The notes under the pieces were generated by a model. The model ran no database searches. It was not told where the DNA came from and worked only from the letters and a program-made list of their open reading frames with translations. The translations under genes were made by a program, and so were the position numbers. DNA of 60,837 nt, filler included, from Dirinaria sp. TL-2023a (Eukaryota), in assembly GCA_051941275.1 (NCBI GenBank). It is 8 parts of 8 records of this genome, joined end to end, with 100 filler letters (N's around TTAATTAATTAA, not from the genome) between each part and the next. Parts side by side here need not be neighbours in the genome. Positions count along the whole stretch, not along the records: positions 22,917 to 30,434 come from JAVEBF010001301.1; 7 more parts are not named here. One strand, given 5' to 3'. This document shows, piece after piece, positions 1 through 60,837 of this stretch; within the stretch, counting starts at the first letter, position 1; each line of letters starts with the position of its first letter.

Positions 1-700
1 CGACGCCGATATCCGCGACTCGACCACCAACTACCGACAATTGCCGCGGATCCAGTTTACTATAAACATCGAGCCAACGATTCCCGGCTCCGATTTGCGT
101 CAATGTCTTGTCTTTCAATACCTGCACCTGGTTCAAATTGACTAGATCTATCGTGACGCCACCCTGAATGTTCGAAGCCCCCATGAAGGCGGCATGACCT
201 CCGCTCTTCACCGCAAATGGGCAGCGAAAGAAGGTCGTTACTAATAACGTTACAGCAACCTCTACTGCATTGTTCGGCGAAGCACGACAGATTGGTTCAG
301 TCTCGAGCTGTTGATTGGACCAATACCTAGACTGCTCGTGGTCATATGCCAAGCTTCCCGGCTTGCTCAACACGCTCTGCAGAATCTTGCCAAGAAGATT
401 GCACTATATCAATAGTCAGATAAGGGCTGCGCTGAATCGCGATGCTACCCAAGGCGGCATCACTATAAAGAGTATACCGACAGTGGCAGTACATAGCTGC
501 GACGAAGCGGTAGTAGCACTCGATTCGCTCAATTGCTTGGGTGGCGGAGAAAGCGTCTCGGCATCCTCAACCCCCAAATTCTTTAGGGCATCGCGCAATT
601 CCTCGAAAGTGTGAGGACTTTCGAATGCCGATTCCGGAGTGGCAGCAGATAGGAAAGCCCAGCAAGTGGTGGCCAGAAGGAGAAATTGTGAAACACGCAT
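1..700 (-). CDS. Secreted FAD-linked oxidoreductase (FAD_binding_4/BBE-like), 5' part; runs off the window start
   Basis: ATG at 700 with signal peptide MRVSQFLLLATTCWAFLSA. One intron ~482-404. Exon 2 reads CNLLGK...YWSNQQ..EPICRASP...FAVKSGGHAAFMGASNIQGGVTIDL...IGAGNRWLDVYSKL...VVGGRVADIGV. KSGGH is the typical flavinylation motif. Confidence 0.88.
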
Positions 701-2856
701 TTCAACCGAAACACATGGGACACATGGACATTGGGCAGAACGAGAGCAAAAGCAAAAGCAGGTCGCCGAAAGGACAAATGGGAGGAAGAGGGAGAAGTGA
801 AGGACATCCCGTGTGAATCAGGTCGCCTATTGACCTTTCGATGGCGCGCGCTAAGCCTAGTTGCCATGGATGATGGCCGGCCAGATGTGTTGTAGAAAGC
901 TAGCATCGATGGAGAAGGTATCTTCCGAACGACTGCGCTAACCCGCCAGTCGGTGTTTGTGGCTATAGAGTATAGCGTCCATTATTGGAAGGATCTCTAC
1001 TACTGACGATGAGGATCAGAAGTGTGGCTGCGCAACGTTCAATGAGGTCCCAGCAATTGTGTGTGTATGCTTGGCTCGGTTGCTTTCGCAGGGATCCTGA
1101 ACGGAGCTTTTCTGTCTCGGGCTCTACTATGTAAGACTGACATCATTCTTTGAACCAGGAATGAAGCCACCTGAGCAATGAGGTAAGGTACTCGGTAGCT
1201 GAGATCGTTTGCCCCTTGCCCTTGCCGCCATCGATCGTCTCGGTAGGCTAGGGTAGGTGTGGGATCGAAAGCGGGAGGAGTCGAGGGATGTTTGGGATGA
1301 TTGGGGAGCTGTGATTTGTGGTCAGGATAATAATAATGTCATGTTATACCTCCGTATGCACCGTATGCGCGTTATTTCTGGGCCACGAGGTGACGACTGA
1401 CGAGGGACGGTTTTTTTCCAGGCGGTGGAGGTGGGGTTTGCAGAGCGCAGCGGGAACGGCAGTTTTCATCCGAGTCCATGACTCCATTGGCCTATCAATG
1501 AACGATCTCCGTGAGTTCAACGGTTCGCGGTTAGACGGGCGATGTCTAACCTCACTTGGGTAAGGTCCGGTCCAGTGAACGGCACGTCGGCAGCCCATTT
1601 CTTCCGGTGTCAGGGTTTCCGCCTATCAGGCTATCCCACACTACTGAAACAGTGGTTATCGCGCGGTCAGGGAAACTACAGTTAACAGTACTTACAGTAA
1701 AGGGATTCGTACCAGGGGCAAGGAAAGATAGCTGCGGATCTGATTATTATGATTATTACTATTAACCAGGTCCCGAGTACCCACTACCCGTACCCCACCA
1801 CAACGGTTCCTTGTTCTGATTGATTCATGATTGTTGACTTGCTTTAAGTAGGTTCCAGGTTCTTGACGACATCCGCAGCCCGGTTCCTCGCATGGGCATG
1901 GAAAGAAAAGCACGGACGGCTATATCTGCTGTGAGGCTAATGCAAAATTCATCATGACAAGCTGGCGAGCTGATTAATAACATTGTCGCTTACCACGCTG
2001 TCAAACGCTTAATTGCGAGAACAGCATAGTAGCTCAGGTAGTCAACCTTTTAGCGTGCACCCCATATGCGATGCGATGCCGTCTCCCACTCTTCCCGTTC
2101 ACGGCACGTTCCCCTTTCACTTTTTTGGCGCTCTGCCGTAATTCTTGAAGTAGGAGCTGAACCAACGCGGGAGCATACTGGTGGAGCCATTTCGATTGGT
2201 CTTCTTGCTTTGACAGGAAGCAGGGTCTACGTACACCTTCATCAGTGGCAAGTGGCAGAACCCCCCCTCTCCCTTCCAGGCTCCGGCGCGGAACCTGTCG
2301 AGCTAAAAGAGTGCCAAATTGTACTTTCCTCGCGAGCCTTGCTGTCCGGCATTCGAGGCGACCAACTCTCGGACCCGCTTGTCAGATAGCTGATTGTGTG
2401 CGTTTATGCCGAATCTTAATCCCAAAGTGAATGGAGATGGTGATCGCACAATTCTCAAGGCCTCGAATTTCACTATTGATTCACTATCGGCAGCTCCTGG
2501 CAGGGACTGATGCAGTACCCCGGCAATACACGAGGAAAATAATGTAACAATCTACACCGTTATGCTCTCCTTTCCCGCTGCTTTCTCTAGTGCATTACCA
2601 TTAATTTAATTAATGGATCTCTCTGATCACTCGCGGCTGTTCAATCCATACACTGCTTTCCATAACGTGTGCACCTCAACCTGGTCCGCTCTTGCTGGGG
2701 TGAGGAGGAAGTGAGTGAAGCGCGTTGGGGGGAAAAAGCGAGACTTTAAAACCAGATTAAAAGCAACGTTTACATGTTTTGATTCTCTTTTTCTAGTCCC
2801 TTGCCGTTGCAGAGGTTGAAAGCAGACTGAAGGAAACGTATGAAGTCATCATCGAC

Positions 2857-4198
2857 ATGTCTGCAGTCAGCTATGGCAATTTCATCTCAGCACGGCACTT
2901 GCAGGTAAGATCACCCCATATACTTCCCGAGCCGGCTTCTGCGCAACATCTAAGAGAAGGTACAACCCGCAGGATCTAGGATACTGTATGATTACGCTGG
3001 CAACATGTTTTTCCGTGACCAGACTCGGCATCCGTTGCTACAAAAGACGCTTCTGGCTCATCGAAGATGTCACTGTTTGTCTGGCTTGGGCATGTTTCAC
3101 AGCCATGAGCATTGGCTACATCTGCGTCACTCCCGCCGTGTATCGGATCGCAGCCGTGGGGAATGGCGAAATCGCCCCTTACCCAACACTGAAACAGGAT
3201 TCCGAGTACCTCGTCAAGATATTCTTCCCTAATACCCTTCTTCTGTGGACCACTCTGTGGTTGGTTAAATTCGCCCTTTTGCTCCAATGCCGCCGACTGG
3301 TTGACCGATTACCCACGCACATAAGGATCTGGAAGTGTATTGTGGGCTTTACTGCTCTCGTCTATGTCGGTTGCGTTATCTCCGAATTTACTTCCTGCAG
3401 AAGTTTGCACGATTGGTTTACTTTTGGTGCGTTCATGGCTCTTGTGCGGCAACGCGATACGTTGATCCACTAACCCAAAGCTAGGAATGTGCCAAACCGA
3501 ACGTGATGCGAGAGCTTCTGTGATCAGTCTTTTCTACTCTTTTGCCGTGGACATAGTTACAGATCTCATGAGTGAGTACCCCGGATCGCGGAAGATCCCT
3601 CGAATTCACTGTTCTGACCATCACTTCAAAAGTCATGCTCTTCCCCTTACCCACGCTTTGGAAACTCAAAATGAGCCCCCTCCGCAAATACAGCATCATG
3701 GCAGTCTTCGGTGTTGGCACAATCTGCATCGTCACTTCTATCGTCCGCGTCGCCCAAATTCGATCAAAGTCGGGCTCGAAGCAGCCGTCGCCCTCGTGGC
3801 TCGAGCTCTGGGCCATGGTCGAAGCAGCTGTGGGTAAGCTGGCCAACGGATGACTACTCTTAGCGGTTGGGAGAAGCTAATTTAAATGCCTAGCTGTCGT
3901 GGTAGCTTGCCTGCCAAGCTTCGGCCTCCTCCTCCCATCCGTCAAGCCCAGCAGAGCTGGCTATTCGAGCTCATTTTCACAATCCAAGTCTGGCCATCGC
4001 CACAAGTTGGAAAGAGAAGGAATCGCGCTCCGGAGTCGCTCGTCTCACCACGGGCTCCATGAGCCTGTGATTGAAGGCAATGCTTCGAGAGAGCGTCTCA
4101 AGACCTGTTCGCGCAGCGGAGTGCTTGTCACTACAACATTAAATGTAGGAGGCGGGAAGCTGAGTGGCAAGGATCACCTGGCTGACAGAAAATTCTAG
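2857..4198 (+). CDS. PTH11/SAT4-like integral membrane protein (fungal rhodopsin-domain family), 5 exons
   Basis: Spliced ORF pieces contain RLGIR..RRFWLIED, WTTLWLVKFALLL, AVDIVTDL-intron-MLFPLPTLWKLKM..RKYSIMAVFGVG, WAMVEAAV-intron-VVVACLPSF. Several hydrophobic helices. GT-AG introns at ~2905, ~3428, ~3572 and ~3835. Confidence 0.85.
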
Positions 4199-5306
4199 GT
4201 CGAGGAACCGCCAGACGCCGCTGAAGGGTGCTCTTACCACAAGACTTTACCAGAACACCAAGCCTGTCAAATAGTATAGCCTTTCTTAGCCGCGACCCCG
4301 GCGCATTTGAGAGACATCCCACCTTGGTCTCTGTGGAGGGTCCGGGAAAAAAAGTTTCGTGATATGAGGTGTATGTGGATTCAATTACACGCAGCCTCAC
4401 ATAATACAAAATGGGTCGGTCGGTATGGTTTACTGGGTGAGACGGATAATATTAATGGCGTATTGAGCACAAGAGCCATAGGTATCCCTTGGCAATGCTC
4501 GGCGAGGTTAATAGGATGTACGATAGGGCAGGCAGGTGAAAGAGGTCGCCAAGCTTCCCCAAGCATCTCGAAATCGAGGGGGTTACAAGTTGATTAGAGC
4601 ACTCGTCGGAAGTGTTCTTCCTTGCGACGTTAATAAAAAAAAAAAAAAAAGAAAAAAAGAATCCAATCTACATGATCAAGCAATCGGTGAAAGAGAGCTG
4701 AAAGTACGTCTTACAGGGTAGTCTTTCAACATTTGAGACAGCATCGTAGAACGTCAATTTACCATTGACATTTTCAAGAATTCCTATTGTAAAAGGTCGT
4801 GAATTGTATCCAGTCTGAAACTATCTATCAATATGAGATTCGAGCTTGGCGGAATTTGAGAATGAAAGTCCGACAAGAACAGTACCATACTGAGGTACTA
4901 CTATCTTATGCTTGTGGCTAGCTCGATCTTCAATTAATGTGAACGCCGCACAGGACGGCGCGACGAGTGACGCGTATCTCGCCTATAAACCAAGTCATCG
5001 CGCTCCCTTGCGCTTTGATAATGTAATAATATCTGCGCATTTGATGACTTCGAGAGGTCCTTTAATCTAATGTTGATAAGTCGAGGTAGGGAGTAGCATT
5101 ATTACGCATATTTTACCTCCGTATGCATGTCAAATATGCAACAGCCACAGACGCCACAGACGCTCTCCCACACCCCTGTCGCCGATCATTATTGACTCCG
5201 AGTGTTTACTTTGCCATTCGAACGACCGCACAGAAGTTGGATGTATGCTTCTCAGCAATTGCGCTTCAAAACCCTCATAAAAACCATTGCTATTCGCTTG
5301 CAAGAC

Positions 5307-7287
5307 ATGGCGCTGGATCCTCGAGGGTTTCCTGGAATCGCTCCCGAGGTCCGTCCCCTGAAGTCTTCGGCATCTTCGCCATCGCTGCGCTCGCGAGAAT
5401 CCGAACTCGTCCCCATGGGCAGGAGTACACCAGAGAACAGCGGTGGTAACGTCAGAGTCGTCGTCCGGGTCAGAGGTTTCTTACCACGAGGTGTGTATTG
5501 ATCAAGAGCCCTTCGAATTCAGGGTTGACAGTGTCGCAGAGGTTGAACGAGGCGCGCAATGCCTGGTGGAGATGAACCCCCAGACACAGGCCACGAAACT
5601 GCTGGTACCCAATTCGAGCGACCCCGCAAATGCACGATCTCAGAGTCGCAAAGTCATCGAAGAGAAGAGTTTCACATTCGACAACTCGTTCTGGTCACAC
5701 GAGACCTCGGATTCTCACTACGCGCACCAAGAAGACATCTACAGCGCGCTCGGAGAAGAGTTCCTCGACCACAACTTCGAAGGATATCACACCTGTATCT
5801 TCGCTTACGGTCAGACAGGATCCGGCAAATCATATACAATGATGGGTACTCCGGAGCAGCCGGGCCTCATTCCTCGAACTTGCGAAGACTTATTCCAGCG
5901 CATCGAATCCAGCATCTCCCCGCACATTTCCTACACGGTCCGCGTATCCTACTTCGAAGTCTATAACGAGCACGTCCGCGATCTCCTAGTCACCCAGCGC
6001 CCCTCCCCTAACAGTGGGCCCTACTACCTCAAAATCCGCGAATCTCCGACAGAGGGTCCGTACGTCAAAGACCTCACGGACATGCCGGTGAAGAACTACT
6101 CCGAACTACTACGCTATATGCGCCTCGGGGATAACAACCGCACCACCGCCTCCACAAAAATGAACGACACTTCCTCCCGCTCCCACGCCGTATTCACAAT
6201 CATGCTCAAGCAGATCCACCACGACCTGCTTACAGACTCGACAACCGAACGTCTAGCGCGGATCCGCCTCGTCGATCTCGCCGGCAGCGAACGTGCAAAA
6301 GCAACCGAAGCCACGGGCGCCCGCCTGCGCGAAGGGAGCAACATCAACAAATCACTCACCACGCTGGGGCGCGTGATCGCCGCGCTCGCCGACCCACGGC
6401 ACAGCCGAACACACAACTCCGGAAAAGGGCGCAGCAAGGACCTCGTGCCCTACCGAGACTCGATCCTCACCTGGCTGCTCAAGGACAGTCTGGGGGGGAA
6501 CTCGAAAACGGCGATGATCGCGTGCATCGCGCCGTCGGACTACGACGAAACGCTGTCCACGCTGCGCTACGCCGACCAAGCGAAACACATCCGCACGCGC
6601 GCGATCGTGAACCAGGACTCCGTCTCGGCCGCCGAGCGCGACGCCCAGATCGCGGCCATGCAGGACACGATCCGCGAACTGCAGCTGCAAGTCGTGCAGG
6701 CGGCCGCGAACAGTGAAGCGCGGCAGCACCACCACGGCAACGAGCGAGGCACTAGCAGCAGGGACGAGAAGCTGGAGGAGTACCAGGAGAAAGTGGAGCG
6801 CATGCAGCGGCTGATGGAGGAGGAGCGCCTGGTGGGCGAGAGCAAGATCCGGCAGCTGGTCGAGCAGAACGAGGCCCTCCGCTTACATCTCAAGCTCGCG
6901 GTTGAGAGCCTTAGGAACCCGATCAAGAGTCCGCCCCCGACGCTGGATAAAGAGAATCGGGAACCTGAAGAAGCGGCCGAGGGCGAGGGCAAGGAGGAAA
7001 GTAGGAAAGGTGGAGAAGAAAAGGAGGAAGAGCGGGAAAGTAGGAAAGAAGAGGAGTGGAACGGGAACGGAGAAATCTGGGATGAAACCGAGCAGCAGCA
7101 GCAGGAACGCGATCAAGAGGCGGTGGAAATGCAGAGCCAGATGGAAGATTTGCTCATGGATCTGAATTTATTTAGGAAAAAGGTCGCGGATGATCATGTC
7201 CGTTTCGGGAAGAGGAAGAGGAGTGGTGGAAGAAGTGGTGGTCGGGGTGCTAGAGCTCCGCTGGGAGAGGTACGGGTTAATTGCTAG
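5307..7287 (+). CDS. Kinesin-3 family motor, short form without recognisable FHA/PH tail (UncB/NcKin3-like)
   Basis: ATG 5307 (MALDPRGF...GGNVRVVVRVR), intron ~5491-5539. P-loop FAYGQTGSGKSYT, NDTSSRSH, LVDLAGSER, NKSLTTLGRVI, VPYRDS, then a coiled coil and an acidic tail. Confidence 0.95.
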
Positions 7288-7546
7288 CTGGCGAAGCAGG
7301 TATATGGATGATTGGATGGATGGATTGTAGGTAAAGTATGAAGGACATGCATGCATGCATCAGCGACGGCGCATTGGGGGGGGGGAACTGGGAAGCGTGT
7401 ATTTAATTCACCTAGGGACCTGAGGGATTACGAGAAAAATAAACCGACGACTGAATCTTACTCTTATCTCCCCCCAATTTTATTGGTTCAGTAGTGTAAA
7501 TGAGAGAGGGAGAGAGAGGTAAAAAATCCCCTATTTCCTCCCCTTC

Positions 7547-7646
7547 NNNNNNNNNNNNNNNNNNNNNNNNNNNNNNNNNNNNNNNNNNNNTTAATTAATT
7601 AANNNNNNNNNNNNNNNNNNNNNNNNNNNNNNNNNNNNNNNNNNNN
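7547..7646. other. Artificial contig spacer (N44-TTAATTAATTAA-N44)
   Basis: The same 100-nt linker recurs seven times. TTAATTAATTAA gives stop codons in all six frames. Confidence 0.98.
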
Positions 7647-8009
7647 CTCAAATGCAAATTCAAATACAAAAATGTAGGCAATTCAGGGCGGACTGATTGA
7701 CTGATGGTGTTGTGGTTTGTACGATATGGATATGGAATATGCTTATGCTTGTTGTGGCGAGGTTAGGAGCATTTTTCGAGAGGTTGATTTGGGGAGGGTT
7801 TGAAGCCTGTTAGTCTAGTCTAGCGAAGTAAGTAGGCAGGGATACTGTAGGCGGAGCTTGCGGAGAGAAGAAGAAGAAAAAGAAAGAGGGTTTCTACCGC
7901 ATTGAAAAATGAAATGTGAAGTCGTGGATCTCCCCTTTTTTCCCCTTTCTTCCCTTCTGGAATTTAGAGAATGGTAAGGTAGGGACTTTGGATACTTTAT
8001 ACAAACCGC

Positions 8010-11000
8010 CTACTCTCCCTCCTCCTCCTTCTCCTTCCCAGCAAAAAGCTTCGCAACAGCCTCAAACAACTCCCCCACAGGCGGCAACATATACCCATGC
8101 GACTCAAACACCCGCGCCAATTCCTCCGCGCGCACGACTCTTGCCCCCTCTTCTCCTCCTCCTCCTCCTTCTTCCTGAACGAAATTCATGTTCTCGAGTC
8201 CAAGCACAGCTTTCGCGCCGTAGATGTCTTTGAGATTTGAGTTTGGTTCTGTGGACGGAGGAGCAGGAGCAGGAGGGGGGAGGAACTGGGATTGACGCAG
8301 CGTTCGAAGCTCCGCTGCTGCGTCGATAAGATGATAGCTGCCGCTGGTGGGTGTAGCGAGCAGGTTCGTGATCGGGACCGAGAACCGCTTCGCGTAGAGC
8401 GGAGTCGGGTCCGTGGGGTCGAAGATTATGAGCCGCGATTGCACTCCGCTGTTACGGTGGTGGTGGTTGGATTCGGGGATCGCGATGGCGAAGGTTTGGT
8501 GGGTGTGTGATAAGGCTAGATGGGTGGTTGCGTGCACTTCGGAGCGGGCGAGGAGGGCGGTTGGTGGGACCTCGAGGGAGAAGCCGTAAGCCAGTTCCGA
8601 CGTCACCATGTCCCACACGCGGATCTCGTTGGATAGTGTGATGAGGTATTTGTGCAGGATCCCCAGACCGTGGAGGCGGCCCGAGTAGAGGTTGGGCGGG
8701 TTACTGCGTATTGCGGCCGTGGAGGGGTCGATGAGATGGATATTCGAGGACGGGGGTGATGATTGTATCGCTGCCGCTAGGACTGAGCCGTCGGCTGAGA
8801 AGGCGAGTTTTCCTACTTCCTTTTCTTGGGCCGTGTCGAGCCTCCGTAGCTCTGTTGTCTGGCGACAGGTCCAATTCGTGAGGCTGCTGCCATCTTTCCC
8901 CCGGACTTCCACCCCGTGACGTCGCCGTATTGTTGGTTGCCAGATGCGCACGGCGCCATCCTCGCCCACGGTTGCAAAGCCGACGCATGATGGATCGGAA
9001 GCTAGATCGAGAACTTTGCATGGACGGCCCGAGGGCGCCGTGTGTGAGTTGTCGATCCTTGCTACGAGGGCCCATGTATTCGAGGTTTCGTCCCAGGACC
9101 AGAATTTAAGATAGATTTCTAAGCGCAGACGCCGCTCTTCTTCGGCCCGCGCATCGTCGAAAGCGAGATGCGTGAGGTCCCTTTGAGGCGGCTCCCACTC
9201 ATCTACTGTTGCGAGCCATTGCCCGTCGTGACTGATCGCCATGAGCGTTACTGATGGCTCTTCGATCCTACCTTTTTCGGGACCAATGTTGAGGGTTGTG
9301 ATATTGGTTCTTGTCAAGGCTTGCCGTGTTATTTGTTGGCCAGAATTGAAATCGACGGTCTGGAGATAGCACGCTTGCTTAGACGCGTCTGACGAAGTCA
9401 TGGCTGGTACGGCGAATAGCAAGCGGTTTGCGCCGAGGGAGCTGATAGTTGCGGGTACCCGCCGATATTGCACGGTCTGAGAGCTTTTATTAGGAGCATC
9501 GATCGTTGGTGTGAGCGGGTGCTGGGTAGTCGATTGCGTCGTCCCAGGAACTTGAATGCCTGCTGTGCTGAAAGTAGGTTGGAGCTCTGACGTAGAAAGT
9601 ATCATTGCAGAATTGTCTGCGAGCCTGACAGCGTACGAAGACCCATCGGGCGACACCACTATATTCTCAATGGCTGCAGAGAGATGAGGCAAATCCTGTC
9701 TAGATCCTGTGTCAAGCTGCCAGATTACAAGCACAGTCTCTTGACCACCAGAAATGATGTAGTTACCTATGTGAATTAGCCAAAAATATCCATTTGTAAT
9801 GCGATGAGCGTACCATCTGCCGACCACTTGACAGAAGCAACAGCGTTTCGGTGCCAATGCAGCTTTCGGGGGTCGAGATCATTGTCGTGTGGCCGATTAG
9901 AGCGATTCTCCTTCCGTACCAGCTTTTCTAGAACATCCTCGTAGACAAAAATCGAACCTCCGACACAGCCAGTAACGATATTGACCGGATTCACTGCTGC
10001 CTTGGACTTTTCCGACGGCTTCGAGGTCGCAGTCGTACTACTTATCTGGACGTCGATGCAGGTGATCCGCGTCGAGCAGTCAAACTCACGCCATGTATAT
10101 GTGACATCCTTCAACGATGGCTCACTGGGCCTTTTGGTCGTTCCAATCAACATTTTCGAGCCAGCTGTCGCCACAATAACCCTGCCCTCTTCAAGGACCT
10201 TCAGCGATGTCAAGGGCTCGTCGTATGTGAGCAGCGTTACCAGCGCAGTTTTCCCGGCTTCTTCTCCGCCTACGAGCCGATGTGCAGTAACAAGCCACCG
10301 CTCTTTGGTATGTTGATCAAGCGTGTAGACCAAACCACTTTCGCCTTGAGATTCCGTTGAGCCAGAACTTTTGATAGAATATATTGGAGTCTTAGTGTTC
10401 CACAATTCGACGAACTTGCCATTGATCCAATCCCACTTATGTATTGTGCCGGACATAGTAGCCACGAAAAGATGATTTGAATTGGCTGAGGAAAAGTCGA
10501 AGCTAGAGATGGCTTCTGCTCTGTGAAGTCTGAGTCGCCGAACGAGAATTGAAGTCGAGGTAGAGTAAACATTGATGGTACTGTCGAAGGCTAACAGGAG
10601 GTATCTGAGAATGGCTGTCAGCTCTGCGCTCGCTGATGTTGGGAAAGCACTAACTCTTCATCTGGGGAGAATAACGGATCTGCGTTGAGCATTTGACCTC
10701 CAACAGCCTCAGATACTTTCCATGACCTCTTCTGACTCTTCTCGTTTTCATGCTTATTTGCTCGTTCTTTCTTCTTTCTTTTCTTGGCTTCAACCACACC
10801 ATCTGCCTCTTGCTCGCGCCGTTCTTTTCTTCTTTGCCTCTTCGCTGCTTTTCTAGCTGCTCTGGATCCAAAAATCCTATTCTCATTATGGTCCTGTCCA
10901 TGGTCTTGCACCAAGACATGCTTGTGCCCTGCATCGTCATTGGCTGCCTCTTCCTCGCGCTCTTCTTTTCTTCTCTGCCTCCTCGCGGCTCTTCTGGCTG

Positions 11001-11184
11001 CTTTGGAATCTGTGACCCTATCGTCCATACGGCCTTGTCCATGATTTTGCACCGAGACATTTTTATGCCTTGTATCGCCATCAGCAATTGAGTTTGCTCC
11101 TCTGTCAATTCTATGTCGTTTCACAAATTTGCGCTCCACACCGTCTGCGTCGCCTTCATCATGAATGCGTTTTCTTTTCGACAT
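8010..11184 (-). CDS. UTP17: U3 snoRNA-associated WD40 protein Utp17/Nan1 (WDR75), multi-exon
   Basis: LHWHRNAVASVKWSADG-intron-NYIISGGQETVLVIWQLDTG..LPHLSAAIENIVVSPDGSSYAVRLADNS; DGQWLATVDEW; LKFWSWDE; basic N-terminal extension; C-terminal LPPVGELFEAVA. Confidence 0.88.
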
Positions 11185-11503
11185 TTTGGTATTCTGCGCG
11201 GCCGTACACCACTAGTTGCTTTGGGGAGAAAACTCCTGCAAGCGAAAATGCCCTCTGAGTCTCACACAGAGTCCAAATAGAAATGCCGATCAAATCTACC
11301 AAATGATAAGTCCCACTGAAATACTAGGGTTGAGGTGCATGCTCGGAGAAATAGACGGCCCGAAAAGCTCACAGAAGCCCCTCGGGCGCTAGCACATTAA
11401 GGCTTTTGCGGCTCTTCATCCCAAACATTGGAGGATTTCTTTCAGCACGCTGTGAGCCATAAGACAAGTGATACTTCTGAACTTGTGCAGCGAATCTCAC
11501 GCT

Positions 11504-11909
11504 ATGATTATTCCGGTTCGCTGTTTTTCCTGCGGCAAGGTACGCTCCTTGCGCCTCCGATGATGAAGGTTTACTTACTGTCACATAGGTCGTTGGAGAC
11601 CTTTGGGAGAACTACCTCAAATTACTCGACGAGAATGTGAATGATGGGTGCGCTTTTTGATGATTGAAACTCCGATCCACGACAACCGGCTAAAATTGCA
11701 CAGTGAGGCCATGGACAGACTGGGTTGCAAGCGCTATTGCTGCCGGCGCATGTTGATGACCCACGTGGACCTGATCGAAAAGCTATTGAAGTACTACTTT
11801 GATTCCAACTCTTTGCAGTCTTGCGCTCATAATCATCAGATACAATCCAGCCGAAAGAGATCGAATGAAGGCCGACCTCAACGAACGGATGCGAGAAGAA
11901 GCGTCATGA
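11504..11909 (+). CDS. RPB10: DNA-directed RNA polymerases I/II/III subunit RPABC5 (Rpb10), 4 exons
   Basis: Spliced product [71 protein letters not shown]...; Zn-binding CxxC and CC motifs; three GT-AG introns. Confidence 0.97.
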
Positions 11910-12592
11910 GAGCCAAGGTGGACTGGTTCGGTTATGGAACGGAGTAAGGCGCAGCGACTGTCATAAGAGCATGGAGTTAGGAGTTTGTATGGAGAAGCAA
12001 CAAGCATTAAGGATTCTGTTGGGGCAAGTACGCCTTCTGTAACAGAAGTGCTTTCCAGAGGAGCTCAGTCCCATGAAAGGCGTTTCAAAGGTCGTCCGAC
12101 CTAATGGAACTCGTTATTTTGATAAAGCCAAAAGACTCAGACTTCATTGTTTAAATGACTGATGCCTTCCAGTTCAAGTACATGATTTTCTTTGGCAATC
12201 AACTAAGGTACCTACCTTAGGTACTGCACATCGTTGCCCTGAGTGCCCCTTTGTAAAGTGCCTTATCTGAAGGACTGTGACTGCAACCCATGGGGAGTCG
12301 GGCTCGTGCCATCCCTGTGTCGATCAGCCCGAAGTTCCTGCGCGACGTTTTGCCGAGGCTTGAGGCATGTGAAGTCATTTCACTGTGTTAAAGTAACTCA
12401 TTTTTGACAAGCAACCAAGACATTCTCCGTATGTCATTCCTTGATCGCATTCAGTACTGACTCTCTAGTTGCTATCCGGAACATTGTTTTGGCTTTCGCT
12501 GAAACAAATGTTTCAACACATCTTCAAACCTTGCTTTGAGCAGAGCAACGATGGGACTTTGGTGACGGCATCTGAATGAGGGAAGATAGATC

Positions 12593-15180
12593 ATGGCGGT
12601 GCAGTCGACTCTACGTCTACCCAGCGATCGCTTTCCCCCATACCTCCGAGAATGGATCGATCTCGTGCGCTCGACTTGGAAGACCCAATCGAATACAGCG
12701 CGGCTTGGGGCAACTTTGGCGCTGACTTTGTCTATCATCCTCACAACATACGCCGGACGACGATGGCTGAAGAGAAGGAAAGAGGAGAGAGCACGAGATA
12801 AACATCTTTTGCGGCGCAATTCTGGGTTACGAGGCAAGGATGGTTCGAGGACAATCTTCGTCCCCTACCGTTCGTCGACCGCCAAAGTCACAATCTATCC
12901 GACCAAAGCCACAACCTTTGACGCCCACAGAAGGCTTTTTCTAAACCCACCAAGGGCGACGCGGTTAGGAGATGAACAGGTCGGCTTAGTGCCTCCTCAA
13001 AACACCAAACCAGGTCTCAACATTGCTTTCATACATCAATTTCTGAGTTTGCTGAGTATTATGATACCCCGGTGGAGTAGTAGGGAGTCTGGGTTGCTGC
13101 TCAGCCAGGCGGGATTTCTGCTGTTGAGGACATACCTATCGCTGGTGGTGACAAGGCTTGATGGAGAGATTGTGCGTGATTTGGTAGCCGGCAATGGCAA
13201 GGGTTTTCTCTGGGGCATAGTAAAGTGGTGCGGTATTGGAGGTAAGCTAGCAAAGTCGATAGACATACACTGGATGGCAGAGTATTGACTTGACTAGGCT
13301 TCGCATCCTACACGAATGCCGCTATCAAGTTTCTTCAGAGCAAAGTCTCCATAGCGTTCCGAACCCGACTGACACGGTACATTCACGACCTTTACCTCAA
13401 CGACAATTTGAATTACTATAAGCTTCTGAATTTGGACGGCGGGATAGGTCAAGGCGCCGATCAATTTATCTGCAATGACCTCACCCTCTTCACCGAGTCT
13501 GCTGCATCCCTATACTCCTCGATAGGCAAACCCCTTGTCGACTTATTCGTTTTCAACTACCAACTCTTCCGCTCTCTGGGCCCATTGGCTCTGACCGGTC
13601 TCCTTGCTAATTATATAATCACAGCCACCGCTCTGCGGCGCCTGTCACCCCCCTTTGGAAAACTAAAAGCCGTTGAAGGTCGCCGTGAAGGAGATTTTCG
13701 CGGTCTGCACTCTCGGCTGATTGCCAACGCTGAAGAAGTAGCGTTCTATGGCGGTGCAGAAATGGAGAAAGTATTCCTGGACAAAGGATTCAAGGATCTG
13801 AAAGTCTGGATGGAGGGCATCTACCGACTCAAGATCCGGTACAATATGCTTGAAGATTTTGTCCTCAAGTACTCCTGGTCCGCTTTCGGCTACCTGATTA
13901 CTTCTCTGCCTGTCTTCCTCCCTGAATGGGGCGGGTTAGCTCCTTCTTCAACGCCAAGCTCGTCTCACTTTGAAACTCAAGAACACCGCTCCAACGCTCG
14001 CATGCAAGCCTTCATAACCAACAAACGCCTCATGCTCTCTCTCGCCGACGCCGGCGGCAGAATGATGTATAGCATCAAAGACCTGTCCGAACTTGCCGGC
14101 TACACATCCCGCGTGTACACACTCATTAGCACCCTCCACCGTGTCCACGCTTCTGCCTACTACCCACCCCGTGGCACTCGCCCGGAACCGTACTCCCTCG
14201 CGGACATCGACGGCGTGGTCCAGCGGGGCTATTCGGGCGTGCGCTTCGAAAACGTACCGCTCGTTGCCCCCGCAGTGTATCCCCACAGTGGGACCTTACT
14301 CCTCAGCCCTTCGCTGAACTTCACCCTGCCAGCCGGAGCCCACACGCTGATCACGGGCCCCAACGGCGCGGGCAAATCCTCGATTGCCCGGCTCCTCGCC
14401 GGTCTCTGGCCGGTCTACCAGGGCCTCGTCTCCCGCCCTCGCAGACCCAGCGGCATCCTTTTCCTCCCGCAGCGCCCGTACCTCCCCAGCGGAACCCTGC
14501 GGGACCAAGTCATCTACCCGAGCCGCGAGATGGACATGCGGGACAGCGGGCGCACAGACGCGGATCTGCAGCACATCCTCGACGCCGTGCACCTGGGCTA
14601 CCTGCCCGAACGGGAAGGCGGGTGGGACGCGCGCAAGGAGTGGAAGGATGTCCTCAGCGGAGGCGAGAAGCAGCGCATGGGCTTCGCACGCGTCGGGTGG
14701 TGGCGACCGGGCTGGGTCGTGGCGGACGAAGCCTCCTCTGCCGTCAGCGCCGATGTGGAAGGGGTGCTGTATGAGCGGTGCAAAGAGTGGGGCGCGACTC
14801 TGATTGTCATCAGTACCAGGGTCAGCTTGAAGCGGTATTGTAAATGGAGTTTAACCCTGCATGGCATCGGTGCCCAGCAGCAGCAGCAGGGGAGCGAGTA
14901 TGGGGATGGACACGATGATGAGGAGGAGGATGAGCAGCCGGAATGGGGCTTCGAGAGGATCGGGACGGTGGAGGAAAGAGGTGGTGTGGAGAAGGAGCTG
15001 GGTGAGCTTCGAGAGATTCTGGCGAATGTGGACGGGTGGAGACGGCGGAGAGTGGAGATCGAGAGGGAGCTCGGCGCCGTGTGGGTTAAGGAGGATGGTG
15101 ATGAGGGCGAGGGCAAGGTGCTTGAGAAACCGCCCTATGTGAGTGATGCAGGTAATGATGAGGTCGAGAGGGAGAATTGA
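12593..15180 (+). CDS. PXA1: Peroxisomal ABC half-transporter (ABCD family, Pxa1 type), 2 exons
   Basis: RTYLSLVVTRLDGEIVRDLV; intron ~13242-13297; EAA motif NAEEVAFYGG; Walker A GPNGAGKSS; LPQRPY; signature LSGGEKQR; Walker B ADE. Confidence 0.92.
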
Positions 15181-15184
15181 AAGG

Positions 15185-15284
15185 NNNNNNNNNNNNNNNN
15201 NNNNNNNNNNNNNNNNNNNNNNNNNNNNTTAATTAATTAANNNNNNNNNNNNNNNNNNNNNNNNNNNNNNNNNNNNNNNNNNNN
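15185..15284. other. Artificial contig spacer
   Basis: N44-TTAATTAATTAA-N44. Confidence 0.98.
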
Positions 15285-15365
15285 GTGGAAGAGGGCGGGA
15301 GGGGTTAATGAAGCGTGGACCGAGATTACCGAGCTTAGTAGGGGATGAAGTTCCTTTTGTGACAT
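15285..15365 (-). CDS. Possible first exon of an unidentified gene cut by the contig end (MSQKELHPLLSS...)
   Basis: ATG in good context (ACCATCATG) after a C/A-rich leader, followed by a GTAATC donor, an ATTAAC branch-like site and a pyrimidine tract. No family recognised. Confidence 0.3.
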
Positions 15366-16988
15366 GATGGTTGCGGTTGGATGTTTGTGAATTTGTGGGA
15401 CTAGGATGGTAACTTGGGCGAAAAGCAAGGAATAGGAAATAGGGGTGTTTGTACTTGATGCTTTTGCATCATGGAATGAAAGGGCACATGGTGCAAGATT
15501 AGATCTGCTTGATATATTGAATGTAGTCATCCTGGAAGACAGAGATTTAGAATATGTTTCAGGAAGATATTTTGAATGTAAACCACCGGCTCTTGGTCCG
15601 ACACTGAACGAGTCTGAACTGGCAAGAGAGCTTTCGTAAAGCGTTGAAAAGAGTCGTATACGCAACGCCTTCTGGAAATCACTTAGACAATGTCTTCGAT
15701 ACACTTCAACCTGGTAGAAAAAACCCAAAAAGAGAAAAAGCGGAAAAAAGCAGAGAGAAGTTCCTGGCAAGATGGTGAGAAGAGTAATCCTACCTTGCGC
15801 TGCACGAACAACACACCATGTACGCTGAACGCAGAGCTTCATCACCTACCACCCTAGCAGGATCCAATCGATCATGCGATAACGTCTCAAATAAATCCGA
15901 GTACCTTTCTTCTTCCTTCAAGAATATTCCTTTCTTCCTTGGTCCCTTCGGTCTGAGTGAAAGTTGCACGGGATGTTAATCTTGAAAAGAAGCGCTAGCC
16001 AGATCCGGTCTAAAGCGGCCACATTCCCGATTGTTCACGCTTAGTATTGTTCCTCGACGATCATTGTTATTCCTCTTGAGACCGACACTCCATTCCATTT
16101 TGAAATACAGAGAGGGGAGGGGATGGGTGTTTGTGAAGTCTCTTGGAATCGTCATTTCATAGATAGATGTTTGTCGATGTGCTTGAGCGGGACAATGCTT
16201 TCGTGGAAGCGAAAAAGATAAATATCACAATTGGCATTTCTGAATTCTCTGTTCTCTCTCCCTTTCATTATCATCATCAACGCAGCGCCATCGATACGAT
16301 GCGCGTTTGACATTCATAATTGTTGCGTTACTAGGTAGTCTTTCTTGAAAGAAATGAGAGATGGATGTACCCGCGCTACAGAAAAAGGGTTAGGCCTATC
16401 TTCTGCGGATGGTCACGATCAACCCTTGATGCAATCACCGATCACAACTCACCATCTTGATGTCTTCAAAAATTTTCCAGCACGCCATTGAAGCATGTAC
16501 AGGATTTCCCATTGAGAAAAACGGGGTTAGCGTATCTACAAACCCTGGGGTAAAAGGTAAGGTATCTGAAAGGTACTCCCTTTTTCAAAGCGAAAGCCTG
16601 GTACTCTGAATGAACAGATGGCATGAATTGACTCAGAAGTATGAATGCGGGATGGATCAAGGTACGAGTACTCTCGTACTTTGACTTGTGTGCATTGACA
16701 GATTTTGATTGTCTTGTCAAATTGAAAAGCTACTGTACTCGTACTTATTATTTTTGGGCCACCTGATCAGAGGAGGAATTTTCCGGGGAGCGAGTAGGAA
16801 TGGAAGATATAAACTCGTGGACAAAGAAAATCGGCTTGAGCTCTCTCGATCTAGAGACTTTTAAGATTGTGCAAACTATCGGGACTTATCATCTATCGTG
16901 GATTCTATGAACAACTAAGACTCTATCTTCCAACTAATGCTTGCATCTAATGAAAGAGCTGTAATGTAGTTGTGTGCAGCCAGCAGTT

Positions 16989-19900
16989 TCAGGTGTATAT
17001 CTCCTCCGTCAACGGATTCAGACTCACGCCCTCCTTCGCAATGTCCTCTTTGATCAGGAACAGCAGTGGCATCTCGACCAGGGTGCCCCGGATAGTACTG
17101 AGGAGATCCTTGACTTCGCGTACGCCTTGCGGGCCCGGCGAAAAGTCCTCTGCTACGACATGGCCCCACTGGTACTTGGCCGGCTTCTTCTTGCCGAGCT
17201 TCCCATCCGCTTCCTCGTCTGCGTCGTGGAAAAATCGCTCGTAGAATGCGTCGTAGTCCTTCCACGTTCGCACGTCATCATGAGGCACCGGGTGGAAGAC
17301 TTTGCCAAAAGCATACGTGTTCCGCCGGGCTTGTTCGTTCCACTGGTTGAGGAAAGCATCGGCCAGAGGGTCCGTGACCAATCGATCAGGGTCCGAGCCA
17401 AAGTCGTACGCGTTGGGAACGCCGATAGGCTCAAAATTCTGGTCTGGTCGTTCCATGTGCTGGGCAGGGATGAGACCCAGATGCTTGCGGAACAGCTGCC
17501 GGCGGAGAGTGGCCGCGAACTTGCTCGCCCGCCATGGCCTTCCATCCATGTATGAGTCCAGCGGGGTGGGATCCTCGATAACGCATGCAATCTCCGAATC
17601 ATGGTCTCCGAGCTGTGAACGATCGTTGAGATTCGCGGAGCCACATATAGCAACGCGATCATCAGCTATCAGGACCTACGTAATCATCAGCACGCCGTAC
17701 ATTCTTGCGCCGCATGGAATTTAAATACCTTCGAATGTACGTATAGCTCTTCGCTAACAAATGCATCCATCTCCGAGAGCTCACCATTCTCCCAGGGTAC
17801 GCTTCGAATGTCCGGTCCGTTCAGCATGTAACATTCGCTTACTGTATCCCACCGCCCGTCACTCAGGCCTGGACGAGAAGTCATGCTTGCAGCTGCTTTT
17901 TGGTACCTCTGATAGTTCTCATTCGGGGAGCCTTGTCCTTGGGGAATGTCCGCGGGGAGCTCGACGGCGGCATCGAGACCTTTACGAGCATCCTCGTAGC
18001 TGACGCCGCTTATGCGCTCAGCCTCACTCATAGATGCGCTTGAATTGATACGATCGTAGTTGCGCAGATTGTAGAACCGGATATACTGAGTGGGATCAAA
18101 GCCCGCATCAGCAATGGTCTCCATGATGCTGTGACCGCCACGGTTGATGGAATTATATTGAAACTCCATAATGGCTCGCGTACCCAAGCTAGAGTCGTCC
18201 TTGAGATCTCCTGCAAATGCTGGGATGGCCGGCATCACAACGATGATTTTGTACTTCTCGCCAGCTCTTGCTGCTCGCAAAATTCGCTCAACAATGGCGG
18301 CGCCAATCAGGTTCTTGATGGGTTTTTGCTTGTCGCCCGTTGCTGTGATGAAGAACTGATTCTCGATGTATACAAAATGCAAGCTGTTGCGGATGATTTC
18401 GCAATACGCGTTCTGGATGGAATGCTCTGTAGGAACCCCATGACTCCACTTGGAACAGCTTCGAACGATCTGACAGGGGATACCACCCATCTGCGGACCA
18501 TGCTGACGGGTTTCATATCCAGCGTATCTTTGTTGAGCGTGGTGTATGCCCGATTCGATTCGCTCGCCATACCTCTGTTCCATGCGCTGCATACCCGATT
18601 CAAAGCGGCCTCCTAGAGCTCGAGCCTCCTCCTCATATCGCTCGTGGTGATGATGTGGTCTGTTATGATGTGATTCGCCAGGCCCACGTTCTCCAGCGCC
18701 TTCAGTCTCATCCAGACCACGCGAGGCAGAAGGAGGAGGGGGAAAGTACGGGCCTGCTGGTTGCTGTGACCCTGGTTGTGCTGCGCCGCTTGCGCCATAG
18801 CCTTGATAGCCACCCTGCCCGTATGACGCCTGGCCTGGTTGGCCAGGAGGGTAATTCGGGCTCTGGGTTGGAGGTTGTTGACCTTGACCGTATTGTGCGT
18901 AAGCTTGTGATTCACTGGGATTCTGCGAGCCAGACGATGGTCTATACGGCTGATATTGCTGCGGGCCTGGACCTGTTGCCGAGGAATGGCCATAAAAAGC
19001 TTGCGATTGGTACGGTCGATTCTCGGCAGAAGGCCGGACGACATCCTGCTGTGGGTTGGCCCCCAAGACCTGAGATCCTAGCGCAAGCCTATGATATCGA
19101 GCTTCTTTTCGGACGTCATATTTCTCATTATAGATGAAGTTCCATCGTTGAACAAAATGTTCTCTCAGATCCTCCACGACTGGTCCGTGCAAGCTGATTG
19201 AAATGTCAGACCAGCCCATTCTTGAACTGGTCTTCCGATCAAGCTTATTATTTTCCCAATGAGCCACATCTTGGAAGTCAGCAATTCGCGCATTGTTCCA
19301 GTCTTGGCCTGGGAAAACAATATCATCCAGGTTGCCAGGATGACAATCAGCGATGGGATGTTGATTGAGATCCCAGCGTCCGAAACAAAGATCGAGACCA
19401 CCCATAAAGGCTGTCTGGCCATCGATAAGGCATAGCTTCTCATGGTGCGCCCAGTACAGAATAACATCTTCATTCATACCATAGATCGCTTTCAGAGCAT
19501 CAGCGGGCAGGCTTGCTGCCTTCTTTGCTGTAAGCGACAGGTTCTGCAAGGAGGATAGAAAAGATGACTGCAAGGTCTGGGCATCAGGAAGGTGGTCAGG
19601 GTGCCGGAACACGCAGATGTTTGGATGTAAATTCTCCAGGTGGTGTTTTGTGTGACTTGAAGAGACTGGTAGAATAGGAGCCATCAGCGGATTTTCTGCC
19701 TCTACCTGCTCAAGAGCTGCAAACGTCGCAGCAAGCCCCAAGCCGCTGAGTGATCTTGTGAAAGGGTCGGTTGAGTGAGGGAGCAGGGAATGTAGGTACT
19801 TTGGAAGAGTAGGCGTAATGTACTTACGAGTGAGAGCCTGTGTGACTTCCTTGTAAACAATGATATTGATCTGTACCCCACGCTGAGCTGCAGCTTGGAG

Positions 19901-20734
19901 CATGCGGTCAAGACGGTACTGCTCGTTCTTGGAAGGTGGTCTCCGTAGGTAGAGTTCCGGGGAAAGCCACCCTAAACATCATCTTCATTAGCATCCTCGA
20001 GCGAGATAGATCTCCCGAGCATTGAAAATGTATCTCAATTATAATCAGAATACGTAGTCTTAGCCAGAAGATACGAGTACAGTAGCCAGTGAAAGAAACG
20101 GCCAGCAATCCTCAAACTATCACCAATGAAAATTCCCATATCTGAGGATCCGACCTAGAAGAGCATTCGAAAACCTTGGGAGGGGGGTGGAAACAAGAAA
20201 GGAAATAAGTGCGTTGATGGAGATCATGAGCTTGTACCATGATCCCTTGTGTACCATTGGGTTGAGCGGGATAAGCGAGGCAGACTTACAATCCAGGATC
20301 CAGATCGATTCCCTGGCACGCTCGATGGCAATTGAGACGGCCCACATGTAGCCGCAACCATCGACATACCATTTCACATCATTGCCATACTGCTGCCGTG
20401 CAAAGCTGCCGAAACGATTTTGAGAAGTCGCTTCAGGCCCCACTGAGTACTGGGCCTGCCCCGACTGTCCATGTTCTCGACCAGAGAGCCTTTGATTCAG
20501 CTCGGCTCCGATTTCGTGAACGGCTCCTTGCAGCTTGTTGAAGATGGATGCTCCCAAGCCAGAACTAGATCCTGAGGTAGACTGCGGCTGCTGGTATTTG
20601 CTTCGGAATTTACGGTAAGTGTCACCAATGATGCCACGTTCGCCGCCTTCGTTCCCTTCATCACCTCCTTCCTGAGGTCCGCGCTCATGGTATTCCCCAT
20701 ACGCCAATGGATCTTCTCGTTCATTCCCTGCCAT
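16989..20734 (-). CDS. Phospholipase D (two HKD motifs, no recognisable PX/PH domains; PldA-type)
   Basis: VKWYVDGCGYMWAVS, WILD|WWLSPELYLRRPP, HHEKLCLIDGQTAFMGGLDLCFGRWD, VYIENQFFIT, YVHSK|VLIADDRVAICGSANLNDRSQLGDHDSE, C-terminal EIYT. Introns at 20289-19972, 19827-19666 and ~17728-17676. Confidence 0.95.
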
Positions 20735-21546
20735 GTCTCTTTCTCAATAGCGTTGGGAATGTGCTATGGTCGTGGTGAGAGGCAGAAAAGGTCTCTACCA
20801 GCAGATGACCTGGATATGCTACCTTGATTCACGGTATAAGCTTATTCTGCCACGTATTCTGTTCCTTCCTCAATCCCTTTGGGCATGAATGTTCTCGGTG
20901 AAGTCCGTGATCAGCTGCGGGGATTTCGGGTGCCTTATGACCTACTTTACTTAAAATTGATCATAAGGTACTCGTATTTGCAGGCTCTCGGGGCGACAAA
21001 ACAGCTCGGACAGTAAGCCTAGCCGAAAGCGCTAACCAAATCTTCCCCCGAATCTCTGGCCGGGGGTGCCTGAGGTGCTTTCTATTCTCCTATTCGACCT
21101 CCTTATTCGTACTACTTCGTTCTTTCTTCGGTGAAGTAGATCAGAAAATGATAGCTTATAGGTACTTCAATTGCAATTTTGATTAGTCTAGAAGGGGCGT
21201 AAACATCAACTTAATATCTTCTCGGTCAGGTTCACTGTCCGTCAAGTTTGATCAACCAGGAATCGCGCCTGGTATCGGACTCCCCCAGACACTTCTCGGA
21301 CATGGAGCTCCTGTTCGTATTGCTTTACAGTAGTCCCCGCTGAATATTCAGCCAATCACAGCCGAGGCTCGGCTCTGGCTTCTCAAGCCTGGCTATCGGC
21401 ATGCGGTTAGTCAGCCAGCAATGCTAACCTCAAGCCCCTCCGCCTGGTTTACAGGACTAAGGCAGTCTCGGCCAGCTCGGATACGATGCTGTGACGCCAT
21501 GACGATATAATGGCGTGTGGAGCTCACTCGCTCTCCTTCAAGCACC

Positions 21547-22249
21547 ATGGCTTCATCAGCTCGTCGACTAGCGCGACCTTCATCTCTGCTTGTAAGAACC
21601 TTGGTGCAACAAAATACCAAGAGACCCTTCCACGTCTGCCCTCCACTCGCAGCCAAAATGTCCGATATTTCTACGCTGGATGCAAGCAAGAACTCATTGC
21701 CTTATTAGCGACATCGCGCTGACCATAATGGTAGAGCACCCTCGCTGGCCCTGCTGGTCGCATGCCAATCCAAGCACACACCCTATTCGAGGCAAAGGCC
21801 AAAAAGGGGATGACATTCGAGGACATTGCGAAGCAACTGGGGCGCAACGAAGTTGCCGTCGCCGCCATCTTCTACGGCCAGGCCCAGACGAACGATGAAG
21901 ATGTCGAGAAGCTGTCCGCCATTCTCGACATCAATCATGGCGAGCTTTCCAAGCAGTTGGCTGGGTTCCCGTTCCGAGGTCAGGTCATGGATATGCCGCC
22001 AAAGGAACCCCTCATCTACCGGCTGTACGAGATCGTGCAAAACTATGGGTATGCGTACAAGGCAATCCTCAACGAGAAGTTTGGAGATGGTATCATGAGC
22101 GCTATCTCCTTCTCGACCAAGGTGGAGAAAGAGACTGATAAGGACGGCAACAAGTGGGCTGTCATCACAATGCGAGGCAAATGGTAGGTGTTGAGTGATG
22201 TTTGCGGGATCCACTGACAACGCACAGGCTTCCGTTTTCGCGTTTCTAG
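21547..22249 (+). CDS. cyn1: Cyanate hydratase (cyanase), 3 exons. Conventional start at 21658; in-frame upstream ATG at 21547
   Basis: [69 protein letters not shown]. Introns 21682-21734 (GC-AG) and 22184-22227. Confidence 0.95.
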
Positions 22250-22769
22250 CGACAGAATCAACTTGGTCAAGTGTAGATTCATATATACGATGGAAAAAGC
22301 AACGTAAAGTAGTAAAAATGAGAAATAGAACTTAGCTCAAGTGAAGTGATCATTCTCTTTCCTAATAACGTTCAATTCTCGGATTCACATTCTGCCATGT
22401 GCCGAAGTGTGTGCATTTACTCCCTCATTCGCAGGCCGAAGTTCAATAAATGTTGTCAGACGCGCCTTCTCTCGCCAGTCTCCCATGCCAACCACCTCAA
22501 TAATACAACAACAGTTGCACGCAACGCTTTGCAGACCCCTCCATGTAGATCCCTACATGGAGCTCCCTCCATCAATTGCTTCCCACGCATTCCACCCCAC
22601 ACGCATTCGCTACTTCCAGTAATGTCCCTTCACTTCCTCGTACAATACCTTCCATGATTCCCATCTCGCCCCTCTCCAAAAGTCCTCTCCTCTCACCACA
22701 ACCAAAACGACCAAAACAATAGCGCCAGAAAAAACAACAACAACAGGCCCCTGTCCCCGCCACCCAAAA

Positions 22770-22816
22770 ATGGGTCAAACACACTCCAAACGCAACTCCA
22801 ACACCTCCAGCACCAC
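22770..22816 (+). CDS. Start of a probably N-myristoylated protein (MGQTHSKRNSNTSST...), cut by the contig end; resembles Ppz-type phosphatase N-termini
   Basis: CAAAAATGG start context after a C/A-rich leader; MGxxxSK myristoylation consensus. Only 15 codons are visible. Confidence 0.35.
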
Positions 22817-22916
22817 NNNNNNNNNNNNNNNNNNNNNNNNNNNNNNNNNNNNNNNNNNNNTTAATTAATTAANNNNNNNNNNNNNNNNNNNNNNNNNNNN
22901 NNNNNNNNNNNNNNNN
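22817..22916. other. Artificial contig spacer
   Basis: N44-TTAATTAATTAA-N44. Confidence 0.98.
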
Positions 22917-23547
22917 TTATGTCCTAGGGTGTTGAGGTGGGAAAGGAAAGGAAAAAAAGAAGGGGGGGGGAAGAAGGAATTTCTGTGCCTTTAGACGAGT
23001 GAAGTACCTAGTTGGTAAAAGCAAAAATAGATCCAGAATGAAGATGTACTAGTAATCCCTTTGATTCTGAATGCAATGGTATTGGAAAACCGATGTTAGA
23101 AGCAATACTAGCTACTTAGTAGCGGGTTTTGATTTTGGGTTTGGGGGATAGCTAAAGTGCTCTCCGCGTGTGTTGATAAAAACAGGCAGAGCAAGGGGTA
23201 TTTACATATCTACTACCACTACTCTCCTGCCGCCACACGTATTGGGCATAAACTCTCCAGAGAGAGAGAGGAGAAAAAAAAAATAACACTGTGTTCAAGC
23301 CCTAGCCTGTGTCATGGATCCGCGCTCATCATCATCGTCGTCGTCGTTCGACTCCGTTCACGCACGCAGAGCAATACCTCATCCGCCGTTTGTGACCGTA
23401 GACGCATGCCGAGGGATTTAGGTTGTGGTGGAGATCTCTAGGGGTAATTAGCAACGCTGAAAGGGGCTGTTTCCATTAGGTATGCACCGAAGTTGCGTGC
23501 CATTGCTCTGTGGATTTGTGACACAGCTTATGCCGAGGGAAGCCAGA

Positions 23548-26179
23548 TCATGCCAAGTACCCCAGATCCTCATCTTCCAAGCGCTCCAAGTACTCCTTCT
23601 CAATCAGCTGGTCGATGGACTTCTTGATGTCCGAAGGTTTGGGGTTGAACCGCGAGGTGAGTTGGGTCAGGGTTTCTTGTACGAGAAGGACGTGCTTCAT
23701 CTTCTTGCGAGACTTCATGATACGCACGATGGCAGACTGCAACTCGTGTTAGCGTAGAATCTATCACGATTTCCACGAAACTCTCAACTATCATAGTCTG
23801 GGAAAAGGGTTTCAGGGGTCATCAAGCATCCGTGCACATACCTGCATCAACAATTTTCTATCGTCCTCAATGGTTTTGTGCGTATCCTCAGCCTCTTGCT
23901 TCTGTTCCGACTTCACGGCAATATTGAGGTTGATCTTCACTTTCTTATGCTTGAATCCCAGATTTAGGTTGTACGATGTTCCAGACTCTGGCTGCGCATT
24001 CTCCGGAATTGGGGTCAATACCTTTGCCTTGACAAATATCGCTATTGAAGGATTGAGGAATTCGTCCGATAGCTTAGTGGCCTCCTTCATCTGATCATAA
24101 GACACGGTGTCGTTCTCATTGAAGAGCATAAGAATCCCCATTTGATAGGTCGACACCATGAATGTGTACGGCGTCTTGCCCATCTTCACGTAGTTTGCTC
24201 GAACCTCGCCTTTGCTAAGCTGCCACAGCCAAGTAAGCTTCCGGCCGCTGTGTTTCGCATCGTAGTAGTCCTTGAAACGCTTGACAGTTTGATTGATAGT
24301 ATCTGGAGGAGCGAAGTGCGTTGTAGGAGCAGCGAGGGGCCAGAAGCTTGTGCCGAGGATGTTGTAGGTGGAATCAACTGCGTTCTTGAGGTCGTCTCCA
24401 AGTAGAGCGGCTTCATGGTCTTTGTACTGGGAATTAAGGTCTTTCGAGGTTTGAATGTCCTGGAACATGCGCTGGAGTTTGTTCGTGTACTCGTACCCAC
24501 AGGCTTCCTTCAACTTGCTAATCATACTCGTCTCGGCATCTTCTGAGGCCGAGCTGGTGTGGACGAGGCGCTTGGCCAGAAGGCGAGAGTAGAATTTTTG
24601 AAAGACATCTTTGTCTTCGATGTATTTGAATACTGTCATGATTTGTGTGAGGGAAGCCTCCAGGTCGGCTTCTTCGGCGCTCTTTGCGCTCTTCTTCAGG
24701 AGGGTATCGGTGTACTTGGCAAGGATTTCGGGCGACTTGGAAGATCCTGTCTTGCAGGCTTTATTACGGTTGACGAATTCTTTGCAGGCATTGTCGAGAG
24801 AACGGACAAACTCCGACTCGCCATTGAAAGCCTCCTCAACAAGCTGCGCGTACTGCGTATGGACCTCGAGAAGCGCGTCGACATAGACCTTGGGTTCTAA
24901 TGAGTCGCCGTCAGTCGCAACCTTCTCCACGTTTGCCAGACCAGACTTCCGAACGTGGGCCTCGAATTTAGTCTTCAGAGGTTCCAAACCGTCGATGATA
25001 CGGGCCAAAAGTCGGTACATCCGAGCAAGGTCATCCTTCCGGTCAGCGTCGAGCAGTGCCTGGAACTCATCCCGCAGTAAGGTCGAGTGCTCCGTAACCA
25101 GTACATGCAAGCAAGTCTTCATCAGAGGGGTCATGATGTCCTGGTGCAAGTATAGCGCGACGCGACCTTTCTCCTCCTCTAGCCTAGTGTCGGCTTTCTT
25201 CATGTACTCCACCACGCTATTCTCGGCTACGAATTGCTTTGACTCCTTGGCGTAGTACTGCTTGGTAGCTTCCAGGAACGGCCGCTCGAAGTGGTAGCGG
25301 TAGACGTCCAAAGTCGACTTTGTGCTGTCGGTCTCATCCAGGCCCAGCGACACGAATGAGTCGACGATGCTCTTGATTTGGGCTTGTTCGATAGTCTCCC
25401 CATTCCGCTGCTTTTCCACCATTTTGAGTACTGCCGCCATGACATTCTCGTTGACCTTGTCAAATAGTTCGACTCGCCATTCAACCAGGTGTAGAGTGTA
25501 CACGTCGTACACGTTCTTCTTCCCTTCGTCTATCTCACGCTTTACCCAATGTCGATTCAGGTATCGAAACAAGTGGTTGGTGTATTTAGCAGCAGTAGTG
25601 TATCGATCCCACTCCTTGATGTAGAACGTGAGTAAGGCCTCATCAACATGGGCTTTCGATTTCTCGTGGATCTCGGCGAGGTGTTGCTTGAGGTAGGATT
25701 TTAGATTCTGGTAGAGGTCCTCTCCTAACAGATGTGCTGTCCCAGAGTTAGCGCAAGTGCTTCACAAACTAAGCGGAAAGCCTACCTCCACGATGAGCGC
25801 TCGCTCCGATGATACCACCACCAGGCGGTGTCTGAACGGCTTTTTGTGACGTGCAGAAATTGTGTACAGCACTGGAACTGGGTTAGCTCGCGCACGCACT
25901 ACAAACTTGCGGACCTACGTGTAGATGGCCATGTACTAAGTATTCCAAATCAGCAGTGGCTTCGTGATCCATACTGGAAGGAATACGAACTGTGACCATA
26001 TCCACACCCTCTCTGAGGCTCCTCATGATGCCCTCGACTCCAGCCTGTAAGAATGACCATCTGTGGTTGCATGATTAGCGAGGCCTCAAAATCAGTTTCT
26101 CTCGCAGCATGCAAAGGCCGAGAACTTACGTTGCTACGAGATCGTCCTTGTTAGGCTGCGGAGGCATCGTGATCGGCAT
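23548..26179 (-). CDS. CUL1: Cullin-1 (SCF scaffold, Cdc53/CulA), 6 exons including a 17-nt micro-exon at 25935-25919
   Basis: [59 protein letters not shown]; neddylation domain [18 protein letters not shown]...LGYLA*. Confidence 0.97.
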
Positions 26180-26908
26180 GTTGACGGTGATTGTATGACT
26201 GCTCGCGACTGAATAGTGTACTGCTAGAATCCGGCACCAGCAAAGGTACTTATTGTGCGGTGTATATTTGATGGATACAATGTGAAAGAGCAGAAAAGTT
26301 TAGAGAGAGGTTAAAGGTTGAGGCTCATGCGCAGCAGTGCTTTATATCAAGGACCTGGAGTGAAGTCCAAGGGGCGAAAAGGTGATCCGTGGAGCGTGTG
26401 AAGCAGGTTCAAGGTTCAACACACGCACAACCTATGATCCAACACCTGTCACTTTGTCTGTGATGAGAGACTGAAGCTCATCAGTCTAAGACCCAGGTAC
26501 GACTCAGTGTTTTGGAGGGATGGTGTCATAAGGCAAGGAAAGTAAGGTAAGCTCGCAAGGTAAGGTCAGGTAAGCCCAGGCACATTATTATTACTAGTGT
26601 AGGCGCGCTACTTTACTTACATGAATCTACCAGGTCTGCCTGATTCAAGACTTAAATCCGGGTGTTTGGAGTTAAAGCCGAATCAGCTTCCTTGTTAGCA
26701 CTCGTGCATCATAGCATCATAGCGAGCATCTCAGTCACTGTTCTACAACCTTGCAATTGAATTGCAGTTGAGCTTTGAGACTACAGAGTCAAAAGATTGC
26801 TCCTTCAAACATTGGGTACATCGAAATGAAGTCTTGCTGTGCGCAAGGAGAAGCCAGTGTCTCCTTCCCAAACAAGCTCACTCTGTACGAGTATTCGTAC
26901 ATGATCTC

Positions 26909-27519
26909 TCACTGCTCATCGGCATCAAGGACGGGCCCTGTGTCGCCGTAGACCGGATCCCGGTCAAACCAGCCTAGGGATTCGATGCTTTTGACCTTTT
27001 CCTCCTCCTCGGCCTTGCCGTAGCACATATCCCAGGTACAGCCTTTGGGATAGCTGCCAACCATACTGAAACCACCCTCGATGTCATCTAGTAAGCGATG
27101 CGATACACCAGCTGGCACTACAATCACATCGCCTTTTTCCAGAATTGGCTCCACCCGTTTCAAATTATCCTCATGCCCAAAGCACAGCTTCGCTTTACCT
27201 GCTGCTACGCAGAGGACCTCGTGAGAGGTTGAGTGGAAGTGCGACGTGCTGCATTGCTTCATTAGGGGGCTTAGTAGGACTTCTCCGGCGGTCGCTCGTA
27301 CCTATACATGGTATATCTCCACTGGGGCTCTACCACCCCGACCGTCGATAGGTGTGATTCAATAGATGAGGCAGACGTATTGGCATGAAAAGCAGAGTGA
27401 TAGATCATGAGTGGTTTTTTCTGGATGGAAGTATTCGGAATGCGGCCAAAAGCGGGGAGCTGATAGGAAGAAACCCGAAGATCCTCCAGTGGCGAAACAG
27501 GTGCTTTCAAGATCGACAT
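26909..27519 (-). CDS. Cupin-domain protein (YjlB-like), 2 exons
   Basis: IPNTSIQKKPLMIYHSAF...QWRYTMY|STSHFHSTSHEVL...KGDVIVVPAGVSHR...MVGSYPKG..WDMC...DPVYG. Both cupin His motifs are present. Confidence 0.88.
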
Positions 27520-27829
27520 AGTCGATGAAGAGCGCGGACTTGTTCGCTTGGTGATGCTATGCTTGATACATGGGTTGGAGGAGATGGAGGTTGGCTGCTC
27601 GGTAGATCGAGCCTGATCAACGCGTGAAGCCGGGATCGACGTCATTGCTCCCACCAGAGTCGCATCTCGAAAGAGCTGCTGCTCCCGGTCTGCCTAATGA
27701 ATAGTCTCCCTTTAGACCAGGGTTTTTAATGATCGAAATCGTGCCTCCGTCATCTACGCCGGAGACTGGCATGCAGGCGTCTGCACAGACGTTTCCAAAA
27801 TTCCCAAAAGGGGACAACTGCAGCGGCTC

Positions 27830-29085
27830 TCATCTCCCAGTGACTTTTTCGACAACCCTATACCAAATTCAGTTACCATAAAAACGATGTATTTGCCTTA
27901 GAATACGTTACCTGAGGACGCTTGTTGAGAAATTCAGTAGCCACGCAAGGAGCGCAATGAGTAGGACTGAAGCTAAGCCCTTCTGCCGCTGGCAAATATA
28001 GATTTGCCCCGGCTTACCGATCACGCAAACACTCCCATGGCCATGTATTCCTTCATACGCAAGGCTGAGATTTGCGGAATTGAATACGATGAAAATTAGA
28101 TCCAAAAAAATCAACCGCATTTTTGCTCTGGCGGATCGCAAGCCCAAGGGTGCTCCGGTGTACTCATCGTAAGTAATGTACACAAGATAAACAAGGGCGA
28201 TTGTGTCAACAACAATGGCCAGGTCTGTGGATGCTGTGTTGCTAAGGGTTGGGTCTGCATTGGTACGGTGATAGATGGAACCAGCAAGCGACAAGGCCAC
28301 GGCAGAGAAGATAAACACGATGGAGCGGAAGACGAGAGGAATGACAGGGTTCCTTAGAATCGTACGCTGAGCTCGGAGATACCATGCCTTCCTTTTCGAC
28401 TGCCAAAATCTGATCCCGTTCATCTCGTCGTCTTCTCTAGAACCGGCAAGCCATGGACGCGAATAGTCCGCTCCATTTTGAATCAGCCACGCCTCGTCTA
28501 CGAGCATCCCTCCATTATCAGATATTGCAGGATAGGCAGAAGCATCCGCGAATGCTCTCCATCGTGAAGCGCTCCCCTGGGTAAGTACACTAGGCGTGGG
28601 TGTGGCCCAGTCCCGTTGCTTGTCGTAAAGTCTTCCACGTTCCGGCTTCTGTTTCTGCTTGGGAGCAGGCAGACTGTTATGCCGAGCGATTTGAGCAGCT
28701 GGCAATCCGTATTCGAAGAGGTAGGAGGTTGGATCATGATTTCCTTGGTCATCTTCCGGGAATTTCACCCACGCTGTAGTACCGCGATCAGTACGATTGC
28801 GGCAACAGCTTTGAGACGGACGAAGTGCGGGACGAAGGCCATTGACTGACCTGGGATCGAGCGGACAATGCGTTGAGCTGCTCTGTCATGAGCCACAGCA
28901 TCATCACCGGAGGTATTGTGTCCGTTGCTGTCAACGGAGGTCAGCTCTCCTACATTAAGCTTTTCGCTCAAGTCTGGCTGCCCGAGATCGTTTTTTTCAG
29001 GATCCTGATCAGAGGATTTGGAGGATGTGAAAGGGTGTAATAGGGACGCTGCGCGCGCTCTGAAGGTAGCCTCCCCAGGTGCCAT
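27830..29085 (-). CDS. SRF1: Regulator of phospholipase D, Srf1-like membrane protein, 3 exons
   Basis: RSIP|AWVK (intron ~28850-28774); DYSRPW; ILRNPVIPLVFR; YITYDEYTGAPLGLRSARAKMRLIFLDLIFIVFNSANLSLA; four TM helices; last exon VVEKVTGR*. Confidence 0.8.
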
Positions 29086-29354
29086 AGGTTGATAGCTAGT
29101 GCTAGGCCAGTAAGAATCGCAAATTTAAAGAGCGGCTGTAGGTTCTTTCAAACCATCGGGCACAGCATAATGGCTGACCACTCGATACATGACGGGTTAT
29201 TCGTAATCATAATTTCAATAGGTTCAAACATATGAGACGAAATTGACATTTCTAGTAGCATGGGGTTGATAGCTTACAGCCGCCAAGAAGACAGAAATCT
29301 GCCCCGGCCTCACCCCGCATCGGGCCTCGGGTGAGCGCCGCTTTAAGGTCGCGC

Positions 29355-29394
29355 GACCCGGGGTGATCCGGGGTGACCCCGGGTGATCCTGGGT
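29355..29394. repeat. Tandem array, 4 x 10-mer GA(C/T)CC(C/G/T)GGGT
   Basis: gacccggggt gatccggggt gaccccgggt gatcctgggt. Confidence 0.9.
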
Positions 29395-29459
29395 GGCTGC
29401 GCCCCCTTCCTGAGGGTGAGATGCTGCCCGATCGCCATTCTATCCGAGATCAGGTCAGC

Positions 29460-30307
29460 AGGTCTTTCGAACGTAGTGAATTCGCAGTGATTAGCGAGAC
29501 CGCTCGACGCAGAGCCTTCGTATGTCTACTAAAAAAACGGCGATAACGAAAAATGATCTAATATCGACCTCAAACGTATTCTTTTCTTTCTGTCTTCGTT
29601 AACAGTTTCTATTTCTTTGTTCTCTTTTCTTCGTTTTTCTTCCCTCTTCGCTCGCACAGCTCACGCAGCTGTCGACTTCTTCAGTATCGTCTTAAGACTA
29701 TGCGTTCGAATCTGCATCTCGTACTAGCAAGCAGCGACGATCGTTTTTAGCTTCAACGCGATCGCTCTCAGTCGAAACGTCCTCATCATGATCACGATAT
29801 TTTCTACTTCTAGCTTCGTATCTTCATCAGCACAATATTATCTGAATTCTTCTTCACGACTCGTTTTCTACGCTATCTCTCAATCGTCGTCTTCTCATTC
29901 ACGCTTCATCGAAGTCTTCACATTTTGCCGCTGCTCTTGAGTGTGTTTCAGCTGACATCTGATTGACGCTTTGACTCGTTTTCTAGCTCATTTGATATAG
30001 TCACTTGCTTGTGACAAGCAGTGAGCAATCGATATGACTGTAAAGATGATTTCAACGATAGAAAGTCATGATTAAAGCTGTGTTTCTCGCGACAAAGATC
30101 AATTAAACAAACGCTATACGTTCGTGAGCAAATTTCAATTTGCTGCGCTGCCGATGCACGTCAACATGATCTGAAACTGAGCTGCTGATCGATCTTTTGA
30201 TATTTCCTGTATGAATGAGCTTAAATTGATTGACTCGCTTCAATAAAACTCAGCTCGCATGACTTTCAAAGTTTTGTCATGAACCTGACCTGAAAGCACC
30301 TATGTGT
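29460..30307. mobile_element. Probable hypermutated repeat/transposon relic (GG/CC-depleted, no ORF)
   Basis: No GG dinucleotide in 29541-30307 and about 10 CC; stops in all frames; flanked by short tandem arrays; next to a contig end. Element family not recognisable. Confidence 0.55.
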
Positions 30308-30335
30308 GGACCCTGGAGGACCCTGAGGACTCTGA
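30308..30335. repeat. Tandem array, 3 x 9-10-mer GGAC(C/T)CTG(G)A
   Basis: ggaccctgga ggaccctga ggactctga. Confidence 0.8.
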
Positions 30336-30434
30336 TATTAAGGGGTTTTGCACTATACCCTCCTAGGCGTGTTACCCGCATACCCGACCCCCTATTTGTT
30401 GCTTGCACCTCCTGTACTTATACTTCTGCTTCTT

Positions 30435-30534
30435 NNNNNNNNNNNNNNNNNNNNNNNNNNNNNNNNNNNNNNNNNNNNTTAATTAATTAANNNNNNNNNN
30501 NNNNNNNNNNNNNNNNNNNNNNNNNNNNNNNNNN
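30435..30534. other. Artificial contig spacer
   Basis: N44-TTAATTAATTAA-N44. Confidence 0.98.
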
Positions 30535-30586
30535 CGTTTAAACCTCTTTACTCGTAAACTTGCAAAGGATCTATTTCCCCCGCTCC

Positions 30587-32566
30587 TCAAGTTTCCCCCC
30601 CCACCATCTCCAACACGCCCTCCAATAGCGTGATATCTCTCCCTATATCCGCATCTCTACTGCTACCACTAGTAGTAGCCTTAAGCTGTGCAATGATTCC
30701 GCGCAAAGACTCCGTGAAATCCCCGATCTCGCGTGTGAATCGCTTCAAGCCCCGGTCTTCGGATGACGTGAGGAGGAAAATCACGAGGTTCAGCACGCTC
30801 ATCCAGAACGGGTGGTTATTGGAGAAGAACACCATTTGCTGCTCTTCTTGATCTTCGTGATTGTTGCTGCTGGGGAGAGGAAAGGAGGCGGGAATGAAGA
30901 GGTGGGGTGCTAGCGTCTGTAAAGCGGCGGAGGTCGAGAAGAGGGATTCGCCATTCGTTGTGTCGCTTTTTTCTGTTTCTGTGGTCGGATTGGGGTTGAT
31001 ATTGGTGTTAGTAGCGGCAAGGAATTCGGTCTTCAACCATCCCACGGCGCTGGCTTTGAGGTTCTCGTACGGACAGTTTTCTAACGTATCTTTGATATAT
31101 GCCAGCCTGACTTGGTCACTGGGATGGCTGTGTAGGATCTCTGCGCAGAGCATGTGCGCGTGATAGCGCAGAGTGGGGAGGGGCGTGTTTGCGGAGAGGA
31201 GGGAGAGGATTTGCAGGGTTGAGGTAAAGACCTCGTCATCTGAGGGGTTGCCGATGGTGGATGTGGAGAGGATGTAGCGGCCGAGGAAAAGCACTGCGTC
31301 GATTAGAGATGGGGGCTCCGTGCCGGCTGAAGCGGGTGAGGGGTGGCCGATGAAAGTGGGTAAGAGGGCGGCAAAATCAGGGAAGATGGAGATTGGAGGG
31401 AGAGTGAGGGGTGCAGAGAAGACTGTTGCTGAGAAGGCGGTTGAGCATAGGAGATAAAGACTCCCTGTGGCGGAAGTGAAAGCGTCTTGCGGTGCGGGTG
31501 AAGGATCATCCTCTGCAGAATTTTCATGATCGTTGGATTCTGAATGATGAATGCGCTGCAAGAGATCTTCCGGCGACATCTTCAGATCCCGTGCCAATGC
31601 TGTCAGCTGGCCGATGAGCGTGTCCCGAACATGCAAGTCCGAGAGCGCAAACATCTCGGTGTACGTTCTCCTTCCAGAAATTGTCCGTTCTGGGTGCAAT
31701 TTCTCATGGAGTCGGCTTGACCATGCTACACCCGAAGTGCCTTCCACTGGTGATAATTTGGTAACGTAGCGTTCCGTAAGATGGATGATGGATGTTTGCA
31801 GTAATTGTCTTTGCAGCGCTGGCTCATCAGAGTCTACAGATCCATCATTCGCTTCTGGATCGGGGGCAGACTGGGGGTCCGTTTCTGCCTGAGTGGGCAA
31901 AATGGTGCTGCTAATACGTGGAGGTAACTTGGGCCTATTGGTCCCGGAGACAGCTTTGATGAAAGCTATGACGGCTTCAGTGGCTTCAGAATGGGTGGAA
32001 ACTGATTGATAGGAGTGAAAGATAGCTTGCAACGAGGTAGAGAGGAAGCGGCTTGGGTATTTCGTTTTGATCCGTGGGTGAAGAATTTGCAGCATTTCAA
32101 TCATGGTCGTAAATTGCAGTATCTCGGTAGAAGATTGTTGAAGACTAGTATTGGTATCCGGGGCTGCTTTTCCACTCCTCTCGAGAGGATGTATATTACT
32201 ATCTTCTGGCTCTAGATTACTTCCATCTTGGCCAGCTCCTTCGAAATCTTCATCATCGTGCTCCTGAGCATCATCTTCGTCCGCCTGTCCGTATTGCTCC
32301 AGCAACTCAGTGATCTTCAGAACCACCTCCCGAGGGTTTCCTAATCGAGCCACATCTTGGAGGCATTGACGCGAGCTCGGCAAAAGTGGTACAAGCAAAT
32401 GCACCAAGTCCCAGCCAATATTCGACGTCAGCGTTGTATCCTGAAGTATGTCGTGAAGTGTGGGTAGTTGTTCCACGGAGAGATTATACTCCAGTATAGT
32501 CAGATAGGTGAGGTAATCAGTCTCCGGAGGGAGGGCTTTCAGAAGAGGATTGTCTTCCTCTGCCAT
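30587..32566 (-). CDS. YBP1/DUF1760 (Yap-binding/ALF4/glomulin family) protein, single exon
   Basis: LPPETDYLTYLTILEYNL, LTSNIGWDLV, VARLGNPREVVLK, RIKTKYPSRFL, IKDTLENCPYENLKASAVGWLK match the recalled fungal family pattern. Confidence 0.8.
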   Translation of the reverse strand: MAEEDNPLLKALPPETDYLTYLTILEYNLSVEQLPTLHDILQDTTLTSNIGWDLVHLLVPLLPSSRQCLQDVARLGNPREVVLKITELLEQYGQADEDDAQEHDDEDFEGAGQDGSNLEPEDSNIHPLERSGKAAPDTNTSLQQSSTEILQFTTMIEMLQILHPRIKTKYPSRFLSTSLQAIFHSYQSVSTHSEATEAVIAFIKAVSGTNRPKLPPRISSTILPTQAETDPQSAPDPEANDGSVDSDEPALQRQLLQTSIIHLTERYVTKLSPVEGTSGVAWSSRLHEKLHPERTISGRRTYTEMFALSDLHVRDTLIGQLTALARDLKMSPEDLLQRIHHSESNDHENSAEDDPSPAPQDAFTSATGSLYLLCSTAFSATVFSAPLTLPPISIFPDFAALLPTFIGHPSPASAGTEPPSLIDAVLFLGRYILSTSTIGNPSDDEVFTSTLQILSLLSANTPLPTLRYHAHMLCAEILHSHPSDQVRLAYIKDTLENCPYENLKASAVGWLKTEFLAATNTNINPNPTTETEKSDTTNGESLFSTSAALQTLAPHLFIPASFPLPSSNNHEDQEEQQMVFFSNNHPFWMSVLNLVIFLLTSSEDRGLKRFTREIGDFTESLRGIIAQLKATTSGSSRDADIGRDITLLEGVLEMVGGET

Positions 32567-33128
32567 GCTGTGGGTGTTCTGATTTCGGTGCTATTCCAGC
32601 GCTTCGTCAGACTAGGCTCTGTCCATGGAGTAGGGTGATGTCACCAGTCAACAGAGGTTGGTTCTACGCACGCTTGGATTATGTATCAAGGTACCTACCT
32701 AAATTGTTAACGCACTAATACACAACATTGGCACTACCTTATGTAAAGTACATAGTACATACCTACCTAGTTTCGCTTGTACTGCGATGCAAAAGATGGC
32801 GTCATAAAATCTACAGTCGTGCCAAGACATTGACGCGGCTAAGGCAAGTGAACCCGATTGGGCAAAGATAGGCGAGGTGCATTCTAGATTGCCGTTATCA
32901 ATTCCTATGCTCGCCACGCTACCCCGTCCAGCCCATCCATCACGCCGTCCCTTTTATAGTCTCGGCCTGATAGCTTGGACTCAAAATCAAAATGGACCTC
33001 TCGCTCTCCTTGCTTGGTGCTTTCCCCTCTTGAGATCTTCCCCTCTAGCCGACTTGTGGAAACCTCAAGGATCCATTCGACCAAGGATTTGTTGTTGTTG
33101 ACGAAGTCTTTGTTAAGCTGCGAACAGG

Positions 33129-35172
33129 ATGGAGGAGCCGACAGTGGGAAGAGTCCAAGATGAGGACCGCTTGGCGCAGTTGGGCTACAAGCAGGAGCTG
33201 CGACGGGATTGGAGCATGTTGCATAATTTTGGCGTATCCTTTTCGATAATCGTAAGTGACTATCTAATTACTCTAATTCTCAATGAATAAGTACCGTGCA
33301 TGGAAGACGGGTCAAAGGGGCGAGAGGGCGAGATGACGGTTCCGTGGCATGGCATGGCGGTCCTTGCCCTATTCAGTGTTTCAATCTAATATGCGTCCCC
33401 TCTGCTGTACACACGCTTTCAAAAGCGAAGCTTATGGCGCCAAGTGTATGACAAAGGTATACTAATATAATAAATCACAGAGCGTAATCACTGGAATAAC
33501 AACGTGAGCCAGTATCTGTTTGCCTGGCGAGCATATCTCATGACTTTTAGACTCTTCTCTTATGGCCTCAATACTGGTGGACCAGGTGTCATGTCTGTTG
33601 GCTGGATTGTCGTCAGCTTCTTCAGTACACTCCATCCTTGAATTAATCCTTGCGACATTTTTCTAACGAGTATAGCCTTGTTTGTCGGGTTGGGAATGGC
33701 GGAGATTGTATCAGCGGTCCCCACCAGTGGAGGTCCATACTTCTGGGCCGCAATCCTTGCGCCGGAAGGGAAGGAAGCCTTCTTCTCCTGGCTTACTGGT
33801 TGGCAAGTACATCATGCTCGAGAAGATCGCCAGGGCTTGCGCTTACAAGCTGAATAGGTTTAATTTGGTAGGCCAATTTGCCGTGACCACCGGCATCACC
33901 TTTGGTCTTGCGAACTTGATATCCACCACAGCCACTGTACAGACCAGCTACGAGCCAACCGCTGGCAAAACTATCGGAATCTACGCAGCGTTACTCATTT
34001 CTCACGGCGTGATAAACACCTTTGGAGTACATATACTCCGTTATCTTAACAATTCCTCCATCATCCTCCATTCCGTAGGTGTCAGCTGCTTTGCTATTGC
34101 AGTTCTCGCTAAAGCGCCAATCCATCAATCCGGCAAGTTTGTCTTTGCAACATTCTACGATGGTACAGGAGACCCTGGATGGGGTGTTCGAGCCTCGCCT
34201 GCATACGTAGCAGCATGTGGTGTTTTGATGAGCCAATACACTGTACGTGACAAATTCGCTTTTCCCCAACGTAGTAACAACTGCCGAGTACCGAGTAGCT
34301 CAATACGTCCGTAGATCACTGGCTTTGATGCGTCAGCCCATCTATCCGAAGAAACGAACAACGCTGCGTGGAATGCGCCGCTGGGTGTGTTGACGTCGGT
34401 CGGTGTATCAGCAATCTTTGGGTTCTTCCTCCTGGTCTCATTGCTTTTCTCAATCCAAGATTTCGACTCCACAGTGAACAGTGATGTCGACCAGCCAGTC
34501 TTGCAGATATTGATTGACATCTTCGGAAATCGTGGAGCGATTGCGCTCATGACACTGATCATGGTCTGTGTGTGGCATTGTGGCCTTTTCTCCATGACTT
34601 CGAATAGTCGGATGATGTTTGGTTTTGCCCGAGACGGGGGGCTACCGAAGTTCTTCGATCAGGTCGACACGCGCTTCCGATCGCCGATTCGGACAGTGTG
34701 GCTAGCAGCTACACTATCTTTCCTATTAGCTATACCATCACTTGGGTCCTCGGTGGCTTTCTCCGCTGCCACCTCGATTGCTACCATCGGCCTCTATATA
34801 TCATACGGTATTCCGATCTTGATCGGCATCATCTGGCCCAGCAATTTCCAAAAGGGACCTTTTAATCTTCGTTTCGCCTCTCGTTGGATAGGGCTTGTGG
34901 CAGTGCTTTGGATAGGATTCATCAGCATCATCTTCTGTTTACCGACAGCAAACCCTGTGGATAGTCAGACTCTGAACTACACTCCGGTGGCCGTCGGTAT
35001 TGTTCTGGTCTGGGCACTCGGAAGCTGGTTCTTGTGGGCACGCCGATGGTTCACCGGTCCGGTTAGACAGATTGAAGCCGAGAGAGCTGGCGTGGATATC
35101 TCGGATCCTGCAGCGCTGGCAGAGGCAGAACGCAAGCTCTACGGTGACGTCGGTGTGTCTGAATCCAAGTAA
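33129..35172 (+). CDS. APC-superfamily amino-acid/GABA/polyamine permease (UGA4/ACT type), 6 exons
   Basis: LAQLGYKQELRRDWSMLHNFGVSFSII|SVITGITT|LFSYGLNTGGPGVM; MAEIVSAVPTSGGPYFWA; TGFDASAHLSEET; SRMMFGFARDGGLP; GPFNL; WFTGP. About 12 TM helices. One GC-AG intron at 33803-33857. Confidence 0.93.
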
Positions 35173-35807
35173 GCGTTTGTCAGTGCATCTTGTATGCATT
35201 CGGAGATGTCAAGGTTTTGTACAGTGGAATTGCACCAGGTCGGGTACGCAATCTCGTAGATAGGGAAAGGTCTGCCATTCTCATACATCTATCCTATTTT
35301 GCCTCGGATCAGTTCGTGATGCCAAACCTTCGAACATTTTCGCTGCCGCTTCTTTACCCGTAATTTTATCCTTGCGAATCATGGGTAAACTCGCAGAGCT
35401 TTCTGACTGGTTACGTACTTTGGCAAGTTCTGTTTAGAGTTATCCCATTGCCAGTCGCCAGTGCACCATCCAATTAAAGGAATGTGTTGTAGCACTCAAG
35501 TCTCCCTTAACATTATATTTGTGACGCAACATTCACATGCACAGGCGAACATCTTACCTCAGTCAATTCCAACCACTTCCACTCATCCTGACTTCAGCTC
35601 CTTTTACCACTCACGTCATTCTGAACTGCACACTCCGTGCTCTCTAGTCTCTTCCTCTTAAGCAAAGCAAGCCTTTGCTTGGGGTGCCTCCAACTCCCCG
35701 CCTCACGTTCGATATTGGATCAACACTCGTGCTTGCTTACTCAGAGCCTACCTACCTCTCTTACTTCAGTATCTTGTGCCGTACCATCGCTTGCCAATCT
35801 AGTCAAC

Positions 35808-37334
35808 ATGGCTACCAAACACGGGAAACAGGTCGAGAGGCAGAGCAATCGTGGTCTAGCTGTCACACCGACGAGCGGACCCAAGTACGGACCCAGTCAC
35901 TGGCCGGCTCCTCAAGTCTCTACATTTCACCAGCGTCAAATGGTCACTACGCGACCTGAATCCCCTGACTCCAACACAGCTCAGGACGAAGCTGACAAGA
36001 ACAAATACCCCTGTACATTCAAAGGGTGCCGCTTTCGCTTTCCAAATCGAGGAGCCCTCGTCAAGCATAAAGATTCGGAGCATGACTACTGCACAAAGTG
36101 CGACCTCGACTTTGTCGACGATGAGGCTCTTCACGTGCACAAGATGAACAGCGAGAAACACATCATCTGTCCTATCTGTGGCATTGACTTTAAGAGTGAA
36201 CCAGGTCGTGATCGTCATGCCAAACAAGTGAGTATCTTTCGGAGGATATCAAATCGATCGCTGACACCCAGACAGATGCACGCGGGGCAGCAGAACGTGC
36301 AATGCCGTGCCTGTCATCGAACCTTTGCCAAGGGTGCTGCTCTCCTTCTTCATTTCGAGCTGAACCAATGCAACGAAATCAAAGCCAACAACAACGTGGA
36401 CATGGTGGTGGATCAAAAAGCCATGCTAGAAGCCCATCGTGCAATGATGGCGCTCGAACTACACATGAGGGAAGGAATAGATTTCTCGAAGAAGAGAGGT
36501 GATACCTCTGAAGCACCAAGCACAGCGATGACCGAGAGTGTCGACGGCGGGGTTCGTATCCCGACTTCACTTTTGGACGATCAGGAAGACGAGCAAGAAT
36601 TGGATGAAATGATCGACCTGCAGTCTCCTATACTGCCATCCAATGCGGTCAGCTCTCAGCATTCGAATACGGTTTTAGTGCCGTCCCGTTCAGCCAGCTC
36701 TCAGCATTCGGATACGGCATCAGTAGCAGATACCATTCGTGACATTCCCAATGGGAAGGAACGCCAGGCAAGCATTTCTTCCTCCGATACTAATACTTGG
36801 TCGAAACGGCTCTTCCCAGGAGCAAAGGCTACGCCATACACCGGGGAATGGGCTGCCGCGTCTGAGAAGGCGGAATCGGTGAAAACAACCCCGACGAACT
36901 TGAATTCCGTGAATCCGACTGAGTCTGGTATCACGATCATTGAGCAAGGGAAGAGGCTCGAGAAAGATTCACTGGATGGCTTATATCACTGCTGTTTCCC
37001 GAAATGCGAGTAAGTCGCTCTCCATGCACTTTTCAGATTATTTGAGTAATTTTGTTCCAGACACAGATCCTCTGATTCATCCGACATGATCCTGCACCTT
37101 CAAACCCACCGGGGAATCGAGAATCGCTGCCCTTGCTGCTTCCGCCAGTTCAAGTCCGCCAGCGCCTTGACTGCGCATATGGAATCGGCGAGCACGCGGT
37201 GCAATATTCGTGCGACAGATGGCTATGCCAATGCTCTGACCTTGGTCTCTGGTGGTTTCTTGGGGCTCAGTGGGCGTTCGGAAGATGGAACAGCCCAGAT
37301 GGACTCGAACAAGAAACCGGATTCATTCTGGTAG
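35808..37334 (+). CDS. Multi-C2H2/C2HC zinc-finger protein, 3 exons
   Basis: CTFKGC..HKDSEH, CTKC..HKMNSEKH, CPIC..H..QMH, CRAC..HFELNQC, CCFPKC..H..H, CPCC..HMESASTRC. Introns at ~36228-36275 and ~37010-37060. Confidence 0.85.
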
Positions 37335-37385
37335 ACGGGACATCGACCATAAGCATCAGTTATGGCGGGGCTGCCTTAGCCTCAA

Positions 37386-37540
37386 CATCACTAGACAAGG
37401 ATACGGACTTATCAGCTCAAGTGCTTACAGCATAATTAGCATGTATCGGATGTGGCCGAGCTACTCTAGCTCCATCATCCACTGGAGAAGGGTACGGACT
37501 TATCAGCTCAATTGCTCACAGCATGATTAGCAAGCATGTA
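37386..37540. repeat. Imperfect ~60-nt direct repeat, 2 copies ~91 nt apart, in the 3' region of the zinc-finger gene
   Basis: tacggacttatcagctcaagtgcttacagcataattagc vs tacggacttatcagctcaattgctcacagcatgattagc. Confidence 0.85.
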
Positions 37541-38044
37541 CCATAAACATCAGATAGACCAGCACAAAACACAGCATCATAACACAAAACGAAGCGAAGC
37601 TCTATGCACACACTAGGTATTTTACGTCCATAGGATGGCTAATCATGCACGCGCAACGTGATATGAGCTACAGTACCTTCGCCATATCATAAGTACACCA
37701 ATGCAAAGAGATATGAGACTATAGATGGGAGAAAAAGGACTCGCCCTGTATATCGTTATAAGAGGAAGAATGACAAGAAGACGCACGCTAGAATTGAAGA
37801 GCTTTCATTAAACCCTCCCCTCTCCTTCTTTTCCTTTCTTGTCGACATTATTAGCGCCCCCCCCCCGGGGCCTTCTCCTCTCCACACCCCTTTCCAGACT
37901 GATCGACCAGGCCGGGTGATTCGAAAATCAGACCCCTGCTGGATTTCGGAGTGGATCAGAAAACATAGAATCACTAAGGCTGCCCTCGTTTCTCGTCGTC
38001 TTGTTTTTTTTTTTTTTTTTTTTTCTTTTTTTGGGGGGGGGGGG

Positions 38045-38144
38045 NNNNNNNNNNNNNNNNNNNNNNNNNNNNNNNNNNNNNNNNNNNNTTAATTAATTAA
38101 NNNNNNNNNNNNNNNNNNNNNNNNNNNNNNNNNNNNNNNNNNNN
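38045..38144. other. Artificial contig spacer
   Basis: N44-TTAATTAATTAA-N44. Confidence 0.98.
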
Positions 38145-38300
38145 GGATTATGATAATCGGGATAAAGTAATGAGCTTTGGCGGATTGCCGATTTTTACTA
38201 TCCACTGTGCGGATCAATAATATGTCGATATCAATTTATTGATTGAACAATAATGCGTGCACAAGGGTCCATGGATAATTGATTGGTCAAGGTAAGGTAT

Positions 38301-41300
38301 CTAAACTACATTATACCTTCCGCTGGCCGGTGCCCGAGCATCACTATCCGCCGCAGCAATGGTCCCTTCTTTCAACAAGCGCATCAGCTCCCGCATCGCG
38401 TTCGTGACCACGACCTCGGTATCCCCCTCCACCAAGATATACAGCTTGGGGTTCTCGCCGGCTTGTGGCTCTTTGCCCGTGGCGTAAAAGCTTCCTTTCG
38501 TGGTGATGGATGTTCCTGTGGCTTCCAGGATCTTGGCGACGTTGGTGCGATTGGTGACTGCCCATCTGGCTTTCTCTGCGGGGAGCTGTCAGTAGCAGAT
38601 TCACATTTTGCAGGACAGCGGACAAGGGATACTTACGAGGGAAATCATTGATCTCCAGTGTCGCGTGAAATGCTCCAGCATCTGGACCCTTATTGTCGAT
38701 GGGCACTCCGGTCCGCAGCTCCCGGTTCTTGCTGAGTCGGTTGTGGATGTCCATGACAGCGTTGTTGACCTTGTCGAGTGGATTCTTCGACCCAGTGGCT
38801 GTGGGTTCTGTGCGATGCACCGTGATTGCGCCATCAAGGTCGATACCTTTGGGTACCCCTGGCAACGCTGGTGGGGGAGCAGAAGCAGACTGAACGGCTG
38901 AGGCGGCCTTGGTGATGAGATCCTCGCCAGCGTCTTTCTTGTTTTCTTCCTTCTCCTCTTCGTCGCCTTCGTCTCCGGTCTTGTGGGTTTTGCGCTCACG
39001 AGCGCGAGCGGCATCCCGCTCTTGATCAAGACGTTCCAGACCCTTTCCACCGAACCCTGATCCGCTAACCTTCTCTTTACCGGATTTGACCTTCTCGATA
39101 AACACATCGACAAGTTGCTGCACCTCTTCAGGTACTTCCTGACCACTTTGCCGCAAAGCCTTGGCAATGTCGAGTGTGTAGCGGTCTTGTTCCGGCGTGA
39201 CGAAAGTAACAGCAGTACCGGTATTCCCTGCTCGTCCTGTTCGCCCAGCTCGATGCACATAATCCTCGAGATGGTTTGGCGCGTCGTAATTGACAACCAA
39301 CTTCAATTGCTTAACGTCCAACCCTCTTGCAGCAACCGAGGTAGCTATCATGACAGGTACCACGCCAGCTTTGAAATTGTGGATCGCATCATCTCGATCA
39401 ACTTGATCCTTACCGCCATGGATGGATTGACAAGGGTATCCTTTTCTCATCAGATCGTTCAAGAGGCCATCAGCGGACTCTTGTCGGTCAACGAACACCA
39501 ATGCCCGGTCGTCGGAATTCTGTTCCTCGGCATACAGGTTGCCTAATAGCTCTAGCAGGCGGACGAACTTCGTCTCTTCCGAGCGGACTTCTACAATCTG
39601 GGTTATCTCGGGAGCAACAACGCTTCGCCCTCCAACAACTATTTCTACCGGCTTTGCTAGGGTCTTGCGTGCCAAGGCCTCCATCTGACGGGGGAAGGTC
39701 GCTGAGAAAAGTACAGTCTGCCGATCAGGGCGGATGTTGGCTAGAATTTTCATCACTTGCGGCTCGAACCCCATGTCGAACATGCGGTCGGCCTCGTCCA
39801 GCACGATATAGGTGACTCGGCGTAGGTTCGTGACTCTGCCCTGGTTAGCAGCAAGGAGATCGATCATGCGTCCTGGCGTGCAAACAATGATTTCTGCTCC
39901 TCGTTTGAGATCCGCAATCTGGTCTTTGATCGGAGCGCCTCCGTACGCGCAAACAGCTCTAAGGTTGAGAGCCTTTAAGAATGGCTTGCATTCTTTGTGA
40001 ATTTGCGTTGCGAGCTCGCGAGTTGGGGTCATGATCAAACCAACTGGTCCATCCAGGGCATCGATTGGTCTTTGGTCTTTGATATGGCGGAACATAGGTA
40101 GTAGGAAGGCGATCGTCTTTCCTGATCCGGTCTTGGCTACACCAATAACGTCGCGTCCTGACATGATGGAAGGAATGGCTTGCGATTGGATGGAAGTCGG
40201 CTTTTCATAGCCAAGTTTCTGAATGACTTCCATAGACTGCACACCGAGGCCACATTGAGACCATTTTTGCACCGGTTTGGGAGCATCCACGCCCCTGATC
40301 TTGATACCATCAAGCTCTAACCTCAAATCTGCGACCTCATCTTCAGTCATCTCGCTCAATTCAACGGGCTCGTGGTAGAAAGTCTTCCTAAAAGGTTGAT
40401 AAGCCATCTTAGCATGGTTGACCGTAGGTATGTCTTTCTTCTTCTTTTTACTCGCCATTGACAGGAAGTCGTCGGGATCCTGTGTTACAGTATCCAGATC
40501 TACCTCGTCGTCGCCAAAAATAGCCTCGGGTTGCTGGTTCTTGTTTTTCGATTGTTTCAGGCTCTTCCGAGGTTTCGGATCGTTCAACGGATCTCCCAAG
40601 CCGGACATGAAGGCATCCAGCTCATCAATTTCTTCCTCGGGTTCTTCCGTGCTCACTGCTATGCCTACCTCGGCCGGCGCTTCCTTCATTTGTACATCGC
40701 CGTTCATCTCAATGGTCTCGGAGGTCATCGCTTCAGGCTCCTCTTTAGCTTCGAAAGTGATGTTTTGCTCTTGGAGACGTTCTTCTCGTTTTTCGGCGGC
40801 AGCTCTTGCAGCAGCAGCAGCTTCCTCTTCCGTTGCCCCATCAGGGATGTCTCCGTCATCGTCGTCGTTGTCCTCTTCAATCCCGTTAGCCATGGACTCA
40901 TCATTGCCATTCGCATCAATCTCCTCAAGAGGAGGCGTAGGTAGTTTTTCGAGCTTCTTCCGGGCGCCTTCTTCCTCTTCGAAGTCAAGGCCTCGCTTTG
41001 CTGTCGGTTTGTCGGTTTCGGTACCAGCCTTACTTGACAGCCCAAAGCCACTGACGTTGCCTTTGGCCTTCAATGGTACAGCAGGAGCTGAACCTGACAC
41101 ACATTGTCAATGAAGATGAACATCAGACAATCAGAAAGCTAAGTAGACTGACCTGCAGTTCCATTCGCTAGAGCTACTGGTTTGTCAGCCTTCACAGCAG
41201 CATTTTTAGAGGTCAAGGTAGCGGACGCTTTGATATTTTGGGGAAGTGCTACATCCGTTCCCAGCTTCGACGCGCCCGAAGTGTTCGAGGAAGCCTTCTT

Positions 41301-42137
41301 CGCAATGGCTTTGGGATCGAACTTCCCAGCATAGGGGACGGGAGATGTTGTGTCTTGGTCAACGATACTTTCTTGAGGAGTGGCTGGTGATATTGGGGAA
41401 GCCACTGCAGCTGGAGCCTGTGCTCTCTTATCTATTTCGTCGAGTAAGCCTCGGGTACCACCAGACGCTTCAAGCTCCTTCTGTTTGCGTTCCTTCTCCA
41501 CCGCTTGCTTCTGTTTCCATGCCTCAAGCTTTGCCAGTCGTTCCGCTTTCTTCTCGTCTTCAGTCTGCTTCGGAGGGGGTGGCTTCGCTGGTAGCTAAAA
41601 TTATCCTATATTTAATCGAAGCAGCATTTGGGAGTAAAGGCGTCTACTCACTTCATGAGTAGCCTTCTGATACGAGTCCTTCGTGTCATCTGTCCTTGCC
41701 TTACGCCTTGAGCCAGTGGACTCGTCTCTACGACGCCTGTCCCGATCTCTCGAATCATCTCGGCGTGGGGGGCGGTCACGACTCCGCCGGCGGTAGTCCC
41801 TACCTACATCCCGATCTCGCGACCTTCTTCTATCTCGCGAGCGATCTCTCCTGCCCGAGCGATAAGTATCAACATCACGTCGATCCCTTGACCGGTCCCG
41901 GTAAGTGCGTGAGTCACGGTCACGATATCGCCGCTTTTGAGGCAATACTATTAGCTTTGCCAACTTGCTGTAGTGGATCATGGGACTCACATCTGGACTT
42001 CTCGTACGGCTTCTGTGTCTATAGCTTCGCCCATCATCGCGGCGACTCCTTTCGTATCGATCATCGTCCCGGCGGCGCTTTGAGGAGTACGAGCTGCCTA
42101 CAGGCGATGGTGAGCGAGTGTCCCCGTGGCGAACCAT
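38301..42137 (-). CDS. PRP5: Pre-mRNA-processing DEAD-box RNA helicase Prp5 (DDX46), multi-exon
   Basis: RS/RD-rich N-terminus ([12 protein letters not shown]...); [55 protein letters not shown]-terminal [25 protein letters not shown]...GRYNVV*. Confidence 0.96.
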
Positions 42138-42675
42138 GCTGGTTCCAGCTAGACCTTTAAGTCGTACTTGAAGGTGCAAGCAATATGACTGCTGTCACGG
42201 ATAGGTAAATTAGGTAGAGCCTGCCGGACAAGTGGCCCCAATGGCCAAGAGGGGCTCTACGGATTCCGAGCCTGCATGTGTGGAAGGTGTGACGACGAGG
42301 ACGTTATCCCTGCAGATGAGCTCGATAGAATTAGATTCCCAGAGGCACCTTGGCCGGGCTGAGATGCCTGTCAATCAGAAGAACCTGGCCGCTGACTTAT
42401 ATCTGAAAGCGGTGCAGGGAGTCGTCAGTGCAGGCACTTACTTGCTCTTACCTTACATTACGGTGAAGTACCTTGTGCTTTTGAAGAAACTGGTCATACC
42501 GCGCTAACCCCCTTTGGAGCTGGTTTACTTGGCGCGCCGAGCTCCAAAGTCCCCGGACTCCCTGGATGAGACAAAACCAGCCTCCCCAAGTCGCCCGTAA
42601 AATGACCACGCGACTTGACGTTCCTTCATGCTCACTCGTTCAAGAGTATTGCTGATCAGACTCGCCTAATTGATC

Positions 42676-43785
42676 ATGATGCTTCTTCCAGGTCATCTGG
42701 TCATTCGAGGTCTCACAAGTCAGCAATGCCTCGCATCTTGTCGCACCTTGAATCTTCGACGCGTCGCAATCCTTTCCAGTCTCAGTACCTCGATTGCTCG
42801 ACATTACGCCACCACCGAGCAAAAAACTGCTCAGAGACCCGTCTCTAGGCCCAAAGCACATACCGGTCGGACTACTGCCACAAGAAAGCCCAGAGCTGCT
42901 CCGAGAGCTACAGAAGCTGGATCAACCGCTGGTGCCGGCACCTCCTCGAGGACGCGAAAGACGAAACGAAGCAAGGCAAAGTCGAAATCGAAGCCCAAAG
43001 CGAAGCCAAAGGCTAAGAAGAAGGTGCAGCTGAAGAAGAGGGGAAGAAAGCCCACCGACAAGCAAAAGGCTGCAGCAGCGGACAAGAAGAAGCGAGATGA
43101 GTTGAAAACGCTCAAAGAAAAGGCATTGAAGCCTCCCACCAAGCTGCCCTCGACAGCATTTCAAGTATTGTTAAATGAGTCCGCGAAGGACCTGAAGGGC
43201 ACTGGTATTGGTAACATCTCCAAAACTGCCAGTGCTGAGTACAAAGCCTTGTCGACCGAACGACGTGAGGTAAGCACTGGGTTTCGCCGAATGTTGGCTG
43301 ATTATGAGCTGACCTTTGGAAAGCACTTCAACCACATTGCGAATGAGAACCGGGCCAAAAACAATCGCCAATACCGCCAGTGGATTGAAACGCACCCTCC
43401 AGTCGTCATTCATGAAGCCAACCGAGCACGAGCAAGCCTAGCTAGGCGGGGTACACCAAGACGCCAGGTGCCCAAGCTCCAGGACGATCGGCAAGTGAAG
43501 GGATGCTCCAGCGCTTACACCTTTTTCTATATCGAACGCATCAGGTCAGGCGATTTTAGCGGTATACATATAGCGGACGCGGCGAAGCGCGTAGGAGCGG
43601 AGTGGAAAGAGCTCTCAACTGACGAGAAGAAGGTACAGTGGCACTCCTATTTTCACTGCTCCCAATGCCAGTTACTAACGTTGGGGGCACAGCCGTATGT
43701 GGATCTTCAAACAAAGGACATGGCCCGTTATGTGCAAGAAATCAAATCTGTTTACAACAGAGACGTCAAGCCACGAGCTGGCTAG
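42676..43785 (+). CDS. Mitochondrial-type HMG-box protein (HmbB/mtHMG1/Abf2-like), 3 exons
   Basis: Arg-rich, acid-free presequence ending ARHYATT; Lys/Ala-rich linker; PTKLPSTAF; DDRQVKGCSSAYTFF; AAKRVGAEWKELSTDEKK|PY. Introns at ~43270-43323 and ~43633-43692. Confidence 0.82.
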   Translation: MMLLPGHLVIRGLTSQQCLASCRTLNLRRVAILSSLSTSIARHYATTEQKTAQRPVSRPKAHTGRTTATRKPRAAPRATEAGSTAGAGTSSRTRKTKRSKAKSKSKPKAKPKAKKKVQLKKRGRKPTDKQKAAAADKKKRDELKTLKEKALKPPTKLPSTAFQVLLNESAKDLKGTGIGNISKTASAEYKALSTERREVSTGFRRMLADYELTFGKHFNHIANENRAKNNRQYRQWIETHPPVVIHEANRARASLARRGTPRRQVPKLQDDRQVKGCSSAYTFFYIERIRSGDFSGIHIADAAKRVGAEWKELSTDEKKVQWHSYFHCSQCQLLTLGAQPYVDLQTKDMARYVQEIKSVYNRDVKPRAG

Positions 43786-44108
43786 CCAATGTGACAGCCT
43801 CATGTCCCATGTCACCCTACAAGATCTATTCTCCAGCGCAGCCATCCTCGCAGTGTATATTCTTCAGACGCTCTGGGCGGTGACGTTGATTTGCAGGGTC
43901 AGTGTAAAGCGATCTCGATGTATCACTACGGAAGCAGAACGCGGACCGGGGGGGGATATTGGTAGAAGGAGTCTTCAGAAAATAGGGAGATGTATATCAT
44001 GTCACCAAATGCAAAAGGGCACGAATTGGGTCAGGAACTTCAAAGTTTCGAACTATTCCTACTTGTATTCAAGCCGCCATCCCCACGTTATCATTCAGCT
44101 TCATTGAC

Positions 44109-44466
44109 CTATTTGCTGGGAGGAGTGTATTTGGAGCCTCCACTGCCGTTGTTGTAGTAAGTGGACCCATTGGGGTTGCTGTAGTAGTAGCTCCCTGAAA
44201 GTAGTTATGGTAAGCCGCTGCACAACCCATGCTGTTGCTTCAATTCACTCATGAGATATCCGCACGTACCATTGGTATTGGAGTAGTGATAGGCATTGTC
44301 ATTGGACTGGGCCCCGCTAGAGGAGTAGTCACGAGAGCAGTAATGATTTCCCTAACGCAGTGGTTTAGATCGTTTTAACTCAAGGGAATATTTGCGAGCA
44401 ACTGCGGACCTGAGAGTTGGTGCCGGACGAGGTCACATTGTACCCTTTTCCCGAGTTTTGAGACAT
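44109..44466 (-). CDS. 74-aa Tyr/Asn/Gly/Ser-rich small protein, 3 exons (44466-44410, 44351-44270, 44194-44109)
   Basis: CAACCACCATG start context and two GT-AG introns that join in frame to give MSQNSGKGYNVTSSGTNSQGNHYCSRDYSSSGAQSNDNAYHYSNTNGSYYYSNPNGSTYYNNGSGGSKYTPPSK*. A TATA-like element (TATAAA on the minus strand, ~44610) lies upstream. Confidence 0.85.
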
Positions 44467-45523
44467 GGTGGTTGATAGTTGGAAGCAAGACTGGGTGAAC
44501 AAGTTTTGTCAAGAAATCTGCAATTGGTTCGACTGAGATTCAGAGATCGGTATCCAGTACGGTGGTGGCAATGGCTAAGCAATGACAATCGGGGGGAAGG
44601 AAGGGTGTTTTATACTCCCGGGTCTGAGAGCAGGTGACCCCCGCGACACTTACCTTAGAGCCTTAGAGGTCAAGAAAGGCGGTCAATGCTGAAAAACACT
44701 TTCCATTCACTTCCATTCAACCAAACCACACATGCTTCCAGCTCGGATGAATCCCCCATGTGCAACTTCCAAGACACGCTAAAGACGCCAATTCATTCTT
44801 CCAGCGTTACCCGGTACAGAGTACCGTAGTCTCTAAGGTACCTTAGGAGCTCTAAGGTAACTCTATGAACTCAATTGAGGAGCTAGTAATGGAAGGTAGA
44901 ATATGTAAGTAGCATGAACCACACCCTGGTCTTCTCTATCTCGATGGCTGGGACAGGACTACAATATTAATTGCGGCTCACTCATATCAAAAGGCAATAT
45001 TATTTCCTGAATTATTATTAAAATGACAAGAAATTATTTATCGTACGGATTGGGACAGCGGGTAGACGACAATAATCATGCAACCTGCACGACATCTCCA
45101 ATCCATGGGCTACTAGCCGATTGGCGCTAAGATGCAGATTGCGCTGTCAGCCTGTCACCATGTTTCAGGATGCGAGGAACGTTATCTGGATCACATAGTC
45201 ACAGTGCATCTCTTCTGCTCTCGTCTAACAAACTAACGACGATCTACATTATTCATAAACTCCCTTTATTTCTTGTTGGATATTCTATTATTCTGACTAC
45301 ACAATAATAATAAAGAAGAATACGCCGTATCTCTTTCGCTCGCTTCAATACTTGATACTGTCATTGCCCGTTGCTGCTCTTCCCACGTGGAAGACATCAC
45401 ACTCGTTACTCCAACTTATCTCTTTTCCGTTTCCAGATCCGACAACATCTACAAGCATTAATCTTTTACGATTGTAAAGGGGGAAATTTGTCAGCGCTTC
45501 CATAACCCCTCTGCAGCGCAACA

Positions 45524-45645
45524 ATGCTCTCCTTCTCTCTCCTGCTCCTGCTGTTCTCAGCCCAATGGTGCTCAGGCCAATACAACGCCTCGACGCTGTA
45601 AGTCATGTTCCAAACCCTACTCATTCTCCACCCCAAAAACCTGTC
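45524..45645 (+). CDS. First exon of a secreted protein, truncated at the contig end
   Basis: ACAATG start; signal peptide MLSFSLLLLLFSAQWCSG-QYNASTL; GTAAGT donor follows. Confidence 0.6.
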
Positions 45646-45745
45646 NNNNNNNNNNNNNNNNNNNNNNNNNNNNNNNNNNNNNNNNNNNNTTAATTAATTA
45701 ANNNNNNNNNNNNNNNNNNNNNNNNNNNNNNNNNNNNNNNNNNNN
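45646..45745. other. Artificial contig spacer
   Basis: N44-TTAATTAATTAA-N44. Confidence 0.98.
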
Positions 45746-45992
45746 GTGTAGGGCGGATTCGAGGGTCGTGTAGATGGGGAGTATGTATGAGAGGCCGTGG
45801 GCGTAGAGTAGGGGAGAGGAGGTATGTGGTGGGAGCGCGAGGGGGAAGAGGGAGAGGATAAGGCGGTTGAGGGTTGTGTGAAGGGGCCTATAGAGGGGGG
45901 GTTGTTAGATTCGGTGGGTACTCGCGAAGGAGAAGGCAGGGGGTTAAATACCTGGTGGCGGCATTGATCTCTTCACCAAGTGAGAGTGCCAT
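45746..45992 (-). CDS. Heme-oxygenase-like protein, 5' fragment truncated at the contig end
   Basis: MALSLGEEINAATR|PLHTTLNRLILSLFPLALPPHTSSPLLYAHGLSYILPIYTTLESALH; intron GTATTT...CTAAC...TAG. INxATRxxH matches the proximal heme-ligand helix of heme oxygenases. Not in the ORF track. Confidence 0.78.
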
Positions 45993-46524
45993 GATTTGCG
46001 AGGAGGCCCCAGAATGTGAGAATGAGATGAATGGCGTGGTATCTCAGATAGGTATAGACAGTTTCAAAGAAGACTTGAAGCTAAAGACATTGTATTTCAT
46101 TTGCAGAAGCGACAGGAAAGCGACATCTTCTAGGATATCAAAAGTAAGGGGGATTGTGCTATGTACAATTCATGGTTTGAACAGAGTTTATGGAAAGCCA
46201 CGCGAGCAGAGTCATAGGATTCAGGAAGAGTTGGTCAACTGGACAAATCACAAAGTACATGTAATAATTGATCCTGAACGTCGACTATCAGGTTGTCATT
46301 TTACTGTTTAAAGTTTAGTCACAACACGCGGGTGGCGATGACGATTAGCGGCGTGATGCTCGCTAAGGGCTTGGCATGACACCAAAGTGATGTAGTTCCG
46401 CCGCTAGTCTTTTTCGGTCAAAAACTTCCGCTCACCAGCCACTTTCTCCCACCAGTGCCTTGCATAATTACTGTATCCAGTCGCAACAGATCGATATCGC
46501 GTCGCTGTTGCACTGCTGCCCATT

Positions 46525-47896
46525 ATGCAGACTTCTCACGATCCCCCGAGTAGGGTCAATCCTACTTCGAAATCAGAGCCAACGGAAACAGGAAGAGAGA
46601 ATCCTGTTCCTTGGCCCGAGGTAAGTTGACTCGAAACCTTAGGGCCCTGGCCCAGTCCCGAGAACTAACATTTAGCTACAGTTTTTCAAGCACCACATAT
46701 CCATCCTCGAAGGTCATTTCGCGATGGTCGACATGGTTCGCAAACATACCGTCGAGGGCAGCGCTGACTATCGCCGGATCTGCGAATGGTTGGATAACTG
46801 CAGAAACATGCTGCATGAGACAAAGCAATTGAGTCAAACATTTGTACGTGCTTCGCTAGTATTTTCGTGTCTGATGGCTGACCTGGTTCAGGTCCCTCCC
46901 TCTAATCAAGAGGATAAAGTCCCGCTCGGCTCCTCGTTTGTGCCCGAGTACCCCGGTTATTCGCCTACCCACCACATTTACGGAGAGGCGGCTCCAGATG
47001 CTGGGACATGTACAGCACCAGCTCGCGCACAGGGAGTTGAGCTCCAACCTACTAATAGCCTGAATCATAGACCTGGCAAGGGCAAAGGTGTAAAGCCCAA
47101 AATGCTAGCAGGTAGTCGAGACACGGAAGATAAAAAGGAGGAAGCCGGTATTGGCGCAGACCCTCGCACGGATGCCTCTGTAACGGGCGTCAATGGGAAA
47201 CATAAGAAGCGCAGGTTCTCCGAGGCGAAGCCTGCAGACTTGAAGCCTGGTCAGAACGTTTCGGAGTCTGATGTGCAACAGGAGAGGCCCAAGACGACTG
47301 AAAAAATTCCTTTAGATTTGAAACTGGCCGGCGTTCTTTCAGGATCTGATGGGCAATCTCGCAAGCCCAAGCCCGCCAAAACAGAACCTACAGTCTCGAA
47401 GGACAGCGATTTTTCTTCGGAATCGGCACAGCCAGCGCTCTTCGTCAATACTAATCCTACCCCAGTCAACCTCCCGTTGAATACACGAAGGTCATCCAAG
47501 CGGACGTCTCCAGATGCAGAGCCTTCCGAAAATTCCAAGCCAAAGAAGGTCAAGAAAGACCACGAAGGTGAAACGCCAGCGCCCCCAGCCCCCGGACAGG
47601 TCGAGCTTTTAGACATTACAGCCGAGGTAGATGCTCGTATGAAGGAAAAGGAGGAACGGCGAAAGAGGAAAGAGGAAAAGAAGCGTAAGAGAGAATCTGG
47701 AGAATCTTCTAGTGCCCTTGCCGGGGGTACTAATGGCGTTTTGGAGGTGGAGAAGCCGAAGAGGAAAAAGTCGAGGAAGCTCGAAGATGCTAAGGCCTCC
47801 GAGGACACATCCAAAAAGCGGCTGATAGACGATGGCAGGGATGCAAGCGAAGCAAAAGGCAAAAAGAAGCGGAAAATTCATATGGACATACTATGA
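46525..47896 (+). CDS. Hypothetical Lys/Glu-rich, probably nuclear/nucleolar protein, 3 exons
   Basis: ATG 46525; introns at ~46621-46675 and ~46844-46891; several basic NLS-like clusters (KEERRKRKEEKKRKRES, KKKRK); DITAEVDARMKEKEE. Confidence 0.7.
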
Positions 47897-48433
47897 AAGT
47901 CTCAAGTAGGTGGTGGGTCGTCTGCGACTACTAATATTACATGGCGAGCAATTATAGCCATCTCCGCTAGTGTAAAGAGATTAAGGAAAGTTACTAATAG
48001 CTCGACTTAAGGCAAGACACATAAGGATACTAAGATCTACAAGAATCTTGCAGCCAAGACTTCTCGAATCGATGGCCACTGCCATTTTCCACGGCACTTT
48101 AGAGAACGTTCTTCGTATGAATTACCTCTTTGTGCGGATTTGGAAGCGACGATGTTTGCTGAACCTTCCACACTCCTCACTGTTTGAACATGTTCTTTAT
48201 CTCGAACACTTCTATTCCCTTGTCTTTCATTACGACACAGCGCTACATTTCTATCTCACTACAGCCGTTCTTTCACTACAATATCCATTCATACATTAGA
48301 TCTAGGGGTCTCCTTCTATCGCAGTGTCGAGCTCTGTTCTCTGTCCACTCACTCATTGCGCCGGCTGAAGTCCGATATCATCCAACAATCTAAGAACAAA
48401 CTTTTCGATATTGTTAACACAAGTGCTGGAGCC

Positions 48434-49963
48434 ATGAACATTCCTCCATCTCTGGCATGGGATGCAGCCGAGCCCCTAGTACTCAAATCCATACCATCGC
48501 CAAAATATCCTTTGAGCGTGTACCACGGCCCCCCTCTGGCCATGACCGAGCACGAGCACAGAAAACGAGTGCGATGGAGATACAATGTACCAAATGGCCA
48601 TCCCGAATTAATTTGGCTTTTTAAGCCGTCCATCGAGAGCATCAAGCAAGTCGTGACTCCGTACATTCAGCTGATATTTCCTGGGGTGGTGGATGTCCGT
48701 GTGGAATTCTTTGGTGCAGGATCCTACAACCGAGCATACACTGTTACGGCCATAGGAATGGAAGCGTGGCAGACACAATCTTACATTTTTCGTGTCGCTG
48801 CACCAACCTATCCATATTACAAGATCGAGTCCGAAGTCGCCACAATGGAGCTTGTGCGACACAGCACAAGTGTGCGCGTCCCAATCGTCTACGCCTACAG
48901 TTCCAGTTGGTGCAATGCAATCGGGCATGAATGGATTTTGATGGAGAAAGTCGAAGGAAAGCGGGCCCAGGAGGTTTACGACGGCTGGGACCGGTCCACA
49001 AAAATCAAAATGGCGAAAAAAGTGGCATTTTGGACCAAGGAGCTCGCAGGGATCAAATCGGACAGAATCGGCAGTATTTATATGTATCGCATGCACTCCC
49101 AGCTTAAGTTCTATGTGGGCTGGTGTGTCGGATTCGACTTTTTCATAGAGCGAAACTTGTTTTGCCCTTCTGAACGGGGACCGTTTACGAGTCTGTCCTT
49201 CTATTACCTGGTCAGGCTTGACTTCCAGATTTCCAAAATGAGGCTACTCGGTTACCCTGCGTACACCGAAGAACCAAGACCGACAAAAAGTACAAACCAA
49301 AACGGGACGCAGTGGGACCAGCAACAGAGGGCCCGCCTCGATTCCCTTCGAGCCCACATAGCGCGGGTTTGTGCCCAGGCAGACGAGGATGATGCCGATG
49401 ACTACAGTTATAGGGCCCCGCCAGAGGAATTTCAAAAAATCATACGGGACCTCGAGCTTCACGAGAAGAATATCTTTCCTCTATGCGCGCAACTTCATCC
49501 CCAGCACTTACCGCTCTGCACTGTCCTCTCACATCATGACATCGCGCCGCGCAACGTCATGGTCAACGAAAACGACGAATGTGTGGCGCTTCTCGATTGG
49601 GAATATACCATGCTTCGACCGGCCTTCTTCGGACCCTACTTTCCCCAGTACATGAAGGCCTCCGTCCAGCCAGCAAGGCCTGAAACATTCAGCTACGGTA
49701 GGTATTTGCATGACGATAACTATTTCGAGCGCCACGCCGTGAAAGCGGACCAGGATGAAAAGGAGTTCCTGAGACCCATCTACAAGCAGGAGTTGGGGCG
49801 GATCGCGCCCGAATTGGCGGCTCAGTTCTGGTCCAGCAGCTGGCACTGGTATCGCGAACTCCACTATCGCGCGGAGTCAACGTATGTCTATCGCGGTGCG
49901 AGACCGGCTTTTGTAGATGATCCTGTTTGGCGCCGAAGGTTGGCGGACCCGCTCGGCGAGTGA
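48434..49963 (+). CDS. Aminoglycoside-phosphotransferase/protein-kinase-like (APH) family protein, single exon
   Basis: Gly loop FFGAGSYNRAY; FRVAAP..PYYKIESEVATM; VPIVYAY; EWILMEKVEG; Brenner motif HHDIAPRNVMV; LLDWE. Confidence 0.88.
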   Translation: MNIPPSLAWDAAEPLVLKSIPSPKYPLSVYHGPPLAMTEHEHRKRVRWRYNVPNGHPELIWLFKPSIESIKQVVTPYIQLIFPGVVDVRVEFFGAGSYNRAYTVTAIGMEAWQTQSYIFRVAAPTYPYYKIESEVATMELVRHSTSVRVPIVYAYSSSWCNAIGHEWILMEKVEGKRAQEVYDGWDRSTKIKMAKKVAFWTKELAGIKSDRIGSIYMYRMHSQLKFYVGWCVGFDFFIERNLFCPSERGPFTSLSFYYLVRLDFQISKMRLLGYPAYTEEPRPTKSTNQNGTQWDQQQRARLDSLRAHIARVCAQADEDDADDYSYRAPPEEFQKIIRDLELHEKNIFPLCAQLHPQHLPLCTVLSHHDIAPRNVMVNENDECVALLDWEYTMLRPAFFGPYFPQYMKASVQPARPETFSYGRYLHDDNYFERHAVKADQDEKEFLRPIYKQELGRIAPELAAQFWSSSWHWYRELHYRAESTYVYRGARPAFVDDPVWRRRLADPLGE

Positions 49964-51042
49964 GGCCGCGGGAGAAAAAAATGGACAATCACCGAGACTT
50001 ATGGGAGGGGAGGAAAGTACTAGATTAGATGGCGCTGGATATCCCGGGTTTTAAGACGGGGGTTGTAGAGCTTGGAGTGGTAGACATATTGCCTGAGTTC
50101 CCTTACACAGGAAATAAATCGATCAGTACCTTAATCACTTTTCGCGAAGTCGATCAACGGATTACTGATTCGCACATTCGATGATGGCTCTTCCTTTGTG
50201 AACATTGGCTCATTTTCGTCATTTCATTTATAAGGTTTTTTTTGTTTTTGTGGGAATGCGAGAGGGAAGTACACCCAAACTTATAAACCTCGCACTTTTG
50301 CTACCAATCACCAAGGAAAACCTGTTAAATGATGAGAACTTCGAATTTCTATAGAGAAAACCGTATTGCAAAAACCTATGATTATCCAAAGATAACAAGA
50401 GATGAATGGGATACGTGCTGAGCACCATTTTCACATAAACAAAATCTGATCAAAATTTTGGATTAGTTAGTTCTACGACTTAAAAAAGATTATACAGTTT
50501 GAGTCTTGGAGTGGCTATGATATATAGATCTCAATGGCTTTCTATATTGGGCTTGGTGATTTAATTGGACTCGCATATCGTCTTATTTTATCATTGGGTA
50601 CTTCTTTGGAAGGTTGTTGGTGTTTGACATGGCAATCTTAAGGTATACAGTGCGGAGGTCTATGCCCCGATTGGGCCTAGCGCCCGCTCTGCTGGGTATG
50701 TATGTCCCTATGCCGCTCACTTTCCAACATTCCAAGATATCGAAAAAGTTTTTGTGTCGAATATGAATAAGTTGAGTTTTGATGTAATTCTAGAGCTTCG
50801 CGGAGAAGCACTTTGATGCGGATGTATTATTTTGTCGGCTACGGCTCGGTCCGTGAGTCGTAGTCGAACTAAATGCATTTCTTTACGATGGAATCGATCA
50901 AGTTGCTGAGTCATGGTTGCAGTGCAGAGATAAGGTCAGGCCCCATGATCTCCACCGGAGAGGCCGCGAAGGTCTGCATCATATCATGTGGAATCCCTTC
51001 ATGGTCTATTAATTAGCTCATTTCGAGTTTGACAGAGCTGCC

Positions 51043-52846
51043 ATGATGGAGAGCGCTAATCTAATACTCTGCTACCTTCGTAGCCACTGGCTGGTGTCAG
51101 GTCTGCTACTTATCTTCCTCTATGTGAGCGACTATCCAATTAGGAGCAAGATTCTTTGCTGATTCGGATGCATTGTCTAGTTCTTCAGTTCAGCCATTTA
51201 TAATCTATATTTTAGCCCCTTGTCCAAGATCCCTGGCCCCTTTCTGGCTAAAATCTCCTTGCTTCCATCCTGGTATCACGCGTGTGCCGGCGACCGCCAT
51301 CTTTGGATAACGCGCTGCCATCAAATCTACGGTCTGTCTTAGAATGGCGTTCTCATCCCATTCGATTCATGCTCAGCTCAAGCAGGCGATACGTTTCGTT
51401 GTGAACCCAATAGTGTGGTGTTCAATTCACCCACGGCCTATAATGCAATCTATAACAGCCGAGCGAACGTTAAAAAGAGCATATTCTACGAAGCCTGGAG
51501 CCGAAACGAACGAGAGATTAACACATTTGTTGCAGTCGACAGGGCTGTCCATGACAAAAAAAGGAGGGTCTCAGCCCTGGCTTTCTCCGACCGGTCGATC
51601 CAGGCAGCGGAAGAATTTATCATCGAGCACGTCGACCGATGGTGTGACATGATGCTTGATGGCGATAACGAGGGTTGGTCGGCCCCACGAAACATGGCAC
51701 ATTGGTGCGATTATCTTACCTTCGACATCCTGGGGGACCTTTGCTTTGGAAGATCATTCGAAAGCACACGACCCGAAGGTAAACAAGCTCGGGAGCTACT
51801 ACACACCATTAACAAGTATATGGCCTATATGTGGCCGGTAAGGAGAGCCCAAGAGACTTGGCACGGATGTTAACAATGTCCAGATTGCCAAATCTCCCTT
51901 TGTTGGCCTGTGGGTTTGGCTGAAACCACGCGGACTCGATACCATGCTGGAATGGATCTCGCCCCCAGAGATCAAACGTTACTACCACTTAGTCGAGGAG
52001 AGTGTTTCAAATCGGACCGCTCTAGAAGAGAAGCTTCAGAACGAATCCACTGACGAGAGCCATATGCGCAAAGATATATTTCACTATCTATTTCAATCCA
52101 AAGACCCAGACACCGGGAAGCCGTCCTACTCATTAGATGAGCTCCATGCCGAAGCTCATATGTTTATTGTTGCCGGTTCTGACACCACCGCGGCGGTCCT
52201 GAGTGCACTGTTCTTCTACCTAATGCACTATCCAGAGGCCTATTCCAAAGTGACAGCGGAACTACGCACAAACTTCCACTCTGCAGACGATATCCGAGGG
52301 AGCACCTCTTTGAATTCATGCGATTACCTTCGCGCGTGCTTGAATGAGGCAATGCGCATGTTCCCTCCTGGCGCGAGCGAATTGCCGCGTGTAGTTCTTC
52401 CTGGCGGTTGCGCAGTCGACGGATTCATCTACCCTGAAGGCACCGCTCTCGGCATCTCCAGCTGGGCTCTCAATTACAACGAAAGGTATTTCCCAGACAG
52501 TCACAAGTACCGCCCGGAGCGTTGGACCGTGAACGGAAACGGAAAGGATGGATTCACGGCCGACCAGGTCGCATCGGCCCAGTCGGCATTCTTCCCTTTC
52601 TCACAAGGTCCCTATGCTTGCCTGGGAAAGAATCTGGCCTGGCGAGAGCTCACCATCGCGGCGGGAAGATTGCTGCATCGCATGAACATGAGGTTACCGC
52701 CCGGCATTGATGTGGGCGGAGGATCACCGGGGTTGGGCTGGGGAAGAGAAGACAAGAATCAATACCTCCTCCGCGACGCTTATATTGCTATAAGGGATGG
52801 GCCATTGTTACAATTCAAGCCTGCGGGCGGTAATAATAAATGCTAG
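51043..52846 (+). CDS. Cytochrome P450 (CYP53-clan-like), 4 exons
   Basis: N-terminal TM anchor, PLSKIPGPFLAKIS, I-helix AGSDTT, ExxR (EAMR), PERW, heme motif FSQGPYACLG. Introns at ~51124, ~51332 and ~51838. Confidence 0.93.
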
Positions 52847-53114
52847 AGGCAGCGGCATCCGCCGCAAGAATCGTGATAGTAGGAGGGGAAGTCTCAGATT
52901 TTCAGCATGCAGTAGAAATGATTCACGATTTTGAGCCCTCAGAACTGATTTCTCCTTATGATCTCGTGCTTGAAGTGTCTACCCTGCCATGTAAGACGTG
53001 AGACACTTGAGATTTGTATTTAGGGTAAGAGTGAACTTAGGGTTACATCACGCTCAGAATTCACGACTTTCATCCGACACCTACTACGGGCGACCAAACC
53101 TATTTTGCGGCAAA

Positions 53115-53174
53115 AAATCAAAACTCAAAATTCAAAATCCAAAATCCAAAATCCAAAACTGAAAATTGAAAATC
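53115..53174. repeat. Degenerate 7-mer tandem repeat (CAAAATC-like, ~8 copies)
   Basis: aatcaaaactcaaaattcaaaatccaaaatccaaaatccaaaactgaaaattgaaaatc. Confidence 0.8.
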
Positions 53175-53242
53175 TCATTTCACTTTTACAATTTTTGTTG
53201 CACACAATCACAACATGATGTGTCATAATGCTTGTCATACTG

Positions 53243-53342
53243 NNNNNNNNNNNNNNNNNNNNNNNNNNNNNNNNNNNNNNNNNNNNTTAATTAATTAANN
53301 NNNNNNNNNNNNNNNNNNNNNNNNNNNNNNNNNNNNNNNNNN
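53243..53342. other. Artificial contig spacer
   Basis: N44-TTAATTAATTAA-N44. Confidence 0.98.
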
Positions 53343-53748
53343 CAACGCCAACGCCCCGATCCAGCACAACCTCAACTTCCTCCTCAACCTGCCCGCCTTC
53401 CTGCACACCACCTCCGGGGCTTTGCTCTTCCCCGCCGTCTGCGCCGTCGCGGGCGAACTCCTGCACGCCATCCTCCCTTCCCGCTTGACCACGCTGCCGA
53501 CCTACCGCTTCTCGAAGCGCGCGGGCCCTCCAACGGGGCTGTTGCAGACGCGCTGGGGCCGCAGCTTGGTCGGTGGGCTGCTTTTTGTGGTTGCCAAGGA
53601 TTGTTGGGGTCTGTGGACGATGTGGGTGAGGAAGGAGGATCACAAGAGGCGGAAAGTGCTTGATTATGGGAGGGGCGGGGCGGAGGCGAGGGAGGAGGAT
53701 CGACCGTGGTGGAGGAAGAATTTGCCGGAGTTGGTGGGGTGGAGGTGA
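53343..53748 (+). CDS. 3' fragment of a MARCH5-like (RING-CH) membrane E3 ligase
   Basis: GALLFPAV..VAGELL...GLLQTRWGRSLVGGLLFVVAKD....W....HKRRKVLDY matches the recalled MARCH5/MITOL C-terminal pattern. The RING domain lies outside this contig. Confidence 0.7.
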
Positions 53749-54354
53749 GGTGTGATGGGAAGATATGGGAAGGGAGTGAAAGTCGGCGAGGGGAGGCGTG
53801 TTGGCGTTTACGGTTCCATCATATTAAGGTCGTGGTAGCACAGCGATCGCAGCTCGACCCCATTATTACTACTACGAGCAGTTGCTTGCAGCCGGATGTA
53901 AGAATAGATCGAATCCCCTTCTGCAATACAATTCAAACCCAAATCCACATTATTATCCTCGGAACAAAAAACTTTTGTGATTAGGTGCTGCCAGCGTATA
54001 AATAAGGTATGTATGTTCGCGCAGATAACCGGATGGAAAACCATGAAATCCAATAATAAGGATCAGACAAATGCCTCCCAAGATATCATGTTCATCCATC
54101 CCCACAACTCACGCCTTTCCCGTAGAAGGATTAAAAAATAAATGCAAAAGCCAGCGCTACCACAACACCCACCATCGCACGCTAAAAATGCCGCTGTTAA
54201 ACTGAAAGTTTTCAGATGATAAGAAATGGAGGCAAAGAGACTTGCGAAGAAGGCATATGAACAAGCAGGGAAGCAGGTCCTCCTGCAACGGAAAGATGCG
54301 TATTGACATGAAAGGAAGCAGGTGCTGCGAAGAAAAACTCGTGAAACTTTTGGT

Positions 54355-56722
54355 TTAATGCCCAGACCGCTTTTTCATCAAGGCTCGCCTTTCTTTTTGT
54401 TTGGCTGTGATAGGAATTTGGTCAGCACTGATTTTTTTTTTTTTTTTTTTTGGTGGAGGAAATAGAGAGGGGAGAAAGGGGATACATACCCTCATCGTAA
54501 AGCAGAAACTCATGCAATGCTTTTCCTCCCGGAACCATCGGCAGCACAGGGACCTTCTTATCCGTCACGACCTCTAGCAGCGCAGGGCCTTCGGTCTGGA
54601 GCAACCACTCTAAGCAGCCGTCGACGTCCTTGGGCGCCACAGCCCGCTGTGCCTGGATGCCCATCGCGTCGGCCAACTTGACGAAATCCGGGTTCCGCTG
54701 GTGCGTATGCGCGAACCGGTCTTCGTAGAAGAGGCTCTGCCATTGCGTCACCATGCCTTGCTCTTCGTTGTTCAGCACGATGACCTTGACGCCGATATTG
54801 AACTGCGCCGCGGTGCTGAGCTCGGTCAACGTCATGTTGAACGAGGCGTCCCCGTCAATATCTACCACGATCGCGTCGGGGCGGGCGACTTTGGCGCCGA
54901 TGGCTGCAGGCAGACCGTATCCCATCGTGCCCAGTCCACCGGAGGTAATCATGGTGCGTGGATGCCGCCAGCGGAAATGCTGGGCAGCCCACATTTGGTG
55001 CTGGCCGACGCCGGTCGTGATGATTGTTTTTTCTTTCCTGTCGGCCGTGAGGTTGGACAGTTTCTCAATCACGGTCTGTGGCTTGATCAGGCCGTCGGGA
55101 GTTTCTTTCTCATAATCGAAGGGGAAGCGCGTTTTCCAGTGCTTGATCTGATCGAACCACTCCGGACGCGAGGGTGTAGCTTTGACAAGAGGGAGAAGCA
55201 GGGATAAGTTTGTCGCTACGTCACCTTCGACGGCTTCCGTCGCTTGCACCACCTTGTTGATGTTTTTCGGCAAGATCTCGAAGTGCACAATACCGCCTCG
55301 ATTCTCGGCCGCAGCAGCCCTGGCCGCCGGAGCGAACTTGGCGACACTGCCTGTTACACGGTCATCAAACCGAGCGCCGGCGGCGATGATCAGGTCGGCT
55401 TCTTGCATGGCCATGTTCGCATAAGGTGAGCCGTGCATACCAAGCATGTGAAGTGATTTGTTGTCGAGCTCGTCAAAGCCACCTAGGCCTTGAAGGGTGG
55501 TCGTTACAGGGATCTGTGCCTTTTCGGCAAGTGCTTTCAGTATTTCCGGTCCTTCAGGTCGAGCGATAAGACCTTGGCCAGCGTAAATGACGGGCTTTTT
55601 TGCGATGTTTACGAGATCTGCTACGCGCTTGATCGCTCCTTCGAGCTGCTTCTGGCTCAAGTGTCGAGCGGCTATCGTTGCAGCGCTTGGGTGTGTAGGT
55701 AATGTACTCGCAGTAGGTATCGGTGTGCGTAAAATGCCCGCCTGTACATCCTTCGGTAGGTCGACCAACACAGGTCCGGGGCGACCGCTCTGAGCGATCT
55801 CGAAGGCTTCTTTTATCCTCTTCGGCATCTCTGCAACATTTTTGACCATGACGTTCCACTTCGTGCATGCCCTCGTTATGCCTACAACGTCCGCCTCCTG
55901 AAATGCGTCCGAGCCAATCGCGCTGGTCACTACCTGTCCTGAGAAAACGACCAAAGCCGTGCCGTCCGAGAGAGCGTCTTGCATTGCTGTGACGACATTC
56001 GTAGCCCCAGGACCAGATGTGACGAGCACCACGCCTGGCTTGCCTGAAACTCGAGCGTAGCCCTCGGCCATGTGGCCTGCCCCTTGCTCATGTCTGGGAA
56101 GGATGAAGTCGAAATGCTTGGAATTAAAGATAGCGTCGAATACGGGGAGAATGGCACCGCCAGGGTAGCCGACTGCAGGTGATCCGTTACTCGCTGCTGT
56201 AGACAATTGACTGAAGGTGATGCCATACAAACATGTTTTACGCCCTGCCTCAGCATCATCTCATGGAAAATCTCGCCTCCACTGAGCCCGACAAATCTAT
56301 TGACCGCTCATCAGTCATGTGTTACCAATTGCATTTGGCTTCTGGGCGAGAAGTCGATTCACGTACGAGTCGTCCATCTCGGGTTGCTGCACATCTTGCA
56401 ATGGGTGGACTTCGTTCCGCCAGGAATCTTGATTGAAGGCTGGAGAAGGGACGGGCCGCACTTGGCTGTGAACAGGGCAATTAGCCAAAAGATAATTGAT
56501 TGCTTGTTGCAGATGATGGTCTTACGGTGCTGGCGCGGCAGCAGTGCTTTGCCCTCTTTTGGTGACATCGTTCTGAGCGGCATTGGCAGAGGTGGATTTC
56601 CGGTGGGGGGAAATGGCTGCCACTGGAGGGGAGGAGGAAAATTTTTGAGACTGGGCGAAGGTAGGAGATTGGCGCCATTTTAAGGCGCACAATGTATTTC
56701 TGGCAGGCTGTGATCGCAGCAT
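54355..56722 (-). CDS. ILV2: Acetolactate synthase catalytic subunit, mitochondrial, 5 exons
   Basis: Presequence MLRSQPARNTL...; GYPGGAILPVFD, RHEQGAGHMAEGYAR, TSGPGATN, GVGQHQMWAAQ, SGGLGTMG, ThDP motif GDASF...LNN; last exon KQKERRALMKKRSGH*. Confidence 0.97.
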
Positions 56723-57598
56723 TGTTGAAGGAGTTGCGAGAAGGTTTGAAGGAGAGAAAATGAGTCAACCTTCGCTTGAAGTGGGAGGATCCAGGGTCGG
56801 GGTAGAGATTGAATGCAGCAACAAGGTTTTTAACGTATGACGAGGGGTCCATGTACTAAAGTAGGTCGTGAAGTACTGTAAGGTAAGGTAGTACCTTAGT
56901 ACTGCATTAAATGCGATGTTCAAGTCCGAGCCAGTGCGACGAGTCGAGACGCTGCAAAAGTGCAAAGGCCAAAGTGCGATATCGGCTTCAACCATCGGCT
57001 AGCATCGACCAGGTTTAGCGGATTGTGGGGGATTCCGCAGGACGGCAGGACCGCAGGTCGGTTGTACTTCGGACTTTTGGTATGGTATCAAATCAAAAGA
57101 TAAAGTACCTAGACGAGGTCAGCCAAACTTGAGTTTGATTTTATCGATCCTTCTCAGCCTGCAGTAGTGCATCATAGTCTAAGACGTCCCTATCCACTAG
57201 TAGGTATGATTATGTATTGTTCATATGCCTCTATGCTACAGTAGTTTCTTCAAAGCATCGATCGCATGACGCACGTACCTTAATCTTACATCGAGCTTGA
57301 TTTGTTCTTCCTCCACTCTTCTTATGACGTCCTGCCCTTGCTGACTAAGCCATCTCGAACGAGCCGTTCACATGCTCTAAAGTATCGATATGGATCTTCA
57401 ACACATACTCGTACGCATTGGTTCTCTAAAGGTAAGTCTTACCTTACCTTACTTGGATTATTTCGAAGTGAAACTTGTAGTATTCTCCTTGATTTTCGAA
57501 ACGATTTTTCAATCACGTACTTCAATATTTTCGTATCCATCAAGGCCATTTTCTGCACGTCTAATCTTCTTACCCATTTACTCCCTCGTCTCTCTACC

Positions 57599-59197
57599 AT
57601 GGCAAAGAGTACCATGGATCAGCCGGTTCCAGTCTTGAACAGCCTTGACAAGCTCTATCCACCAGAAGCGCTCAAAGCACAGACGCAACGCTGGGATCAT
57701 CTCTACAAGCGCTTCGCCGCGCTGTACGGGGGCGAGAAACCTCATTTTGTTGCTCGAAGTCCGGGGCGGGTCAGCATCATCGGAGAGCACATTGATTACT
57801 CACTATATGAAGTCCTACCGATGGCCATTGCAGCCGACATACTCATTGCAGTATCGGCTTCACCAGATCATCACGCTGAAGGAGAACCGAAGAAGACCAT
57901 TGCGAATGTGGACAACTCGAAATACCAGTCGAAGGAGTTCATCGTCTCCAAGGACGGAGACGTCGAGATTGACCCCTCGGCACATGAGTGGAGCAATTAT
58001 TTCAAGGCCGGCATCAAAGGTGCTTATGGCTTGCTGAGAGAGAAGCGGCCGGATCAGCAACCCGTGGGCATGAAAGTTTTGGTCGATGGAACAGTCCCAG
58101 CAGGTGGCGGTCTGTCGAGCAGCGCAGCTTTTGTCTGCGCCAGCGCCCTCGCTGTTCTGCGTGCAAATGGTGTAGTCGAAGTTTCCAAGAAAGACCTAGT
58201 TGAGCTCGCCATTGTCTCCGAACGATCTGTAGGTGTCAACTCCGGAGGAATGGACCAGTCTGCCTCGGTCTTCTCGGTTCGTGGCGACGCCCTTAGTGTG
58301 ACGTTCTTCCCGGAACTACACGCCGAGGCTATTGCCTTCCCAGAGCTGGACCCCCCTATCACGTTCATGATAGCCCAGAGTTTCGTAACATCCGACAAAC
58401 AGGTCACTGCGCCGGAGTGCTACAACAAGCGCGTCGTTGAATGCACACTCGCTGCTGAAATCATTGCTCATGACCTGAAACTTGAGCTCTCCGACGACTC
58501 TGCTCCTTTGTCTCGGAGTCTGCGCGGCCTTGAAGAAGCCTACTTCAGTTCTGAATACGCAGACGACCAGTCTCCAGATCCGAGAGAGAAGTTAAGGACG
58601 ATGCTCGAATTGATAGACAGGCACCTGGCGCGAAGATCAGGGTATACTCGGCGTGAGATCGCATCGAGCTTGTCCATCTCAAACGGTGAACTTGACGAAC
58701 GTTACTGCACCAAGTTTCCGGTTCGGGGCACGCATTTTTACCTCTATCAACGTGCCACCCACGTCGTGACTGAAGCTCTCCGTGTCCACGACTTCAAAGC
58801 ATTACTCAAGGCCCGACCCCCACCCCCGGATCTCTTACCTCGTCTAGGTACGTTGATGAACGAGACTCAGACTTCGTGCAGAGAGATGTACGACTGCAGC
58901 CGTCCAGAGCTTGATCAATTGTGTGACATTGCACGCCAGGCAGGGGCTTATGGAAGCCGATTAACTGGTGCCGGCTGGGGCGGATGCACTGTGCATCTGG
59001 TGCCGAAGGACAAAGTGGAGGAGGTCCGAAATGCCTGGGTCGAGAAATATTACAGAGCCCGAGAGCCAGGCATCAGCGACGAAAAGTTGGAAGAAGCCAT
59101 CGTGGTCAGTGAGCCGGGACAGGGTAGTGTAATGTAAGATGTCGGGCTTTTTAACAGACATTCGAACATATGCTGACGATTTAGTGTTGAGATGTAA
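57599..59197 (+). CDS. GAL1: Galactokinase (GHMP kinase), 2 exons
   Basis: SPGRVSIIGEHIDY, WSNYF, VPAGGGLSSSAA, GVNSGGMDQ, GSRLTGAGWGG. Short last intron (59133-59184) gives ...GSVIVEM*. Confidence 0.95.
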
Positions 59198-60455
59198 TTT
59201 CCAAATTTGATCAGCAGGCTGATATCCCAAAAAGTACGTCTGTCCCAAATTTGTCTACCTTGAAGATTCCGGGGAATCGTATCACGGCATGCCTCCTGAG
59301 CTGGGATCAACTTCATCAAACAAGCAGAGTCCGATCTAAATGACCATGCACATTCACCTACCGGCCCCCAAAGTGCGGGAAAAATATCAGCAACAACGTG
59401 CTGAAGACTTCTATCCCAGTAGAATGAAACATGTAGGATCTACATGTAGCTAGACAGTGCAGTCAGGCGCCAAGACTCGCCACATACGAGTACAGCCAGC
59501 CTCCTTTGTAAGTAAGGAGTCGGATTATAAGGTATACCGGGTCACAAGGAATGAGGCCCGTCGAAATCCTGATACCTCGTGATGATAGTATACCGACGAG
59601 ATGACGATGGACCATTCTACTAACTAAAAACTATCGTCAATCTGGAAAACGTTATAGCGGTTTCAATTCAAAGTAAGAGCATCGAAGCAGCAATCACAAC
59701 CATGAATCAATACGCCGCGAGGTCAGCTTAGTTAAGCCTCAAATACATCACATTCGCTATGATCAGACACGTCGTTCTATAAGGAGCAATTGGCTTGGGA
59801 GCTCTGACTCCTTATAGCGAAAGTCTACTGTAATGGCAGCCCAGTGTCGGCAAAAGCTGTTAGCAAATCTTGAGATATGGGGATTTCAATCTTGGACTTT
59901 TCCGAATACTCGAAGCGGGATCTGCACTTTGCCCGTCCCTACAAATCCATGTGGATTTCGAAAAATTGTGAGCTGCAGTCGTCGCTCAACATGATTTAAG
60001 AGCAAACGGCGTTCCAGACGAAACTAGCCCGCGACTGCGAAGAGTTGCGCCTTCTCAGATCATGCTCTGACTCTCTGGACCCAGGTATGCAACGTTCTCA
60101 TTAGTTATGTATGGTAAGGTTGGGTCGCTCCTTCTGTATACGCAATTATAGCAGCGGCATGTCAAGCGCAGGGCTGGGTAGGATCCATCTAAGTACTTTT
60201 GTAATCTCCCTTTACCATTGCCGAACATTCTCTATCTCTTAACACCTGCTGTCCCCATTACAGCAGGTCGTCCAGCTTTTTATCCCATAGTACTATTCTT
60301 CATTCGCTACCAAAAAGAACCTCTTCTAAAAAGCCGTCATTTACTTTCTCTCCACCACTATCCCCAAACCACGACCTCCTCTCATCCACTCCAACTTAAC
60401 CCTCTATCCACCAACCACCGCCTCATCCAACCCTCCCTCAGAAAACAACCCGACC

Positions 60456-60785
60456 ATGCTTTCTAATAACCACCACCTCATACTCCCCCGCAGCTGGACA
60501 GAATGCGACGACAACGATTGCCATCACTACATCGGCCTCATCTTCATCATATTCGGCGCCACCGTCATCTTACTCGCGTTCATGTTCGCCTTCATCCGCC
60601 ACAAACGCCGCAAGACCCGTATCGCTAGAACCAAGGCCCTGAAACCAGTCGAGCTGCAGGATCATGAGCCACATTTCCAACCGCCAACAGAGCCGGCACC
60701 GGCTTACTGGAATAATGGTGGTGCGGGAGCGGGGCCTGCGGCGGTGGCGCCAGAGATTAACAAGGGCGGGAGGCAGGATGTGTGA
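60456..60785 (+). CDS. Small single-pass membrane protein (109 aa)
   Basis: GACCATG start; Cys pair (CDDNDC); one TM helix IGLIFIIFGATVILLAFMFAFI; basic stop-transfer RHKRRK; Pro-rich tail with PAPAY. Confidence 0.65.
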   Translation: MLSNNHHLILPRSWTECDDNDCHHYIGLIFIIFGATVILLAFMFAFIRHKRRKTRIARTKALKPVELQDHEPHFQPPTEPAPAYWNNGGAGAGPAAVAPEINKGGRQDV

Positions 60786-60837
60786 GGAGGGATGATTCAT
60801 CGTTCTATCGATACGTGGATGGAGAGAGGGGTTGCAG

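Follow-up and report, generated by a model that had tools for sequence, protein, structure and literature searches.

An island of 767 nt in Dirinaria sp. TL-2023a (assembly GCA_051941275.1) contains no GG dinucleotide and only 10 CC, and it appears to form the internal, non-coding part of an interspersed repeat of about 1 kb. The depletion is real and highly non-random. The explanation that we favor, tentatively and without calling it proven, is RIP-like hypermutation of the repeat from CpC to TpC. That reading is favored rather than established because the ends of the repeat, which are rich in GG and CC, show no such change and because the depleted state seems to be shared across the whole repeat family. 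Throughout, the window is the entire stretch of DNA that was analyzed (60,837 nt), and all coordinates count along it.

GG and CC are depleted in one island of the window

The sequence-only reading had claimed that positions 29541 to 30307 lack GG on the plus strand, retain about 10 CC, and keep CA, TG, and CG in plenty, and our counts agree with it. The 767 nt comprise 186 A, 183 C, 129 G, and 269 T (G 17%, C 24%; GC 0.407). With expectations taken from the base composition of the same interval, the dinucleotides are as follows.

GG: observed 0, expected 21.7, ratio 0
CC: observed 10, expected 43.7, ratio 0.23
TC: observed 90, expected 64.2, ratio 1.40
GA: observed 49, expected 31.3, ratio 1.57
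CT: observed 77, expected 64.2, ratio 1.20
AG: observed 31, expected 31.3, ratio 0.99
CG: observed 47, expected 30.8, ratio 1.53
TA: observed 35, expected 65.2, ratio 0.54
CA: observed 49, expected 44.4, ratio 1.10
TG: observed 51, expected 45.2, ratio 1.13

For 129 G placed among 767 bases, the exact probability that no two are adjacent is 5e-12, and the lowest counts seen in 20,000 shuffles of the island were 8 GG and 24 CC. On the plus strand of the 60-kb window, the longest GG-free run is 769 nt (29540 to 30308); the next longest that do not cross an N linker measure 230 and 189 nt, and thus no stretch of equal length is found elsewhere in the window. GG and CC taken together fell below 0.6 of expectation in just two 500-nt intervals of the whole window, those starting at 29501 and 29751. 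Moreover, the observed/expected ratio of CC/GG in 400-nt intervals was 0.91 ± 0.14 for the background versus 0.06 to 0.18 for the island, and the flanks are indeed normal in GG/CC, as had been said of them. The depleted zone begins somewhat to the left of the GG-free run, near 29463.

A TT-free run of 653 nt was also noted at 6231 to 6883 (GC about 0.66, CC/GG observed/expected 0.57 to 0.66). It was considered as a sister of the GG-free island and rejected, as its translation, judged by eye, is GC-rich, kinesin-motor-like coding sequence. The TT-free run reflects codon bias.

Could the island be due to chance or to an artefact of sequencing or assembly, such as homopolymer collapse or methylation-related miscalls? 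The assembly is fragmented, with contigs that often break off at homopolymers, and the island does sit at a contig end. Chance, however, is opposed by the exact probability above, and an artefact is opposed by the continued presence of 53 AA, 92 TT, and the 10 CC. Moreover, contigs of other sequencing runs align to the island without gaps over 190 to 325 nt, one contig of 175 nt from another run (30026 to 30200) differs at 2 of 175 positions, and the best-supported differences between copies do not restore GG. Because independent contigs align gap-free, one of them with so few differences, the island is not a homopolymer or polishing artefact. We consider this whole class of explanation close to refuted and extremely improbable.

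The island is the core of an interspersed repeat

The window is a pseudomolecule of eight contigs of strictly decreasing size, from 7546 to 7495 nt. As the window is built from joined contigs, adjacent contigs have no physical linkage. The GG/CC island sits near the 3' end of the fourth contig (22917 to 30434), which encodes a cullin (Pfam Cullin, E 2e-175), an ORF with a cupin domain, and a gene of 286 plus 106 aa. Named homologs of the cullin are 78 to 80% identical and all belong to Lecanoromycetes (Lobaria, Peltigera, Psora, and Lecanora), which identifies the source as an ascomycete of the lichen-forming kind. The start of the 286 plus 106 aa gene faces the repeat, which is located upstream of it. 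The features are listed below, with depths referring to two related data sets, X1, which is a lichen metagenome, and X3.

27908 to 29085, minus strand: neighboring gene made up of ORFs of 286 and 106 aa, without a Pfam family, single-copy depth in relatives (5 to 9 in X1, 18.9 in X3)
29282 to 29462, no strand assigned: left terminal part of the repeat (the head), GG/CC-rich, with a 10-nt tandem array at 29355 to 29395 and a shared left edge
29463 to 30307, no strand assigned: GG/CC-depleted core of the repeat, 845 nt with 1 GG and 12 CC, containing the GG-free run
30308 to 30335, no strand assigned: right edge of the repeat, a 9-nt tandem array repeated three times, where GG/CC return and the coverage by copies from relatives ends
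30435 to 30534, no strand assigned: contig joiner, N44, a 12-nt six-frame-stop spacer, and N44
7547 to 7646, 15185 to 15284, 22817 to 22916, 38045 to 38144, 45646 to 45745, and 53243 to 53342, no strand assigned: other joiners of the same N44/12-nt/N44 layout

Contigs in the window often end at or near long homopolymers (38020 to 38044, 22960 to 22975, and 7360 to 7375; T20+, G12, and G9-10), which suggests that assembly breaks occur at homopolymers and not at repeats.

Three public sequencing runs matched, with small shares (0.06 to 0.07) and with no RNA run among the matches listed, and their contigs were aligned to 27000 to 30434 at a likeness of 80% or more. The flanks (27000 to 29100) were covered once, at a depth of 5 to 9 in X1 and 18.9 in X3. 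By contrast, most of the 51 X1 contigs and 66 X3 contigs that aligned fell on 29282 to 30320, where three to seven contigs overlapped at individual places and summed depth reached 67 in X1 and 208 in X3. Summed depth in these relatives peaked at 29300 to 29414, inside the head. The loose ends of eight X1 and five X3 contigs share a left edge at 29282, loose ends on the right lie at 30274 and 30320, and depth falls to zero past 30335 in both data sets. Joints of internal deletions connect 29304 to 29638, 29674 to 29737, and 29879 to 30274 among the copies, and the similarity of one X1 contig ends at 29554. Since many diverged contigs, shared edges, and deletion variants are found together, we conclude that 29282 to 30320 is an interspersed repeat of about 1 kb. 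The earlier claim of a repeated element therefore stands for the two related data sets, in which the island is multicopy and its flanks are single-copy. It does not extend to the 60-kb window itself, where no second copy was found either by blastn or by purine/pyrimidine-coded matching, the hits of the latter being rejected as polypyrimidine low complexity.

An orthologous 16-kb contig of X3 matches the window as far as about 29300 and, among the matches listed, was not seen across the repeat. The observation suggests that the orthologous site in the organism of X3 is without the insertion.

The ends of the repeat do not share the composition of its core. Three 64-nt bins covering 29282 to 29473 hold 21 GG and 25 CC, and TRF reports one array on each side of the core, of period 10 with 3.8 copies on the left (29355 to 29395) and of 9 nt with three copies on the right (30308 to 30335). 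The G/C-rich arrays that flank the depleted core could be subterminal repeats to which protein binds in a DNA transposon. The head's 10-nt motif occurs in at least 11 metagenome loci (L001 to L011), which were rejected as copies of the repeat, as they have the motif in common and are otherwise unrelated. No terminal inverted repeat or target-site duplication was found at the repeat by an inverted-repeat search and by eye. We propose that the repeat is a transposon relic or a non-autonomous element.

The island carries no coding or RNA signal

The island had been described as lacking an ORF, and indeed, its longest stop-to-stop frame is 70 aa, a frame for which no protein match was found. The island showed no 3-base periodicity and no convincing frame, and it held no Pfam relic, even when TGA was read as tryptophan. 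Such a reading, which would reverse TGG-to-TGA changes, was rejected after it gave neither a convincing ORF nor a Pfam family. An internal repeat was likewise absent from the island, including in purine/pyrimidine code. Across the repeat, a search of Rfam returned a single hit at chance level (E 0.96), and no tRNA, reverse transcriptase, or other coding relic was found.

One match deserves description. When 29814 to 30221 was translated with TGA as tryptophan, the resulting 136-aa reading matched a 50-aa sequence (P0121; E 8e-9, 54% identity) among 1.84 billion representative proteins. P0121 derives from two contigs in ENA, and a protein search with P0121 returned itself as the sole match. Evidently this predicted protein comes from a stray ORF that overlies a different copy of the repeat. 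A repeat protein of 1085 aa (P0122) that also matched the 136-aa reading was rejected as unrelated. Scans of genome and viral contigs found no further copies.

Known mutation processes do not account for the pattern

Classical RIP (CpA to TpA) is excluded. The island has a TpA/ApT of 0.565 and a (CpA+TpG)/(ApC+GpT) of 1.28, values that lie near those of the background (0.675 and 1.28) and miss both classical thresholds, which are given as above 0.89 and below 1.03, respectively, in the available part of the source (PMC3897900). Methyl-CpG decay is also excluded, as CpG is enriched rather than depleted. The sequence-only reading was thus right that the pattern is neither of these. It had further held that standard RIP indices would miss the island, and here the outcome is divided: the two classical indices do miss it, but the (CpC+GpG)/(TpC+GpA) index of RIPCAL flags it, with 0.072 in the island versus 0.84 ± 0.17 (minimum, 0.47) in 266 background intervals. 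As far as the accessible text of the RIPCAL paper goes (PMC2621366), that index is already defined as an option, CpC to TpC is merely one of four formal possibilities, and the biases reported in real fungi are CpA, CpG, and CpT. UV and oxidative damage were rejected by reasoning, as they act genome-wide, deplete TC, or give transversions.

A literature search for RIP and CpC gave no report of CpC-dominant RIP among the matches listed, and "RIP" with "CpC to TpC" gave no match, both in literature outside subscription journals. The portions seen of a RIP survey (PMC7882544) and of a paper on lichen Helitrons (PMC13535494) hold no statement on CpC or dinucleotide context.

Models of mutation and avoidance

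Saturating C-to-T change was applied in silico to ordinary DNA of the same window, and the products were compared with the island. Saturation of the 5' C of CpC on both strands gave a GC of 0.39 to 0.40 and ratios of 1.58 for CG, 0.44 for TA, 1.74 for GA, and 1.71 for TC. The rmsd to the island was 0.148 for this 5'-C model, 0.32 for a model in which the 3' C was changed, and 0.365 for unmutated DNA. A first-order chain that forbids CC and GG reached an rmsd of 0.149, equal to that of the 5'-C model. Because plain avoidance fits equally well, the excess of CG and the deficit of TA in the island are arithmetic by-products and not evidence.

That plain avoidance matches the dinucleotide profile is a point for a different explanation, in which the founder of the family was already free of GG and CC, through one ancient event or through selection or constraint, and the copy in the window inherited this state and drifted, with no CpC process here. 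We know of no function or selective reason for GG avoidance. Longer words distinguish the two models. By k-mer likelihood under Markov orders 1 to 4, the 5'-C model is ahead of the avoidance chain by 6 to 11 bits and ahead of the 3'-C model by 30 to 35 bits. In a calibration at order 2, in which the score is 5'-C minus avoidance, the value for the island is +10.9 bits. Saturating the 5' C in real segments yields 34.6 ± 9.9 bits, and 2 of these 71 segments score no higher than the island; saturating the 3' C yields -20 ± 13 bits; and avoidance simulations score -36.1 ± 10.9 bits, with none of 300 reaching the island. Moreover, avoidance predicts a GC of 0.442 versus the 0.407 observed, and it leaves the asymmetry of GA over AG and of TC over CT unexplained. 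The island also falls 2.4 SD below the pure 5'-C model, and the best fit is a mixture of 75 to 80% 5' and 20 to 25% 3' change, or else later drift. With background models trained on mostly coding DNA, and with the avoidance chain as one of several possible models of native constraint, the island lies between both models but clearly on the side of 5'-C mutation.

The same scores bear on whether a single-strand DNA cytosine deaminase, AID/APOBEC-like or other, edited the element during replication or transposition without the homology trigger of RIP. Candidate fungal deaminases exist. Such an enzyme would suit the strand asymmetry of the depletion (GG 0 of about 22 expected versus CC 10 of about 44 expected) and its confinement to the body of a mobile element, the flanks being spared. 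Both strands are depleted, however, and the favored site is a 5' C with a C as its 3' neighbor, the 3'-C model losing by the margin already given. Nor was the relic of a reverse transcriptase or other coding sequence found in the repeat. An APOBEC3G-like 3'-C model in particular was rejected, on that margin and on an AG ratio of 0.99 versus 1.57 for GA. We regard editing by a single-strand deaminase as improbable.

Differences among copies

How the copies differ from one another was compared directly. Differences from the window numbered 318 transitions to 90 transversions in X1 and 350 to 118 in X3, counts that include the single-copy flanks. The comparison by context was made on the best 40 of 668 difference places, 14 of which fall in the repeat. 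Three of the 14 are of CpC type, five are of CpA/TpA type (29521, 29577, 29833, 30067, and 30117), and six are others. The CpC-type places make up three of the five C-to-T places of the repeat within the same best 40 of 668. At each of them the window has CC: TC is found at 29500 in all four X1 and all three X3 contigs, at 29568 in two of four X1 and four of four X3 contigs, and at 29781 in four X1 contigs (23.1/76.6 of depth) and all six X3 contigs. The others are a CpT-type place on the opposite strand (29537), a CpG-type place (29576), an A>G at 29733 coupled with a G>A at 29734, and transversions at 29727 and 29760.

Within the best 40 of 668, there is no clear case among the 14 differences of a GG or CC being regained where the window has none. 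There are two exceptions of a kind: A>G at 29733 would make GG but is paired in X3 with the G>A at 29734, and the G>C transversion at 29760 creates CC in other copies. In addition, a 24-letter insert in one X1 copy was aligned by eye, and it reads GG against the GA of the window at 29469 to 29470. A comparison by codon with P0121 agrees with the T/C difference at 30117. Against AGC (30180) and CTG (30171) in the window, P0121 has glycine and proline, respectively, and against an AAA preceded by G (30174) it has glutamate. It has isoleucine where the window has GCC, and the CC of the window at 30151 is thus TC there. To judge from these small counts, GG/CC and GA/AG/TC/CT states appear to be polymorphic among copies in both directions. 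Such polymorphism is expected if CC and GG were lost independently in different copies, but drift from a founder free of GG and CC would also create it.

Because the best-supported differences do not restore GG or CC, the depleted state seems to be family-wide and old. A founder that already lacked GG and CC would account for this directly, as the best-supported sites look just as poor in GG in the copies of two other taxa and the copy in P0121 has 1 glycine and 1 proline in 50 codons. Functional ends and a core of fixed composition would likewise leave the GG/CC-rich ends intact, and the ten stray CC are, by a rough estimate, about what drift from a CC-free ancestor would give. Against native composition, CC/TC is polymorphic within X1, at 29568 and at 29781, and the k-mer score and GC of the island lie away from those of avoidance. 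On balance, we think it possible but rather unlikely that the founder was GG/CC-free from the start.

For CpC-directed mutation, the evidence likewise points both ways. The multicopy nature of the element in relatives, confinement to the repeat, divergence made up mostly of transitions (flanks included), the polarity of GA over AG and TC over CT, the calibrated k-mer score, a drop in GC as predicted, and the few CC/TC and GG/GA differences seen directly all argue for it. Against it, the left 180 nt of the same repeat, the stretch best represented in relatives, is rich in GG and CC and shows no such change, although RIP does not normally spare part of a repeat. To our knowledge, a CpC specificity that leaves CA, TG, CG, and CT unaffected would also be cleaner than any RIP described. 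Finally, differences of CpA type are at least as frequent as those of CpC type (5 versus 3, in the best 40 of 668). The proposal that C was changed to T at CpC on both strands was therefore upheld in part: the 5'-C model gives the best k-mer fit and some differences are CC/TC or GG/GA, but the ends are untouched and the depletion seems to be family-wide.

Proposed mechanism and implications

How the island might have arisen can be put as follows. A repeat of about 1 kb would have inserted upstream of an ordinary gene, and the island would be its internal, non-coding part. On both strands, the 5' C of CpC would have changed to T (CpC to TpC and GpG to GpA), and the lack of GG and CC would then be the end state of this process, which would have come near saturation by going to completion on the minus strand and about three-quarters of the way on the plus strand. 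The agent may be a RIP-like process that targets CpC instead of CpA, or an older episode of the kind in the ancestor of the family. Dependence on the 3' neighbor is the hallmark of RIP-type, DNA-methyltransferase-like deamination, and we call the process RIP-like because the mutated C depends on its 3' neighbor. We infer mutation rather than native composition, a trigger by homology, and an enzyme responsible. The ends could have been spared through selection that keeps the termini competent for transposition; a length threshold could also have spared them, should the head be a short repeat in its own right.

Perhaps Lecanoromycete fungi possess a homology-triggered, RIP-like defense that targets the 5' C of CpC and strips GG and CC from repeats while CpA, CpG, and AT content stay nearly untouched. 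We consider this generalization doubtful. If true, a CpC defense would be invisible across fungi to RIP screens based on AT-richness and TpA/ApT, the RIP machinery or another deaminase could shift to a different sequence preference, and a natural enzyme with a new dinucleotide specificity would exist. Confirmed genome-wide, it would be an unreported flavor of fungal repeat mutation and a variant of a known genome defense. Lichen fungi are not crossable in the laboratory, so genomic footprints are the main route to their genome defenses. If the composition is native instead, there would still be an oddity to explain, namely a mobile element that does entirely without GG.

Comparison with known systems

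As an element, the repeat resembles a non-autonomous DNA transposon with subterminal repeats in being about 1 kb, non-coding, and multicopy, with shared edges, deletion derivatives, and tandem arrays at its ends. It differs in that neither terminal inverted repeats nor a target-site duplication was found. Among other lichen fungi, the parts available of the respective papers describe classical, AT-enriching RIP in Cladonia (PMC12542154) and classical TpA-based RIP indices in Endocarpon (PMC3897900). The CpG- or TpCpG-biased, RIP-like hypermutation of MATE in Aspergillus and Ty1 in Microbotryum, as described in the part seen of PMC2621366, offers a parallel in that context preference varies by fungal lineage. 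Unlike the targets of those processes, the island is enriched rather than depleted in CpG.

APOBEC3G deaminates the 3' C of CC in retroelements and gives GG to AG. CC is a target in both cases, and the island has lost GG more fully than CC. Yet in the island it is GA and not AG that is enriched, both strands are affected, and the setting is fungal and non-retroviral.

Classical RIP of the Neurospora type, which depends on RID and DIM-2, is the remaining comparison. RIP in Neurospora uses CpC less than any other context. The target in the island would be CpC, TpA is not raised, CpA and TpG are not lowered, and part of the repeat is spared, all unlike classical RIP. If the island was indeed mutated, the likeness lies in the hit on a repeated non-coding element with adjacent single-copy genes spared, in C:G-to-T:A change on both strands with dependence on the 3' neighbor, in a fall of GC from 0.51 to 0.41, and in sharp borders with genic DNA.
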